Below, in pieces: positions 1 to 64,000 of a stretch of DNA of 64,000 bases (position 1 is its first letter; each line of letters opens with the position of its first letter). Both the position numbers and the translations under genes were made by a program. The stretch is taken from contig JAZNJS010000051.1 in the NCBI GenBank assembly GCA_045578185.1, positions 10,697 to 74,696 of the forward strand, in the 5' to 3' direction. The DNA comes from Clostridia bacterium (GTDB lineage: Bacteria > Bacillota > Clostridia > UBA1381 > UBA9506). Under the pieces are notes generated by a model that had not been told where the DNA came from, ran no database searches, and saw only the letters and a list, made by a program, of their open reading frames with translations.

Positions 1-766
1 TAAGCATGAAATCGATAATGAAATCAATCTGTGCTTTATTTTCAATCAAAAACCTTTCAAATTCCTGTACGCCGTCACCCGAACTCATAAGGCGCAACAT
101 ATGCTTAGCCGTCGTGCCGTAGAGCTCCAAAAAGCTCTCATCTTCAAGCAGCAATAATCCTCTTCCTATTACACCTTGTGAAAAACTTGCCGCAAACTTA
201 AGCCGCTCCTCGCCATAATTTGTGTGCTCTTTAAAATAACGGTACGCCTCATCTTCGCTAAGCGGCAAAAAGGTAAACAACACAGACCTTGAGAGCACCG
301 TATCAAGCAGCATAGACGCTTTAGGAACTAAAATAATAAACACAGCATAAGACGGAGGCTCTTCTAAAACTTTCAAAAGTCCGTTTTGAGCCTCTTGGGT
401 GAGTGCTCCGCCCTCAGCTATAATAAAAATCTTTTTATCGGATAAAAGCGGTTTTACATAAACAGACTCCATAACCTGCTCACGCACATCTTCGATACCG
501 ATGGTCGCTTTATCCTTTTTCTTTCTAACGTAAATAATGTCAGGATGGTTTTTCGTGTCACATTTTATACACGCACCGCACTTACCGCACGGCAGTCCGT
601 CCCCTTCGCACAACAGTGCAGCCGCAAAGATATCTGCTGTGGTTTTTTTGCCGATGCCGTCCGCTCCTTCAAAGACATATGCATTAAGCGCACTGTCAGT
701 CCTGACCGTCCGCACCAGTCTTTCTTTTATGCGTTTGTTGCCGTAAATATCATCAAAACTCAGCAC
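1..766 (-). CDS. holB: DNA polymerase III delta-prime subunit (clamp loader); 3' end cut by the window edge
   Basis: My translation of the minus strand from GTG at 766 gives VLSFDDIYGNKRIKERLVRT..AYVFEGADGIGKKTTADIFAAALLCEG..CGKCGACIKC..FIIAEGGALTQEAQNGLLKVLEEPP..VLSRS. These are the P-loop-like, Zn-module and SRC-type motifs of HolB. It follows darA, as in other Firmicutes. It is absent from the ORF track because it has no stop inside the window. Confidence 0.8.
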   Translation of the reverse strand, partial: MLSFDDIYGNKRIKERLVRTVRTDSALNAYVFEGADGIGKKTTADIFAAALLCEGDGLPCGKCGACIKCDTKNHPDIIYVRKKKDKATIGIEDVREQVMESVYVKPLLSDKKIFIIAEGGALTQEAQNGLLKVLEEPPSYAVFIILVPKASMLLDTVLSRSVLFTFLPLSEDEAYRYFKEHTNYGEERLKFAASFSQGVIGRGLLLLEDESFLELYGTTAKHMLRLMSSGDGVQEFERFLIENKAQIDFIIDFML

Positions 767-772
767 TAAATC

Positions 773-1102
773 TTACACCTTCTCAAAGCGCTCTACATCT
801 ACAACAAAAATTGTAGCACCGCCTGTTTCAATCTCATCAGGATATGAGCTGTATTCAATGGCTCCACCGATATACGGTTCCGGAGTGAAGATAACATGTT
901 TTCTTTTCATACTGTGATTTGATATAACATCAACGACTGTCTGAACTTTCTCTTCTTCTGTTCCCACTAACAAAGTGGTGTTTCCCGCGCGGAGAAAGCC
1001 ACCGGTTGAAGCCATTTTAGTAACGGAAAAACCTGCTTTGTTAAGCTCGCGCATAACAATATTGCCATCCTCGTTGTTTACAACAGCAAATACCAGTTTC
1101 AT
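773..1102 (-). CDS. darA: PII-like cyclic-di-AMP receptor (YaaQ/DarA, DUF970)
   Basis: A 109-aa protein, MKLVFAVVNNEDG..KMASTGGFLRAGNTTLLVG, typical of the YaaQ family. ATG at 1102 lies 8 nt after GAGGAGG; the track start at 1108 is a TTG. It sits next to holB. Confidence 0.75.
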   Translation of the reverse strand: MKLVFAVVNNEDGNIVMRELNKAGFSVTKMASTGGFLRAGNTTLLVGTEEEKVQTVVDVISNHSMKRKHVIFTPEPYIGGAIEYSSYPDEIETGGATIFVVDVERFEKV

Positions 1103-1145
1103 AATCAAAACCTCCTCTAAGACTTACGGCATTTCTGCCACAACC

Positions 1146-2267
1146 TCAGTTCTTTCTGCCATTACATATGGTAATTAAAAAGTCTCCCATTTCCTTGGCG
1201 GAATCAGGCTTTGATGCAAATTTAATATTTTCCTTAAGCTGATTTAATTTATGCGGATAATTCATAAGCTGATAAATTGCCTCATCCACCGTAAATGTTT
1301 CGCTTATTGACATTGCAAGCCCATTGTTCAACATAAACTCTTTGTTTCGGTCTTCCTGCCCCGGAATTGGGTCAAGCAATATGATAGGAAGGCCCTTTGC
1401 CAAGGCCTCCGACGTTGACAGGCCGCCTGGTTTTGTTATGATGCAATCCGCCGCATCCATTAATAAATCAACATTATTGGTAAAACCATAATTGATTATC
1501 TTTTTATTGTTTTCCATATTGTCTATCTGACGCTTAAGCTTTTTGTTGTTTCCGCAGACTGTAATAAGCTGCAAATCATCTTCTAACGCATCAAGCCTTT
1601 TTATATTTTGCATAGTGTCTGTACCATAACCCATTGAACCCATCATTAAAAGCACAGTAAACTTATCCTCTATGCCAAGCTCCCGTCTTGCTACCTCTTT
1701 AGGGATACTCCTTGAAAATTTCGGTGATATAGGTATGCCGAAAGACTTTACCCTTTCCGGAGGAAAACCCTTTTTCATCGTCTGATAATCCAAAAGCTCC
1801 GTCGCAGTCACATAATAATCAACATCAACATCTTCCCAGTATGGATGCACCGTAAAGTCTGTTATTATCGCTACCATTTTTGCTTTTAAGGGATATTTGC
1901 TTCTTAAATAGCTTATTGCTATAGCCGAAAAAAGATGAGACGCTACGATTACGTCCGGCTTATAATCTTTAAGAACACGGAAAAGTTTTTTATTTAAAAT
2001 GGTTTTAACAACCTTGCTCATAAAGGATTCTTTTGAGTAGTCTCTTTTTTCTGCCATATCATAGAATTTGCCGTAAACCTTAGGCGTGACCTTTGTAGAT
2101 AATAGATACGCATCTGAAAGCCACTCTGCAAAAAGCGGCTGAACATTATCTACAACATCTATCGTCTTACACTCTACGCCGTCTATATCGGCGAAATAGT
2201 CCTCGAGGGCTCTGCACGCCTGATGATGGCCATGACCCGTGGGTACGGATAAAAACAAAACTCGCAT
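1146..2267 (-). CDS. Diacylglycerol glycosyltransferase, MGDG-synthase/UgtP-like (GT28 family)
   Basis: N-terminal LSVPTGHGHHQA motif and C-terminal ITKPGGLSTSEALAKGLP GT-B motif. ATG at 2267 is preceded by GGGAGG; the track start at 2321 is probably too far upstream. Confidence 0.7.
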   Translation of the reverse strand: MRVLFLSVPTGHGHHQACRALEDYFADIDGVECKTIDVVDNVQPLFAEWLSDAYLLSTKVTPKVYGKFYDMAEKRDYSKESFMSKVVKTILNKKLFRVLKDYKPDVIVASHLFSAIAISYLRSKYPLKAKMVAIITDFTVHPYWEDVDVDYYVTATELLDYQTMKKGFPPERVKSFGIPISPKFSRSIPKEVARRELGIEDKFTVLLMMGSMGYGTDTMQNIKRLDALEDDLQLITVCGNNKKLKRQIDNMENNKKIINYGFTNNVDLLMDAADCIITKPGGLSTSEALAKGLPIILLDPIPGQEDRNKEFMLNNGLAMSISETFTVDEAIYQLMNYPHKLNQLKENIKFASKPDSAKEMGDFLITICNGRKN

Positions 2268-2433
2268 AAACTTCCTCCCGGAATAAGACACGCTGACAAT
2301 ATATTCTTCATACAGATACAATGGTCCTATTTATATTTTATATCTTTTTACATAGATTGTAAAGCAAAAATTTTTTATTTATACATAATTATTTTATTTT
2401 TTACCCCAAATTCCGTTTTAAAATAGCCTTTCC

Positions 2434-2481
2434 TCAAAAATAAAAAATGATTTCCCAAGATAAATACTCAGGAAATCATTT
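2434..2481 (-). terminator. Rho-independent terminator after ybaB
   Basis: An 11-bp stem (aaatgatttcc / ggaaatcattt) is followed on the minus strand by a T-rich run. It lies just downstream of the ybaB stop. Confidence 0.7.
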
Positions 2482-2491
2482 TGGCTTTTAA

Positions 2492-2836
2492 TTAAAATAA
2501 TCCAGGCATACCAAAACCGCCTGTTAAACGGTTCATCCCCTCTTCTGTCATTTCGCTAACCTTTTTGCTTGCCTCATTTACAGCAGCCATAATAAGATCT
2601 TCTAGCATTTCTATATCATCAGGGTCAACAACCTCAGGCTTAATCTTAATTCCAACTATTTCTTTTGTGCCCTTCATTGTTACGGTTACTGCACCACCGC
2701 CGGCAGCAGTTTCAACAGTTTTTTCGTCGAGCTCTGCCTGCATGCGCTCCATTTCCTCCTGCATCTGTTTTGCCTGACGCAGCATAGTATTCATATTGTT
2801 GTTGCCTCCACCTGTAAATTTATTTCCGTTTGCCAT
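2492..2836 (-). CDS. ybaB: Nucleoid-associated protein YbaB/EbfC
   Basis: A 114-aa protein with the MQ(E/K)..MQAEL..V.G.AGGG.V.V...G motif. It lies immediately downstream of dnaX, which is the conserved pairing. GGAGG RBS present. Confidence 0.9.
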   Translation of the reverse strand: MANGNKFTGGGNNNMNTMLRQAKQMQEEMERMQAELDEKTVETAAGGGAVTVTMKGTKEIVGIKIKPEVVDPDDIEMLEDLIMAAVNEASKKVSEMTEEGMNRLTGGFGMPGLF

Positions 2837-2864
2837 TTTTATACCTCCGTAAAATTATATACTG

Positions 2865-4535
2865 TTAAATAATTTCAATTACATTGTGCGATTTCGCCAG
2901 TTCCTCAAGCTTTTTTAGGGGGTCCTCTTTAGTATCTGTTCCCACTTCTTTGCTTGAGTAACATCTTACCGCTATTTTTTCGCCCGTTACTGCCTCTACG
3001 GCTTTTTCTACGAGCTCAAGATTTCCCGGCTTTGAAATAACGCTTTTGCTCATAAGTCCCGTCTCATCAAAGACCAGACCTACCTCATTTCTTATATTTT
3101 GCACAGCCGCCTTTTTGAGATGTGAGAAAATCGGCATTCCACCATTTGTTTTGACGTATGATATTATCTCATCCCATTTTGCTATAGGTGTGAAATCATC
3201 GTTTTTCTCTGTGACTTCTTTCTTGGTTTGCTCTTTTGGGGCATCAGTCTCTGCACTACTTATATTTTCAAATTCATAAAACTCTGGCTTTTCCTCCGGC
3301 AGCGGTGGGGTTTCCTCCCACGGCGGAAGCACCTCTTCCTTTTCTTGCTTTACCCCAGGAGCAGATGCCTGCTTAATCGTAACGCCTTCTGCCAGCTTTT
3401 TTTCAAGGTCTGCTACGCGGTCTAAAAGCGCCTCATATGAGTTTTCTGTCATCGGGTCACACATCTTCACAAGTGCAAGCTCATAAATCGTGCGTGTAAA
3501 GCTCGACATTTTGGCAGAAGCAATGCTTTCATTTAAAAGCCCGAGGCTTCTTACAATCTTCTCTTTAGTTATTTTAGGCGCAAGCTCACGCATAGCGGTT
3601 ATCTTTTCGCTCGATGAATTTAAAATCTTTTGAGGCGTACCCATGAGCTTGACAATCATCAAATCTCGAAGAAAAGCAACAAATCTTTCTATGAAAACAC
3701 TCAGTTCTTTTCCCGCAAGTGATACCTCATCTAAAATAGCTAAAGCCGCCTCGCTGTTATTGTCTGCGATTGCCGCTGCCAGACGCATAAGCGCACCGTC
3801 ATCTGTTATGCCTATAATATTTATAATATCATCATATGTGATTTCTGTTTCCGAAAATCCGAGACACTGGTCTAATATGCTCAGCGAATCACGCATTGAG
3901 CCATCGCCCAGTTCTGCTACAAGGGCGAGCCCATCGTCCGTGACCTTTCGTCCGTCACCTGCTAAAATCGTCTTAAGTCTTGCGACAATATCATTATTTG
4001 TAATTCTTCTAAAGTCAAATCTCTGACATCTTGACAAAACAGTTGCAGGTACTTTGTTAAGCTCCGTCGTAGCAAGAATAAATAAAACGTGCTCCGGCGG
4101 CTCCTCAAGCGTTTTGAGTAGTGCATTAAACGCCTGTGTAGTGACCATATGCACCTCGTCAATTATATATACCTTTTTGCGTGCGACAGACGGCAAAAAC
4201 ATAACATCATCAATAATGTCACGAATGTTTTCAACCTTGTTTCTTGATGCACCGTCAAGCTCAACAACATCAACTATAGTTTCGTCTAAAATTCCGCGGC
4301 ACACATCGCACTCATTACAGGGGTTGCCGTCTTTGGGATTTAAGCAGTTAACCGCTCTTGCAAGAATTTTGGCGGTAGAGGTTTTTCCCGTTCCGCGAGT
4401 TCCGCAAAACAGGTATGCATGCGCCAGCTTTCCGTTTACTATTTCATTTTTCAAGGTTTTAGTAATATGCTCCTGACCGACAACATCATCAAAAGTCAGC
4501 GGTCTCCACTTTCTGTAAAGAGCCTGATAAGCCAT
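2865..4535 (-). CDS. dnaX: DNA polymerase III gamma/tau subunit
   Basis: N-terminus reads YRKWRP..F.DVVGQEHI..L.N.I..GKLAHAYLFCGTRGTGKTS, followed by a CxxCxxC Zn module and the LKTLEEPP and SRCQRF motifs. Confidence 0.95.
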   Translation of the reverse strand: MAYQALYRKWRPLTFDDVVGQEHITKTLKNEIVNGKLAHAYLFCGTRGTGKTSTAKILARAVNCLNPKDGNPCNECDVCRGILDETIVDVVELDGASRNKVENIRDIIDDVMFLPSVARKKVYIIDEVHMVTTQAFNALLKTLEEPPEHVLFILATTELNKVPATVLSRCQRFDFRRITNNDIVARLKTILAGDGRKVTDDGLALVAELGDGSMRDSLSILDQCLGFSETEITYDDIINIIGITDDGALMRLAAAIADNNSEAALAILDEVSLAGKELSVFIERFVAFLRDLMIVKLMGTPQKILNSSSEKITAMRELAPKITKEKIVRSLGLLNESIASAKMSSFTRTIYELALVKMCDPMTENSYEALLDRVADLEKKLAEGVTIKQASAPGVKQEKEEVLPPWEETPPLPEEKPEFYEFENISSAETDAPKEQTKKEVTEKNDDFTPIAKWDEIISYVKTNGGMPIFSHLKKAAVQNIRNEVGLVFDETGLMSKSVISKPGNLELVEKAVEAVTGEKIAVRCYSSKEVGTDTKEDPLKKLEELAKSHNVIEII

Positions 4536-4568
4536 GATGCACCCCCCTAATTAAAATCTTTATATAAT

Positions 4569-4593
4569 AAAAAAAGCTGTACAAATATACAGC
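4569..4593 (-). terminator. Terminator of the SRP RNA gene
   Basis: Minus-strand GCTGTA-TATT-TGTACAGC hairpin followed by seven T. Confidence 0.75.
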
Positions 4594-4597
4594 CATA

Positions 4598-4722
4598 TTG
4601 TTTCACGCCGGGAGAACCTGCATCACACTCAAGATTCCGCTTATCGCTGCTTGGTTCCCCACCTGACGAGGTTCACGGGCTCAAGTTGCGCAGGACCCGG
4701 CAGACAGTACCGAAGTACCGAA
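4598..4722 (-). ncRNA. ffs: Signal recognition particle RNA (small 4.5S-like form)
   Basis: The minus strand contains GUCAGGUGG-GGAA-CCAAGCAGC, which is the domain IV GNRA tetraloop plus the conserved AGCAGC. A long closing helix (GCCGGGUCCUGC / GCAGGUUCUCCCGGC) encloses it. It has its own promoter and terminator and sits directly upstream of dnaX, as in Bacillus. The exact ends are approximate. Confidence 0.8.
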
Positions 4723-4729
4723 CGCATCT

Positions 4730-4758
4730 ATTATAGCATAAGCTCCAAAAACTTTCAA
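4730..4758 (-). promoter_or_regulatory. Sigma-A type promoter for ffs
   Basis: On the minus strand, TTGAAA (4753-4758), a 17-nt spacer, then TATAAT (4730-4735). Confidence 0.7.
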
Positions 4759-4788
4759 CTGTTTTTTACGAAATCAACCCAAATTTTA

Positions 4789-4817
4789 TTGACAAGCTTC
4801 GCACCTGTAGTTAAAAT
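4789..4817 (+). promoter_or_regulatory. Sigma-A type promoter for ybaK
   Basis: TTGACA (4789-4794), a 17-nt spacer, then TAAAAT (4812-4817), about 20 nt before the ybaK RBS. Confidence 0.7.
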
Positions 4818-4838
4818 AAGAAGACAGAGGTGATAAAT

Positions 4839-5318
4839 ATGGCTAATATCAAAACCAACGCTATGCGAATCATAGAAAAAGAAAACATTCCGTATAATTC
4901 TTATACATACACAGCAGAAGACGGCGCATTAGATGGCATCACAGTAGCCGGAAAAATCGGCAAAGACGAAGCTAAGGTATATAAAACGCTCGTTACCAAA
5001 GGAACCGGAAGAGATTATTATGTTTTTGTTATTCCCGTAGCAAAGGAACTTGATTTAAAAGCCTGCGCGCGATGCGTCGGAGAAAAGTCAGTGGAAATGA
5101 TAAAAGTCAGTGAAATAAATAAGGTCACGGGTTATATTCGCGGCGGTTGCTCTCCCATTGGTATGAAAAAAGAGTATAAGACTGTAATTGACTCATCCTG
5201 TCTTGGTCTTGATACCATGATTTTTTCAGGTGGCAAAATAGGCTTTCAGGTCGAGATGGCGCCCTCTGCCTTGATTAATCTCATCGGCGCTGATACTGCA
5301 GAAATTACTGCAAAATAA
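4839..5318 (+). CDS. ybaK: Cys-tRNA(Pro)/Cys-tRNA(Cys) deacylase YbaK
   Basis: YKTLV..., LDLK..A...G.K.VEM, TGY..GG.SP.G.KK and SGG..G motifs align with E. coli YbaK as I recall it. ATG at 4839 lies 8 nt after GAGG. Confidence 0.85.
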   Translation: MANIKTNAMRIIEKENIPYNSYTYTAEDGALDGITVAGKIGKDEAKVYKTLVTKGTGRDYYVFVIPVAKELDLKACARCVGEKSVEMIKVSEINKVTGYIRGGCSPIGMKKEYKTVIDSSCLGLDTMIFSGGKIGFQVEMAPSALINLIGADTAEITAK

Positions 5319-5321
5319 ATT

Positions 5322-5359
5322 AAAGAAAGTGGCTGTGATATTTCACAGCCACTTTCTTT
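5322..5359. terminator. Bidirectional terminator between convergent genes
   Basis: A perfect 17-bp stem (aaagaaagtggctgtga / tcacagccactttcttt) with a 4-nt loop, flanked by A and T runs. Confidence 0.85.
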
Positions 5360-7412
5360 ATCTGTTTAAATAATTGTAAATTATTATAAGTGCATCGCCA
5401 CGTTTTAAATTTGTCTGTGCAGAAAATGTATCAGTCTGCGAATACACAAGCTCAAGGCCCGCAGCCAGCGCGCCGTAGCCTTTGTCGCTTTCTGCCACAT
5501 CGGCAAACGGACAGTTAAATATTCCGGGAATTGCCGCAAATTCAGCATATCCTAATGCATTAAGAAGATACTTGATACCGCCAATGCGTGTTATAGGAGC
5601 ATCGGGGTTTATATCGTCTTTACTCAAAACGCCCTGTCTTATCATATAATTGTAAAAATCTTCATCCGTTTTTGCAAAACTACGATTTAGCACAGCGCGA
5701 GCAATAAGTTTAAGATAATCTTTTTGAAGCACAGCATCGTCCGCTCTTAACATATTCTCATCATAACAAATGTCCATTAAAAGCAGTTTCTGCGCTGCAT
5801 CTTCAGCATAGTGACCGGAAAGGTCATTATACTCAAATTTCCCTTTTTCCTTAATCGGTTCAAGTGACCAGTCAAGCTTTTCAAGCGTTTCGGCGCCAAG
5901 TATCATATTATCTTTGGTCGCATACACAAGCGCCGCCTTATTTTCTTTAGTCTCGCTGTCATATACCTTTAAATATCCCAAACAAAAATTATCTTCAGCC
6001 AAAACCTTATCATATACCGCACTAAGATTTGCTACTGATTTATGGTCAGGAAATTCCGCGTCAGTATAATTTAAATTAAACGAGCTTATTTCTCCCCGCT
6101 TGGTATCTATATAGACGCTCGCACCGTTATTATAAACTCTTACTCCGTCATAAACAAGCTGATACTCCGCTCTGTCTGTTTCATCGTTAAAGCGGTTTTT
6201 CGGCTGCATTTTTGCAAACTTTTCTTTATAGTATTTACCCAGAAACGCTTCAGCTTTTTTCTTCGTTTCCTCTGCGGTTAATGGCTTTTTAGCATTGTAA
6301 TTTTCATCCTGACCCGAATAGCCGTTAAATGCAACCACTTCGCCACTCATAGCATCAATCGAAACGTTACGATAGCCGTATTTTGAGCCATTGGATTCAA
6401 GTCTTAAATTGATTTGTCCTATGTATTTTCCCGAAGCGTTTTTATAAATATTAAAACTTGCAGCTTCATAGTCTTTGGTTATATTAAACTCTGATATACT
6501 GCGTGCAATTGCTTCCGCCTTATCTTTTGAGAGCATCTTGGCAATCTTATCAACCATCTCCTGCTCTTCTTTTGACAGTTTTATTTCTGCGCCGCTTGAG
6601 TTTGTCGCAGAGTCTTTCATTTCTTCTCGGAAATTGCCGCCGACTTCGTCGGAAATCATTTCATAATCAACAGCTTCCCCGCTTATTGCATCAACATAGA
6701 GAGTTTCGTCATATTTTGGGCGATACACGAGTTTTACGGTGTCGGCATAATCTTTGCTTACCACCTGATAAAACAACACATATCCAATCTTTTCCTGGTA
6801 TGCCTTGCGGGCATCAGCAAGCGAAATTGCCTCACCCTCATTAAAAATGAGCGCTTCATTCCAGTTCGCGTAGTAGCTCAAAAGTTTGAGATTATCCGCA
6901 TCCACGATGATTGATACGCTCTCACCGAAAACGGGGATGCCATCCTTTGCTCTTTGAGCGGTATATGTATAGGTATTATCGTAAGAATTATACGATACTT
7001 TCTCGTTTATAACCTGATTGTGCTTATCAGAATCAACAACGACAAAATGCTCTTTCGCCGCACGCATAGCAACTTCCTTTATATGTGCAGGATATTTCAT
7101 CTGACCGTATTTTTTTGTGCCGTCGTAGAAATTATAATTATATATAGTTTTATTTTCTCCAACCTCGACATTTATCGAAGAAGACTTCGTTTCGTCCTTA
7201 CTTTCCCAGTTTAAATAGTATCTCGTGCCGTTTTTGCTCTCGCTGTGATTATAGTTTTTAAAAACAAATTCGTCATCGGAAATCGCAAGTTTTTCTTTTA
7301 CAAAAACAATCAGTTTGGCTGCGTTTTCACTGTTTACAGTATCTGCAAACGCACTAAACCCCATTGTAAAAACTAAAGATGCCGCTAATAAAATACTTAT
7401 AAATCTTTTCAT
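5358..7412 (-). CDS. Secreted cell-wall protein with PepSY-like repeats and C-terminal SLH-like domains
   Basis: Signal peptide MKRFISILLAASLVFTMGFSAFA. Repeated D(A/T)xSGE(A/V)V endings typical of PepSY-type modules. The C-terminal part has F.D....Y...A and similar SLH-like segments. GGGGAGGG RBS. Function unknown. Confidence 0.55.
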   Translation of the reverse strand: MKRFISILLAASLVFTMGFSAFADTVNSENAAKLIVFVKEKLAISDDEFVFKNYNHSESKNGTRYYLNWESKDETKSSSINVEVGENKTIYNYNFYDGTKKYGQMKYPAHIKEVAMRAAKEHFVVVDSDKHNQVINEKVSYNSYDNTYTYTAQRAKDGIPVFGESVSIIVDADNLKLLSYYANWNEALIFNEGEAISLADARKAYQEKIGYVLFYQVVSKDYADTVKLVYRPKYDETLYVDAISGEAVDYEMISDEVGGNFREEMKDSATNSSGAEIKLSKEEQEMVDKIAKMLSKDKAEAIARSISEFNITKDYEAASFNIYKNASGKYIGQINLRLESNGSKYGYRNVSIDAMSGEVVAFNGYSGQDENYNAKKPLTAEETKKKAEAFLGKYYKEKFAKMQPKNRFNDETDRAEYQLVYDGVRVYNNGASVYIDTKRGEISSFNLNYTDAEFPDHKSVANLSAVYDKVLAEDNFCLGYLKVYDSETKENKAALVYATKDNMILGAETLEKLDWSLEPIKEKGKFEYNDLSGHYAEDAAQKLLLMDICYDENMLRADDAVLQKDYLKLIARAVLNRSFAKTDEDFYNYMIRQGVLSKDDINPDAPITRIGGIKYLLNALGYAEFAAIPGIFNCPFADVAESDKGYGALAAGLELVYSQTDTFSAQTNLKRGDALIIIYNYLNR

Positions 7413-7476
7413 GAGATACCCTCCCCGTTTAAAGTTAAGTTACTTTATTGACGCGCTACAAAGGCAAATTGTTCCA

Positions 7477-8301
7477 TCATTTAAAAGATATTTTTCCGTC
7501 ATCAAGGTCTTTTATTATTTTTGCTATTGCGTGCTCTTCATTGCTGACGGTAATATAATCTGCCGCCTCTTTTGCCAAAGGACTTGCATTTGCTACGGCA
7601 AAGCCTATTGCCGCACTTTTTAACAAATCTGCATCGTTATCGTGGTCACCCACACCGATAATTTTTCCCTTGTCAATTCCGATAAGCTCAGCAATTCTCA
7701 AAAGTACCGTGCCCTTGTTTTCGCCCTTGGGCAATATTTCATAGTATTCTTCGCCCGAGCGGATAAAATCAAATTCCGATGCTTTAGGATGTGCATCCAA
7801 AATCTCTTTAACCTTTAAAATATTCTCTTCGCTGTCTTCCGAAAAAAGAATCTTCGCTATCGGCTCATTAAATCCGTGATAGTCACAGGCAACCATCCCA
7901 ACGCCCGTCTGTTCACGAAACCTTTTAAGAGCACCGCTGTCTTTACAAAAATATAATTTTTCGGGAGTATTGAGCTGAATTCCCATTGTCGGAACTTTTT
8001 CATCAATCTCTTCTATCATATCAACAACGGAGTTAGAAATTGTGGCATACCATATAAGTTTTTCTGCCTTGTGGTCGAAAATTCCGCCGCCGTTAATGCA
8101 TCCGAACGGCGCATTAACATCAAGCATCTTATACACAGGACGTGCCGCCAAAGGCATACGTCCGGTAATGAAGGTGAAAATACCGCCCTCTGACTTAAAA
8201 TACTCTATTGCCTCCACGTTTTCTTTTGAAATGCTTTTATCATTTTTAAGCAAAGTACCGTCTAGGTCTGTGCCTATCATAATTCCCTCAAATTTTTTCA
8301 T
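7477..8301 (-). CDS. Cof-type HAD-IIB phosphatase
   Basis: DLDGTLL motif I, FTFITGR motif II and GVGDHDNDADLL motif IV. ATG at 8301 (MKKFEG) avoids overlap with the upstream gene. Confidence 0.85.
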   Translation of the reverse strand: MKKFEGIMIGTDLDGTLLKNDKSISKENVEAIEYFKSEGGIFTFITGRMPLAARPVYKMLDVNAPFGCINGGGIFDHKAEKLIWYATISNSVVDMIEEIDEKVPTMGIQLNTPEKLYFCKDSGALKRFREQTGVGMVACDYHGFNEPIAKILFSEDSEENILKVKEILDAHPKASEFDFIRSGEEYYEILPKGENKGTVLLRIAELIGIDKGKIIGVGDHDNDADLLKSAAIGFAVANASPLAKEAADYITVSNEEHAIAKIIKDLDDGKISFK

Positions 8302-8332
8302 AATATGCGCTCTTCTCCCTGCAAATTTTTTA

Positions 8333-10186
8333 CTATCTTTTTTTATAATAATCTCCCAAAACAACTGCATCGTTGATTTGGCTCATTTCCTTAACCTTTT
8401 GATTTTGTTTTTCGATATAAATTATATCATCAGGCGCAGTTTCATCTTCAGACGGCACATAGTGTGTTTTTCCGTCCATCCACGCACCAGTTTCAAAATA
8501 TACAAATCCGTCATTTTGAGGATTTAGTATATCACTGCCGATATATCTTCCTTCATTTGAAAGCCCGAAAAGATTTACTATGGTAGGCGCCCAGTCTATT
8601 GTCATCATCGGCTTCGATACCTTAGAGGGCCTTAAGCCTTTATAATAGATAAATGCCGGAACGGTGTACGATAGTGTATCGCCTTTCCAGTCTTCCAGAA
8701 GCTTCTTATCTGATACGCCGTACGCAAAGTGATCTGTGTAGCCGATAATCACCGTGTCGTCTAAAAGTCCATCCGCCTCAAGTCTTTCTAAAAGCTGTCT
8801 GAAAAATTCGTCCGTATCTTTAGCAAGAATCTGTATGTTATTTTTTTCTTCTTCTATCTGGTCATTTAAATAGTCAGGATAATACTCCTTTGCCAAATCA
8901 AGCTTAGCGCTTTCCCCCTTATACGGAAGATGCGCAGAATAAGTTATAACGAAGTTATAAAACGGAGTTTTCTCCGTCATCTTCTGATAAAGCTCATCGC
9001 TTTTTAACATATTACTGTCAAGCTCCGCCTGGGCTCCCGTTATACCAAAATCCGAAACTGAGTTATATCTTTCATAACCAAAGCTTTTGTGCATGATTCC
9101 CCGGTTGTAAAACTCGGAATCGTTAAAGTGGAACGAATTTGTCGCATAACCCGCCTCTTTAAAAAGATTGGCAATCGAATACGGGAAAGTATTTTTGCTG
9201 AAATTCGATGCACTTACAGCTGAAACCGGCGTGAAAAATCCGGTGTTGAACGCAAACTCCGAGCTGAACGTAAAGCCTGCACCAAAAAATGGAGCGTTGT
9301 AGTTAGTAAAATTAATTCCGTTTTTAAGCATTTTATTAAGCGTGGGCGTATGTTTTGCATCAATCATCCATGTATCAATGCTCTCCATCATGACGGCGAT
9401 TACATTCTTGCCCTTAAAAAGTCCCGAATATTTATTTTTAGCAGGTTCGCCCTTTAAGGCAAAATATTCATTTACCTTGGTGAAAACCTCTTCATCATAG
9501 TCATCATTCGGAAATATGCAGGTATAAAGATTACGGTATGTGAACTGATAAAGCCCGCAGGTTTCAAAACTCTTATTTATATCATTAAAGTTTTTATATA
9601 CCACTCTCGGCTTACGCCAGGTATCCCAACCATCCATAGAATCATTATGAAGCTCGGGCTGCATACATATATGAGTAACGACCAGTAATAATATCGGCGC
9701 AATCAAAATCAAAAAGCTTTTTTTTGTTTTGGCTTGCGGCACTCTCCAAAGTATCAAGGATACAATTAAAGATATAAGTGCTATGGCCGTATAGACTATA
9801 AGTCTTGCGTCGATAAGTTTTGCTGCGCTTGAAATATAGTCTGCTCCCTCGCCTGCCAAAACGATACTCTGAAGCCAGAAAAATTGGTCAAAGATTTTAT
9901 AATATACATATTCAGCGAAGGATAAAAACATATAGAGCAGCGAAAGCACAGAAAAAATAATTTTTCCTGCTCTTTTCGGCAAAATATACACACATAAAAA
10001 AATTATAATAAGTATCCAGCCCAATGTAAAAAGAGTTGATGCAAATTTAACATAACCTTGTGTAAACACACCCGGGTCAACAAGAGTATTAAGCACCGCA
10101 TCAGGCAAAATGAGTGATAAAGCGCAAAACAAAATAAAATAGTATTTTTTTATAAAACTAAACGCATCTTTAAATATTTTAGTCAA
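8333..10186 (-). CDS. LTA synthase family protein (membrane-anchored sulfatase-fold phosphoglycerol transferase)
   Basis: About five N-terminal TM helices followed by a sulfatase/alkaline-phosphatase-like domain (VIAVMMESIDTW, TDHF..G). TTG start after GGAGG. Confidence 0.75.
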   Translation of the reverse strand: MTKIFKDAFSFIKKYYFILFCALSLILPDAVLNTLVDPGVFTQGYVKFASTLFTLGWILIIIFLCVYILPKRAGKIIFSVLSLLYMFLSFAEYVYYKIFDQFFWLQSIVLAGEGADYISSAAKLIDARLIVYTAIALISLIVSLILWRVPQAKTKKSFLILIAPILLLVVTHICMQPELHNDSMDGWDTWRKPRVVYKNFNDINKSFETCGLYQFTYRNLYTCIFPNDDYDEEVFTKVNEYFALKGEPAKNKYSGLFKGKNVIAVMMESIDTWMIDAKHTPTLNKMLKNGINFTNYNAPFFGAGFTFSSEFAFNTGFFTPVSAVSASNFSKNTFPYSIANLFKEAGYATNSFHFNDSEFYNRGIMHKSFGYERYNSVSDFGITGAQAELDSNMLKSDELYQKMTEKTPFYNFVITYSAHLPYKGESAKLDLAKEYYPDYLNDQIEEEKNNIQILAKDTDEFFRQLLERLEADGLLDDTVIIGYTDHFAYGVSDKKLLEDWKGDTLSYTVPAFIYYKGLRPSKVSKPMMTIDWAPTIVNLFGLSNEGRYIGSDILNPQNDGFVYFETGAWMDGKTHYVPSEDETAPDDIIYIEKQNQKVKEMSQINDAVVLGDYYKKR

Positions 10187-10410
10187 AAAAATTTCCTCCG
10201 TTCAACCATTAAAACCTTTATTTTTATCCAGTCAGACACTTTCCCCCATAATACTACAAATTATATTGTACCATATTAATCAAAATTTTACAATATTATT
10301 GATTTTTTTATTTTCGTGTGCTAATATAGTATATTGGGTTTGTTTTGGGCTTAATATGCTTCACATAAACCCAGGGACATATATTTTACTTATAAAGAGA
10401 GGCTTATATC

Positions 10411-11733
10411 ATGGAAAGTAACTCACAGAAAAAAGGCGGTCTTAAAAACAACAAATGGGTAAGAGCTGCAATACCCGCACTACTTTTGCACTGCAGTATC
10501 GGTACCGTTTATTGCTGGTCAATTTTCAGTCAGGAAATCGCAAAAAGCATTGGTTTCTCACAAGGTGCAACAGAGTGGGCGTTTAGCTTTGCAATATTCT
10601 TTTTGGGAATGTCCGCCGCGTTTTTAGGCAACGTTGTTGAAAAAGACATTCACAAGTCTTCACTTATTGCTACCATCTGCTTCGCGCTCGGCATGGCGGG
10701 AACAGGCGGTTTTATTTACTACGGAACACTTCATACAGGAAGCCCTCTCGCACTTATCGGCATTTATCTGTGCTACGGTCTTATCATGGGTATCGGTCTC
10801 GGCACAGGTTATCTTTCACCGGTTAAAACCTTGATGCTGTGGTTTAAAGACAGAAAAGGTCTGGCAACAGGTCTTGCCGTTGCAGGCTTCGGTGCTGCAA
10901 AAGCAATTGCAAGTCCGATTATGCAGTGGATGCTCGAAAAGCTTGGTGAAAATAAGATTTATCTTATGTTTATCATCTTAGCTGGTGTATATTTTGTTAT
11001 GATGTTTATAGGTCATCTGCTTCTTAAAAAGCCGGACGACTGGCATGAACCGCAAAATGCTGAGGAGAAAAAGAGCATTATCTCCGTTATTAAAACAAGA
11101 CCTATTAAAAACTACATCGGTATCTGGCTTATGTTCTACTTAAACATCACCTGTGGTCTTGCTCTCATTTCCCAGGAAAAAATGATTATCAAATGTATCG
11201 GTCTTGCAGGAGCTGTAGGTATTATATCCACAGTCTCCGCAATCTTTAACGCCGGCGGAAGACTTGGTTTTTCTGCCTGGGCTGATAAGATGAAGGACAG
11301 AAACACCATATACAAAATGATTTTCGTAATATCAATTGTACTTACCGCGCTTGTTATCTTAACCGGTGGTATAGAAAAAGGTGCCCAAAGCACAATCCTC
11401 GCAATTTTGGTTTTGGTGCTTATTATGATGGTAAATGCTGGCTACGGCGGTGGTTTCTCAAACGTTCCTACCCTGCTTGCTGACCATTACGGCATGAGTA
11501 ACATAAGCGCAATTCACGGAATTACTCTTTCAGCATGGGCGTTTGCCGGTCTTTCAGGTAACCAGCTTGCAACCTGGATTGTAAATAACTTTGGTCAGAC
11601 CGTTATGGTAAACGGTATCGAAGTTAACCCAACAGGTTATCAAACCGTGCTTTACATTACACTTGCTCTCTACATAGTATCGCTCGTTCTGAGTATATTC
11701 TTTGTAAAGCCGATAGCTAAAGGCAAAAAATAA
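10411..11733 (+). CDS. MFS transporter (oxalate/formate antiporter-like family)
   Basis: A 440-aa protein with about 12 predicted TM segments and a WFKDRKGLATGLAVAGFG loop motif typical of the OFA-type MFS family. Confidence 0.7.
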   Translation: MESNSQKKGGLKNNKWVRAAIPALLLHCSIGTVYCWSIFSQEIAKSIGFSQGATEWAFSFAIFFLGMSAAFLGNVVEKDIHKSSLIATICFALGMAGTGGFIYYGTLHTGSPLALIGIYLCYGLIMGIGLGTGYLSPVKTLMLWFKDRKGLATGLAVAGFGAAKAIASPIMQWMLEKLGENKIYLMFIILAGVYFVMMFIGHLLLKKPDDWHEPQNAEEKKSIISVIKTRPIKNYIGIWLMFYLNITCGLALISQEKMIIKCIGLAGAVGIISTVSAIFNAGGRLGFSAWADKMKDRNTIYKMIFVISIVLTALVILTGGIEKGAQSTILAILVLVLIMMVNAGYGGGFSNVPTLLADHYGMSNISAIHGITLSAWAFAGLSGNQLATWIVNNFGQTVMVNGIEVNPTGYQTVLYITLALYIVSLVLSIFFVKPIAKGKK

Positions 11734-11747
11734 ATATTTGTTGTTTT

Positions 11748-11777
11748 GTGCCGCAACGAGCGTTGCGGCACTTTTTT
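11748..11777 (+). terminator. Rho-independent terminator
   Basis: gtgccgcaac-gagc-gttgcggcac followed by TTTTTT. Confidence 0.9.
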
Positions 11778-11855
11778 ATGCAGCTTGTTCTATTTTGCAA
11801 AACCAAATCATATATTAATATATAAAGACAAGTTTTAAAGAAAGGAATGAGCCGT

Positions 11856-13169
11856 ATGAAAGAATTTATCGTCGCCTTTAAAGGACGCTGGCAGCATTTT
11901 TTTATAAAACCCGGATACGGCCTGTGCTTAAGAGAAAAAAACGGAGTGCATTTTAACGATTTTAAAATTCTTTTAAGTGACTGTGCGGAAGATTTTTATG
12001 TTTTGCCGTTAGGCGACAGTATTCACGTTGTCTGTCAGGATACAAACGGCGCAATTTTATATCTTTACTATGACGGCTCGGTATGGAAAAAACTTATTCT
12101 TTTCTCCAGCAAAGATGCGCGCCCATATCCAAAACATTTTGCGCTTATACCAATTGGAAGTCATATAAATCTTTACTATGTGATTGAATATAAAGAAAAG
12201 TATATGCTCGTGCACCAGATTTTAAACCGCCCGGACGATGAACCGACAGTTGTTGATTATATTTCGTACTCAAAAACTCCTTTTTCTGTCTGCTGTAACC
12301 CCTCGGGCGATATTACTGTCTGCTATGCAAATACCGATGGCATCAGCGGAACACGCACATATCGTTGGTCGCAGAAAAAATATTCTCCCTTTGTAAAACT
12401 TATTGCTCCCACATCTTCAGACAATGTTACGATGTTTACAGATAATGACGGCACCGAATACTACAGCGCCATCACGAAAACAGAAAATATTCATAACCTT
12501 GTATTGATAAAACGTGAGCCTGATGGAGATTTTTGCGAGCCAAAAATTATATATCTCGACTGCGCCCTATCGCCGGGTACAACTATGTTTAAAATATCAG
12601 ACCGTCTTTACATAGAGTGGTTAGACGGCGGTAATGTGATGATGTCTTACTCTGATGACGGCGGAGAAAAGTGGAAAAAACCAATAAAATATATGCGTGG
12701 CAGCAATACCGATATTATGCTTTATCATATTATAAACGACGGCAAAATAACCTGTTGCTATGGCCTTTATGATAATTCAGGCATCAAACTTTATGATGCA
12801 GACACTTTACTGGGCTCCGAACCGCCGAGTAAAAAAACACCAAACTGGCGTGCGGAGGGTAGCGATGCAGCTGATTTTGCCAAAATTTTTGGCTACAAAA
12901 AACCATCGGCGGATTACCCCGACTATATATGCGCAGAAGAATTTTATCACGAGCTTTCCGAGGTCAAAAAAATCCTTTCAAGACAAAACGAGACCATCGC
13001 GGCGCTGATTCTTCAGCTAGAGCAGGTCAACAGAAGGCGAGAAGGTGTACCTCTTGCGCAAAACGATGCAGATATTGACCGCATTGTGACCAAAAATTTG
13101 CTCTCTGAGGAAGTTAAATCCGAAAACGCTATTTCACCAACACCAAAAATTGTGGTGACAGGAAAATAA
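11856..13169 (+). CDS. Hypothetical protein with a BNR/Asp-box-like motif
   Basis: The ORF has good coding character. One clear Asp-box (SYSDDGGEKWKKP) suggests a beta-propeller fold, and the C-terminal tail is coiled-coil-like. ATG at 11856 is better spaced from the AAAGGAA RBS than ATG at 11847. Confidence 0.5.
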   Translation: MKEFIVAFKGRWQHFFIKPGYGLCLREKNGVHFNDFKILLSDCAEDFYVLPLGDSIHVVCQDTNGAILYLYYDGSVWKKLILFSSKDARPYPKHFALIPIGSHINLYYVIEYKEKYMLVHQILNRPDDEPTVVDYISYSKTPFSVCCNPSGDITVCYANTDGISGTRTYRWSQKKYSPFVKLIAPTSSDNVTMFTDNDGTEYYSAITKTENIHNLVLIKREPDGDFCEPKIIYLDCALSPGTTMFKISDRLYIEWLDGGNVMMSYSDDGGEKWKKPIKYMRGSNTDIMLYHIINDGKITCCYGLYDNSGIKLYDADTLLGSEPPSKKTPNWRAEGSDAADFAKIFGYKKPSADYPDYICAEEFYHELSEVKKILSRQNETIAALILQLEQVNRRREGVPLAQNDADIDRIVTKNLLSEEVKSENAISPTPKIVVTGK

Positions 13170-13300
13170 ATATATGAACTCCCAAATATTTGAATAAAAT
13201 TAGAAAAAAATGAAAAAAATTAAAATAAGACTTGCTTTTTTCTCCATTATCATATAAACTATATATCATACAAGAGACAATAATTTTGTGGAGGTTATAT

Positions 13301-13858
13301 ATGATTTCAGCAGGTGAATTTAGAAACGGCATAACTTTTGAATTTGAAGGTAATGTTTATCAGGTAGTAGAGTTCCAGCATGTAAAACCGGGTAAAGGTG
13401 CAGCTTTCGTTCGTACAAAGCTTAAAAACGTTATCACCGGTGGTGTTGTTGAGAAAACTTTCCGACCGACAGAAAAATGTGCTAAAGCTCACATCGAGCG
13501 TAAGAGCATGTCTTATTCTTATAACGACGGCGATTTATACTACTTTATGGACAATGAAACATTCGATATGCTCCCGCTCTCACCCGACCAGCTCGGTGAT
13601 GCGCTTAAGTTTGTTACAGAGAATATGAATGTTACCATCCTTTCTTATAAGGGAAGCGTGTTTGGCGTTGAGCCCCCGACATTCGTTGAGCTCGTCGTAT
13701 CTGACACAGAGCCCGGATTTAAAGGTGACACCACAACAGGTGCTACAAAACCGGCTACACTTGAAACCGGTGCTTCTATCAACGTTCCTCTGTTTGTAAA
13801 CCAGGGCGATAAAATCCGTGTTGACACCAGAACCGGTGAATATATGGAGCGTGTATAA
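13301..13858 (+). CDS. efp: Elongation factor P
   Basis: [44 protein letters not shown] is near-consensus EF-P. GGAGG RBS; the track start at 13232 is spurious. Confidence 0.97.
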
Positions 13859-13902
13859 AACCTAAACTCAGAAAGGAGAGGGCTCAGCGCCCGAGAACGA
13901 TT

Positions 13903-14352
13903 ATGGGATATTTAGTTGAAAGAGTTGCATATCTGCGCGGTCTTGCAGAAGGTATGAAAATCGATGAAAAAACTAACGAAGGTAAGATGATTTCAAAAAT
14001 TCTCGACGTTTTAGAAGAGCTGTCTGCCAACTTTGAGGATTTGAGCGATGAGGTTTTAGAAAATGAAGCTCGTGTTGACGAGCTTGAAGAATGCTTCGAT
14101 GAGCTTTGTGAAGAGCTTGACGAAGAATGTGGTTGTGGTTGCGAAGATGACGATGACGACTTCTTTGACGAGCTTGACGATGAGGACTTAGAAGACCTTG
14201 ATTTTTATGAAATCGTCTGCCCGCATTGCAATGAAAAGGTATATTTTGACGAGGATATGATTGACGATTCTCTCGTATGCCCCAACTGCAATGAAGAAAT
14301 TGAAATCGAGTTTGACTGTGATTGCGGTTGCGACTGTGGCTGTGAGGATTAA
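13903..14352 (+). CDS. Hyper-acidic protein with a CxxC...CxxC zinc ribbon and CGC repeats
   Basis: CPHCNEKV...CPNCNEEI ribbon, runs of D/E, and CGCGCEDDDDD and CDCGCDCGCED tails. Function unknown. Confidence 0.6.
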   Translation: MGYLVERVAYLRGLAEGMKIDEKTNEGKMISKILDVLEELSANFEDLSDEVLENEARVDELEECFDELCEELDEECGCGCEDDDDDFFDELDDEDLEDLDFYEIVCPHCNEKVYFDEDMIDDSLVCPNCNEEIEIEFDCDCGCDCGCED

Positions 14353-14368
14353 TATCTAGTACTTTTAA

Positions 14369-14400
14369 GAGCTGTTTCCGCTTAGGAAGCGGCTCTTTTT
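14369..14400 (+). terminator. Rho-independent terminator
   Basis: ccgctt-agg-aagcgg core stem with outer gag/ctc pairs, followed by TTTTT. Confidence 0.7.
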
Positions 14401-14428
14401 ATTCATTTAAAGAGTCGTGGGGGAAGTT

Positions 14429-14893
14429 ATGAAAGAGCAAACCTGCTGTTTTACCGGGCATAGACAAATTCCAAAAACAGAATATGAACGTATTTATAAG
14501 ATACTTTTTAAAGAGATAACAACTCTTGTTAAAAAAGGCATTACACGCTTTCGCTGTGGCGGTGCGCTTGGATTTGACACCGCTGCTGCTTTGGTTGTGC
14601 TGGACGTGCGAAAACTTTATCCTGACGTTTTGCTGATTATGGACATTCCATGCAAAAACCAAAACAGGTATTGGAGCGCTGAAGATAAACTAACGTATGA
14701 CTATATTTTATCTGTAGCCGACGAGGTAAACGTTCTGGCGCCCTCGTATTATAACGGATGCATGCAGTACAGAAACAGATATATGGTTGATCGTTCCTCT
14801 TACATAATTGCCTATCAGACAGAAAATGCCGGTGGCAGTGTCTATACGGTTTCCTACGCCCGTGACTCAGGACTTTGCATAATAATGCTATAA
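14429..14893 (+). CDS. SLOG-fold protein, DUF1273/YpsA family
   Basis: CCFTGHR..., then F.CGGALGFDT.AA, as in the YpsA family. ATG at 14429 follows GGGGGA. Confidence 0.8.
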   Translation: MKEQTCCFTGHRQIPKTEYERIYKILFKEITTLVKKGITRFRCGGALGFDTAAALVVLDVRKLYPDVLLIMDIPCKNQNRYWSAEDKLTYDYILSVADEVNVLAPSYYNGCMQYRNRYMVDRSSYIIAYQTENAGGSVYTVSYARDSGLCIIML

Positions 14894-14997
14894 AACCATC
14901 GGGCTTTTCCCTTTTTTCATTTTTTTCCATATACCCCTCACCACCTTTTCTTTTCATGCATAGTATGTAGCATAACAAAGAAAAGGAGGTAAGCGTT

Positions 14998-15093
14998 ATG
15001 GGATGCGATAAAGGTCTTTTTGGTTTCGGTGGTAACAACTGCCTGTGGATAATCCTCATCATTATCCTTATTTGCTGCTGCTGCGGCGACTAA
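14998..15093 (+). CDS. 31-aa Cys-rich hydrophobic peptide (absent from the ORF track)
   Basis: AAAGGAGG RBS 8 nt before the ATG. Translation is MGCDKGLFGFGGNNCLWIILIIILICCCCGD, and a hairpin follows. It resembles the small Gly/Cys-rich membrane peptides of spore formers (YjcZ-like), recalled from memory only. Confidence 0.55.
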   Translation: MGCDKGLFGFGGNNCLWIILIIILICCCCGD

Positions 15094-15130
15094 TCCTCCA
15101 CACATAAACGCACAAAAGCGCAAGTAAAAA

Positions 15131-15162
15131 CGGCTGCAGATTTTTTAAAAGGTCTGCAGCCG
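15131..15162 (+). terminator. Hairpin after the small peptide ORF
   Basis: 10-bp stem cggctgcaga / tctgcagccg; the downstream T-tract is weak. Confidence 0.5.
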
Positions 15163-15173
15163 GTATTTCAAAA

Positions 15174-15209
15174 ACAAAAAAAGCCGAAAGCAGATGCTTT
15201 CGGCTTTTT
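15174..15209. terminator. Bidirectional terminator
   Basis: 11-bp stem aagccgaaagc / gctttcggctt flanked by A7 and T5. Confidence 0.85.
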
Positions 15210-15218
15210 AATTTTAAA

Positions 15219-16301
15219 TTAGTTAACTTTTATTTTGTCAACAACTTTCTGATTAATCTGGATGTCAAAGTCAGATTTGTAAGAATCCATTAATTCATTG
15301 TATTTATCCTGCATAAGGCTGTTCTTAACATTCTGGATTGCGCTGTCATAAACCTCACCGGATGTTGGAAGTGCATAACGCTTGATGATGTGCCAGCCGT
15401 AGCTTGACTCAACAAGGTCAGTAACCTCGCCAACGCCAACAGAGAAAGAGCCCTGTGTGAACTCTGCTACCATAGTTCCTGCGCCGGTTGCCTCAGCACC
15501 AGTTTTGTCAATTACATAACCGTCAGGATTTGATTCCATTCCCGGGTCCTCGCCGTACTCTTTGATTAATGCTTCAAAGTTTGAACCGGCTTTGGCTTTT
15601 GCTAAAACCTCGTCAGCCAAAAGCTTCTGCTCTGCTTTATAAAGCTTAGCATCAGCTTCTTTTGCAGCAGGGTCAGCAGTTGCCTCTGCACTATCTGCAA
15701 CGGGAGCCTCTTCCTGTTTCTCACTCATAATTAAGATATGCTTAACTCTTGCGTAATCTTCTTTATACTTTGCATTTGCATCTGCATCTGCAACTTCAAG
15801 TTTTTCAGGCTCAGTTGCCTGGATATCCTGGGCATAAAGACTTGCAAGTGTTGTCTTTTCGAGCAATTTCTTAAGACCCTGGTCAGAAAGACCTGTCTTA
15901 TCTTTAATTGAATCAACCTGTGCTTTTGTCTGTGCATCAGTAGCTTTAACAAGCTCTTCAATCTGATTTGCAGTCACAGAATCAAGCGCTATACCTTTTT
16001 CGGTTGCCTTGCTTACGGCAATCTCTACTCGAATCATTTCTTCAATTGCACGCTCTTTTGCAACATCTGCTGCTTTTTTGCCGTCAATTTCGCCGCTCCA
16101 GAAAGTTTCAGCATCCTGAGTACCTGCTCCGGCAAGCATCTGCTCTTTAATGCTCTCGAGGTAATACTTGTACTCGCCTGCGGATACCATATTGCCGTTT
16201 ACTGTTGCGAGTTCCTTTTCAATCTGCAGTCTGCAACCCGCAAAAGACATTGCAAGTACCAATGCTAAAGCAAGAGCTATAATTTTTTTCATCTGTTTCA
16301 T
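15219..16301 (-). CDS. PpiC/parvulin-type peptidyl-prolyl isomerase lipoprotein (PrsA-like)
   Basis: Lipobox LAMSFAGC. Parvulin domain (VKHILI..., SYGWHIIKR) with a SurA-like N-terminal region. Confidence 0.8.
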   Translation of the reverse strand: MKQMKKIIALALALVLAMSFAGCRLQIEKELATVNGNMVSAGEYKYYLESIKEQMLAGAGTQDAETFWSGEIDGKKAADVAKERAIEEMIRVEIAVSKATEKGIALDSVTANQIEELVKATDAQTKAQVDSIKDKTGLSDQGLKKLLEKTTLASLYAQDIQATEPEKLEVADADANAKYKEDYARVKHILIMSEKQEEAPVADSAEATADPAAKEADAKLYKAEQKLLADEVLAKAKAGSNFEALIKEYGEDPGMESNPDGYVIDKTGAEATGAGTMVAEFTQGSFSVGVGEVTDLVESSYGWHIIKRYALPTSGEVYDSAIQNVKNSLMQDKYNELMDSYKSDFDIQINQKVVDKIKVN

Positions 16302-16356
16302 ATAAAACACTCCTCACCTATTATTTATCAAAATAACAAACACATCTAATTATACA

Positions 16357-19300
16357 CTAAATTTTTTCTGTATGCAAGTCTATATACGATTGTAACATAT
16401 TTTTAATAAGATCAAGCGGTTTAAGCTTCTCCGTTTTGTTTAAGCTCATCGTAAGATATGGTTTATTTCCCGCAGACAATAAAAGTCTGCCGTTATATTG
16501 AGATATAAGCGCCGATGCACGCTCAAAATCAATATCTTCTTTATAGTAAAACGTAACCTTATCCTCACGGCAAACTATTTCAGAAAACATTGCATTTTTC
16601 GCATATGCCTTAATGAGCGCAACATCCAAAAGCGCAGCGGTTGCCTGTGGTGGTTCGCCGAAGCGGTCAATCATCTCGTCGAGTACGTCCATAGCGTCAC
16701 GTTTGTCACAAACCGATGCAATCTTTTTATACATATCAAGCCGCATACTGTGGTTTTTGATATATTTCGGCGGGATATATGCTTCAACCGCAATGTCTAT
16801 TACAGGGGACCATTCTTCTTTTAGTGGCTTGCCCTGCAATTCGCTTACACTTTCAGCTAGAAGCTTGCAATACATATCATAGCCTACACTGTCCATATGC
16901 CCGTGCTGCTGGTCACCTAAAATATTGCCCGCTCCACGAATCTCAAGGTCTCTCATAGCAATTTTAAAGCCTGAGCCGAACTCCGTAAACTCGCGGATTG
17001 CCTGAAGCCTTTTAACCGCAATTTCATTAAGCGTTTTCATTGGCTTATATGTCAGATACGCAAAAGCACGTCTGCTAGAGCGGCCAACTCGCCCTTTAAG
17101 CTGATAAAGCTGCGACAGGCCCATACGGTCTGCATCCTCTATAATTATGGTGTTTACGTTAGGAATATCAAGTCCTGTTTCTATTATCGTCGTGCACACT
17201 AAAACATCAATTTTACCCTCGAGCATATCCATCATAATGTCCTCAAGTTCGTCCTCATCCATCTGTCCGTGCGCAAATCTGATTCGTGCGTCAGGAATCT
17301 GCTCACTTATTCTGCGGGCTGTAGCCTGAATTGAATCAACACGATTATGCAGATAATAAACCTGGCCTCCCCGTGCCAGTTCTCTCTTTATCGCCTCCGT
17401 CAGTATAGCACGGTTGTGCTCCATAACAAAAGTCTGCACAGGATAACGTTCCTCAGGAGGCTGCGAAAGTACGCTCATATCCCGTATATTTACCATAGAC
17501 ATATGGAGTGTTCTTGGAATCGGCGTTGCAGAAAGTGTCAGTACATCAACATTATTTTTTATCTCTTTAAGACGTTCTTTATGCTTAACTCCAAAACGCT
17601 GTTCCTCGTCGACAACCAAAAGTCCAAGGTCTTTAAACTCGACATCCTTACCCAGCAGTCTGTGCGTACCGATTACTATATCAGCCTCGCCGCTTTTTAA
17701 GCGTGCGAGTGTTTTTTTCTGCTCGGTAGGCGTTCTGAAGCGTGACAACATTTCAACCTTTATCGGATAATCTTTCATTCGCTGGCAAAACGTATTATAA
17801 TGCTGCATCGTAAGAACCGTGGTGGGCGCAAGATATGCCACTTGTTTCGAATCCTGAACTGCCTTAAAGGCAGCACGAAGCGCAACCTCTGTTTTGCCGT
17901 AGCCAACATCGCCGCAAAGCAGTCTGTCCATAGGACGTGAGCTTTCCATGTCCTCTTTGACCTCGGCAATACTTCGAAGCTGGTCTTCAGTTTCTTCGAA
18001 TGGAAACTTTGACTCAAACTCGCCCTGCCAAGCTGTATCCTGACTAAACTGAAATCCCTTTGCCTGCTGTCTGGCACTATAAAGACGCAAAAGCTCTTCT
18101 GCCAGTTCTTTTGTAGAGGCTTTAACTTTTGCTTTCTGGCGGGCAAACTCTGCTCCACCCATTTTATTAAGGCGCACACGCCCCTCTTTTCCGATATATT
18201 TTTGCAAAAGTTCAAGCTGGTCTGTCGGCACATACAGATAGTCTTCGCCGTTATATTTTATTTTTAAATAATCTCGCAGATAGCCGTCAACCTGCAAAGT
18301 ATCAAGTCCCACATACTCACCGATACCGTGCGTCTGGTGAACAACGTAATCACCAATGTCAAGATCCGTAAAATTCCGAATTTTACTTGCCGAATCAGTC
18401 TTGGCTTTTCGAGCACGCTTTTTAATGTGACGCCCAAAAATTTCTTCATCACTTACCAATACAAGACGAATCAGCGGATAATAAAATCCCTTTTGCAAGG
18501 TTCCCTCTGCAAGATATACTGTCCCAGGTTCAAGTTTTTCGGTACCCTCATCCTTGATTGCCGTAACAAAATCCTGCTTCTCCAGACTTTCCTTAAGGTC
18601 AGAAAGTTTTGCGTTATTTCCTGCAAGCACGACAATTCGGTAGTCTTTACCTATCCACTCATTAAGGTCTGAATAAAAGGCCTCGCGCTTGCCCGAAAAG
18701 CTATTAACGGCACCCATTGTGATGTTTACTGACGCCTTCGGTCTGTACTCCTTGCATGAATGCGGCAATGTATAAAGTCCAACAAAGCTATATTTTAAAA
18801 GTCTTTTAAGAGCGTCAGAAAAGCTATGAATATACTTTTCTTTTGCTTCTGTGATTACCTCTTTTTCAATTAACGATTTAACCGTTTCGGAAATTTCCCA
18901 CTCCAAACCCTCAGCACGCTCGCTGATTTTGTGCGGTTCATCAGCGAATATGATGGTGTTTTTAGAGATATATTCAAGCACTGATGGGTACTCGCTCGAT
19001 ATTCCGTAATTTTCATCTGCCGCACTTATTGTGACAGAATCTGCCTGAGAAACAGAAATCTGCGATATGGGGTCAAACTCACGGATTGAATCAACCTCAT
19101 CGCCGAAAAACTCAATTCTGTATGGATTATCCGCTTGCGGAGGAAAAATATCCAAAATGCCTCCGCGGATACTGAACTGACACGGTCCTTCTACTATCTC
19201 CTCACGAACAAAACCCATTTGCGTCAGTTTTTTTGCAAGCTCTGAAAGCTTATATTCCTGACCGACTGCGACAGTCATTATACTCGATATATATGCATCA

Positions 19301-19695
19301 TAATCGACCGTGAACTCTAGTAGCGCATCTACGCTCATTACAGTCAGCGTCTCTTCTTTGGCATTTACGAGTTTTTCCAAAACGGAAAGTCGCTCATTTA
19401 TATACTCATTACTTTTAGCATCAACAGAATAATATTCTATGCCTTTTGCAGGATATAAAAGGGTGTTCTCGCCATAGAAAAACGAGATGTCCTTTGCCGT
19501 TTTCTTCGCCATATATTCGCTGTCTGCAATATAAAGACCGCATTTTTTTAAATTTTTGCATAACGAAGCAGCGAGATGCGCCTTTCCCGACGCTGTCAGC
19601 CCTGACACGTTCACGGGCACCTCACCATGATTTATGTGCTCTAAAAGCACGCTGTATTCAGTTGATTCGTTTAGCAGTTCCGATAAAATTTTCAT
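16357..19695 (-). CDS. mfd: Transcription-repair coupling factor
   Basis: 1112 aa with a UvrB-homology N-terminus, an RNAP-interaction domain (GDYVVHQTHGIGEY), SF2 helicase motifs (GDVGYGKTEVA, DEEQRFG) and a TRG motif. The pth-mfd order is conserved. Confidence 0.97.
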   Translation of the reverse strand: MKILSELLNESTEYSVLLEHINHGEVPVNVSGLTASGKAHLAASLCKNLKKCGLYIADSEYMAKKTAKDISFFYGENTLLYPAKGIEYYSVDAKSNEYINERLSVLEKLVNAKEETLTVMSVDALLEFTVDYDAYISSIMTVAVGQEYKLSELAKKLTQMGFVREEIVEGPCQFSIRGGILDIFPPQADNPYRIEFFGDEVDSIREFDPISQISVSQADSVTISAADENYGISSEYPSVLEYISKNTIIFADEPHKISERAEGLEWEISETVKSLIEKEVITEAKEKYIHSFSDALKRLLKYSFVGLYTLPHSCKEYRPKASVNITMGAVNSFSGKREAFYSDLNEWIGKDYRIVVLAGNNAKLSDLKESLEKQDFVTAIKDEGTEKLEPGTVYLAEGTLQKGFYYPLIRLVLVSDEEIFGRHIKKRARKAKTDSASKIRNFTDLDIGDYVVHQTHGIGEYVGLDTLQVDGYLRDYLKIKYNGEDYLYVPTDQLELLQKYIGKEGRVRLNKMGGAEFARQKAKVKASTKELAEELLRLYSARQQAKGFQFSQDTAWQGEFESKFPFEETEDQLRSIAEVKEDMESSRPMDRLLCGDVGYGKTEVALRAAFKAVQDSKQVAYLAPTTVLTMQHYNTFCQRMKDYPIKVEMLSRFRTPTEQKKTLARLKSGEADIVIGTHRLLGKDVEFKDLGLLVVDEEQRFGVKHKERLKEIKNNVDVLTLSATPIPRTLHMSMVNIRDMSVLSQPPEERYPVQTFVMEHNRAILTEAIKRELARGGQVYYLHNRVDSIQATARRISEQIPDARIRFAHGQMDEDELEDIMMDMLEGKIDVLVCTTIIETGLDIPNVNTIIIEDADRMGLSQLYQLKGRVGRSSRRAFAYLTYKPMKTLNEIAVKRLQAIREFTEFGSGFKIAMRDLEIRGAGNILGDQQHGHMDSVGYDMYCKLLAESVSELQGKPLKEEWSPVIDIAVEAYIPPKYIKNHSMRLDMYKKIASVCDKRDAMDVLDEMIDRFGEPPQATAALLDVALIKAYAKNAMFSEIVCREDKVTFYYKEDIDFERASALISQYNGRLLLSAGNKPYLTMSLNKTEKLKPLDLIKNMLQSYIDLHTEKI

Positions 19696-19699
19696 TTTT

Positions 19700-20266
19700 T
19701 CAGCCCTTACCGTTATACCTGTTCATAGCACTTTGTGTGCCGTTTTTAATAATTTCTTTTATAATATCAGGCAGTTTTTCTACCGATTTTGCAAGCGTTT
19801 TTACCTCTTCATCAGTAAATTTTCCCGTCACATAGTCTGCCATATCCCATTTTTCGGGTGCGGCACCGATTCCTATTTTTATACGTGGGAAAACATCACT
19901 TTGTAGCTGATATATAATAGATTTTATACCGTTATGTCCGCCGTCAGAGCCTTTCGGGCGAATACGGATTCTGCCGGTATCTAAGCTCACATCATCATAA
20001 ATTACAATCACATTTTCCATAGGAATTTTGTAAAAAGAAACAATCTCTCTTAAGCTTTCACCGGTAAGATTCATATAAGTCTGCGGTTTTACCAGCATAA
20101 CCTTTTCTCCCTCGATATTTCCTTCTCCATATACCGCCTTAAACTTTACCTTGTTCAGATTAACCTTAAAATAATCTGACAGATAATCAACGCTGATAAA
20201 TCCTACATTATGTCTGGTACTTTCATACTGCTTACCTGGATTTCCCAGTCCCGCTATTAAATACAT
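19700..20266 (-). CDS. pth: Peptidyl-tRNA hydrolase
   Basis: YLIAGLGNPG..Y..TRHN.GF and GHNG motifs. ATG at 20266 follows AGGTGA. Confidence 0.95.
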   Translation of the reverse strand: MYLIAGLGNPGKQYESTRHNVGFISVDYLSDYFKVNLNKVKFKAVYGEGNIEGEKVMLVKPQTYMNLTGESLREIVSFYKIPMENVIVIYDDVSLDTGRIRIRPKGSDGGHNGIKSIIYQLQSDVFPRIKIGIGAAPEKWDMADYVTGKFTDEEVKTLAKSVEKLPDIIKEIIKNGTQSAMNRYNGKG

Positions 20267-20284
20267 CTGTTTCACCTGTTTCTT

Positions 20285-20926
20285 TTAGTTTTTCACTTTT
20301 GTTATCGCCATTCCGTCACCAATAGGGAGGATTGCAGTATCAAAACGCTCATCTTGGCAAAGCATATCCAAAAATTCCTTAAGCCTTGTAACAATGGTTC
20401 TGTGCTTATGCCCAACATCACCAGTTTCTGCCACCATACCACGATAAAGCACATTGTCCGTAACGATAATTCCGCCGGGTGCGAGCTTTAAAAGAGCTAA
20501 ATCAAAATGAATGGGAGACTGCCCCTTTGCCGCATCAATAAATATGAAATCAAATTTTCCCGGCAAGTTTACTATTTCTGTCTCCGCATCACCGTGAAGC
20601 ACGCGAATTCTGTTTTGCATACCGCAGGCGGAAATATTATCTATCGCCTTTACAAACATCTCTTCATCCCGCTCGATGCTTACAATCTGCGCTGTCGTTG
20701 CGTTCGCCATCAAAAGCGCAGAGTAGCCGATTGCGGTACCAAGCTCTAAAATACGCTCGGGGTTTATAATAGATACCAGCACAGACAAAAACCGTCCTGC
20801 CTCACGCTGAATAATCGGTACGAAGTTATCTTTGGCGAAGCTCTCCATTTCACTGAGTCGACCTGTCTCTTTTTTTACGGTCTTTCTTATATACTCAGTT
20901 ACCGCCTCATGAGTAATGTTTTCCAT
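20285..20926 (-). CDS. SAM-dependent O-methyltransferase family 3 (YrrM/TrmR-like)
   Basis: ILELGTAIGYS SAM motif and the FDFIFIDA motif. The ATG overlaps the recD2 stop (TAATG). Confidence 0.75.
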   Translation of the reverse strand: MENITHEAVTEYIRKTVKKETGRLSEMESFAKDNFVPIIQREAGRFLSVLVSIINPERILELGTAIGYSALLMANATTAQIVSIERDEEMFVKAIDNISACGMQNRIRVLHGDAETEIVNLPGKFDFIFIDAAKGQSPIHFDLALLKLAPGGIIVTDNVLYRGMVAETGDVGHKHRTIVTRLKEFLDMLCQDERFDTAILPIGDGMAITKVKN

Positions 20927-23139
20927 TAAAATATCTCCTCTGTAAGCCACTTTTTTAGGTTTGAGTATCTTTTTGCCTCAAAATCATTATCAACCATTTT
21001 TTCTACTGCGCTTTTTTGTCCCACCAGAGTTACAAAGTCTTTAGCGCGTGTTATCGCAGTATAAATAAGATTTCTGTTCATAAGCATTGGTGCTCCGTGG
21101 AAAACGGGCATTACAACTGCCGGGAACTCACTTCCCTGGCTCTTGTGCACAGTAATCGCATAGGCAAGGGTAAGCTCCTCGAGCATAGAATTGGGATACT
21201 CAACTTTTTTATCATCATCAAAAATTACCGTTACCATTTGCGCATCAATCTCGGATATATAACCAATATCACCGTTATATATTCCGACGCCCTCTTCACT
21301 TGAGCTGACACGTTCCCAGGCTATATCATAATTGTTTTTTACCTGCATAACCTTGTCGCCCTCACGCAGTATGCGGGACATAAACGACCTCTCACTCTTA
21401 TCTTTGCTTGGCGGATTAAGAGCTTTTTGCAGCTGTTCATTAAGCGCTATGACGCCTGCAGGTGTCTTTTTCATCGGCGATATTACCTGAATATCGTGCA
21501 TAGGGTCATATCCGTATGCCTGGGGCAAGCGCTCACATACAAGCTCAACAATCTTTTGTGTTATTTCCTCACCCGTTTTAGCACCGATAAAGAAAAAGTC
21601 CTTTTCTTTTTCGTTATAAACCGGATATTCGCCGTTATTAATTTTATGCGCATTTACAACTATCATACTTTCTTCCGCCTGACGAAAAACCGTATCAAGC
21701 TTTATTACGGGCACGATGTCTGATGCTATTATATCATCTAAAGCATTTCCCGCCCCAACTGACGGGAGCTGGTCGCTGTCGCCAACGAACACAACCCGTG
21801 CACCCGGTTTTATGCCTGAAAGAAGTGCCTGCATAAGCAAAATGTCAACCATACTAACTTCATCGACTATGATAACATCGTGTTCCAAAGGAAAATCGCT
21901 TCCTCTTCGGTAATCTCTTTCTAAGTCATCACCGGTATAGCCAAGTTCTAAAAGTCTGTGAATGGTCTTTGATTCCTCACCGGTCACGCTGCTCATCCTT
22001 TTAGCCGCTCTGCCAGTCGGCGCAGTAAGCGCAATGTCAAGACCACGCTTTTTGAGAAGCTTTATAATAAAATTAATCGTTGTCGTCTTTCCCGTTCCGG
22101 GTCCACCGGTAATTACAGTTACTCCCGATGTCAGCGCACACAATACCGCTTTTTTCTGTTTTTCTTCAAGTATAATGTCACTTTCCTTTTCAAGTTTTTC
22201 TATTTCGGAAAGCGCCTTGTCTTTTTTCTCTTTTCTTATATAACCGCTTATCGCTTTAATCTGCGTAGCAACATCTTTTTCACACTCATAATATACAGGT
22301 AGATATATGCACTCTGTCACGCCGTCATTTTCGCTCACTACCTGACCGTCTATAATCAATGACACGAGCGCATTTTCCACTTCCAAAGCATCTATAAGCA
22401 GCATTTTCGCTGCAAGCGAAACCAAAATCTCCCGTGGCAGATAAGTGTGGCCGCCACTTGCCGCATAAAACGACAGCGTGTATTTTATTCCTGAGCGCAC
22501 ACGGTTTTCATCTTCGGGCCTTATTCCCATATGGTGCGCTATGTAATCTGCGGTTTTAAAACTTATTCCCCGAATCCTTTCGCAAAGAAAATACGGATTA
22601 TCTTTAATTATTTTCACCGCATTTTCACCAAATGAATCGTAGATTTTAACTGCAAAAGCAGGAGTGATATTATACTTTTGCAGAAACAGTATAAGTTGCT
22701 CTTTTTCAAATATTTCAAGGTATGATGTGCGGATAGCATATGCCTTTTCCTCACTTATTCCCTTAATTTCAGCCAGTCTTTCGGGCATATCGACAATGAC
22801 CTGAAGACTTTCCTCTCCGAAACGGTCAACTATCTTTAGCGCAGTTGATTTTCTTACTCCGCGCACCACACCCGAGGATAAGTATCTTAAAATCTCGTCT
22901 CTGCCTGTCGGCTCAATCCTCTGGAAATTTTCAACCTTAAACTGCTCTCCATAGCTTGCGTGGTTTGTCCACCTACCGCTTAGAATAAGCATCTCGCCGA
23001 CTTTTATATATGGAATGTAGCCAACGCAAGTGATTAATCCTTCATCGTTTGCGTCAAAGTCAAACACCGCATACCCATTTTCCTCATTTGCATAAATTAT
23101 CTCATTTACACTTCCCTGATATGCGTCAACGTCCTGCAT
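20926..23139 (-). CDS. recD2: RecD2-type SF1B ATP-dependent DNA helicase
   Basis: 737 aa with an N-terminal OB/HhH region, Walker A GGPGTGKTT, IVDEVSMVD, VGDSDQLPSVG and a C-terminal AITVHKSQGSE motif. Confidence 0.9.
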   Translation of the reverse strand: MQDVDAYQGSVNEIIYANEENGYAVFDFDANDEGLITCVGYIPYIKVGEMLILSGRWTNHASYGEQFKVENFQRIEPTGRDEILRYLSSGVVRGVRKSTALKIVDRFGEESLQVIVDMPERLAEIKGISEEKAYAIRTSYLEIFEKEQLILFLQKYNITPAFAVKIYDSFGENAVKIIKDNPYFLCERIRGISFKTADYIAHHMGIRPEDENRVRSGIKYTLSFYAASGGHTYLPREILVSLAAKMLLIDALEVENALVSLIIDGQVVSENDGVTECIYLPVYYECEKDVATQIKAISGYIRKEKKDKALSEIEKLEKESDIILEEKQKKAVLCALTSGVTVITGGPGTGKTTTINFIIKLLKKRGLDIALTAPTGRAAKRMSSVTGEESKTIHRLLELGYTGDDLERDYRRGSDFPLEHDVIIVDEVSMVDILLMQALLSGIKPGARVVFVGDSDQLPSVGAGNALDDIIASDIVPVIKLDTVFRQAEESMIVVNAHKINNGEYPVYNEKEKDFFFIGAKTGEEITQKIVELVCERLPQAYGYDPMHDIQVISPMKKTPAGVIALNEQLQKALNPPSKDKSERSFMSRILREGDKVMQVKNNYDIAWERVSSSEEGVGIYNGDIGYISEIDAQMVTVIFDDDKKVEYPNSMLEELTLAYAITVHKSQGSEFPAVVMPVFHGAPMLMNRNLIYTAITRAKDFVTLVGQKSAVEKMVDNDFEAKRYSNLKKWLTEEIF

Positions 23140-23166
23140 CGGCTCACCCCCTTGATTATAGCCATT

Positions 23167-24093
23167 TTATAAACCAAAATCTAATAATATTCTCTCCGCC
23201 TGACCTACAAGGTCATCCGTCATACAGTCAAGCCAATGGTAGCGTTCATCTCTTTTAAACCATGTAAGCTGCCTTTTGGCATAATTTCTGCTGTTCTTTT
23301 TGACGAGCTCTATAGCATCTTCATAGCTAATTTCTCCGTCTAAATGAGATAATATTTCTTTATAGCCGATACCCTGCATCGACTGCATATCCGCCGTAAG
23401 CCCCATATCCCTAAGCCTTTTTATTTCCTCTATGAGACCGTCATTTAGCATAATATCAACACGGCGGTTAATTCTGTCATATAAAACCTCTCTGTCCGTG
23501 TTAAGCGCAAGCATTATCGGCTCAAACGGTGACGGTTCTGTCTTTGAATTTTCATTCTGCTCGGTGAGCGTTCGCCCCGTAGTTTCATAAAGCTCAATCG
23601 CACGGATAACACGTTTTATATTATTTGGATGTATTGCCTCCGCTGCTTTTGGGTCAATTTCTAAAAGACGTGCGTGCAGCGCTTCATTTCCTTTTTCCTC
23701 TGCCTCTTTATACAGTCTGTCTCTGAGTTCAAAGTCTGTTTCAGACTGTGTAAATTTCACATTATCAATAAAAGACGAAATATACAGCCCCGTACCGCCT
23801 GCAATAATCGGCAGTTTCCCTCTGGAAATTATGTCTTCTGCCACCTCGTTTGCAAGCTCAACATAACGCGCCACGCTAAAGCTCTCTTTCGGGTCTGTAA
23901 TATCAATTAAGTGGTGGACTACGCCCTCCATTTCCTCTTTCGTCGGTTTAGCGCTTCCTATGTCCATATATTTATAAATCTGCATAGAATCGCTCGATAT
24001 GACCTCGCCGCCAAACCTTTTTGCAAGCTCTACTGCAAGTCGGGTTTTCCCCGTGGCAGTAGGTCCTGCGATTACTACAATCTTATTATTCAT
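23167..24093 (-). CDS. miaA: tRNA dimethylallyltransferase
   Basis: IAGPTATGKT P-loop, SSDSMQIYK, and the GGTGLY motif. Confidence 0.95.
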   Translation of the reverse strand: MNNKIVVIAGPTATGKTRLAVELAKRFGGEVISSDSMQIYKYMDIGSAKPTKEEMEGVVHHLIDITDPKESFSVARYVELANEVAEDIISRGKLPIIAGGTGLYISSFIDNVKFTQSETDFELRDRLYKEAEEKGNEALHARLLEIDPKAAEAIHPNNIKRVIRAIELYETTGRTLTEQNENSKTEPSPFEPIMLALNTDREVLYDRINRRVDIMLNDGLIEEIKRLRDMGLTADMQSMQGIGYKEILSHLDGEISYEDAIELVKKNSRNYAKRQLTWFKRDERYHWLDCMTDDLVGQAERILLDFGL

Positions 24094-26069
24094 TATACAA
24101 TCCTCTTAAACTGCTTTTCTATGAACGTTTTGGTAAAAGCAATGGTAATTGGTCTTCCGTGCGGGCAGGTGTTTATGCCCTCAAGCGAAAATACTGCATC
24201 TAAAAGCACTTTCATCTCGCTCTGGTGGAGGCCGTGATTTGCTTTTATTGCTCCCTTGCAGGCGATACTGTAAAGCATACGACTGACTAAATCCTCGTCT
24301 AAATTTTTTCTGTTTTGTGATAGCATCGTCAGTATCTCTGCAAAAAGCTCGTTTATATCACGCTCTGAAAGCTCTTCAGGCGTCGCACGGACTGCGACGG
24401 CATTTGCTCCAAATTCTTCCACATCAAATCCAAGCGTCGCTATTTTTTCACTATATTCACGGTACAGCGCCATTTCCTGCGCAGAAAGCGTAACAACCGC
24501 AGGTATAATTAAAGACTGCGCCGCTATTTTTCTTTCTCTATACTGTCTTAAAAGTTCCTCGTATCTTAATCTTTCGTGCGCTGCGTGCTGGTCAACCATC
24601 AAAAGCTCTCCGTCTTTTTCAACGAGAATATATGTGTCAAAAACCTGACCGCATATTTTATATTCAATTTCTTTTTTAGCTTCTTTTTCTCCTGTTTCCC
24701 ACTTAGTTTCCTGCTCTTTTACCTCTTCGGTTTCGTCAAAGATAACAACACTCTCTGCAGGTGCTTTGTCTTCTGCTTTTTCTTCAAGCACGCTATACGG
24801 CGCCGCTTTAGCTGCAGCCGCCGGCGGCACAAACTCAGGAATCGGCCACTCGATTGCAGGCTCACGCACAGTAGTTTCCGGACGCGTCCATTTATTTTCA
24901 TTTTTCAGGGCAGCATTTATATGTATCGGTTTTGCTTCGGTTACTTTAGATACTTCTTTTTTTGTTTCCTCTTTTTTCGGCGCTATGACCTCTGACATAT
25001 GAATAGGCTCTGCCGTCTCTTCTTTTGTCGGCATTGTAAAGCTTGTCTTTTTTATATCCGCAGTAACCTTGGGAATCTCTACCCCCTGGCAAAGCGCATT
25101 TTTAACCGCCCAGTAAACACAGTGATAAATATGCTTTTCATCGGCAAACTTTGCCTCAAGCTTTGTCGGGTGAACATTTATATCCACTAGTGATGGGTCA
25201 AGCTCAACGCTTAATACGCAAACCGGGAATTTGCCGACCATCACTTCGTTTTTGTAAGCATCTTCCGTTGCTCTAGCAAGTAGCGGACTTTTTATATAGC
25301 GTCCGTTTATAAAAAAGTTCTGCATATTACGGTTTGGACGTGAAATGCTCCCTCTGCCGACAAGACCGTGCACCTTTACCGGTGATTCATTAAAATCTGC
25401 CGGCATCATAGCAGTAGCTACATCTTTTCCGTACACAGAATATACACAGGCGGAGAGTCCTCCCTGACCGTCAGTAAAGAGTGCTTCCTTGCCGTTGTTT
25501 ATCAGTTTAAACGAAATATCAGGGTGAGAAAGTGCCAGACGGTCGAGCATATCTTTAATATATCCAGCCTCGGTAAAATCTTTCTTTAAAAATTTCATAC
25601 GGGCAGGTGTCGAACAGAACAAATCACGCACAATGATAGTTGTACCCAAAGGACAACCCGCCTCGCCAATATCCGTTATTTCTCCGCAGACGGATGACAG
25701 GTGAGTACCTGTTTCATCATCTGCTGATTTAGTATATATATCAAGATTTGAGACAGCTGCGATGCTCGCTAATGCCTCGCCACGAAAACCGAGTGTTTTA
25801 ATCGCCCCTAGGTCATCCGCTGTGGTAATTTTACTTGTTGCGTGGCGCAAAAGACAAGTCTCGGCATCTTCTCTGCTCATGCCGACGCCGTCATCTGCCA
25901 CACGAATATAGGTTATTCCGCCGGATTTTATTTCAACAGTAATATGTTTTGCTCCTGCATCCATAGAGTTTTCCAAAAGCTCTTTTACAACGGACGCCGG
26001 TCTTTCCACAACCTCACCTGCAGCAATCATATTGGAAACTGTCTTATCAAGTACGCGTATTTTTCCCAT
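24093..26069 (-). CDS. mutL: DNA mismatch repair protein MutL
   Basis: GHKL ATPase N-terminus (IAAGEVVERPASVVKELLENS.DAG), a low-complexity linker, and a C-terminal dimerisation/endonuclease domain (DQHAAHERL). Confidence 0.95.
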   Translation of the reverse strand: MGKIRVLDKTVSNMIAAGEVVERPASVVKELLENSMDAGAKHITVEIKSGGITYIRVADDGVGMSREDAETCLLRHATSKITTADDLGAIKTLGFRGEALASIAAVSNLDIYTKSADDETGTHLSSVCGEITDIGEAGCPLGTTIIVRDLFCSTPARMKFLKKDFTEAGYIKDMLDRLALSHPDISFKLINNGKEALFTDGQGGLSACVYSVYGKDVATAMMPADFNESPVKVHGLVGRGSISRPNRNMQNFFINGRYIKSPLLARATEDAYKNEVMVGKFPVCVLSVELDPSLVDINVHPTKLEAKFADEKHIYHCVYWAVKNALCQGVEIPKVTADIKKTSFTMPTKEETAEPIHMSEVIAPKKEETKKEVSKVTEAKPIHINAALKNENKWTRPETTVREPAIEWPIPEFVPPAAAAKAAPYSVLEEKAEDKAPAESVVIFDETEEVKEQETKWETGEKEAKKEIEYKICGQVFDTYILVEKDGELLMVDQHAAHERLRYEELLRQYRERKIAAQSLIIPAVVTLSAQEMALYREYSEKIATLGFDVEEFGANAVAVRATPEELSERDINELFAEILTMLSQNRKNLDEDLVSRMLYSIACKGAIKANHGLHQSEMKVLLDAVFSLEGINTCPHGRPITIAFTKTFIEKQFKRIV

Positions 26070-26094
26070 CGCCGTCTCCTTTCTAATCTTTGGT

Positions 26095-27129
26095 TTATGC
26101 TCTGAATTTTAAAACATCCATCACCGCAATCATTATCGAAAGCAATATTAAAATTGCAAAACCCGCAAAGTGAATCATACCCTCTTTTTCAGGCGGTATT
26201 TTTTTGCCGATTATCATTTCAACAAGAACAAATAATATGCGTCCGCCGTCAAGTGCGGGTATTGGCAGCAGATTGAAAATTCCTAAATTTATCGTAAGCA
26301 GTACGGCAAGGTTTATAAGATTTAAAAATCCTTCCATACCGGTTTTCGCCGTTTCCTGAACTGCCGAGCCTATCTCTGAGACTATGCCTATAGGCCCAGA
26401 AAGCTGCGAAATTTCTACGTTTCCACGAAACAGGTCAACTATCGAGCTTATTATCAGTTTGCCGTAGAAAAAGGTTCCGTGGTATGCCGTCTTTAGCGAC
26501 TGACCGACATTATTTTCGGCAGATGCGAGCGTAAAACCAAAACGATACGCACCGTCTGTCTCACGCGGCGTTACCAAAATAGTCATCTTCTCTGTACCAC
26601 GCTTTACTAAAAACTCTGTCACCCTGGCTCCTCTTCTTCCCGCCTCCCAGGTGACTTCTGCAGCAATATTTGTTCTCTTACCTGCAATCTTTATAATTTC
26701 ATCGCCCGGCATAAGTCCGCTTTCATAAGCCGCCGAACCTGTTTCTACCGACCCTATCACATTTGTCGCCATATGGCTGCCCTGCGTCATCATAAAAAAC
26801 AATAGCACAAAGCCGAGCAAAATATTCATAAACGCGCCTGCCGCAAGCACCAAAAGTCTCTGCCAGGCGGGTTTGTTATTGATAGCTTTCGGGTCATCAG
26901 AGTCCTTGTCCTCGCCCTCCATAGCACAAAAACCGCCAATAGGAATCGCACGAATGCTATAACGTGTTTCGCCCTTTCCCCAGGAAAGGACCTTTGGCCC
27001 CATGCCTATCGCAAACTCAAGAACCCTGATTCCCACCAGCTTTGCAACAATAAAGTGTCCAAACTCGTGCACAAAAATCATAAGTGCAAAAATAAGTATG
27101 GCAGCGGCAATCGTCAAAACAGTAGTCAT
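26095..27129 (-). CDS. rseP: RIP site-2 zinc metalloprotease
   Basis: HEFGH motif in TM1, a PDZ domain, and the NLLPIPALDGG motif. Confidence 0.92.
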   Translation of the reverse strand: MTTVLTIAAAILIFALMIFVHEFGHFIVAKLVGIRVLEFAIGMGPKVLSWGKGETRYSIRAIPIGGFCAMEGEDKDSDDPKAINNKPAWQRLLVLAAGAFMNILLGFVLLFFMMTQGSHMATNVIGSVETGSAAYESGLMPGDEIIKIAGKRTNIAAEVTWEAGRRGARVTEFLVKRGTEKMTILVTPRETDGAYRFGFTLASAENNVGQSLKTAYHGTFFYGKLIISSIVDLFRGNVEISQLSGPIGIVSEIGSAVQETAKTGMEGFLNLINLAVLLTINLGIFNLLPIPALDGGRILFVLVEMIIGKKIPPEKEGMIHFAGFAILILLSIMIAVMDVLKFRA

Positions 27130-27149
27130 AAAAAACCTCCGGATTAAAT

Positions 27150-27184
27150 AAAAAACCCCGAACAGAATATATAAATGTCCGGGG
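27150..27184 (-). terminator. Terminator or attenuator hairpin between dxr and rseP
   Basis: Minus-strand CCCCGGAC...GTTCGGGG hairpin followed by TTTTTTATTT, just before the rseP RBS. Confidence 0.55.
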
Positions 27185-27225
27185 CAGAAAAACCGTAATT
27201 TCTGCAGGCAAAACCATCCTGCCCG

Positions 27226-28404
27226 CTATATGGCAGTATTTATCTTATGCAAAATGCTCCGGACATATTCTCTTGCCCAGCTGTCTGCCTCTAAAATGTC
27301 TGAAAGCGCAGGATTTTCTTTTAACTTATGATTTTCCATAGCGCCGGATACAACATCTGCAATCTGTAAAAACTTTATTTTATCCTGTAGAAATAGCGAT
27401 ACTGCTTCCTCATTTGCTCCGTTTAAGACGGTCGGCATTGTTCCACCGATTTTTCCTGCACGGTATGCAAGGTCAAGGCAGCAAAACGTATCTGTATCAG
27501 GCTTATCAAAAGTGAGAGGACCGGATGTGAGCAAATCGAGCTCGTTGCCCTCCATCTTCATTCTTTTTGGGTATGTAATTGCATACTGAATAGGCAGTTT
27601 CATGTCAGGTGCGCCAAGCTGCGCGATAACAGCATTATCAGTAAATCGCACCATAGAGTGAATTATGCTCTGGCGGTGAACCAAAACCTCAACCTTTTCA
27701 AGCGGCATACTAAAAAGATGCGCCGCCTCTAAAACCTCAAGGCCTTTATTCATAAGTGTTGCACTGTCAATCGTAATTTTAGCGCCCATCTCCCAGTTGG
27801 GATGAGCCAGTGCCTGCGCACGGGTTACATTTAAAAGTTCCTCGCGACTCTTCCCAAAAAAAGGACCGCCCGAAGCAGTAAGAATGATTGCGTCTACTTC
27901 TTTTTCGTAATCGTTTTTGTTTACTCTTGCGGCAAGGCTTTGAAAAATTGCGCTGTGTTCACTATCAACCGGAATAAGCTCCGCACCGCATAAAGCCGCC
28001 TCACGCATTACTATTTCTCCACCCGTAACTAGCGTTTCTTTATTAGCAAGCGCTATGCGTTTGCCCTTTTTAATCGCTGCCAGCGTTGGTTTTAAGCCTG
28101 CAATTCCCACTATGCCAGTTACAACCGTATCGCTTTTATTGCTTTCGGCAAGCTCTATAAGTCCGTCTGCGCCTGACAAAATCTTAATCTCTGTATCCCT
28201 AAGCTTTACCTTAAGCTCTCTTGCCTTTTCCTCGCAAACAACACATACCTTTTCCGGTTTCCACCTTCTTGCCTGCTCTTCCAGCAGATCTATCTTCGAG
28301 TATGTCGAAAGTCCGTCAGGGCACACGCCCTCCATCTTCTCCATCACCTCAAGCGTCTGCACGCCAATAGAGCCGGTTGAGCCTAAAACGGTAATATATC
28401 TCAT
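27226..28404 (-). CDS. dxr: 1-deoxy-D-xylulose-5-phosphate reductoisomerase
   Basis: LGSTGSIG NADPH motif, LANKE, DSEHSAIFQ and HPNW motifs. Confidence 0.96.
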   Translation of the reverse strand: MRYITVLGSTGSIGVQTLEVMEKMEGVCPDGLSTYSKIDLLEEQARRWKPEKVCVVCEEKARELKVKLRDTEIKILSGADGLIELAESNKSDTVVTGIVGIAGLKPTLAAIKKGKRIALANKETLVTGGEIVMREAALCGAELIPVDSEHSAIFQSLAARVNKNDYEKEVDAIILTASGGPFFGKSREELLNVTRAQALAHPNWEMGAKITIDSATLMNKGLEVLEAAHLFSMPLEKVEVLVHRQSIIHSMVRFTDNAVIAQLGAPDMKLPIQYAITYPKRMKMEGNELDLLTSGPLTFDKPDTDTFCCLDLAYRAGKIGGTMPTVLNGANEEAVSLFLQDKIKFLQIADVVSGAMENHKLKENPALSDILEADSWAREYVRSILHKINTAI

Positions 28405-28416
28405 AGTGAATCTCCT

Positions 28417-29244
28417 TTATCTGATAACAGGCAAGTATAAAATAAAATAATATACTAAGGGCGCTACAAAAATTAGACTGTCAATTCTATCTAATATGCC
28501 GCCGTGACCAGGAATCAGATTTCCAAAATCCTTAATGCCGTACTCTCTTTTAATGAGCGAAGCCGACAAATCTCCAAGTTGCGCAATCACGCCGCAAAAT
28601 ACTGACAAAACAAGAAGCAACAGATAGTTTATACTGCGTCCGTAAACATTATTAAGCACAAGACCAAATGCCATTGTAATAATAACGCAACCGACAACTG
28701 CACCAATTGCGCCCTCTACCGTCTTTTTCGGGCTTATGCTCGGACAGAGCTTGTGTTTGCCGAAAAGCAGACCTGAAAAATATGCAAAGGTATCAGGCAT
28801 CCACGCACAAAGAAACGGCAGAAAAACCAAAAGTTTACCATGTTCCGTTTCCCTTATCAATGCAACATGGTATAAAAACAGTACGGAATATATGAGCATA
28901 AAAAATGCCGCACATACATCGCCGAATTTTATTTTCTCGTGCCAGAAAATAGCCGAAATAAGAAGAAACATAGCATAGGCAACTAAAATCAGCATTAAAA
29001 GCGCTCCGCTATTCTTTGCAAAAAACAGTGCCAGTAGCGCAATAATAGCAAATGCATACTCAATTACTGCAAGCTGAGGTTTTTTATTATGCCCGAATGT
29101 TGTAATGAGCTCATAAATAGACACAACACACGCCAGAGAAACCACAATGTTAAACGCCCACGCACGAGTGTATAAAATAATCAGGATTAAAAGTGCTGCG
29201 CCTATTACGCCGCTTGCCACTCTAGTTCCAAGTTTTGACCACAT
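28417..29244 (-). CDS. cdsA: Phosphatidate cytidylyltransferase
   Basis: Polytopic membrane protein with the C-terminal signature SL.KR..G.KD.G.L.PGHGG.LDR.DS. ATG at 29244 lies 5 nt after GGAGG. Confidence 0.9.
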   Translation of the reverse strand: MWSKLGTRVASGVIGAALLILIILYTRAWAFNIVVSLACVVSIYELITTFGHNKKPQLAVIEYAFAIIALLALFFAKNSGALLMLILVAYAMFLLISAIFWHEKIKFGDVCAAFFMLIYSVLFLYHVALIRETEHGKLLVFLPFLCAWMPDTFAYFSGLLFGKHKLCPSISPKKTVEGAIGAVVGCVIITMAFGLVLNNVYGRSINYLLLLVLSVFCGVIAQLGDLSASLIKREYGIKDFGNLIPGHGGILDRIDSLIFVAPLVYYFILYLPVIR

Positions 29245-29266
29245 AACGTCCTCCAATCTTCAGCGC

Positions 29267-30031
29267 TTACACGCCGCCAAAACGTCTGTTTCTGTTTTGA
29301 TAATCTAAAATTGCTTTTGCAAAATCCTTTGTCGTAAAGTCAGGCCAGTTAATATCAGAATACCAGAATTCGCTGTACGCTGACTGCCAAAGTAAAAAAT
29401 TACTTAGTCTCTGCTCGCCGCTGGGACGGATGATAAGGTCAGCATCAGGAACATCAGGGGTATAAATTCTTTCAGAAATCATTTCCTCCGTAATATCTTT
29501 AGCCGATATTTCACCCTTTACTGCCTCATTCACCATAGATTTTACGGCTTTTGCAATTTCCTGTCTTCCGCCGTAATTAATCGCAAGATACAAAATCATA
29601 CCGTCACGGTCTTTTGTGTAATCCTCTATAACATCAATTTCATGATTTATCTCATCGCTTAGTGCGCTTTTGTCACCAATTACGCGAATGGTAACATTCT
29701 TACCTGCAAGCTGCTCTTTATCACGAAGATAATCAAGGAGTAGCGCCATTAGCGCATCGACCTCTTCTTTGGGTCTTTTCCAGTTTTCCGTGGAAAATGC
29801 ATAGGCAGTTATGTACTTAATTCCAAGCTCGCCGGCATACTCTGTTATCGTCTTTAAGTTCTGCGCGCCCGCTCTGTGACCTGCACTTCTTGGCAGACCT
29901 CTCTTCTTTGCCCAGCGTCCGTTTCCGTCCATAATAATACCGACGTGTTTAGGCAGATTATCTTTGTCAATTTCTTTTTCGAGTGCTCCGACTGTCAATT
30001 TATGCGATAGTTTTTTTAAAATAACAATCAC
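29267..30031 (-). CDS. uppS: Undecaprenyl-diphosphate synthase (cis-isoprenyl transferase)
   Basis: HVGIIMDGNGRWA, FSTENW.RP and RLSNFLLWQ..YSE motifs. The start codon is uncertain (GTG at 30031). Confidence 0.92.
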   Translation of the reverse strand: MIVILKKLSHKLTVGALEKEIDKDNLPKHVGIIMDGNGRWAKKRGLPRSAGHRAGAQNLKTITEYAGELGIKYITAYAFSTENWKRPKEEVDALMALLLDYLRDKEQLAGKNVTIRVIGDKSALSDEINHEIDVIEDYTKDRDGMILYLAINYGGRQEIAKAVKSMVNEAVKGEISAKDITEEMISERIYTPDVPDADLIIRPSGEQRLSNFLLWQSAYSEFWYSDINWPDFTTKDFAKAILDYQNRNRRFGGV

Positions 30032-30043
30032 CCCAATAATGCC

Positions 30044-30077
30044 CTAAAAGGGGCGCCGCAAACGGCGTCCCTTTTAG
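30044..30077 (-). other. Strong intergenic hairpin between frr and uppS
   Basis: 15-bp stem ctaaaaggggcgccg / cggcgtcccttttag (one G-U) with a 4-nt loop. No clean T-tract, so a terminator role is uncertain. Confidence 0.4.
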
Positions 30078-30095
30078 CAGGCAGCATAAAATTTA

Positions 30096-30641
30096 TTATA
30101 CTTCCATAATCTCTTTTTCTTTTTTTGCGGCTATCTGGTCGATGTCTTTAATGTATTTATCTGTAATATCCTGAACATCCTTTTCGCAGCCTTTTAAATC
30201 ATCCTCAGTAATCTCGCCGAGCTTCTTCTGGTTTTTAAAAGCGTCAATTGCATCACGGCGAATACCGCGGATAACAACCTTGCCGTCTTCAGCACGCTTT
30301 GAGATTGATTTTGCAAGCTCACGTCTGCGCTCCTCTGTAAGCGGCGGGAAATTCAATCTGATAGATTTTCCGTCATTGTTCGGTGTAATTCCGATATCAG
30401 CTGCTAAGATTGCTTTTTCAATCTCACGAAGAATGCTTGCATCCCACGGCTGAATCATAAGTGTACGAGCCTCGGGAACAGAAATTGTTCCAACCTGACC
30501 TACCGGTGTCAGTGAGCCGTAATAATCAACCGTAACTCTGTCTAATATAGCAGGGTTTGCTCTTCCTGCACGGATTGCCGCATAGTCAGACTCAAGTGCC
30601 ACAATCGCTTTGTCCATTTTTGCTTTTATTTCTTCATACAT
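30096..30641 (-). CDS. frr: Ribosome recycling factor
   Basis: 181 aa; RAGRANP..LD.V.VDYYG and PPLTEERR motifs. Confidence 0.96.
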   Translation of the reverse strand: MYEEIKAKMDKAIVALESDYAAIRAGRANPAILDRVTVDYYGSLTPVGQVGTISVPEARTLMIQPWDASILREIEKAILAADIGITPNNDGKSIRLNFPPLTEERRRELAKSISKRAEDGKVVIRGIRRDAIDAFKNQKKLGEITEDDLKGCEKDVQDITDKYIKDIDQIAAKKEKEIMEV

Positions 30642-30661
30642 AATTTAAATACCGCCTTTCA

Positions 30662-31369
30662 TCAGTTTGAAACTACTGTGCCTATCTTTTCGCCCTCGAG
30701 CACGCGGATAATATTTTCCGGGTCATCAAGACCAAATACCAAAATTGGAATATTGTTGTCCATACACAGTGATGTTGCTGTTGAATCCATAACTCCGAGG
30801 CCTTTGTTTAAAACCTCAATATACTTAAGTTCATCAAACTTCTTAGCATCGGGATTAAGGTTCGGGTCAGAGTCGTAAACTCCGTCAACCTTTTTAGCAA
30901 GCAGGATTGCCTCTGCCTCAATCTCTGCCGCACGAAGTGCAGCTGCTGTATCGGTTGAGAAGAATGGGTTACCAGTTCCGCAGCCAAAAATAACTACTCT
31001 TCCCTTTGCAAGATGACTTGCAGCCTTACCTCTTATATACGGCTCTGCAATCTGACGCATTTCAATCGCTGTTTGAACGCGAGTGTTAACACCCGCTGCC
31101 TCAAGCGCACTCTGCAAAGCCAAAGAATTAATTACTGTTGCCAGCATACCCATATGGTCTGCACGGGTTCTGTCCATATCTTTTCCTGTTCTTCCGCGCC
31201 AGAAATTACCACCGCCTACTACAACAGCAATCTCTACACCCATTTCACTCGCACGCTTGATTACGCGCGAAATATCAGCCAGCGTCTCTTCATCAAGACC
31301 AAAGCCTCGCGGACCGGCGAGCGCCTCACCGCTTAATTTAAGGAGAATTCTTTTAAATTTAGGTGTCAT
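30662..31369 (-). CDS. pyrH: UMP kinase
   Basis: [20 protein letters not shown] and MD.TA motifs. AGGAGG RBS. Confidence 0.96.
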
Positions 31370-31423
31370 GATAGCCTCCTAATACATCGTATGAATTTAT
31401 TCTTACTGAAATTCCTGCCTAAT

Positions 31424-31452
31424 ATTATATAATTTTTTTCGCAAAGTTTCAA
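31424..31452 (-). promoter_or_regulatory. Sigma-A type promoter for pyrH-frr
   Basis: On the minus strand, TTGAAA (31447-31452), a 17-nt spacer, then TATAAT (31424-31429). Confidence 0.65.
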
Positions 31453-31696
31453 GCCTTAGACCCATTATTTTATAATTTATTTGCCTTATTTTACATATTA
31501 AAATTTTGCTTTTAGTTGACATAACAACAAAAATAATCTTTTTGCCTGTCTACTTATCAACAGGGTTGTTAACAGTTTTTTCACTTTATTTGGCTCTATA
31601 ACTGCATTTTCATCTCAAAAATATGTAGTTTTTAACAGGTATATTGTTAGCAACATTGGTTTACATAACAACATTTTGGCATCTCTATGTATTTCC

Positions 31697-32539
31697 TTAC
31701 AATACAACCGTCTTATGGCGTGTAACGTGGCAGTTGATATTAACCGCACAAGGAAGACCTGCAATATGTGTCGCAAACGTCTCAACATTGACCGCAAGCG
31801 CTGTTGTCTTTCCGCCAAAGCCCTGGGGACCGATGCCCAGCTCATTTATTTTAGTCAAAAGTTCCTGCTCAAATTCAGAGTAAAACGGGTCAGGATTTCT
31901 TTCGTCTAAACTGCGCGTTAGCGCTTTTTTGGCAAGACACGCACATTTATCCATCGTTCCGCCTATGCCCACGCCGACAACAATCGGCGGGCAAGGGTTT
32001 GAGCCTGCACTCGTCACGGTATCAATTACAAACTGCTTTACGCCCTCTATACCATCAGATGGTTTTAGCATCTTAAGTGCACTCATATTTTCACTACCAA
32101 ACCCTTTTGGAGCAAATGTTATTTCAAGCTTATCGCCCTCGACAATATCATAATGTATAACTGCCGGAGTGTTGTCTCCGCTGTTTTTTCTTCTGATAGG
32201 GTCGGTCAGCACGGATTTTCGGAGGTATCCGTCTGCATATCCCAAGCTTACTCCCTTATTAATCGCATCGGTTAAAAGCCCGCCTTTGATTTTTACCTTT
32301 TGTCCAATCTTGACAAAAAACACCGCCATGCCTGTATCCTGGCAAACGGGAATTTCTTCTTCTTTTGCTATATCTGCATTTTTAATGAGGTCATCAAGAA
32401 TTTCCTTGCCTATTGCTGATTCTTCGGCAGCTTTTGCCTTAACAATTGCCCTGCGCACATCATCACAGAGGAAATAGTTCGCCTCCATACACATTTGTCG
32501 TACGGCTTCTGTAATTTTTTTAGTATGAATTGTTCTCAT
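31697..32539 (-). CDS. Fe-S hydro-lyase alpha subunit (class I fumarate hydratase / tartrate dehydratase alpha type)
   Basis: 280 aa with a CQDTG motif and GGTM..C and GPQG.GG segments typical of the alpha-type catalytic domain. No beta subunit is adjacent. Confidence 0.8.
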   Translation of the reverse strand: MRTIHTKKITEAVRQMCMEANYFLCDDVRRAIVKAKAAEESAIGKEILDDLIKNADIAKEEEIPVCQDTGMAVFFVKIGQKVKIKGGLLTDAINKGVSLGYADGYLRKSVLTDPIRRKNSGDNTPAVIHYDIVEGDKLEITFAPKGFGSENMSALKMLKPSDGIEGVKQFVIDTVTSAGSNPCPPIVVGVGIGGTMDKCACLAKKALTRSLDERNPDPFYSEFEQELLTKINELGIGPQGFGGKTTALAVNVETFATHIAGLPCAVNINCHVTRHKTVVL

Positions 32540-33030
32540 AACGGATTTTGCTCCTTTTTATCCGAGTTCTTTTTAAATACCCATAGCCTATTTCCCAAGA
32601 AATTAACAATCAACGAAAAAGGCATAGATATAAGCTTGCAAAACATTACCGAGGCGTCTCCCGATAATCTGTATGAAATATTTGTCAGAGATAAAAGATA
32701 ATTCACCGCGCGCTCTGCGTGCAAAAAGTCATAAAACAGATGCAGACAAAGTATTGTAACGCTCATCGCGACAAAGTTTACAACCACAAACTTTATTATC
32801 TCATCCGCTCTTATCGTTCCTTTTCTGCCAAAGGTCCAGTAGCGGTTAAAAACATAACTGTTTGTCATCGCAATAGCCGTTGCAAAAACCTGTGCCATCG
32901 TTTTATTAATATTTAAAATACTAAAAAACAGGAAAAACAAAACATAGTCTAAAACAGTATTAAATGCACCTATCGAGCAAAATTTAACTATTTCAATCAG
33001 GTTCTTTTTCCTGATATTTGCTTCAATCAT
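32536..33030 (-). CDS. GtrA-family membrane protein
   Basis: 164 aa with 4 TM segments. F..IG..NT..D...F N-terminal motif and a C-terminal N....WVF motif. Confidence 0.8.
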   Translation of the reverse strand: MIEANIRKKNLIEIVKFCSIGAFNTVLDYVLFFLFFSILNINKTMAQVFATAIAMTNSYVFNRYWTFGRKGTIRADEIIKFVVVNFVAMSVTILCLHLFYDFLHAERAVNYLLSLTNISYRLSGDASVMFCKLISMPFSLIVNFLGNRLWVFKKNSDKKEQNPL

Positions 33031-33970
33031 TTTTATTCACCCTCTGAAAACCGATTTTTTCTCTGATGATATAAAGCGGTCGGTTTTTAACCTCATCATA
33101 AATTCTGCCGATATATTCGCCGATAATTCCGAGCATCATAAGCGTCACGCCGTTAAATATGAGCGAAACAGCAAGAGTAGATGCCCAGCCTGCAACAGCG
33201 GCATCGGTAAACAGACGAAGATAAAGTACAATCAAAAGATATAAAAAGCTAGCAAACGCAACCATAAAACCGATATATATTGAAAGTTTAAGCGGCTTAT
33301 ATGAAAACGTTGTGATGGCATCCATCGCAAACTTCAGCATCTTTTTAAGCGGATACTTCGTCTCGCCCGCAAAACGCTCTTCTCTTACATAAGTAACCGC
33401 AGTCTGACGGAAACCAACCCAACTCACGAGACCTCTTACGTAACGGTTCTTCTCCGTAAGAGACGACATGACATCGCAAACCTTTCGGTCAATAAGACGA
33501 AAATCGCCCGTGTCAACAGGAATATCCACACTCGTCATACTACGCAAAAATCTGTAAAACATCTTCGCTGTCAGCTTTTTAAATACAGTCTCACCCTTTC
33601 GTTTTGCACGCCGGCCGTAGACTACGTCATAGCCCTCTTTCCACCTTTCAATCATCTGCAAAATTACTTCGGGCGGGTCCTGAAGGTCAGCATCAATAAC
33701 AACGATTGCCTGACCCGACGAATTGTCCATTCCTGCTGTAATCGCAGTCTGATGACCGAAATTTCTCGAGAAATTGATAAGGCGCACATTCGGGTCCTCT
33801 GAGCATATCTCAGTTATAATTTCTTCCGTTTTATCTCGGCTGCCGTCGTTTACGAATATTAGCTCATACGCCTCGCCGGTACTGTCCATAACGTTTTTAA
33901 GGCGCTTATAGCTCTCACGGGCAACCTCCTCTTCGTTATATACGGGCACCACAACAGAATAACGAATCAT
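33023..33970 (-). CDS. Family 2 glycosyltransferase, polyprenol-phosphate sugar transferase (GtrB/CsbB-like)
   Basis: SVVVPVYNEE, DGS.D.T and VIDADLQDPPE motifs plus two C-terminal TM helices. It overlaps the gtrA-like gene by 8 nt. Confidence 0.85.
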   Translation of the reverse strand: MIRYSVVVPVYNEEEVARESYKRLKNVMDSTGEAYELIFVNDGSRDKTEEIITEICSEDPNVRLINFSRNFGHQTAITAGMDNSSGQAIVVIDADLQDPPEVILQMIERWKEGYDVVYGRRAKRKGETVFKKLTAKMFYRFLRSMTSVDIPVDTGDFRLIDRKVCDVMSSLTEKNRYVRGLVSWVGFRQTAVTYVREERFAGETKYPLKKMLKFAMDAITTFSYKPLKLSIYIGFMVAFASFLYLLIVLYLRLFTDAAVAGWASTLAVSLIFNGVTLMMLGIIGEYIGRIYDEVKNRPLYIIREKIGFQRVNKND

Positions 33971-34036
33971 CCTTTTTCCCTCCGATATCTTTCGTAATTA
34001 TCGCACAATGTATTTCTACCGCAATTTTTCCGTTTT

Positions 34037-34555
34037 TTAAACATATTTATACACTTCTTTGTAGAGCACATTTCTTATGTTTTGAAATTCGTTCTCGTCC
34101 ACCTTGCCGCCGTGCGTCATAATCATAAGCGGCACGATATTTTTCCCCTTGGAAATCGGTGGCTGAAAATATTCATAATCATTTAAATAAAATCCGTTAC
34201 GCTCATAAAAGGAAATACGCCTAATTTGTATCTTACTTTTCGGCGGCTCTACCTCAAGGCAGGCTCTTTTATCTGTCATATGAGTCAATTCATTTAATAT
34301 TTTAGCCCCCAGTCCCCCGTTTCGATTTTCGGGACTTACGGCGAAATGCTCTATAAAAACAAAATCATCAAATTCCCACACCGCTATAAAACCCTCTATA
34401 TGAGCATCAGATTCATATTCGGCGTACACACAATATCTCGCCTTATCAAAAAGCTCCTTTTGCTCATTATACGGTCTTATTTCATCACTTGGAAAACTCT
34501 TTTCCATAATATCATAAACCAAATCAAAGTCATTTTTCTCCACTTTTTTAATCAT
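34037..34555 (-). CDS. GNAT family N-acetyltransferase (172 aa)
   Basis: Acetyl-CoA motif A: IEHFAVSPENRNGGLGAKIL (R-x-x-G-x-G/A). ATG at 34555 follows AAGGAA. Same strand as the retron RT, 98 nt downstream of it. Confidence 0.8.
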   Translation of the reverse strand: MIKKVEKNDFDLVYDIMEKSFPSDEIRPYNEQKELFDKARYCVYAEYESDAHIEGFIAVWEFDDFVFIEHFAVSPENRNGGLGAKILNELTHMTDKRACLEVEPPKSKIQIRRISFYERNGFYLNDYEYFQPPISKGKNIVPLMIMTHGGKVDENEFQNIRNVLYKEVYKYV

Positions 34556-34653
34556 AAAATTTCCTTCTTTTGAGAAATTCAATAAAAGTTATCCTATAGG
34601 GAAGGGATAGATGCAATATTTTAAATACGTCATTATACAAAAACACAATGCTA

Positions 34654-35574
34654 TTAAATACGTTTAATTTTTTCCATTAACCATTTTTTATAACCTATCA
34701 TTTCGGCGTTGGTGGCATCTACCGATAAAACATAATTCACCTTACCAAGTAGTTTCATTAAATAATCCTTCTCGCTTACATCAAGTTGTTTTCTTTGCAA
34801 ATGCGAAACTACACCAAACTTCATGCAGTAATACATTTCCTGTCTTATTTTCTTTCTGTATAACAAAGGTGTATTTATTTTTTCATTTACTATAATTCCT
34901 GTAACAATTTGTTTTTGTCCTTTGCGAGCAACGACAGTTTTATTATCATTAAGATAAAAACCCATTTTTTTAAGTTCTTTTTTTACAAAAGAAATAACTT
35001 CTATATAATTAAAATCCCCGGAAAAGGTCATATCGTCACAATATCTGGTATATCTTATCCCTTTTTCTTTGCACCATTCCCCAACGGCATTATCAAAATC
35101 TTTCATAATAATATTAGAAATAATTGGCGATGTGGGCGCTCCTTGAGGTAATGCATTGTTATATATACAAAGTAATGACAACAAAATACGATTACTTTCA
35201 GAGTATTTTTCTTTAACAAAAATCTTTTCTTTAACCATAGGATAAATTATATGGTCAAAGAAATGTCGGATATCCAATTTCAGCATAGTATTTTTTTTAA
35301 GATGTGGATATGCATTCTTAACCGTTGAAGCACCATATCTATATGCAGTAGCATAAGATGAAACTTCTTCATATACAAGAAGCTTTTCAACTATTCTTTT
35401 TTGTATTGTTTTTAAAAATTCATCTGGAACAGAAAGTTCTCTGTATTCTCCATTTTTCTTTGGAATTTTTGTTTGATAATAGTGTGAAGATACGTGATTG
35501 CTAAGTGAATATAATGCTTTTGCTGAAACACCAAGGTCATTCGTCAAAGAGGAAAGTTCCTTATATACAATCAT
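34654..35574 (-). CDS. Retron-type reverse transcriptase (306 aa, no fused extra domain)
   Basis: Ordered motifs are IPKKNGEYRELSVP, the retron-specific NAxxH (KNAYPH), LDIRHFFDHI, LPQGAPTSPIISN, the YxDD box (YTRYCDDMTFS), GFYLNDNKT and the retron-specific VTG (QIVTGIIVN). AAAGGAGGG RBS. An msr/msd-like ncRNA lies directly upstream. Confidence 0.9.
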   Translation of the reverse strand: MIVYKELSSLTNDLGVSAKALYSLSNHVSSHYYQTKIPKKNGEYRELSVPDEFLKTIQKRIVEKLLVYEEVSSYATAYRYGASTVKNAYPHLKKNTMLKLDIRHFFDHIIYPMVKEKIFVKEKYSESNRILLSLLCIYNNALPQGAPTSPIISNIIMKDFDNAVGEWCKEKGIRYTRYCDDMTFSGDFNYIEVISFVKKELKKMGFYLNDNKTVVARKGQKQIVTGIIVNEKINTPLLYRKKIRQEMYYCMKFGVVSHLQRKQLDVSEKDYLMKLLGKVNYVLSVDATNAEMIGYKKWLMEKIKRI

Positions 35575-35602
35575 TATTAAACTTCCCTCCTTTCAGAATA
35601 TC

Positions 35603-35778
35603 GTGGAACAAAACAATGTGAATTACGATGTTGTGTAGCTGTATATAAGCCCATGAAGTGGGCCTTTCAATACAGCGGAATCAACTTCGTTTGAACAAAG
35701 TGAATACTTATAAATGTTACTTCCCGACAACGACTCGTTGTTGGTGTCAAAGTATATTGACTTGCGCTTATGTTCCAC
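35603..35778 (-). ncRNA. Retron msr/msd non-coding RNA (about 176 nt)
   Basis: On the minus strand, a1 GTGGAACA (35771-35778) and a2 TGTTCCAC (35603-35610) are perfect inverted repeats. a1 is followed by UAAGCG, a candidate branching G. Next come stem-loop 1 (35746-35761, 5 bp), stem-loop 2 (35724-35744, 8 bp) and a 64-nt imperfect long hairpin (35626-35689; helices of 3+4+7+5 bp). a2 ends 28 nt before the RT ATG. Confidence 0.8.
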
Positions 35779-35785
35779 TAATTTT

Positions 35786-35791
35786 ATTATA
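35786..35791 (-). promoter_or_regulatory. -10 box (TATAAT) for the retron transcript
   Basis: TATAAT on the minus strand lies 7 nt upstream of the first base of a1. No good -35 was seen. Confidence 0.55.
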
Positions 35792-35935
35792 GCGAAATCA
35801 CTATCCAATAAAAAGGACGATGAAACAATATACGACCTTACACAAATACTACCATCAATTTTTCGTCAAATTTAGATATCCATTATAAAATTAGTGCACA
35901 TTTTAGATGCCACAAAATCATTTTACGACGCCGTC

Positions 35936-36016
35936 AATTGATGCAGCGGTTAAAGACCGCAAAAAGTCATTAGACTTTTAGGAATTTTGTATAACAAAAT
36001 TCCGTATGCATCAATT
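35936..36016. other. Compact four-way-junction element (closing stem plus three hairpins); function unknown
   Basis: aattgatgca (35936-45) pairs with tgcatcaatt (36007-16). Inside are gcggt/accgc (35946-60), aaaagtc/gactttt (35962-79) and ggaattttg/caaaattcc (35981-36003). All stems are perfect and linkers are 0-3 nt. Confidence 0.6.
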
Positions 36017-36060
36017 ATACCACACTCTCCCACCTAATTCAATATTATTACAAATTTACC

Positions 36061-36146
36061 TGTCGTTGCTCACTGTAATTTGTCGAAACATTTTCACCAT
36101 TCGACACGCCAAACCGACAAGTTTTTAGCCACCTGCGCGTTATAAT
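36061..36146 (+). promoter_or_regulatory. spoIIG-type promoter region with Spo0A boxes
   Basis: Perfect 0A boxes are TGTCGAA at 36081-36087 (+) and at 36100-36106 (-, ttcgaca). Imperfect boxes lie at 36061-36067 (TGTCGTT) and 36113-36119 (-, TGTCGGT). TATAAT at 36141-36146 is about 35 nt before the spoIIGA ATG. Confidence 0.7.
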
Positions 36147-36180
36147 ATTTAACAGAAACACACGATAAAGGAGCTAAAAA

Positions 36181-37173
36181 ATGCAGATAAAAGTCTATGT
36201 AGACATACTTTTTTTAATTAATTTTATCTCTGACTTTTTTCTGCTTTCTCTTACCGCCGTACTTTTAAGGCTTGCGCCGAAAATAATGAGAGCAATTTTT
36301 GCAGCAAGTCTCGGTGCCATATACTCCGTAGTGGCATTTTTTATTTATTTGCCGCTTATGTATTCATTCATGGCAAAAGCTCTCGTGAGCTGTTTTATGG
36401 TTGCAATCACATTTGGCGCAAAAAATCTGCGCTCGTTTATAAAACGCATTTGCGTATTTTATCTTGTAACTATTGCCTTTGCGGGTGCGCTGTACGCTCT
36501 TTTGTTTTCGACAAGCATCGGCAGCAAATTAGGCACTGTCATTTCAGGAACAAGTCTATATCTAAACCTTCCGTCTTATTTTCTTATGATGGCCGCGGCG
36601 CTTATTTATTTTTTGTTTTCCTGCGCCTTTCGTGCTATAGAAAAAAGCGCAGATAAAGGAAGATTTTTAAAATATGTTCAGGTAACTTATGGCGAAAAAA
36701 GTATTATGCTTCCTGCTCTTTATGACACAGGGAATTTTCTCACTGACCCAAGAGAAAAACAAGGTGTAATTATAGGAGAATTCCGAGCTTTAGCACCTCT
36801 CTTTAATGATGCAGCAAATATTGAGTCTGCTGCCCTGCTCTATGGTTTTTCACAAATAATATGCAGGGGCATCTCAGGCGAGCAAATGCTTTATTCATTT
36901 TACGCCCGGGTAGGATACCCAAAAAACAATGAAACAAAAAGGCTTTTTGCCTTAACTGATAAACCTCTCGACCGCGAGGGGCGTTATTATTTGATACTAC
37001 CTAATGACTTTAAGGGAGAGAACTTAAATGATGGCACATTTATTAAAAGATTTTCTAATTCTTGCAAAGCTAAAATATTCCTTGCTAAAAAACTGGCTCA
37101 CAGAGCCGGACATCCCCACAGAAAGCTATTACATAAGCTCGGGGGAGGCGCTTCCCGCTCCGCTAAGCGCTGA
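36181..37173 (+). CDS. spoIIGA: Sigma-E processing aspartic peptidase SpoIIGA
   Basis: N-terminus [16 protein letters not shown] is typical of SpoIIGA, with about 5 TM segments and a central ALYDTGN (DSGN-like) catalytic motif. The ORF runs 146 nt into sigE. Confidence 0.85.
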
Positions 37174-37771
37174 AGAAGAGATATATTTTCTGTCTCAACT
37201 TGCGCCCGATAATATAGAAGTCAAGCGTGTTTTGGTTGAACGAAACCTAAGGCTTGTTGTGTATGTTGCAAGAAAGTTTGAAAATACCGGTATTTGCATT
37301 GAAGATTTAATATCAATTGGCTCAATCGGTCTTATTAAGGCAATTAACTCATTTGACACATCCAAAAACATAAAACTTGCTACCTATGCCTCCAGGTGCA
37401 TCGAAAATGAAATTTTGATGTTTTTGAGGAAAAATCACAATATAAAAAGCGAGGTTTCCATTGACGAGCCGCTTAACACCGACTGGGACGGGAACGAGCT
37501 CCTGCTTTCCGATGTTTTAGGGACTGAATCTGACGAAGTTTCCAAACATTTAGAGGACGAAGTGGACAAAGAGCTGTTATCTCTTGCAATTAAAAAACTT
37601 TCTAATCGCGAGCGCGCAATTATGGAGCTCAGATTTGGCCTTGGTGGCAGGGTTGAAAAAACACAAAAAGAAGTTGCCGAGCTACTCGGTATTTCGCAAT
37701 CTTACATATCAAGGCTTGAAAAACGTATAATTGCACGCCTGAAGAAAGAGATTGCTAAGATGGTACAGTAA
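37028..37771 (+). CDS. sigE: Sporulation sigma factor SigE (pro-sigma-E)
   Basis: Pro-sequence then [18 protein letters not shown]..., region 2 ([12 protein letters not shown]), and region 4 ([11 protein letters not shown]). It lies directly after spoIIGA. Confidence 0.93.
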
Positions 37772-37782
37772 AATAATAAAAA

Positions 37783-37820
37783 AGAGGATGTAAAAAAATA
37801 TTTTTTACATTCTCTTTTTT
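37783..37820. terminator. Bidirectional terminator after sigE
   Basis: agaggatgtaaaaaa-ata-ttttttacattctct (one G-U), flanked by A6 and T6. Confidence 0.85.
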
Positions 37821-37927
37821 AAAGGGGGTTTCCGACTTGGGGGAAGTCGGTTTCAATGTATTTTGTGAGGTCAATACTATGATGGCCCCAAATTCAAATC
37901 TTTATACATTAATTTAAAAATTTTATT

Positions 37928-39214
37928 TTAAATTCCCATTCTTTCTATTGATTTTTTAATGCCCGCTTTAACCTTTTCCATATCAATTGTGGTCAGGTTG
38001 CGATTATCCATAACGATAACTCCGTTTATTATAGTTGTTACGACATTATTGCCGTTTGCGCTATAAACCACCGTTGACTCCGGATTGTGCACAGGTAAAA
38101 GATTTGGTGCGTCTGCATCTAAAATGATTATATCCGCACGCATTCCCTTTTTAAGCATGCCACGTTCTCCGCTGCGACCCAGGATTTCTGCTCCTGACTG
38201 CGAAGCCATCATAAGTGCATCATGTGCATTAATCAAAGTCGGATCAAGGCGCATTCCTTTCTGCAGAAGCGCCGCCGTTTTCATTTCACCAAAAATATCA
38301 AGCGCATTGTTGCTTGCCGTACCGTCTGTTCCAACACCCACGCAAATTCCTTTTTCAAGCATCTCTTTGACATTAGCAACTCCGCTTGCGAGTTTTAAAT
38401 TGCTTACGGGGTTATGTGATACGCCAACATGATGCTCTGCCAAAATGTCCATATCGTTTTCGCTTAAATAAACGCAATGCGCCGCATTGACTCTGCCACA
38501 GAAAACATCCATATCACGAAATACCTCTGTCGGTGACTTTCCGTACTGACTATAGCAGTCACGGTTTTCCTTCATCGTTTCGCTCAAATGAATATGTACG
38601 CCTGCATCACGCTTTTGTGCCGCCTTACCAACCGCACGGATGGCCTCCTTGGAGCAGGTATAAATAGCATGAGCAGAAAATTCAATATTTACCGCTCCAC
38701 CGCCTGCACCATGATACTTATCGTATAATTCCTCGGCTTCCAAAAGGCGCGTTTTATAGTCGCTATCCATTCCCGTCACACAACGCGAAATATTGGCATT
38801 GATTTTGCTTTCCAAGACCGCACGCACAGTATTTTCATTCATAAAATACATATCTGCAAAAAGTGTCGTTCCGCTTTTTATCATCTCTGCACATGCTAAA
38901 AGCGAGCCATAATAAACCGCCTCATCATAGAGCTTGTCTTCTGCCGGAAAAATTTTATTAAAAAGCCAGTCATTTAGCGACATATCGTCACCATAGCCAC
39001 GAAACAGAGTCATCGCAGTATGCGTGTGGCTGTTGACGAGTCCGGGCATAACAATTCCACCGCGCGCATCTATCATGCGGTCAAACTGCTCATCCGGAAG
39101 GCACTCCTCGCCCACATAGGATATATTCTCATCTTCTATGCGCAGACAGCCGTTTTTAATAATACGACCCTCATCCATAGTGATAATCAGGGCATTTTTA
39201 ATCTGTAATTTCAT
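37928..39214 (-). CDS. mtaD: 5-methylthioadenosine/S-adenosylhomocysteine deaminase (amidohydrolase)
   Basis: IKNA.I.T.D..., PGLVN.HTH..M.L.RG..DD..L..WL and H..E motifs. The ATG at 39214 overlaps the recA 3' end by 17 nt. Confidence 0.8.
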
Positions 39215-40283
39215 CAGAATTTCCCACTTCCTGTCCGCCTGCAGCACTGGCAGAATTATATATTGCCTCTCTGACCTTTGCCTCTATTTCATCTCTTAAC
39301 TCAGGATTTTCCTTAAGATATTTTTTAGAGTTTTCACGCCCCTGACCAAGACGTAACTCGCCATAGTTATACCAGGTTCCACTCTTTTGCAGAATATCCA
39401 TATCGGCAGCAACATCTAATATTGAGCCTTCTTTTGAGATACCCTCGCCATACATAATATCAAACTCCGCCTCTTTAAACGGAGGAGCTACCTTGTTTTT
39501 AACAACCTTTGCCTTTGTGCGTACACCAATTACATCTGTACCCTGCTTGATAAGCTCCTGTTTACGAACCTCCATACGCACGGAAGCATAGAACTTAAGC
39601 GCACGGCCACCGGTTGTAACCTCTGGGTTACCATACATTACTCCAACTTTTTCACGAAGCTGATTTAAGAAGATTGCAATAGTGTTTGACTTATTAATTA
39701 CACCCGCAAGTTTCCTGAGTGCCTGGCTCATAAGACGTGCGTGAAGACCAACGTGAGAATCGCCCATCTCGCCCTCAATTTCAGCCTTGGGAACTAAAGC
39801 TGCAACAGAGTCGACAACAATTACATCTATCGCGCCACTTCTTACAAGCATTTCTGCAATCTCTAAAGCCTGCTCACCTGTATCAGGCTGTGATACAATC
39901 AGGTTTTCAACATCTACGCCGAGCTTTTTAGCATAAATCGGGTCGAGAGCGTGCTCAGCGTCAATAAAAGCAACATCTCCGCCTAGCTTCTGTGCTTCTG
40001 CAATTGCGTGCAACGCAAGCGTGGTTTTGCCTGAAGATTCAGGTCCGTAAATTTCTACTATTCTGCCACGCGGCAGTCCGCCAATACCAAGCGCCAAGTC
40101 AAGACTTAATGAACCTGTGGGGATTGACTCAACATTCATTCTTGTCTCCTCACCAAGTTTCATAACCGCGCCTTTTCCAAACGTTTTTTCTATCTGGCTC
40201 ATAGCCATATCAAGAGCTTCTTTTTTGTTTGTTCCGAGCTCCGTTGTTTTTTTGCCTGCTGCTATCTTTTTATCCAATGCCAT
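39198..40283 (-). CDS. recA: Recombinase A
   Basis: [16 protein letters not shown] Walker [10 protein letters not shown] and the L2 loop region are near-consensus RecA. Confidence 0.98.
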
Positions 40284-40311
40284 ATTTATTTCTCCTTACT
40301 GCACTTTTTTG

Positions 40312-40366
40312 CGAACATACGTTCTGTCTTTAAGTCTATTATAGCGTAACAAAATCTATTCGTCAA
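40312..40366 (-). promoter_or_regulatory. recA promoter with a LexA (Cheo) SOS box
   Basis: On the minus strand, TTGACG (40361-66), a 17-nt spacer, then TATAAT (40338-43). The palindrome CGAACATACGTTC at 40312-40324 matches the Gram-positive SOS box GAAC-N4-GTTC. Confidence 0.8.
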
Positions 40367-40375
40367 GTACTTTTT

Positions 40376-41602
40376 TTATTTATCAAGAAGAATTTTTCTT
40401 ATTTCGTTAAGCGCATTTAACACCGACAAATGTCTCACTCTTTTTCTATCTCCGAAAAGCTGCAGTTTCTTTACCTGTGTGCCACCTGCATGTGCGACAC
40501 CTACATAAACCAAGCCGACAGGCTTTTCCTTTGTACCGCCACCCGGACCTGCAATTCCGGTTATCGAAACGCCAATATCGCTTCCCGCTGCCTTTTTGAT
40601 TCCCTCCGCCATTTCTTTGGCAGTCTCGCTGCTGACAGCGCCGAATCTTGAAAGAGTATCGTGCGATACTCCCAAATATTTTTCTTTTGCATCGTTTGAA
40701 TATGTTACAACACTTTCTGAAAGAACCGCCGATGCTCCGGGATTATCTGCTAATGCTGCCGTAAACATACCAGCCGTGCACGACTCTGCCGCTGCAACAG
40801 TCATTTTTTCTTGCGCAAGAAGCCGGCACACAACCGCCGCCATTTCCTCCTCACCAAAACCGTAAACATATTCTCCTACACGCCCTTTTACTTGCTCATA
40901 CATATTTTTTATGAGCTCGTCAGCTTCCGCTTCATCCTTTGCTTTTGCGGTTATCCGCATTGTAACCTCGCCATCTTTAGCATACGGAGCAAGTGTCGGG
41001 TTTTCACTTTCCATAAGGTCTCTTATCTTTTCTGCAAGTGCTGACTCTCCCGAGCCAAAAAGCCTTACAACCAATGATTTCATAACAAAGCCAGACTTTT
41101 CTTTGAGATAGTCTCTTACCTGCTCTTTAAAAAGCGGCTCAAGCTCTCTCGGAGGGCCGGGTAGCAAAATTGCAATCTTTTCATCTTTTTCTATGATGAT
41201 TCCGGGTGCCGTTCCGTAATTATTATGAATTATTTTCGCACCCTCAGGGATATAAGCCTGCTTTTCATTCGATTTAACCATTGGTCTTCCTTTTAAATAC
41301 TCATTCATTTCTGCCATTACGCCCTCATCAAAGTACAAAGGCAGTCCGAAATATTCAGCCGTTATTTCTTTTGTAAGGTCATCGTCCGTTGGTCCTAATC
41401 CGCCTGACATAATTACTACGTCAGAGCGGCTTATCGCCTCACCGATAACCGCCTTTAACCTCTTTGGATTATCCCCTACAACCTGCTGATAATAAACGTT
41501 GATTCCAAGCGATGATAACTCCTGCGACAAAAAACGGGCATTCGTATTTAATATATCACCAAGTAAAAGTTCCGTTCCAACTGCTATTATTTCTGCGTTC
41601 AT
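40376..41602 (-). CDS. cinA: CinA family protein (competence/damage-inducible; NMN amidohydrolase C-terminal domain)
   Basis: MNAEIIAVGTELLLG.I.NTN start with MoCF-binding and PncC-like domains. The cinA-recA order is conserved. Confidence 0.9.
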   Translation of the reverse strand: MNAEIIAVGTELLLGDILNTNARFLSQELSSLGINVYYQQVVGDNPKRLKAVIGEAISRSDVVIMSGGLGPTDDDLTKEITAEYFGLPLYFDEGVMAEMNEYLKGRPMVKSNEKQAYIPEGAKIIHNNYGTAPGIIIEKDEKIAILLPGPPRELEPLFKEQVRDYLKEKSGFVMKSLVVRLFGSGESALAEKIRDLMESENPTLAPYAKDGEVTMRITAKAKDEAEADELIKNMYEQVKGRVGEYVYGFGEEEMAAVVCRLLAQEKMTVAAAESCTAGMFTAALADNPGASAVLSESVVTYSNDAKEKYLGVSHDTLSRFGAVSSETAKEMAEGIKKAAGSDIGVSITGIAGPGGGTKEKPVGLVYVGVAHAGGTQVKKLQLFGDRKRVRHLSVLNALNEIRKILLDK

Positions 41603-41630
41603 CAGGGCAAATCCTTTCATTATATATTTT

Positions 41631-41670
41631 CTTTAAAAACATTTACGGGCGGCAAAAAATAGCCGCCCGT
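41631..41670 (-). terminator. Rho-independent terminator
   Basis: 9-bp GC-rich stem acgggcggc / gccgcccgt downstream of the 41679 stop. The T-rich tail on the minus strand is moderate. Confidence 0.65.
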
Positions 41671-41678
41671 ATATAGAT

Positions 41679-42206
41679 TTAATCTAGCGCAATCACTCTT
41701 GGATTCATTTTTTTCATTTCTTCTGCCAGTCTTTCAGGCGGCTGAAATGTTAAAAGTGTGCGCACGCCGTCAACCTTATAAAGTACGCAATATATTCCGC
41801 CTTTTTTCGGGTCATATACGGCATCAAATTTTTTAGCAATAGTGTCGCTTTCAAACTGATTAGTATATGCTGAATTTTCTTTTTTAGCCATAACCTCAAT
41901 CTGTCTTACGGAAAGGCTTGCAAGTCTTTTTCTTGTTCTGCGGCTTTTGATTATATCAATATCTAGGTCTCCGTTTGTGAAAATATACTCGTATTCAACA
42001 TTGAAACCGCGAATTAAAATATACGCTCCGTATACAACCGCCGCAACTGCAAGCGGAATGTATGAAAGCAGATATTTGCCAAACAGTAAAAAGACGTTCA
42101 TCAGCGCTATAATTACGATAAATGCGGCAATAACTATACCAAGTTTTTTTATAAAGTCTCCGTTTGAGCTCTTTTTTTCCATTAAGTATTCAAGAAAAGT
42201 ATCCAT
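41679..42206 (-). CDS. Hypothetical membrane protein (two TM helices plus a soluble C-terminal domain)
   Basis: ORF with two hydrophobic helices (IVIAAFIVIIALMNVFLLF and LAVAAVVYGAYILI). I recognise no catalytic motif. Confidence 0.5.
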   Translation of the reverse strand: MDTFLEYLMEKKSSNGDFIKKLGIVIAAFIVIIALMNVFLLFGKYLLSYIPLAVAAVVYGAYILIRGFNVEYEYIFTNGDLDIDIIKSRRTRKRLASLSVRQIEVMAKKENSAYTNQFESDTIAKKFDAVYDPKKGGIYCVLYKVDGVRTLLTFQPPERLAEEMKKMNPRVIALD

Positions 42207-42289
42207 TTAAAATCTCCTTCGTTAAATTCTTCCTTCAGTATAGCATACCTGATTTTTAAAAACAATCAACGGCAGGTATTTTTTACATT

Positions 42290-43099
42290 TTATTCACATG
42301 AGGTCAGAAAACCCTTCGGCTCGCCCTGATGCTGAACATCCGCTGTAAACAGACTTTCTTCGAAATAAAGTTCTTCATTTCTTCCCAAGACGGCACGAAG
42401 AACATTCGCCCGACCATCAAGCTCTTTAAGACCTGCGCCAAAACCCACGCTGCTGATTGTCATAGACGGCATCTTATCAAATCGACGCGCACACGCACAA
42501 ACAATCGCTGCCCCCGTCGGCGTTATCAGCTGAGTATTTTCCTCGCATATCTCAATCGGCGCTTCCGATAAGCGCATAATTTCCATCACCATCGGCACGG
42601 GCACACGCATCATAGAGCTGCCCGTTTTAGCAAGCCCAATACCCTCTGTTATGGGCGAGGATACTACCGCTTCTACCCCGAGCATACTAATAAGCAACGC
42701 CGAAGACACGATGCTGACCGCCGTCCTTACGGCTTTTTCTCCGCATAAGAATACATCATGAGGCTTGGTTTCGTAAACATTTGTATATGCATTGGCATAT
42801 TTTTTTAATATCATTAGTGCATATCGTTTAGCTTCGGGGGAAATCCCGCTTTCCGCTATTATATGCGCAAGCTCTTCTATATAAAGTCTGTCGCTTGACT
42901 TTGCTCCATATATATTAAAAGCCGTAGCCGAAATTCTGTTTTTAAATACTTTTTGCGTTTCAATATCATACACTCTGCCAAGGTCCACTTTATGAAGTTC
43001 TCTTGCCAGAGCGTTTGTGTCAATTCCCAAATCCAAAAGTGCCCCAACAACCATATCGCCGCTTATTCCGCTCATACAGTCGAAATATAAGATATTCAT
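42290..43099 (-). CDS. LarC-family (DUF111) protein, short form
   Basis: N-terminus MNILYFDCMSGISGDMVVGALLDLG and TPTGAAI are DUF111 hallmarks. It is only 269 aa long. Confidence 0.65.
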   Translation of the reverse strand: MNILYFDCMSGISGDMVVGALLDLGIDTNALARELHKVDLGRVYDIETQKVFKNRISATAFNIYGAKSSDRLYIEELAHIIAESGISPEAKRYALMILKKYANAYTNVYETKPHDVFLCGEKAVRTAVSIVSSALLISMLGVEAVVSSPITEGIGLAKTGSSMMRVPVPMVMEIMRLSEAPIEICEENTQLITPTGAAIVCACARRFDKMPSMTISSVGFGAGLKELDGRANVLRAVLGRNEELYFEESLFTADVQHQGEPKGFLTSCE

Positions 43100-43671
43100 C
43101 TTAAAAGCACCTCTTTTTCAGTCACTATCATATCGAGCGGGACATCAAAATTCTCTGCCTCCACCTTATCTTTTAAAAATGAATCATAACAAATGCCGAT
43201 TTTTACTGCATTTTTTGCCAGTGGCAAAAATTTATCATAATATCCTTTTCCGTATCCGATTCTGTGAAAATTGCGCCCGAAAACAGCCCCCGGCACGATT
43301 ATACAATCTATGTTTTCAGGATTTTGGGCGTCTAATGAGTTGGGTTCTAATATTCCGTATGCACCGGGGCGAAGAGAAGAAATTCCATCTATTCTGCACG
43401 CCGTCATCTCAAAACTCTTTGTGTCGCAAAGTGGCACGCAAAGTTTCTTGCCATTGGCGCAAAGCTTATCTATAAGTGCGTGTGTGTCAGGCTCCGAATT
43501 AAAGCTCACATAGCACATTATATTAGTAGCATTTTTTATAGCATCAAGGGTTAAAAGTTTATTATAAATCTCTTTTGATGCAGACTCTTTTTGCTCCTTT
43601 GGCATATTTCTGCGCATTGTGAGGCTGTGTTTCCTGAGCTCTCTTTTAGCATCTGCGCACGCTTTACTCAT
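43096..43671 (-). CDS. 5-formyltetrahydrofolate cyclo-ligase
   Basis: K..LR motif at the N-terminus, then GILEP and VPG.AF...G.R.G.G.GYYD. Confidence 0.85.
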   Translation of the reverse strand: MSKACADAKRELRKHSLTMRRNMPKEQKESASKEIYNKLLTLDAIKNATNIMCYVSFNSEPDTHALIDKLCANGKKLCVPLCDTKSFEMTACRIDGISSLRPGAYGILEPNSLDAQNPENIDCIIVPGAVFGRNFHRIGYGKGYYDKFLPLAKNAVKIGICYDSFLKDKVEAENFDVPLDMIVTEKEVLLR

Positions 43672-43675
43672 AGCA

Positions 43676-44455
43676 CTATCTCCTCTGTGGCAAAATAGAA
43701 ACCGGTATAACCTCATTGGTCTTATTTGTATCATCATCTATACAAAATACTGCGCCGTTTAATTGCGCAGGTCCGTCTGCAAACTCAAAGCGCTGCGGAA
43801 CGCAGCTTAAAAATCTGTCGAGCACAATTTCCTTGTGCACGCCAAGACAGGAATGGTACGGTCCCGTCATTCCGATATCGGTGATATAACCCGTACCCTT
43901 TGGCAAAACTTTGGCGTCTGCGGTCTGGACGTGTGTATGTGTGCCGAAAACCACGGTAGCCTTTCCGTCTAAAAAATATCCCATAGATATTTTTTCACTG
44001 GTTGCTTCCGCGTGAAAATCAACAAGAACAATATCTGCCCTGCACTCTTTTATCGCTTTTTCCACACCGCGGAAAGGACAGTCAGCATAATCAAGATATA
44101 TGCGTCCCAAGGCATTTATTACAGCGATTTTTTTGCCGTCTTTTGTAACGGTTGTAATGCCTTTTCCGACAGTATCCTCGGGGTAATTAATCGGTCTTAT
44201 AACTCTATCGTTGTTAGCCAAAAGATGCACGGCTTCTTTTTGTCTAAAGGTATGATTGCCCAGAGTTATAACATCAGCACCCGCAGACAGTAAAAGCTCC
44301 GCTTTTTTGCGCGTTATGCCGTTGTTTGAGCAGGCGTTTTCGCCGTTTACCACACAAAAATCTATATTATATTTTTCTTTTAGTGCATCAATGTTGTTCA
44401 AAAACATATTTGTCCCTGAATCACCTACGATATCACCAATAGCTAAAATATTCAT
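43676..44455 (-). CDS. ymdB: YmdB-family metallophosphoesterase (2',3'-cyclic-nucleotide phosphodiesterase)
   Basis: MNILAIGDIVG, NGEN, GNH and DFHAEATSEK motifs. Confidence 0.9.
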   Translation of the reverse strand: MNILAIGDIVGDSGTNMFLNNIDALKEKYNIDFCVVNGENACSNNGITRKKAELLLSAGADVITLGNHTFRQKEAVHLLANNDRVIRPINYPEDTVGKGITTVTKDGKKIAVINALGRIYLDYADCPFRGVEKAIKECRADIVLVDFHAEATSEKISMGYFLDGKATVVFGTHTHVQTADAKVLPKGTGYITDIGMTGPYHSCLGVHKEIVLDRFLSCVPQRFEFADGPAQLNGAVFCIDDDTNKTNEVIPVSILPQRR

Positions 44456-45342
44456 TTGCTTTCCTTTCTATGCTCCTGATTCTTGTCCGCCTTTTGCGGC
44501 TGGATATCTTCTAAAAGCTTTACACGCTTTTTGTACTTTACTGCATTTGCATAGGTTAGAAGAATCTCGAGCGAACAGATAAAATCTTTGCCGCATCTTC
44601 TGCAGTTATGCTGAGATACAAACTTGCTGCCACGCTTAAACCAACCTTTTGTCTTTTGCGCATAACGTCCGCATACGGGGCAACGCATCCTGAGTTCACG
44701 TCTGTCAATGCACTTATGAGACAAATCGGTAATATGCACATTCTTATAATGCTGGTTCATTTCAGTAGCATTTACGATATATTTTGCAAAGCGCTTTTTA
44801 TCAAATATTCTTGCAAACACTTCTCCTGATATTGTCGCATCAACCAAGGCATCATGCAGGGTTTCTTCTTCATAATCAATCGGGAAAAAATCTGCCGCAT
44901 TCTTAAGTCCCATCTGGTGTTGTTTTGCTCCGCCAGATAAAATATCCGATGAATATCTCTGAAGGTCTGCAAAGCGAAGAAGACATTCCATATTTTCGTC
45001 TTTATCATAATAGCGGCAGTTTGAGCGAAGTACCGATGCGTCCTGCATTCCCCAAGACATCAGGATAAACTTTTTACCCATAAACTTTTTAAACTCGCGA
45101 AAAGCCGCAGGAAAAGGAACCCCCTCTTTCTGAAGCTTTTTAATGGTAATTCCCGTCATTTTTTCGACTGTCGGCTCAATTCTGTTATAAAGCTGAGGAA
45201 GTATCATACAGTTAAAGCTGCCCTGAAATCTCATATGGCCGTCATATTTTACTGCGCCAATCTGAATAATCTCATCAGGGCATGCGCCCTTTACTCCCCT
45301 GGCGTAGCGGTTCCATTCCAAATCAAAAATAATATAGTTCAT
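44452..45342 (-). CDS. DEDDh-type 3'-5' exonuclease with a C-terminal zinc ribbon
   Basis: Exo I IIFDLEW and Exo III H.AL.DA motifs. C-terminal CPVCG...CRRCG pairs. Confidence 0.75.
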   Translation of the reverse strand: MNYIIFDLEWNRYARGVKGACPDEIIQIGAVKYDGHMRFQGSFNCMILPQLYNRIEPTVEKMTGITIKKLQKEGVPFPAAFREFKKFMGKKFILMSWGMQDASVLRSNCRYYDKDENMECLLRFADLQRYSSDILSGGAKQHQMGLKNAADFFPIDYEEETLHDALVDATISGEVFARIFDKKRFAKYIVNATEMNQHYKNVHITDLSHKCIDRRELRMRCPVCGRYAQKTKGWFKRGSKFVSQHNCRRCGKDFICSLEILLTYANAVKYKKRVKLLEDIQPQKADKNQEHRKESK

Positions 45343-45365
45343 AGTTGTTGCCTTTCAAAATTACT

Positions 45366-46034
45366 TTAAACAAGTGCCCAGTCTATCGCCTCTTTACCCA
45401 TCTGTTTAAGAAGCTGGTTTACTTTACTGAAATGCTTTGAGCCAAAAAAGCCTCGACTTGCAGACAGAGGACTCGGATGTGGCGCCATAAGCACATAATG
45501 ATGGTGATTTGTTATAAGCGGCAGTTTTTCCTTTGCGTTATTGCCCCATAAAAGAAAGATTACGGGGTCTTCTCTTTCATTTAGCTTCTTAATCACACAA
45601 TCTGTAAACTGCGTCCAGCCAAGACCTTTGTGCGAGTTCGGCTGCCCTTCACGCACGGTCAGTACGGTGTTTAAAAGCATAACCCCCTGCTTTGCCCAAG
45701 GGATTAAGCAGCCTGTTTCGGGACGCGGTATTTTAAGGTCCGACTCAAGCTCTTTAAACATATTGACAAGCGACGGCGGCGGCTCTATCCCCGGTTGCAC
45801 CGAAAAAGCCAGACCGTGAGCCTGTCCCGGACCGTGATACGGGTCCTGACCTAAAAGCAGCACTTTAACGTCACTATACGAAGTCATTTTAAGACTGTTA
45901 AAAATATTATGCATATCGGGATATACTGTGTGCGTGCGATACTCTGCCGCAAGGCACGTTCGCAATGTCTGATAATATTCTTTTTCAAACTCAGCGCCTA
46001 TTATTTCATCCCAATCATTTCCGATAAGTACCAT
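45366..46034 (-). CDS. ung: Uracil-DNA glycosylase (family 1)
   Basis: GQDPYHGPGQAHGL.FSV and the HPSPLSA motif. Confidence 0.96.
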   Translation of the reverse strand: MVLIGNDWDEIIGAEFEKEYYQTLRTCLAAEYRTHTVYPDMHNIFNSLKMTSYSDVKVLLLGQDPYHGPGQAHGLAFSVQPGIEPPPSLVNMFKELESDLKIPRPETGCLIPWAKQGVMLLNTVLTVREGQPNSHKGLGWTQFTDCVIKKLNEREDPVIFLLWGNNAKEKLPLITNHHHYVLMAPHPSPLSASRGFFGSKHFSKVNQLLKQMGKEAIDWALV

Positions 46035-46050
46035 AAAACCCTCTTCTTTG

Positions 46051-46503
46051 CTATTTTTTAAGCAACTTGTTTACTTCTTCAATAAAGGTATTTATATCCT
46101 TGAACTGACGATAAACGGATGCAAAGCGTACATACGCAACCTCATCAAGCTCTTTTAAGCGCTCCATAACCATTTCGCCGATTTCAACGGATGCAACCTC
46201 ACGCTGCAGGCGGTTCTGAATGGTAGCCTCAATATCAAGTGTGATGCGCTCGATATCTTTCATAGCTACTGCTCTCTTTTCGCAGGCGCGCACAATTCCG
46301 TTTAAAAGTTTCTGACTGTCAAACATCTGGCGCGAGCCGTCTTTTTTGACTACCATAAGCGGAATACTCTCTACCTTTTCATACGTGGTAAAGCGCTTTC
46401 CGCACTCTAAACACTCTCTGCGGCGACGTATTGCTTCACCCTCATCGGTGGGTCTTGAATCTACTACCTTGCTTTCCTCAAATTCGCAAAATGGACACTT
46501 CAT
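46051..46503 (-). CDS. nrdR: Transcriptional repressor NrdR
   Basis: MKCPFC...VVDSR, a CxxC..RFTTYE Zn ribbon, and an ATP-cone. Confidence 0.96.
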
Positions 46504-46515
46504 ACGAACACTCCT

Positions 46516-47691
46516 TTATTTAAAATACTCGTACATATAATTTTTTCTCTCTATCTGCTCGTCAAGTCTTCTTATATATTCCCTGACGTCCTTGATATTA
46601 AATATCCGCTCGATGCGGTCGCCTTTAATGAGCTTTGTAACTCCGCCAACGCCCATAGATACAACCGTCTGGAGCTCCTCCATCATATACACATTATAGA
46701 ATCCTTCGTACCCGTCTTTACAAAATCCCGTGTTTTCCTGATTGCCGAGAGTTTTTTTCTGTTTATAAAGATAATATGGATAGTATTTATTTTTTTTGAG
46801 TAAATCATAGGCATAACGCACCATACGCTCTACCTCTGCATCCTTTGAAAGCTCTACCTTTTCATCCTCCGTTGTTAGCCTTGCCGCACGTTTTATACAC
46901 ATAGTATGTACAGTTATGTTTTCGGGGTCAAAGGCGACAACCTTATTAATCGAATCAGAAAATTCTTCTGCCGTCTCCTCGGGAAGACCTGCAATAACAT
47001 CCATATTAATCGCACGAAAATCATATTTTCTTACAAGCTGCATAGCTGATGATATTTGCTCGGGAGAATGCTTGCGCCCGATAATATCAAGCGTCTTCTT
47101 ATTCATGCTCTGCGGATTTACACTTATTCTGTCAACTCCGCACCTTTTCATCGCCGCAAGTTTTGATGCAGTTATAGTGTCGGGTCTGCCTGCCTCAACC
47201 GTAAACTCACGGAGCCCTGAAAGGTCAAACTTCTCAGTAATTTTCCACAAAAGCCTGTCCAGAGCCTCTGCCGAGAGTGTAGTCGGCGTTCCTCCTCCAA
47301 TATACACCGTAGAGGCGCGAAAACCAAGATTTTTTACAACCTTTGCCGTAGCATCAATTTCCCTAAACATAGCCTCAAGGTAAGGCTCTACAAACTGGCT
47401 CATCTTGTCAACGCCCATTGAAGCAAAGGAGCAATAAATGCATTTAGACGGACAAAACGGGATGTCAAGATAAAGACTGCAGCTGTCTGCCGGTGGTTTA
47501 GGGAAAACCCTTACTTCCCTTTCGGCGATTTCAATCGCAAGTTTTATCTTCTCATCAGATACCGAAAACTGCTCATGAATTGCATGGGCAATTTCGTCAT
47601 TGTCCATGCCCTTTTCCATCATTTGTACTATACGCTTCACAGGTCTTATGCCGCTTAAGCTGCCCCATGGCAAATTATTATTAATATCCAT
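46516..47691 (-). CDS. Radical SAM protein, HemN/HemZ-like (coproporphyrinogen dehydrogenase family)
   Basis: PWG.L.GIRP motif and a CPSKCIYCSF radical-SAM cluster. Confidence 0.7.
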   Translation of the reverse strand: MDINNNLPWGSLSGIRPVKRIVQMMEKGMDNDEIAHAIHEQFSVSDEKIKLAIEIAEREVRVFPKPPADSCSLYLDIPFCPSKCIYCSFASMGVDKMSQFVEPYLEAMFREIDATAKVVKNLGFRASTVYIGGGTPTTLSAEALDRLLWKITEKFDLSGLREFTVEAGRPDTITASKLAAMKRCGVDRISVNPQSMNKKTLDIIGRKHSPEQISSAMQLVRKYDFRAINMDVIAGLPEETAEEFSDSINKVVAFDPENITVHTMCIKRAARLTTEDEKVELSKDAEVERMVRYAYDLLKKNKYYPYYLYKQKKTLGNQENTGFCKDGYEGFYNVYMMEELQTVVSMGVGGVTKLIKGDRIERIFNIKDVREYIRRLDEQIERKNYMYEYFK

Positions 47692-48319
47692 TCATATATC
47701 GTTCCCATTCATAAACTTCGTTGTGTTCTTTCTCAAATCCTATCGTAGAGTCCGGTCCGTGACCTGCATATACTTTTGTCTCCTCAGGCAAAGTGAACAG
47801 TTTCCCCTTTATAGACGAAATTATCTCTCTCATCGAGCCTGACGGAAGGTCAACTCTGCCTATGCCGCGGCAAAACAAGGTGTCTCCTGAAAATAACGCA
47901 TCACCGCACAAAAGGCACATTCCGCCACTCGTATGACCTGGTGTTTCAATAACTTTAAAACTATATTTTCCTGACTTTATCTCGTCTCCCTCTTTCACGA
48001 TAAGGTCAGGAGGCACCGCCACCTTTCCGCCACCAAAACGAAAAAGCATACTTACGTCCGGATTTAAATAGTTTTCCTTTTCTTTTTCGCAAACAACTAT
48101 CTGTGCACCCGTTTGCTTTTTGATTTCTTCTGCCGCACCAATATGGTCATAGTGGCAGTGCGTAAGCACAATATATTTAACCTTATATCCGCCACCTATT
48201 ACGGCATTCATTATATTTTCTGCATCATCGCCCGGGTCGATTACCAAAAGTTCATCCGCATCGCCCACAAGATAACAGTTCTCCTCAATATATCCGGTAA
48301 CAATCTTTTTAAAAACCAC
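47681..48319 (-). CDS. MBL-fold metallo-hydrolase
   Basis: THCHYDH motif and TPGHT. GTG at 48319 lies 8 nt after GGAGGAA; the track start at 48337 is a TTG inside that RBS. Confidence 0.8.
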   Translation of the reverse strand: MVFKKIVTGYIEENCYLVGDADELLVIDPGDDAENIMNAVIGGGYKVKYIVLTHCHYDHIGAAEEIKKQTGAQIVVCEKEKENYLNPDVSMLFRFGGGKVAVPPDLIVKEGDEIKSGKYSFKVIETPGHTSGGMCLLCGDALFSGDTLFCRGIGRVDLPSGSMREIISSIKGKLFTLPEETKVYAGHGPDSTIGFEKEHNEVYEWERYMNGY

Positions 48320-48342
48320 CAGACATTCCTCCAACAATCACA

Positions 48343-50529
48343 TTAACTTTCTCTCGAAACAGAAATTACACCCTTTAAGCCCGCAATCTTTCTCTGCACA
48401 TTTTCAAATTGCTCTTTAGATGCTATTTCCATCGTAATTTTAATTATAGCCACCTGGTCCTTGCTCGGGTTCGAATGGATTGAGCTGATTAAAATTTTAA
48501 GGTCAGATATAATCCTTGTAATTTCTGCCAAGAGGCCTTTCCTGTCATATGCCGAAATGGTAAGCTCTGTAAGATAAGAATTTTGCTGTGCAGCCTCTGC
48601 CTGCCATCTTACAGGGATAAGGCGGTCTGTTCCGCTATAGCGGTTTTCGGCAACAATATTGGGGCAGTCCTCACGATGAACAGACACTCCTCTGCCGCGT
48701 GTAATATATCCTACAATTGCATCACCAGGCACAGGATTACAACAGCGAGAAAGACGAACCAGACAGTTATCTATTCCCTCAACAATTACACCATTACTTG
48801 CTGAAACTTTTTTTGGCGCAGCCGTAACCATGGCAGTTGCTAAAGCATCGGGGTCTTCGTTCTTCATCGCCTGACGATACTGCTCTTTTAATCTGCCGAC
48901 AATCTTGTTAACGGTCAGCGCACCGTAGCCAACTGCCGCATAAAGGTCATCCATGCCCGAAAATGTATACTTTTTGCATATTATCTCTACCCACTCGGGA
49001 CGAAACAGCTGAGCCGCTGTCATATTAATTCTTCGGAGCTCTTTTTCTATCATATCCTTTCCGCGAAGAATATTTTCCTCACGGCGCTCTCTTTTAAACC
49101 ATTGATTTATCTTCGTTCTAGCCTGCGATGTCTTACAGAGCTTGAGCCAGTCACGGCTGGGACCATGGACTGATGAAGACGTCATAACATCAACGATATC
49201 TCCGTTCTGAAGTACATAGTCGAGCGTAGAAATTTTTCCATTTACCTTTGCTCCAGACATCTTACAACCGATGGCGCTGTGAATCATAAATGCAAAATCT
49301 ATCGGCGTAGAACCTGCAGGAAGATTTATAACGTCACCCTTAGGTGTAAACACGAAAACTTCATCTGCAAACAGGTCAATTTTAAGGGTACGCATAAAAT
49401 CATCAGAGTCAACAACATTCTGCTGAATTTCAAGAATCTGACGAATCCACTCAAGCTTTGAGTCCATATCCGTCTCGCCGCTTTTTCCCTCTTTATATTT
49501 CCAATGTGCTGCGATACCGTGCTCTGCAACACGATGCATATCCCATGTTCTTATCTGTATTTCAAACGGCGTTCCGTTAGGACCTATAACCGTTGTATGA
49601 AGCGACTGATACATATTTGCTTTAGGCATCGCTATATAATCTTTAAAGCGTCCCGGCATCGGGTAATAGCGCTCGTGCACCATTCCTAAAACTGCATAAC
49701 AGTCCTTTACGCTGTCAACAATTACACGCACGGCAAAAAGGTCATAAAGCTCATCTATGCTCTTATTCTGCGTAAACATCTTACGATAAATACTGTAAAA
49801 ATGCTTCGCGCGACCTGTTACATGCGCCTGGATACCAATCTCAGAGAGTTTATCTTTGAGAGTGTCCATAATATCGTTTATATACTGTTCTCTCTCACGC
49901 CTTTTAAGGTTGATTGAGTCAGTAATTTCTTTATATGCAATAGGGTCTAAGTAACGAAGCGACAAATCCTCAAGCTCCATTTTTATCTTAGACATACCGA
50001 GTCTGTGTGCTAAGGCTGCATATACCTCTATCGTCTCACGGGCTTTTTCTCTCTGTTTGTCCTCACTTTTAGCAGTTATTGTTCGCATATTATGCAAACG
50101 GTCCGCAAGTTTTATGACTATAACCCTTACATCCTTTGCCATTGCAAGAAACATTTTGCGCAGATTCTCTATCTGCTGCTCTTCTTTTGAGGTGTACTGA
50201 ATTTTACCAAGCTTTGTAACGCCGTCAACTATCAGCGCAACATTTTCTCCAAATTGCTCTTTAATGTCCGCTAAAGAATAGTCTGTATCTTCAACCACAT
50301 CGTGGAGCAGCGCTGCAACGAGTGAGTCGCAGTCAAGTTCAAGGTCAGCCAAAATATGCGCAACAGCCAAAGGGTGCGACAAATACGGCTCTCCGCTTTT
50401 TCTGCTTTGACCATCGTGGGCATTTTTTGCAAGCTCATAAGCGCTTATGAGCCTTTCAACATCAAACTTTGGATTGTATGAAACGACCTTTTCTTTAAGT
50501 CTTTCAAAAGAGCTGTTAACCTTTTCCAT
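48343..50529 (-). CDS. relA: Bifunctional (p)ppGpp synthetase/hydrolase (RelA/SpoT homologue)
   Basis: HD hydrolase domain (HPLAVA..LHDVVEDT), a synthetase domain (YRSLHT-like: YQSLHTTV), and TGS and ACT domains. Confidence 0.96.
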   Translation of the reverse strand: MEKVNSSFERLKEKVVSYNPKFDVERLISAYELAKNAHDGQSRKSGEPYLSHPLAVAHILADLELDCDSLVAALLHDVVEDTDYSLADIKEQFGENVALIVDGVTKLGKIQYTSKEEQQIENLRKMFLAMAKDVRVIVIKLADRLHNMRTITAKSEDKQREKARETIEVYAALAHRLGMSKIKMELEDLSLRYLDPIAYKEITDSINLKRREREQYINDIMDTLKDKLSEIGIQAHVTGRAKHFYSIYRKMFTQNKSIDELYDLFAVRVIVDSVKDCYAVLGMVHERYYPMPGRFKDYIAMPKANMYQSLHTTVIGPNGTPFEIQIRTWDMHRVAEHGIAAHWKYKEGKSGETDMDSKLEWIRQILEIQQNVVDSDDFMRTLKIDLFADEVFVFTPKGDVINLPAGSTPIDFAFMIHSAIGCKMSGAKVNGKISTLDYVLQNGDIVDVMTSSSVHGPSRDWLKLCKTSQARTKINQWFKRERREENILRGKDMIEKELRRINMTAAQLFRPEWVEIICKKYTFSGMDDLYAAVGYGALTVNKIVGRLKEQYRQAMKNEDPDALATAMVTAAPKKVSASNGVIVEGIDNCLVRLSRCCNPVPGDAIVGYITRGRGVSVHREDCPNIVAENRYSGTDRLIPVRWQAEAAQQNSYLTELTISAYDRKGLLAEITRIISDLKILISSIHSNPSKDQVAIIKITMEIASKEQFENVQRKIAGLKGVISVSRES

Positions 50530-52245
50530 TTACTCACCACCTGAATCAGAAAAACGCATATCTTTTAAAACCGCCTGAGCGTGTCTTTCTCCCCTGAATA
50601 CATTTATATCTACCTGGAACAGAATATCAATTACATCATTTAGCTTTATTTCTTCCAAATACGAGCCCATACCAAAGCCTACTGCCTCTATACTGTTTCC
50701 GTCTTTAAAGAGTGTAAGTTTTATATGTTTACCTTCGCTCAACGGTCTTATTCCTGTTATCTTAAGGCCTCTTGCGAAAAATATAGGGCTGCCGTTACCC
50801 ATGCCATACGGCTCGAGCTGGGTCAGTTTCTCTGCTGTATTCATGTTTATATACTCAATCGGCAATTCTGTGTCCACATAGATTCTCGCAATAAAGTCAT
50901 CAGGAACTAAAATCTTTTTTGCGTGCCTATTAATTTTCTCCCTGAACGCAGAAATCTTATCCGCTTCTATGCTTAATCCTGCCGCAAGCTCGTGTCCGCC
51001 AAATTTGGTTAAAAGTTCGCCCGAGTCTTCGAGTGCACGAAACAGATTAAAGCCTTTAATACTTCTGCCCGACCCTTTTCCCTTGCCGTCAGTCGTGCTG
51101 ATTAAGATACAGGGTTTTCCTGTCTGCTCGGATATTTTAGATGCAACAATTCCAATTATGCCGTGATGCCAGTCTTCGTGCTCGAGCACCAAAACGTAAT
51201 CATCCTGCATAGATTTATTATTTTCCAAGATTGCAAGAGCCTGCTCCATTATGCTTTGCTCTGTCGCCTGTCTTTCCCTGTTTTCGCTATCTAAAAGCGC
51301 AGCATATTCGCGAGCATTTCTTTCATCCTCTGAAAGAAGCATCTCTACCGCAGTTTTGGGGTCCCCCATTCTTCCTGCTGCATTGATTCTCGGTGCTAAA
51401 ATAAAACCGATTGTTCCAGCAGTAACTGCTGATGCGTCAACCTCTGCCTGTGCAATAAGCGCCATAAGTCCGCGGTTTACGGTATATTTCATAAGCTCTA
51501 AGCCTTTTTTTACAATAATTCGGTTTTCGCCGAGCAGCGGCATTACATCTGCCACCGTGCCTATCGCAACAATATCAAGATACTCCTCCAAGAGCTCTTT
51601 CATATGGTATTTCATTCTGATCGTCAGCGCCTGCAGCAGCTTAAATACCACGCCAACACCCGCAAGTTTTTTAAATGGATAAGGGCAGTCAGTTTGTTTG
51701 GGATTTAATATACAAAGCGCCGATGGAAGTTCATCCTTACACTCATGATGGTCGGTAACGATTACGTCCATTCCTTTTTCTTTTGCATAATTTATCTCCG
51801 AAACCGCTGTAATTCCGCAGTCAACTGTAATCAAAAGCCTAGTCCCCTGTGCTGCTATAGTGTCAATCGCTCCCATGTTCATTCCATAACCTTCTTCCAA
51901 TCGGTCAGGAATATAATAGCTTGCATCTGCACCGTGTGCAGTCAAAAACTTTACCAAAGCCGCCGTAGAGGTTATTCCGTCAACGTCATAATCGCCATAA
52001 ACAGTTATTTTTTCTTTGCTCTTTATAGCAAACAAAATCCTCTCTGCAGCCTCTGTCATACCCTTCATAATAAACGGGTCATGAAGCTTTTGGGTCTCGG
52101 GTACAATATATTCTTCAACATTTTCAATTCCACGGTTTAAAAGTACGGTTGCAAGAACCGGCGGCAAATTATATTTGCTGCTGATTCGCAAAACGTCCTC
52201 TCTTGCGTTATTTTTACTGAGTAAAACCCACTTCTTTTTCTGCAT
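50530..52245 (-). CDS. recJ: Single-stranded-DNA-specific exonuclease RecJ
   Basis: DHH motifs (YGDYDVDG, DHH as VTDHHE) and DHHA1 (GGH..AAG). Confidence 0.95.
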   Translation of the reverse strand: MQKKKWVLLSKNNAREDVLRISSKYNLPPVLATVLLNRGIENVEEYIVPETQKLHDPFIMKGMTEAAERILFAIKSKEKITVYGDYDVDGITSTAALVKFLTAHGADASYYIPDRLEEGYGMNMGAIDTIAAQGTRLLITVDCGITAVSEINYAKEKGMDVIVTDHHECKDELPSALCILNPKQTDCPYPFKKLAGVGVVFKLLQALTIRMKYHMKELLEEYLDIVAIGTVADVMPLLGENRIIVKKGLELMKYTVNRGLMALIAQAEVDASAVTAGTIGFILAPRINAAGRMGDPKTAVEMLLSEDERNAREYAALLDSENRERQATEQSIMEQALAILENNKSMQDDYVLVLEHEDWHHGIIGIVASKISEQTGKPCILISTTDGKGKGSGRSIKGFNLFRALEDSGELLTKFGGHELAAGLSIEADKISAFREKINRHAKKILVPDDFIARIYVDTELPIEYINMNTAEKLTQLEPYGMGNGSPIFFARGLKITGIRPLSEGKHIKLTLFKDGNSIEAVGFGMGSYLEEIKLNDVIDILFQVDINVFRGERHAQAVLKDMRFSDSGGE

Positions 52246-52339
52246 ATCAAACCTCTAAAACTATATGTAGTGCAATTCTATCCTATTTAATACTAATTAT
52301 ACTACTTTTTTATGTAATATGCAACTAAAGATTAAAAAA

Positions 52340-52381
52340 AGAGGATGTTAAAAAAGCATTTTTTAACATCCTCTTTTTTTC
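52340..52381. terminator. Bidirectional terminator after dnaE
   Basis: Perfect 16-bp stem agaggatgttaaaaaa-gca-ttttttaacatcctct, flanked by A7 and T7. Confidence 0.9.
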
Positions 52382-55300
52382 TTATCTCACCACAACATTA
52401 CCTTCTCCGACAATCTGTGTGATTTTTTCAATTAATTCATCAGAAATTCTAACCCACATATCCTTTGGCGCCACTACGGTTTTCTTAGTTTCTTCTATGT
52501 GTATATACACCGGTGAACTACCTTTGTTTTCAGCAAAAATGGGCTTTAGGTGTTCTAAAAGATAGTCTTTTCCAAGCGCAAACTTAAGATAAAGCTTTTT
52601 ATCATTTTCACGCATCTCGTGAATCGGTGTAACGCTGTCACACAGAATCTTTGGCTCTTCATCTTCTCTGAAGCTTAATTTTCCGTTAATTTTTATTACT
52701 GCATCTTCAACGAGATACGGCTTGTACTGTGCATATACTTTCGGGAAAACAAGCATCTCAATTTTGCCCGTTAAGTCTTCAAGCGTAACGAAGCCCATCA
52801 TCTGATTACTGCGCGTGAGTTTGCTCTTTACATCCGATACGATACCGCAAATAGAAATCTCAGCTCCGTCAAAAATTTGAGCCGTCACTTCCTCATCGTC
52901 ACCTGATGCATACTGCATAATTTCGAGTGCAGTCGCTGTCGACCACTTCTCTACCTCTTTAGCATATTCATTAAGCGGATGTCCGGAAATATAAAATCCT
53001 ATGCATTCTTTTTCCATCGTCAGAAGTCTTTTTAGCGAATACTCTTCTATATCAGGATAACGCACCTCGGTTTCTTCTATCTCCTCACTGCCGAAAAGTG
53101 ACAGTTGTCCGTCAACGTTTCTCTTTCTTTCATCAGCCTGTGCGTCTATCATAGTCTCAAATACCGCCAAAAGCTGAGAACGCTTTTCTCCTAGTGCATC
53201 AAACGCTCCTGCGCGTATAAGGTTTTCGTGCACACGCTTTGACACTGCAAGATACGCCGTACGCTTAACAAAGTCCTGATAGCTTGCAAATTCGCCGCCT
53301 TTTTCTCTCTCGTCTACAATGGAGTCAATGCAGGCAACGCCGATATTTTTTATAACGGCAAGACCGAAACGAACATCATTTCCCGATACCGTAAAGCCAC
53401 TGCAACTCTTATTGATATCAGGCGGCAGGATTTTGATTCCCAGGCGGGCGCATTCCATTGTGTAACGTGCCACCTTATCAGGCGAGTCTAAAACGCTTGA
53501 CAAAAGCGCCGCCATATACTGAGCGGGATAAAAATGCTTTAAATAAGCAGTCTGATAAGTAACCATCGCATATGCCGCCGCATGTGACTTGTTAAACGCA
53601 TAGCTTGCAAAGTCCATCATCTCATCAAATATTGCATTTGCAACCTTTTCCGATACGCCTCGTCTTAAAGCTCCGTCAATAAGCACATTTCCGTCCTTAT
53701 CCGTCTGGCCGTATATAAAATTCTTACGCTCTTCCACCATAACATCGTGCTTCTTTTTAGACATCGCACGGCGGACAAGGTCAGCTCGCCCCATTGAGTA
53801 GCCACCAAGGTCACGTACTATCTGCATAACCTGCTCCTGATACACCATACAGCCATAGGTCACATTTAAAATCGGCTCAAGTGACGGGTGCTTATATTCT
53901 ACACTTTCAGGATGGTTTTTATTCTCAATATACCTTGGAATCTGCTCCATTGGACCTGGGCGGTATAAAGATATACCCGCTATAATATCCTCAATGCTTT
54001 CAGGACGAAGCTCCTTCATAAACGATTTCATACCGCCGCTTTCAAGTTGGAAAACGCCCTCGGACTCGCCGCGAGAGAGCATCTTATATACGCCCGGCTC
54101 TGCAATATTTATTTTATCAAGCTCTATTTTTTCGCCCGTTGACTCCTCAATAATTTTTACGGCTTCATGAATAATGGAGAGGTTACGAAGACCCAAAAAG
54201 TCCATTTTTAAAAGTCCGAGTTCTTCAACGGTTCCCATCGGGAACTGTGTTGTTACAACATCATCATTTTTCTGTAGCGGAATGTGGTCAGTCAGCGGGT
54301 CTTTTGATATTACAACTCCCGCCGCATGAGTTCCCGCATTTCTCGTAAGACCCTCTAGCGCACGAGCATCATCAATCAGTTCTTTAACCTGCGCATCCTC
54401 TTCATAACGTTCTTTGAGCTCGGGGTTTATTTCAAGCGCTTTATCAATAGTCATTTTAAGGTCAAAGGGTATCATTTTTGCAATTGCATCCGTTTCTGCA
54501 TACGAAACATCAAGCACACGGCCAACGTCGCGCACCGCCGCCTTTGCCTTCATAGTGTTATAAGTGATAATTTGTGTAACTCTGTCACGTCCGTATTTTT
54601 CGACAACATAGTCAATTACCTTCTGGCGGCTTTCGTTACAGATATCAACGTCTATATCTGGCATGCTTACACGCTCAGGGTTTAAAAATCTCTCAAAAAG
54701 AAGCGCAAATCGAAGCGGGTCAATGTCCGTAATTCTTAGGCAGTATGCAACAATGCTTCCCGCCGCACTTCCTCTTCCCGGACCAACGGGAATATCACGG
54801 TCTTTTGCAAATTTTATAAAGTCCCAAACAATGAGAAAATAGTCAACATAACCCATCGAACGAATTACATTAAGCTCATATTCCAGTCTGGCTTCAGCCT
54901 CCTTGTTTCCCTCGCCGTAGCGCTCTCTCAAGCCATCTTGCGCAAGTCTTTTTAGGTAGCTGAAAGAATCCTCTCCATCAGGCACAGGGAACTGCGGCAA
55001 GTGGAGCTTTCCAAACTCAAACTCAACGTTGCATTTATCAATAATTTTCTGCGTATTGTCGATACTTTCGGGCACTCCAGCAAAAAGTTCACGCATTTCC
55101 TGCTCGCTTTTTAAATAAAATTCATCACTTTCAAAGCGCATACGGTCAGTTTCTGCTACTTTTGCGTTAGTCTGTATGCAAAGCATCAAATCCTGATATT
55201 TTGCATCCTCTTTCAAGGTATAATGAACGTCATTTGTCGCAACTAACGACAGTCCGTATTCTTGCGCAAGGCTGATAAGTGTGCTATTTACTTTTTTCTG

Positions 55301-55843
55301 TTCAGGCAAACCATGGTCCTGAATTTCAAGATAAAAATCATCTTTTCCGAACACTTCGATGTAGTCTTCTATCTTTTTTCTCGCCCTTTGAATATCGTCT
55401 TCTAAAATAGCATTCGGTATATCACCCGCAAGGCAGGCAGAAAGGCAAAGTAAACCCTCGCTGTGACTTTTAATCTCCTCAAAATCTACACGGGGTTTAT
55501 AGTAGAAACCGTCTGTATAGCCTCTTGACACGATTTTAATCAAATTACGGTAGCCGACCATATCCTTTGCCAAAAGCACAAGATGGCCCGTACGATTTCC
55601 GCGCTCGTGTGTGAAATCCATCATATCCCGGCCCGCTGTATAGACCTCGCAGCCGATAATCGGCTTGATACCTGCTTCTTTGGCTTTTTTATAAAAATCG
55701 ATAACTCCATACATTCCGCCATGGTCCGTGATGGCAACAGCATCCATTCCCAGCTCTTTTACACGGTCAATAAGCGCACCAATACGGCACGCTCCGTCTA
55801 AAAAGCTGAACTCGGTATGTACATGGAGATGCGCAAAGCTCAT
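52382..55843 (-). CDS. dnaE: DNA polymerase III alpha subunit (DnaE type)
   Basis: PHP domain start FAHLHVHTEFS.LDG, the polymerase core (PDIDVD) and an OB fold. 1153 aa. Confidence 0.97.
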   Translation of the reverse strand: MSFAHLHVHTEFSFLDGACRIGALIDRVKELGMDAVAITDHGGMYGVIDFYKKAKEAGIKPIIGCEVYTAGRDMMDFTHERGNRTGHLVLLAKDMVGYRNLIKIVSRGYTDGFYYKPRVDFEEIKSHSEGLLCLSACLAGDIPNAILEDDIQRARKKIEDYIEVFGKDDFYLEIQDHGLPEQKKVNSTLISLAQEYGLSLVATNDVHYTLKEDAKYQDLMLCIQTNAKVAETDRMRFESDEFYLKSEQEMRELFAGVPESIDNTQKIIDKCNVEFEFGKLHLPQFPVPDGEDSFSYLKRLAQDGLRERYGEGNKEAEARLEYELNVIRSMGYVDYFLIVWDFIKFAKDRDIPVGPGRGSAAGSIVAYCLRITDIDPLRFALLFERFLNPERVSMPDIDVDICNESRQKVIDYVVEKYGRDRVTQIITYNTMKAKAAVRDVGRVLDVSYAETDAIAKMIPFDLKMTIDKALEINPELKERYEEDAQVKELIDDARALEGLTRNAGTHAAGVVISKDPLTDHIPLQKNDDVVTTQFPMGTVEELGLLKMDFLGLRNLSIIHEAVKIIEESTGEKIELDKINIAEPGVYKMLSRGESEGVFQLESGGMKSFMKELRPESIEDIIAGISLYRPGPMEQIPRYIENKNHPESVEYKHPSLEPILNVTYGCMVYQEQVMQIVRDLGGYSMGRADLVRRAMSKKKHDVMVEERKNFIYGQTDKDGNVLIDGALRRGVSEKVANAIFDEMMDFASYAFNKSHAAAYAMVTYQTAYLKHFYPAQYMAALLSSVLDSPDKVARYTMECARLGIKILPPDINKSCSGFTVSGNDVRFGLAVIKNIGVACIDSIVDEREKGGEFASYQDFVKRTAYLAVSKRVHENLIRAGAFDALGEKRSQLLAVFETMIDAQADERKRNVDGQLSLFGSEEIEETEVRYPDIEEYSLKRLLTMEKECIGFYISGHPLNEYAKEVEKWSTATALEIMQYASGDDEEVTAQIFDGAEISICGIVSDVKSKLTRSNQMMGFVTLEDLTGKIEMLVFPKVYAQYKPYLVEDAVIKINGKLSFREDEEPKILCDSVTPIHEMRENDKKLYLKFALGKDYLLEHLKPIFAENKGSSPVYIHIEETKKTVVAPKDMWVRISDELIEKITQIVGEGNVVVR

Positions 55844-55951
55844 AGCCTAATCCTCCCGTAAAAATTTGTTGCATTTTACTCTTTTATATATATTGTATAT
55901 TGTTCACAAAAAAAAATCAACATTTTTCTACATATACTTTTATTAATACAT

Positions 55952-55980
55952 TTGACATTTTATCCGTCAAACGATATAAT
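55952..55980 (+). promoter_or_regulatory. Consensus sigma-A promoter for trxA
   Basis: TTGACA (55952-57), a 17-nt spacer, then TATAAT (55975-80). Confidence 0.8.
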
Positions 55981-56035
55981 AATATAGTATAAATTGGTGC
56001 ATAATATCAGCAACAAACTGTAAAGGAGATTATAT

Positions 56036-56371
56036 ATGGGAAACACAAATCTTATCGAACTCAGAGCAAGCGAATTTGAGGCAGAAGTATTAAAGTCTGA
56101 CATTCCTGTTATGGTTGATTTCTGGGCTCCATGGTGTGGCCCCTGCCGTATGGTTGTGCCACTCATGCAGCAACTTGCTGATGAATATGAAGGAAAAGCA
56201 AAGGTGTGCAAGGTAAATGTCGATGACGAGGGTGCTCTCGCTGCAAAATTTGGTGTTATGACCATCCCGACAGTGTTTGTTTTCTCAGGTGGTGAAATCG
56301 CAGAGCAGGTTACCGGTGCATATCCTAAAGCTCACTATGCACAGATGCTTGATAAGGTGCTGGCGAAATAA
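56036..56371 (+). CDS. trxA: Thioredoxin
   Basis: VDFWAPWCGPC active site; 111 aa. Confidence 0.96.
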   Translation: MGNTNLIELRASEFEAEVLKSDIPVMVDFWAPWCGPCRMVVPLMQQLADEYEGKAKVCKVNVDDEGALAAKFGVMTIPTVFVFSGGEIAEQVTGAYPKAHYAQMLDKVLAK

Positions 56372-56425
56372 TTGGTTGCTGCTAAATACGGCAGCTATAC
56401 ATATAAAGGCAAGGAGGAAAACATC

Positions 56426-56602
56426 TTGGCCGGTGGATTTAAAAGCAGTCTTTTCGGTTATAAAAAGAAAGACGTCTTATCGTACATAGAAAAGCTCGCG
56501 ACAAATTATGCTCAGAAGCTTACGGAAAAAGACGAAGAAATCGAAGAGCTGCTCACAAAAAATAAGGAGCTTAAGCAGAAAATAAAAGAGCTTGAGAATT
56601 AA
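56426..56602 (+). CDS. Small DivIVA-domain coiled-coil protein (58 aa)
   Basis: F.SSLFGYKKKDVLSYIEKL resembles the DivIVA N-terminal F..GY....V..F/Y motif, followed by a heptad-rich tail. TTG at 56426 lies 8 nt after AAGGAGG; the track start at 56372 lacks an RBS. Confidence 0.55.
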   Translation: MAGGFKSSLFGYKKKDVLSYIEKLATNYAQKLTEKDEEIEELLTKNKELKQKIKELEN

Positions 56603-56624
56603 GGAAGGAACGAATACAGATAAT

Positions 56625-56912
56625 ATGATTACGAGTAAACAGCGTGCCGCTTTGCGTGGCCTTGCAAACCCCGTCCCCACCATCTTCCAGATTGGCAAAG
56701 GCGGAGTAAACGACAATTTGATAAAACAGTTAGACGATGCGCTCGAGGCGCGTGAACTTATTAAAATTCACATTTTAGAAACAGCATTTTTAGACCCGAG
56801 AGATACTTTAAACGAGCTCTGCGCCGTATTAGGCGCTGAACCAGTTCAGGCGATTGGTTCTAAAATAGTAATGTACCGCGAATCCAAGGAACACAAAACT
56901 ATAGAAATTTAG
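56625..56912 (+). CDS. yhbY: Ribosome assembly RNA-binding protein YhbY (CRM domain)
   Basis: LTSKQRA.LR..A....P...IGK.G......Q...AL...ELIK pattern. Confidence 0.88.
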   Translation: MITSKQRAALRGLANPVPTIFQIGKGGVNDNLIKQLDDALEARELIKIHILETAFLDPRDTLNELCAVLGAEPVQAIGSKIVMYRESKEHKTIEI

Positions 56913-56925
56913 GATGTGAGCAGTT

Positions 56926-57525
56926 ATGGCAAGAATTGGTCTTCTGGGCGGAACATTTGACCCGGTGCACAACGGTCATGTTGCCATCGCACAAACTGTA
57001 AAAAAACAACTTGGCTTAAATAAAATAATAATCATTCCGACAGGCGACCCGCCTCATAAACAGGAAAAAGACGTTACCGACAAACATCACCGTCTTGCTA
57101 TGGCAGAGCAGGTTTTTCTGCCCCTTGGCTTTTATCAAGTTTCTGATTATGAGATTAAAAAAGAGACGCCGAGTTATTCTGTCGATATGATAAAGCATTT
57201 TTCAGCTCTTTATCCGTATGACGAGATATACTTTATAATAGGCGCAGATTCTTTCCGTGATATTCCCACCTGGTGGCATTATCGTGAATTACTCTCTTTG
57301 TGTCAGATTATAGTAGTATCGCGTCCCGACACGAAAAAAACAGAGCTTCTATCCCGTTTTGCAGGAGACGAGTTGCCGCCGCGCGTATTCTATATAGACA
57401 ATGTTTCATACGACATCTCTTCAACCGAAATAAGGGAGCTAGTCAGCCGTGGCGAAGACATAAGTAATCTTGTGCCGATGGCGGTGCAGAACTATATAAA
57501 AGAAAATAAGCTATACAGTGAATAA
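56926..57525 (+). CDS. nadD: Nicotinate-nucleotide adenylyltransferase
   Basis: GGTFDP.H.GH motif and the ISST.IR motif. Confidence 0.93.
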   Translation: MARIGLLGGTFDPVHNGHVAIAQTVKKQLGLNKIIIIPTGDPPHKQEKDVTDKHHRLAMAEQVFLPLGFYQVSDYEIKKETPSYSVDMIKHFSALYPYDEIYFIIGADSFRDIPTWWHYRELLSLCQIIVVSRPDTKKTELLSRFAGDELPPRVFYIDNVSYDISSTEIRELVSRGEDISNLVPMAVQNYIKENKLYSE

Positions 57526-57548
57526 GTCAAAACTAAGGAGACGTACTG

Positions 57549-58145
57549 ATGGAAATCTCACAAATGCAGGAAAAGTTAAAGGGCATGCTTAGCGAGCGCC
57601 GATATATCCATTCTCTAGGAGTTATGGAGGCGGCTGTTCATATGGCAGGTATTTTTGGTGTTGCGCCCGAAAAAGCTCGCATTGCGGGTCTTTTGCACGA
57701 CTGCGCAAAGGATATTGACAAAGAGCAGATGCCCAAAATATGTGAGGAGCTGGGTGTTTACTTAGACCCCGTAAAACTTAAGCAACGCTCATTAATACAC
57801 GCAGATCTAGGAGCTAAACTTGCCCAGACCGAATTCGGCATAACCGACCCCGAGATTTTAGATGCCATCAGATACCATACACTCGGAAGACCGCATATGT
57901 CGCGTCTGGATGAAATTCTTTACATAGCGGACTTCACTGAGCCCAACCGCAAAAATTTTCCTGGGCTCTCTACCTTGCGTGAGCTTGCCGAGGTGGATTT
58001 AGATCTTGCGATGCTTCGTGCGGTGGAATCATCAATCGGCTATGTAGAAAGTCAGGGCAAGACCGTGCACGAACAATCCGTGCTGACACGCGAATATTAC
58101 AATAAACTAATTGCAGAAAGAGAAAAGGAGAAGGTGATAAAATGA
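57549..58145 (+). CDS. yqeK: HD-domain bis(5'-nucleosyl)-tetraphosphatase YqeK
   Basis: R..H...V, LLHD.AK and A..YHT motifs. The nadD-yqeK-rsfS order is conserved. Confidence 0.88.
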   Translation: MEISQMQEKLKGMLSERRYIHSLGVMEAAVHMAGIFGVAPEKARIAGLLHDCAKDIDKEQMPKICEELGVYLDPVKLKQRSLIHADLGAKLAQTEFGITDPEILDAIRYHTLGRPHMSRLDEILYIADFTEPNRKNFPGLSTLRELAEVDLDLAMLRAVESSIGYVESQGKTVHEQSVLTREYYNKLIAEREKEKVIK

Positions 58146-58498
58146 CATCTGCTGAAAAGATGCAACTGATTGTAAAAACATTAGACGACAAAAAAGCTGA
58201 GGACATCCGTGTTCTATCCCTGGACGGACTAACCATCTTGGCGGACTATTTTGTTATATGCTCTGCACAATCCACTACACAGGTTAAGGCTCTTTCTGAC
58301 AATGTCGAAGAGAAAATGGATGAAGCCGGCGAACCCTTGGTAAAAAAAGAGGGCAAACAAGGACTTAACTGGATTTTAATGGACTACGGCGATGTTATCT
58401 GCCACATTTTCTACCAGGAAACAAGAGATTTCTATGCTCTTGAAAAACTGTGGGCAGATGCCGAAGAAATAGATATTTCTGACATTATAAACAACTGA
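58142..58498 (+). CDS. rsfS: Ribosome silencing factor
   Basis: 118 aa; DYFVI....S..Q..A, W.L.DYGDV..H.F....R..Y.LE.LW. Confidence 0.93.
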   Translation: MTSAEKMQLIVKTLDDKKAEDIRVLSLDGLTILADYFVICSAQSTTQVKALSDNVEEKMDEAGEPLVKKEGKQGLNWILMDYGDVICHIFYQETRDFYALEKLWADAEEIDISDIINN

Positions 58499-58543
58499 AA
58501 ATAATACCGCAGTTCGCGGCATAATAAAGGAGTAATAAAGAAG

Positions 58544-60955
58544 ATGGATTATCAGTTTGGGAAAATAGAGAAAAAATGGCAGGATAAATGGTATTCTGAA
58601 GAAACATTCAAAACAAAAGACGACAAAACCCTGCCGAAATTTTATGCGTTGGTTGAGTTTCCGTATCCGTCAGCACACGGCCTGCACGTCGGACACCCTA
58701 GAAGCTACACCGCACTTGATATTTTAGCAAGAAAACGCCGTTTAGAGGGCTATAACGTTTTATACCCAATTGGCTGGGACGCATTCGGGCTTCCGACTGA
58801 AAACTTTGCGATTAAAAACAAAATTCATCCGAAGATTGTTACTGCAGATAACGTTGCAAACTTCAAGCGCCAGCTCCAGAGCATCGGTTTTTCATTTGAC
58901 TGGTCAAGAGAAATCAACACAACCGATGAAAATTACTATAAATGGACACAGTGGATTTTCCTCCAGCTCTTTAAGAAAGGTCTTGCGTACAAGCAGGAAA
59001 TGCCAATTAACTGGTGTACTTCCTGTAAGGTAGGCCTTGCAAATGAAGAAGTTGTAAACGGCGTATGCGAGCGTTGCGGAAGCGAAGTTGTTCAGCGTAA
59101 CAAGAGTCAGTGGATGCTCAAAATTACGGAATATGCCCAGCGTCTCATTGATGATTTAGATGACCTTGACTACATAGAAAAGGTTAAAATTCAGCAGAAA
59201 AACTGGATTGGCCGTTCTGAAGGAGCCGAGGTTGATTTTAAAGTCTCCGGCACAGACGACGTTATCCGTGTTTATACCACACGTCCTGACACGCTGTTTG
59301 GCGCTACCTATATGGTACTTAGCCCCGAGCATCCGTTTGTTGAAAAGTATAAAGACAAAATTAAAAACTATGACGAAGCTACAGAATATCGTGCTCAGGC
59401 AGCAAGAAAATCAGAGTTTGAAAGAACTGAGATGGCAAAGGACAAAACCGGTGTTATGCTTGACGGTCTTATGGCTGTTAACCCGGTTAATGGCAAAGAA
59501 ATTCCTATCTGGTTGTCAGACTATGTATTGATGAGCTACGGCACAGGTGCTATTATGGCAGTTCCGGCACACGACGAGCGCGACTGGGAATTTGCTAAAA
59601 AATTCGGTATGCCTATTATTGAAGTTGTAGCCGGCGGCGAAAATGTTCAGGAGGCTGCATATACCGACACACAGAGCGGCAAGATGGTCAACTCAGGTTT
59701 CTTGGATGGTTTGGAAGTTAAGGCAGCAATTTCTGCTATTATTGAGTATCTTGAAAAGAATAATATAGGAACTAAAAAGGTTAACTACAAGCTTCGTGAC
59801 TGGGTATTCTCTCGTCAGCGCTATTGGGGCGAGCCAATTCCTCTCGTATGGTGTGACCACTGCGGTTGGGTGCCGCTTGACGAGCACGAGCTTCCGCTTA
59901 CTCTGCCTGAGACAGATAATTTTGAACCGGGCGAAAACGGCGAATCTCCGCTTGCAAAAATGACTGACTGGGTTAATACAACCTGTCCTAAGTGTGGTGC
60001 TCCGGCAAAACGCGAGACCGATACAATGCCGCAGTGGGCAGGCTCTTCCTGGTACTATCTGCGCTATATTGACCCGAATAATTCCGATGCAATCGCGTCA
60101 GAAGAGAATATCAACTACTGGATGCCTGTTGACTGGTATAACGGCGGCATGGAGCACACAACCCTGCATCTGCTCTACTCTCGTTTCTGGCACAAGGTAT
60201 TATTCGATATCGGTGTTGTTAACACTCCGGAGCCGTACAGAAGACGTACTTCTCACGGTATGATTTTAGGCGAGAACAACGAAAAGATGTCTAAATCCCG
60301 TGGTAACGTTGTTAATCCGGATGATATGGTTGAAACCTTCGGCGCAGATACATTCCGTACCTACGAAATGTTTATCGGCGCATTTGACCAGGCTACCCCG
60401 TGGTCAATCAATGGTGTGCGCGGATGTTACCGTTTCATCGAGCGTGTATGGAATCTTCAGGATATCTTAACCGATGAAGAGGGATATTCAGCTGACCTCG
60501 AAAGTCTCATGCACAAGACCATTAAAAAGGTAACAGACGATATTGAAAAAATGAAATTTAATACCGCTATCGCAGCTTTAATGGCTCTTACAAACGAATT
60601 CTATAAAAAAGGCTCTATCACCCGTGGTGAGCTTAAAACATTCCTCGTTCTTCTTAATCCGACTGCTCCTCATATGACTGAGGAAATGTGGGAAATCGCC
60701 GGCTTTGGCGGATGTCTCAACGAGACAACCTGGCCCACATACGATGAGGCTAAGACCATCGATGACGAGGTTGAAATCGTTGCACAGATTAACGGCAAGG
60801 TAAAAGACAGAATTACCATCAGCGCTAACCTTTCAAAAGAAGAAATGGAAAAAGCTGTTTTGGAAAACGAAAAAATCAGAACTTTAATCGACGGAAAAGC
60901 AGTTGTTAAGGTTATCTGTGTACCTGGTAAACTTGTAAATATTGTAGTAAAATAA
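58544..60955 (+). CDS. leuS: Leucine-tRNA ligase
   Basis: HVGH (HIGH-type) motif [12 protein letters not shown], the CP1 editing domain, and KMSKS. Confidence 0.98.
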
Positions 60956-60963
60956 AACGTTTG

Positions 60964-60993
60964 CGGAGTGGCTTTATGCCACTCCGTTTATAT
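60964..60993 (+). terminator. Rho-independent terminator
   Basis: cggagtggc-tttat-gccactccg followed by a T-rich tail. Confidence 0.8.
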
Positions 60994-61008
60994 TAAGGAG
61001 AAACAAAG

Positions 61009-61497
61009 ATGACTGTTAAACATCCTTTTCCGCCTCTTTATAACTCCAAAAGCAAGATACTAATTCTAGGCTCATTTCCCTCAGTAAAATCAAGAGAAGC
61101 AAACTTTTTCTATGCTCATCCGCAAAACCGTTTCTGGAAAGTGATGGCATATGTTTTAGACTGTCCCGTGCCTCAAACCGTTGAGAAAAAAAAGGATATG
61201 CTCTATGAGGGTAAAATTGCCCTGTGGGATTCTCTGGCAAGCTGCGATATCACCGGTTCTTCTGACGCTTCAATAAAAAATCCTGTGGCTAATGATTTGT
61301 CCGAGATTTTTAATACAGCAAAAATAAAACTTATTTGTTTTAACGGAAAAAAATCAGAGGAAATTTACAAAAAATACGGAAAAAACCGCTACAGCGGCAA
61401 GACTGTTTGTCTTCCTTCGACCAGTCCTGCCAACGCTCAACTTAGTGTTGATGCGCTTTTTAAGATTTGGTCAGATGTTTTAAGACCCGAGCTTTAA
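61009..61497 (+). CDS. DNA-deoxyinosine (hypoxanthine) glycosylase, UDG superfamily
   Basis: ILILGSFPS..S......YAHP.NRFW and PSTSPAN motifs. Confidence 0.8.
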   Translation: MTVKHPFPPLYNSKSKILILGSFPSVKSREANFFYAHPQNRFWKVMAYVLDCPVPQTVEKKKDMLYEGKIALWDSLASCDITGSSDASIKNPVANDLSEIFNTAKIKLICFNGKKSEEIYKKYGKNRYSGKTVCLPSTSPANAQLSVDALFKIWSDVLRPEL

Positions 61498-61543
61498 CCT
61501 TTGAAAATACATTATATTTTTTCGTTTTTTCGCAGAAAATACT

Positions 61544-61571
61544 TTACAAACAGCAATTCTTATAGTATAAT
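61544..61571 (+). promoter_or_regulatory. Sigma-A type promoter upstream of a candidate sRNA
   Basis: TTTACA (61544-49), a 16-nt spacer, then TATAAT (61566-71). Confidence 0.55.
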
Positions 61572-61577
61572 ATATGT

Positions 61578-61669
61578 AGAGCAAAATATGCTCAAAGTTT
61601 ACCTCCCCCCTTTCATATAGTACCATAGACCGTGCCGGCGTTGCGATTAGCAATGTCGGTATTGTTTTT
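61578..61669 (+). ncRNA. Candidate small RNA (about 90 nt) with a C-rich anti-SD stretch
   Basis: A 5' hairpin (gagca/tgctc, 61579-93), an unpaired ACCUCCCCCC (61601-10), then a 10-bp terminator stem (61635-59, two G-U) followed by UAUUGUUUUU. No ORF with an RBS is present. Confidence 0.4.
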
Positions 61670-61700
61670 ACCGATTATAAAAATTTAATTTTCCACCATT

Positions 61701-61751
61701 TTCATATAAACCGGTCTGTATATTTGTACAATATTACAGTACGGTTTTTTT
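61701..61751 (+). terminator. Second hairpin plus T7 terminator upstream of the nifJ promoter
   Basis: ccg..ctgta...tacag..cgg imperfect hairpin followed by TTTTTTT. Confidence 0.55.
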
Positions 61752-61760
61752 AAATATTAT

Positions 61761-61789
61761 TTGATATTTTGAGTAAAATATGATATAAT
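61761..61789 (+). promoter_or_regulatory. Sigma-A promoter (extended -10) for nifJ
   Basis: TTGATA (61761-66), a 17-nt spacer ending in TGA, then TATAAT (61784-89). Confidence 0.7.
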
Positions 61790-61829
61790 GTTTTAGTATG
61801 TATAATGAGATAAGTCTACTTTGTATTAA

Positions 61830-64000
<2,171 letters not shown>

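Follow-up and report, generated by a model that had tools for sequence, protein, structure and literature searches.

Retron-Eco5 (Ec107) of Escherichia coli is the founding member of a stand-alone branch of retron reverse transcriptase (RT) clade 2, which was described in 2020 as consisting of stand-alone cassettes (PMC7736814). Its msDNA has been demonstrated experimentally, its RT carries a YCDD box that was noted as a peculiarity of this retron (PMC6868368), and the solitary cassette is intergenic, with housekeeping genes on both sides and neither a prophage nor an effector (PMC6868368, PMC7736814). Expression of Ec107 increases in stationary phase (Herzer 1996, cited in PMC6868368). Most other retron types are tripartite. 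In the type III-A retrons, whose RTs form the sister group, the RT is accompanied by a PRTase-like effector and a winged-helix protein, and in the type II-A Retron-Eco1 (Ec86) an NDT-like toxin effector is restrained by the msDNA-RT complex. How the stand-alone lineage works was left open by Mestre et al. (2020), either through an effector that is encoded elsewhere or through a different mechanism (PMC7736814), and the published phage-defence tests did not include Ec107 (10.1101/2020.06.21.156273). A SPIRE survey of 2026 found its clade2_Ec107like group to be 93% Bacillota and 91% host-associated, without an accessory module, and gave it a low novelty priority (10.64898/2026.05.14.725207).

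Here, we analysed a retron locus in a 64,000-nucleotide stretch of Clostridia DNA (hereafter the window), for which a first-pass annotation had claimed an RT gene preceded by an msr/msd non-coding RNA (ncRNA). The clade of the RT and the covarying ncRNA agree with this claim; the locus is however a two-part cassette without a linked effector, unlike the usual tripartite retron. Very probably the two components make up a complete retron that belongs to the stand-alone Ec107-like branch of clade 2, here in Bacillota (Clostridia) instead of the Gammaproteobacteria that host Ec107. The territory that the annotation had called under-explored had thus already been described in 2020 and surveyed in 2026 (PMC7736814, 10.64898/2026.05.14.725207), and the sound call is that of an intact small retron of a catalogued effector-less lineage common in gut Clostridia, which adds no new kind of system.

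The reverse transcriptase and its lineage

The 306-aa open reading frame on the minus strand, its palm motifs (LPQGAPTSPIISN), the YCDD box in YTRYCDDMTFS, and the NAxxH (KNAYPH) and VTG (QIVTGIIVN) motifs are all present where the first-pass annotation had placed them (Table 1). The protein contains an RVT_1 domain (1e-22) and no extra domain was found among its Pfam-type domain and PADLOC matches. All top PADLOC matches are retron RT models, the best being RT_Ec107-like (PDLC03739), which covers residues 1-300 with 422.5 bits (2.4e-127), followed at a margin of ~85 bits by RT_III-A with 338 bits. On the same model the E. coli Ec107 RT scores 434 bits, with a margin over RT_III-A of ~120 bits, and the other members of the family score 421-428 bits. 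The window RT and the Ec107 RT (319 aa) share 43% identity (E 8e-83), the YCDD box and YTRYCDDMTFSG. The leading PDB relatives are all retron RTs (4e-30 to 1e-14), and the RT of Ec86 belongs to the same fold family (PDB 7v9u/7xjg, E about 1e-24). By its NAxxH, VTG and YxDD motifs and its grouping with retron RTs, the protein belongs to the retron clade, and by its best profile and its relatedness to Ec107 it falls in the stand-alone, Ec107-like part of clade 2.

Since RVT_1 is a generic domain, the RT might in principle be of another class (group II intron, Abi/UG/DRT or DGR), with a merely coincidental structure upstream. We consider this next to impossible: retron models match the protein at 1e-127 to 1e-45, far ahead of the group II intron RT/maturase model (65.7 bits, 4e-18, at a cut-off of 300) and the Drt2 model (66.8 bits, 2e-18, at a cut-off of 390), and the ncRNA described below shows covariation as well as homology with a validated msr-msd. 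The locus does not qualify as a group II intron, as the maturase model stays below its cut-off and no intron RNA was found within 33000-37500. The Rfam scan of this interval at a permissive threshold gave chance-level matches only, with no retron family and no other known RNA among them, which places the ncRNA outside Rfam coverage.

Architecture and covariation of the msr-msd RNA

The layout proposed upstream of the RT was recovered in nearly every part (Table 1). The a2 core is the exact complement of the a1 core and is separated by 28 nt from the ATG of the RT, UAAGCG with its candidate branching G (G35767) follows just after a1, two short stem-loops come next, and the direct repeat flanks the msd hairpin. 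For the hairpin itself only the span had to be adjusted, from 35626-35689 to 35625-35690. When one U:U mismatch is allowed, the a1/a2 stem reaches 11 positions and its end therefore falls exactly at G35767. The TATAAT box also stands where it had been reported and the upstream block that holds it is common to the three closest loci; the consensus scanner did not report a promoter here, because there is no good -35 hexamer at 16-18 nt, and no recognisable -35 hexamer was found.

Table 1. Positions of the retron features within the window.
Feature	Position	Strand	Basis or remark
Retron RT, 306 aa	34654-35574	-	ORF call and profile matches; clade 2, Ec107-like lineage
Shine-Dalgarno GGAGGG	35585-35590	-	Read from sequence; 10 nt ahead of the RT start codon
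ncRNA (msr-msd), ~180 nt	35601-35781	-	Directly upstream of the RT
a2, 3' arm of the closing inverted repeat	35603-35613	-	Perfect core 35603-35610, TGTTCCAC
Direct repeat, copy 2 (AUUCACAUUGUU)	35612-35623	-	3' of the msd hairpin, runs into a2
Predicted msd (msDNA template)	35614-35714	-	Core is the hairpin 35625-35690; extent inferred
Direct repeat, copy 1 (AUUCACUUUGUU)	35694-35705	-	5' of the msd hairpin
msr stem-loop 2, 9-bp stem	35724-35744	-	Cap is the conserved GCGAGUCG motif; helix 3
msr stem-loop 1 (GUCAA...UUGAC)	35746-35761	-	Helix 2 of the alignment
Predicted branching (priming) guanosine	35767	-	Just 3' of the a1 stem, motif A-G-N-G
a1, 5' arm of the closing inverted repeat	35768-35778	-	Perfect core 35771-35778, GTGGAACA
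Candidate -10 box TATAAT	35786-35791	-	Read from sequence; 7 nt upstream of a1
Transferable cassette	34658-35879	-	Only DNA common to the closest homologous loci (blastn)

A 191-nt RNA spanning this region folds at -53.6 kcal/mol (z = -5.8), a stability that was reached by 0 of 200 shuffles. The structure was further tested on a MAFFT alignment, which is blind to structure, of 45 homologous loci. In this alignment 88.8% of the cells are paired, compared to 34-48% after shifting the partner by 1-3 columns, and compensatory (double) changes occur in 37 of the 46 pairs; none of 500 shuffles reached the observed values. The a1/a2 stem (columns 9-19/217-227 of alignment A2) changed on both sides in 9 of its 11 pairs, and in nearly all homologous loci the two arms lie at about -200 and -30, with compensatory variants. 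Stem-loop 1 has 92% of its cells paired, with three of five pairs changed on both sides, and stem-loop 2 has 95%, with seven of nine. For the msd helices 4-6 the paired fractions are 80%, 96% and 89%, with double changes in 18 of the 21 pairs. Beside homologous RTs, the closing repeat and the hairpins are thus conserved with compensatory changes, as the first-pass annotation would have it. An alternative small hairpin (columns 98-103/111-116) that would replace the base of the msd hairpin was rejected (73% versus 80% of cells paired, double changes in 4/6 versus 8/8 pairs), although it may still form in the RNA.

Against this background of changing pairs, G35767, the A before it and the G two positions further on are invariant in 45/45 aligned ncRNAs. 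G35767 aligns with AAUAGCG of the Ec107 msr; its position at the end of the a1 stem and its conservation mark it as the probable priming G. Invariance is also found in stem-loop 2 (alignment positions C44, G45, G47, T48, C49 and G50), where GCGAGUCG makes up the two innermost pairs and the loop with 7 of its 8 bases invariant, and GGCGAGUCGCC of the same stem-loop is also present in the Ec107 msr.

The G-U wobble pairs are unevenly distributed over the RNA. They make up 13.5% in the msr helices (20% of the paired cells in stem-loop 1) versus 1.7% in the msd helices, a contrast that counts alignment cells lacking phylogenetic independence and that is qualified by the low 2.2% in the a1/a2 stem, where RNA pairs with RNA. 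The predicted msDNA, being the DNA complementary to the msd, would fold at -16 kcal/mol (z = -4.0). Together, low msd wobble and a stable DNA fold are a sign that the msd is probably copied into DNA.

From the alignment we built a covariance model, R1. In each of the 78 testable loci it gives a single match that directly precedes the RT, and ~33 of these loci had no part in building the model. Although constructed only from Clostridia loci, R1 also finds the msr-msd of Ec107 (L081:1858-2044) over its full length, with 52.3 bits and an E-value of 1e-10 that is rough, as are all R1 E-values, owing to a shortened calibration. The ncRNA is hence homologous to that of Ec107, with which it has the order of elements in common: a1, an AUAGCG-type priming motif, stem-loop 1, stem-loop 2 with its GCGAGUCG loop, an msd hairpin with a CUUC-type apical loop, and a2. 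The msd hairpin is shorter in the window, with a predicted msDNA of ~85-105 nt versus the 107 nt of Ec107. As a same-strand, adjacent RNA that is closed by a1/a2 and contains a stable msd hairpin, it has the general make-up of a retron ncRNA and follows the same logic of a1/a2 repeat, priming G and msd hairpin as Ec86. The ncRNAs of clade2_Ec107like are likewise detectable with an Ec107-like covariance model.

The direct repeats deserve separate consideration. The two copies, 12 nt long and 92% alike in a repeat search, flank the template 82 nt apart, and their columns are conserved (mean major-base frequency 0.81 for copy 1 and 0.86 for copy 2). DRT2, too, is built of two components, an RT and an ncRNA, lacks an effector gene and has a repeat-flanked template, so that the repeats could be imagined to allow template jumping and the rolling-circle synthesis of a concatemeric cDNA encoding a protein, which would explain the missing effector gene. 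This is very improbable. A concatemer of the 82-nt unit has stops in all six frames, with a longest open run of 41 codons; unit length varies from 76 to 95 nt among loci without a preference for multiples of three; the match to the Drt2 model is weak compared to that of retron St85 (2e-18 versus 2.5e-65); and the ncRNA has the retron-specific layout of a1/a2 and branching G. Given the stops in all frames and the variable unit length, rolling-circle synthesis was rejected, and the locus does not qualify as DRT2.

Neighbourhood, transfer and maintenance of the cassette

Beside the window RT lie genes for a GNAT acetyltransferase, GT2, GtrA and SpoIIGA, none of which has a PADLOC effector match. 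The GNAT gene (34037-34582) is on the same strand and starts 72 nt after the RT stop, and the promoter/terminator scan found no terminator-like site after the RT, an arrangement that would allow GNAT to be the effector of a new tripartite retron type. It is however present beside 0/80 other RT loci, it has no PADLOC match of any kind, and the DNA shared with the closest cassettes extends no further than the RT stop codon. GNAT was rejected as effector because it is not conserved beside any homologous RT, and we regard such a role as highly unlikely. More generally, all neighbouring genes of the window are unique to this locus in comparison with the 80 other RT loci. The only cluster recurring across the 81 loci is that of the RT itself (78 loci), while the next most frequent cluster, variable in its position, reaches 7 loci. 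The 56 other ORFs of the window yielded no retron effector family; their PADLOC and Pfam matches are generic or housekeeping families, e.g. RecD-like helicases and RecA. An associated effector or fused effector domain, as in the tripartite retrons of Mestre et al. (2020), is thus lacking, and a PRTase-like or winged-helix gene as in type III-A is absent beside the RT both in the window and in the homologous loci. The stand-alone branch of clade 2 is known for lacking an effector, and the absence of an accessory module agrees with both earlier descriptions of the lineage (PMC7736814, 10.64898/2026.05.14.725207). Like Ec107, the retron is a solitary intergenic cassette between housekeeping genes, without a prophage or an effector.

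In blastn comparisons with the eight closest loci (L001-L008), the homologous DNA runs from 260-305 nt ahead of the RT start to the RT stop codon, between unrelated flanks. What is conserved is thus a cassette of ~1.2 kb with promoter, ncRNA and RT. A metagenome scan for an empty site with the neighbouring SpoIIGA protein gave no relative, and for this reason the insertion boundaries rest solely on the extent of homology with other cassettes. No copy of the exact RT protein was present in the contig index. The AT-richness that the first-pass annotation had seen relative to both flanks is real: GC content is 0.27-0.33 over 34250-36250 and 0.40-0.46 in the flanks, and the cassette has 31% GC versus 41% in the core-genome flanks. 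This suggests a recent acquisition in the source genome only, and the proposal of horizontal acquisition can be followed to that extent; in the family as a whole, the GC content of the cassette follows that of the host (r = 0.90), pointing to long maintenance. The difference of 10 points is the one notable feature that sets the retron of the window apart from the clade2_Ec107like retrons of host-associated Bacillota, with which it has lineage, phylum and lack of an accessory module in common (10.64898/2026.05.14.725207; PMC7736814). Phage carriage left no sign: 2.9 million viral contigs yielded 2 distant relatives, neither with the ncRNA. Relatives of the RT occur in 502 species-level genomes, and the 80 retrieved homologous loci come mostly from metagenome-assembled genomes of gut and rumen Clostridia.

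These data also bear on the view that the locus is a decaying, functionless type III-A remnant after effector loss. Loss of an associated protein has been proposed for the stand-alone branch (PMC7736814), and no effector is present. Conversely, the ORF in the window is intact and of full length, the match spans ~285-306 RT residues in 80/80 homologous loci, all RT catalytic motifs are invariant in these loci and the RNA helices are kept by compensatory changes. With the tracking of host GC and the wide distribution of relatives added, decay is improbable.

Proposed mechanism and role of the msDNA

Production of msDNA by the two-component retron is expected from its homology with Ec107 (the protein identity and a 52-bit RNA match), and we infer its priming chemistry, the ends of its msDNA and its biological role. 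The TATAAT promoter would drive a single transcript with the msr-msd RNA first and the RT gene behind it. By analogy with characterised retrons, folding of this RNA would pair a1 with a2 and so bring the 3' end of the msd next to the invariant G35767, while the RT would dock on the msr stem-loops, the conserved GCGAGUCG loop included. With the 2'-OH of G35767 as primer, the RT would copy the msd from G35614, the predicted first template base, towards a 5' limit that lies approximately at ~35700-35714, as judged from the 107-nt msDNA of Ec107. The product would be a hairpin-shaped single-stranded msDNA, joined 2'-5' to the remaining RNA.

What the RT-msDNA complex acts upon is more speculative. 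The cassette is transferred and maintained by itself in many genomic contexts that are unrelated to each other. Our best guess is therefore that the complex either partners a host factor that is widely conserved and encoded elsewhere or acts on its own, and that no dedicated toxin is guarded. The main competing view is that of a toxin-guarding defence retron whose dedicated effector is encoded in trans elsewhere in the genome, which we deem possible but rather unlikely. It would be in keeping with the tripartite nature of most retron types, with the association between PRTase-like effectors and the sister branch of this RT lineage (PMC7736814), and with RT_III-A as second-best model, and our inspection of the genome covered 64 kb only. 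On the other hand, neither the genes near the RT in 81 loci nor the other ORFs of the window offer a recurring family or a known retron effector, most genomes harbouring orphan retrons of this branch are reported to lack homologues of known retron-associated proteins (Mestre et al., PMC7736814), and a cassette that transfers alone would reach a new host without its partner.

With its ~1.2 kb, the locus is a compact and clean example of the effector-less lineage, apparently of recent transfer. The alignment and the covariance model pinpoint the predicted priming G, the stem-loops on which the RT would dock and the msd, which makes the family ready for direct testing. It may also find use in Clostridia as a compact source of RT-DNA; in an experimental census, clade 2 retrons ranked among the higher RT-DNA producers (10.1101/2024.01.25.577267).

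A more tentative thought, less likely still than an effector in trans, is that the cassette is self-sufficient and that the msDNA itself is the active product of a retron working without a toxin effector. Such an msDNA might, for instance, bind a DNA-processing protein of a phage or of the host and so serve as a decoy or sensor, and if this were true, a retron free of a toxin effector would be maintained in hundreds of Clostridia species. From E. coli Ec107 to the gut Clostridia, the msd hairpin has kept a conserved sequence (UGUA...CUUC...UACA).

RT of the retron and its relatives

Generic RVT_1 is the only Pfam domain seen in the window RT. The best PADLOC model for this protein is RT_Ec107-like, a retron model (2.4e-127, 422.5 bits, residues 1-300), followed by RT_III-A (338 bits) and then by other retron types, and among the NCBIfam models retron St85 (2.5e-65) stands far ahead of Drt2 and group II maturase (about 1e-18). 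A search against solved structures agrees, as its leading matches are all retron RTs (Ec83, Ec67, Ec86, Kva2, Ec78 and Eco8), and this confirms the retron identity assigned to the RT in the first-pass annotation. Relatives of the protein number thousands, the best 120 all measuring about 300-312 aa; when one genome per species was scanned they turned up in 502 genomes, and the 80 loci kept are almost without exception from gut or rumen Clostridia MAGs.

The authentic Ec107 retron locus was recovered from E. coli E2348/69 as pyrE-RT-slmA (NC_011601.1, 4059389-4064543). Its RT scores 434 bits on the RT_Ec107-like PADLOC model; against the window RT it shows 43% identity (E 8e-83), with the YTRYCDDMTFSG block common to both; the YCDD box, a peculiarity of the Ec107 RT (PMC6868368), is present in the window RT too. 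Of 5,426 complete E. coli genomes, 381 gave a match to the Ec107-type RT gene located between pyrE and slmA; each of these has one copy on the chromosome, and none has it on a plasmid.

Structure and conservation of the ncRNA

Features of the retron in the window
Feature	Position	Strand	Remarks
RT ORF	34654-35574	-	306 aa; carries LPQGAPTSPIISN, YTRYCDDMTFS, KNAYPH, QIVTGIIVN
TATAAT	35786-35791	-	upstream of RT, same strand
a1 core GTGGAACA	35771-35778	-	seven bases past TATAAT; UAAGCG next
Two short stem-loops	between UAAGCG and long hairpin	-	
Long hairpin (core of the predicted msd)	35625-35690	-	12-nt direct repeat on each side
Direct repeat, 12 nt	35694-35705 and 35612-35623	-	flanks long hairpin
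a2 core TGTTCCAC	35603-35610	-	28 nt ahead of ATG
Shine-Dalgarno GGAGGG	35585-35590	-	ahead of RT

All features listed in the first-pass annotation were found in the sequence, and the 191-nt RNA folds with -53.6 kcal/mol (z = -5.8), a stability well beyond chance expectation, the entire structure being closed by a1/a2. Nearly all loci possess an inverted repeat of 8-14 bp whose arms lie about 200 and about 30 nt ahead of the RT start, and the a1/a2 variants are compensatory among loci (GTGGAACA, GCGGAACA, ACGGAGCA, GCAGAGCA, TCCGTATCA, GCCAGTTAAACA and others). In A2, a structure-blind MAFFT alignment of 45 upstream regions, the A-G-N-G right after a1 (its G corresponding to window position 35767) is invariant and the loop motif of stem-loop 2, GCGAGUCG, is nearly so, 7 of its 8 bases being without variation. 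Imposing a six-helix structure on A2 leaves 88.8% of cells paired, compared to 34-48% with slid partners, with changes on both sides in 37 of 46 pairs; these values were attained in 0 of 500 shuffles. In some sequences the a1/a2 pairing reaches the invariant G through compensatory changes; priming guanosines of retrons sit at the end of the a1/a2 stem.

The covariance model built from A2 (R1) has one site in the window, 35601-35781 (-), besides a trivial hit to the palindromic msd hairpin on the other strand. It gives a single full-length match directly upstream of the RT in 78 of the 78 loci having upstream sequence, about 33 of which lay outside the model-building set, and it recovers the Ec107 msr-msd at the right place and on the right strand (52 bits, E 1e-10). 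The a1/a2 repeat and the hairpins are thus conserved beside homologous RTs. That the element would be a non-functional, decayed remnant is contradicted by these compensatory RNA changes, the intact ORFs and the invariant catalytic residues. A 61-aa ORF (35623-35808, -) that overlaps the entire ncRNA is probably spurious, because compensatory base-pair changes and loop indels point to selection at the RNA level and not at the protein level.

Based wholly on homology, we commit to canonical retron chemistry for the window element: a1 would pair with a2, the RT would dock on the msr stem-loops, the 2'-OH of G35767 would prime reverse transcription, and copying of the msd would begin at G35614 and yield a hairpin-shaped msDNA about 85-105 nt long. 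The predicted msDNA, taken as the plus strand of 35614-35714 with a 3' end estimated from the 107-nt Ec107 product, folds as DNA with -16 kcal/mol (z = -4.0). In the msr, G-U wobbles account for 13.5% of the paired cells of the two stem-loops, compared to 1.7% in the three msd helices. A low msd share is expected if the msd also pairs as DNA, because the complementary strand then has a C-A mismatch in place of the G-U pair; as a sign of msd reverse transcription the contrast is supportive only, since the cells are phylogenetically non-independent and wobble is also low in the a1/a2 stem.

The direct repeat flanking the msd, AUUCAC(U/A)U(U/C)GUU (A2 columns 93-105 and 205-216), is family-wide, with a major-base frequency of 0.81 and 0.86, and ranks among the most conserved unpaired sequence of the ncRNA. 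Such flanking repeats suggest DRT2-like rolling-circle copying, a model that fails on a concatemer with stops in every frame and on a unit length of 76-95 nt.

A stand-alone cassette of a surveyed lineage

Clustering of every ORF lying up to 6 kb from the RT, across 81 loci, revealed no recurrent partner gene: only the RT recurs (78 loci), and the next-commonest cluster occurs in 7 of 81 loci at varied positions. GNAT, GT2 and GtrA downstream and SpoIIGA upstream of the window retron each have a counterpart in at most one other locus. GNAT, found in none, was rejected as effector for lack of conservation beside other homologous RTs. No retron effector family was found elsewhere in the window, the rest of which is core genome (RecA, DNA polymerase III alpha subunit, RRF, UppS, LeuRS, RelA and others).

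Stand-alone (msr-msd)-RT cassettes were described by Mestre et al. in the RT clade 2 branch holding Retron-Eco5 (Ec107), with trans effectors as yet unidentified or another mode of working as alternatives (PMC7736814). A 2026 survey counted 178 of 192 clade2_Ec107like members in Bacillota and 91% as host-associated, and reported no accessory module, an ncRNA detectable by an Ec107_like covariance model and a low novelty priority (10.64898/2026.05.14.725207). The window element agrees with this lineage on all testable points; it departs solely from the tripartite criterion, and this very departure is a known hallmark of clade2_Ec107like (PMC7736814; 10.64898/2026.05.14.725207). Given the retron RT models, the covarying ncRNA and the R1 match to the Ec107 msr-msd, the locus was correctly called a retron, and it is a genuine one of a known, effector-less lineage. 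As this lineage was already described and surveyed (PMC7736814; 10.64898/2026.05.14.725207), its earlier presentation as under-explored territory does not hold, and the remaining interest lies in the way effector-less retrons work. Because the cassette travels alone and stays intact, we consider dependence on a ubiquitous host factor, or an msDNA that is self-sufficient, more likely than a dedicated toxin encoded unlinked to the RT.

Viral contigs yielded two distant RT relatives only, both without ncRNA. The viral RT of locus L082 (IMGVR_UViG_3300029785_000395, 6001-6879) has an Ec107-like profile (381 bits) and is 40% identical to the window RT; no ncRNA was found near it with R1, and it may be a divergent phage-carried member.

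Cassette boundaries and acquisition

The closest cassettes share DNA with the window only at 34658-35879 (78-87% identity), a stretch that reaches from about 260-305 nt ahead of the RT start to the RT stop codon. GC is 0.27-0.33 across the element compared to 0.40-0.46 on either side, and horizontal acquisition had been proposed from this AT-richness. The proposal stands for the window copy, an outlier with 31% in the cassette and 41% in the flanks, but not family-wide, as cassette GC tracks flank GC in 75 loci (r = 0.90, median difference -1.6 points). The Ec107-like Clostridia cassette family is therefore long-resident in general, and the window copy looks recently acquired.

The retron adjoins spoIIGA, divergent and immediately upstream, with ORFs at 36181-37173 (+) and 37028-37771 (+). 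The latter, a second sporulation ORF, is a sigE-like candidate by position and sequence; as mechanically listed, the spoIIGA and sigE-like ORFs share 146 nt, which probably places the real start of the sigE-like gene further downstream.

A 15-nt inverted repeat (35776-35790 and 35882-35896, 93% complementary, 91 nt apart) consists of the -10/a1-leader sequence (ATAATAAAATTAGTG) duplicated in opposite orientation, its outer arm lying just beyond 35879, the upstream homology limit with the closest cassettes. No obvious equivalent exists in the homologous loci L001-L003; the repeat might be a cassette boundary mark or a divergent promoter. A palindrome, GTCC-N8/9-GGAC, whose spacer is frequently T-rich (e.g. 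GTCCTTTTTATAGGAC), occurs in exact form shortly ahead of the retron promoter region in 9 of 76 loci (L003, L006, L008, L015, L016, L022, L044, L046 and L054). It lies 190-400 nt ahead of the RT start there, and the background rate in the same set of loci (0.013 per 210 nt) predicts about one such locus. A degenerate form (GTCCTTTTTATTGGAT) is present in the window (35804-35819), L001 and L002, and the palindrome may be a regulator operator or a small insulating hairpin.
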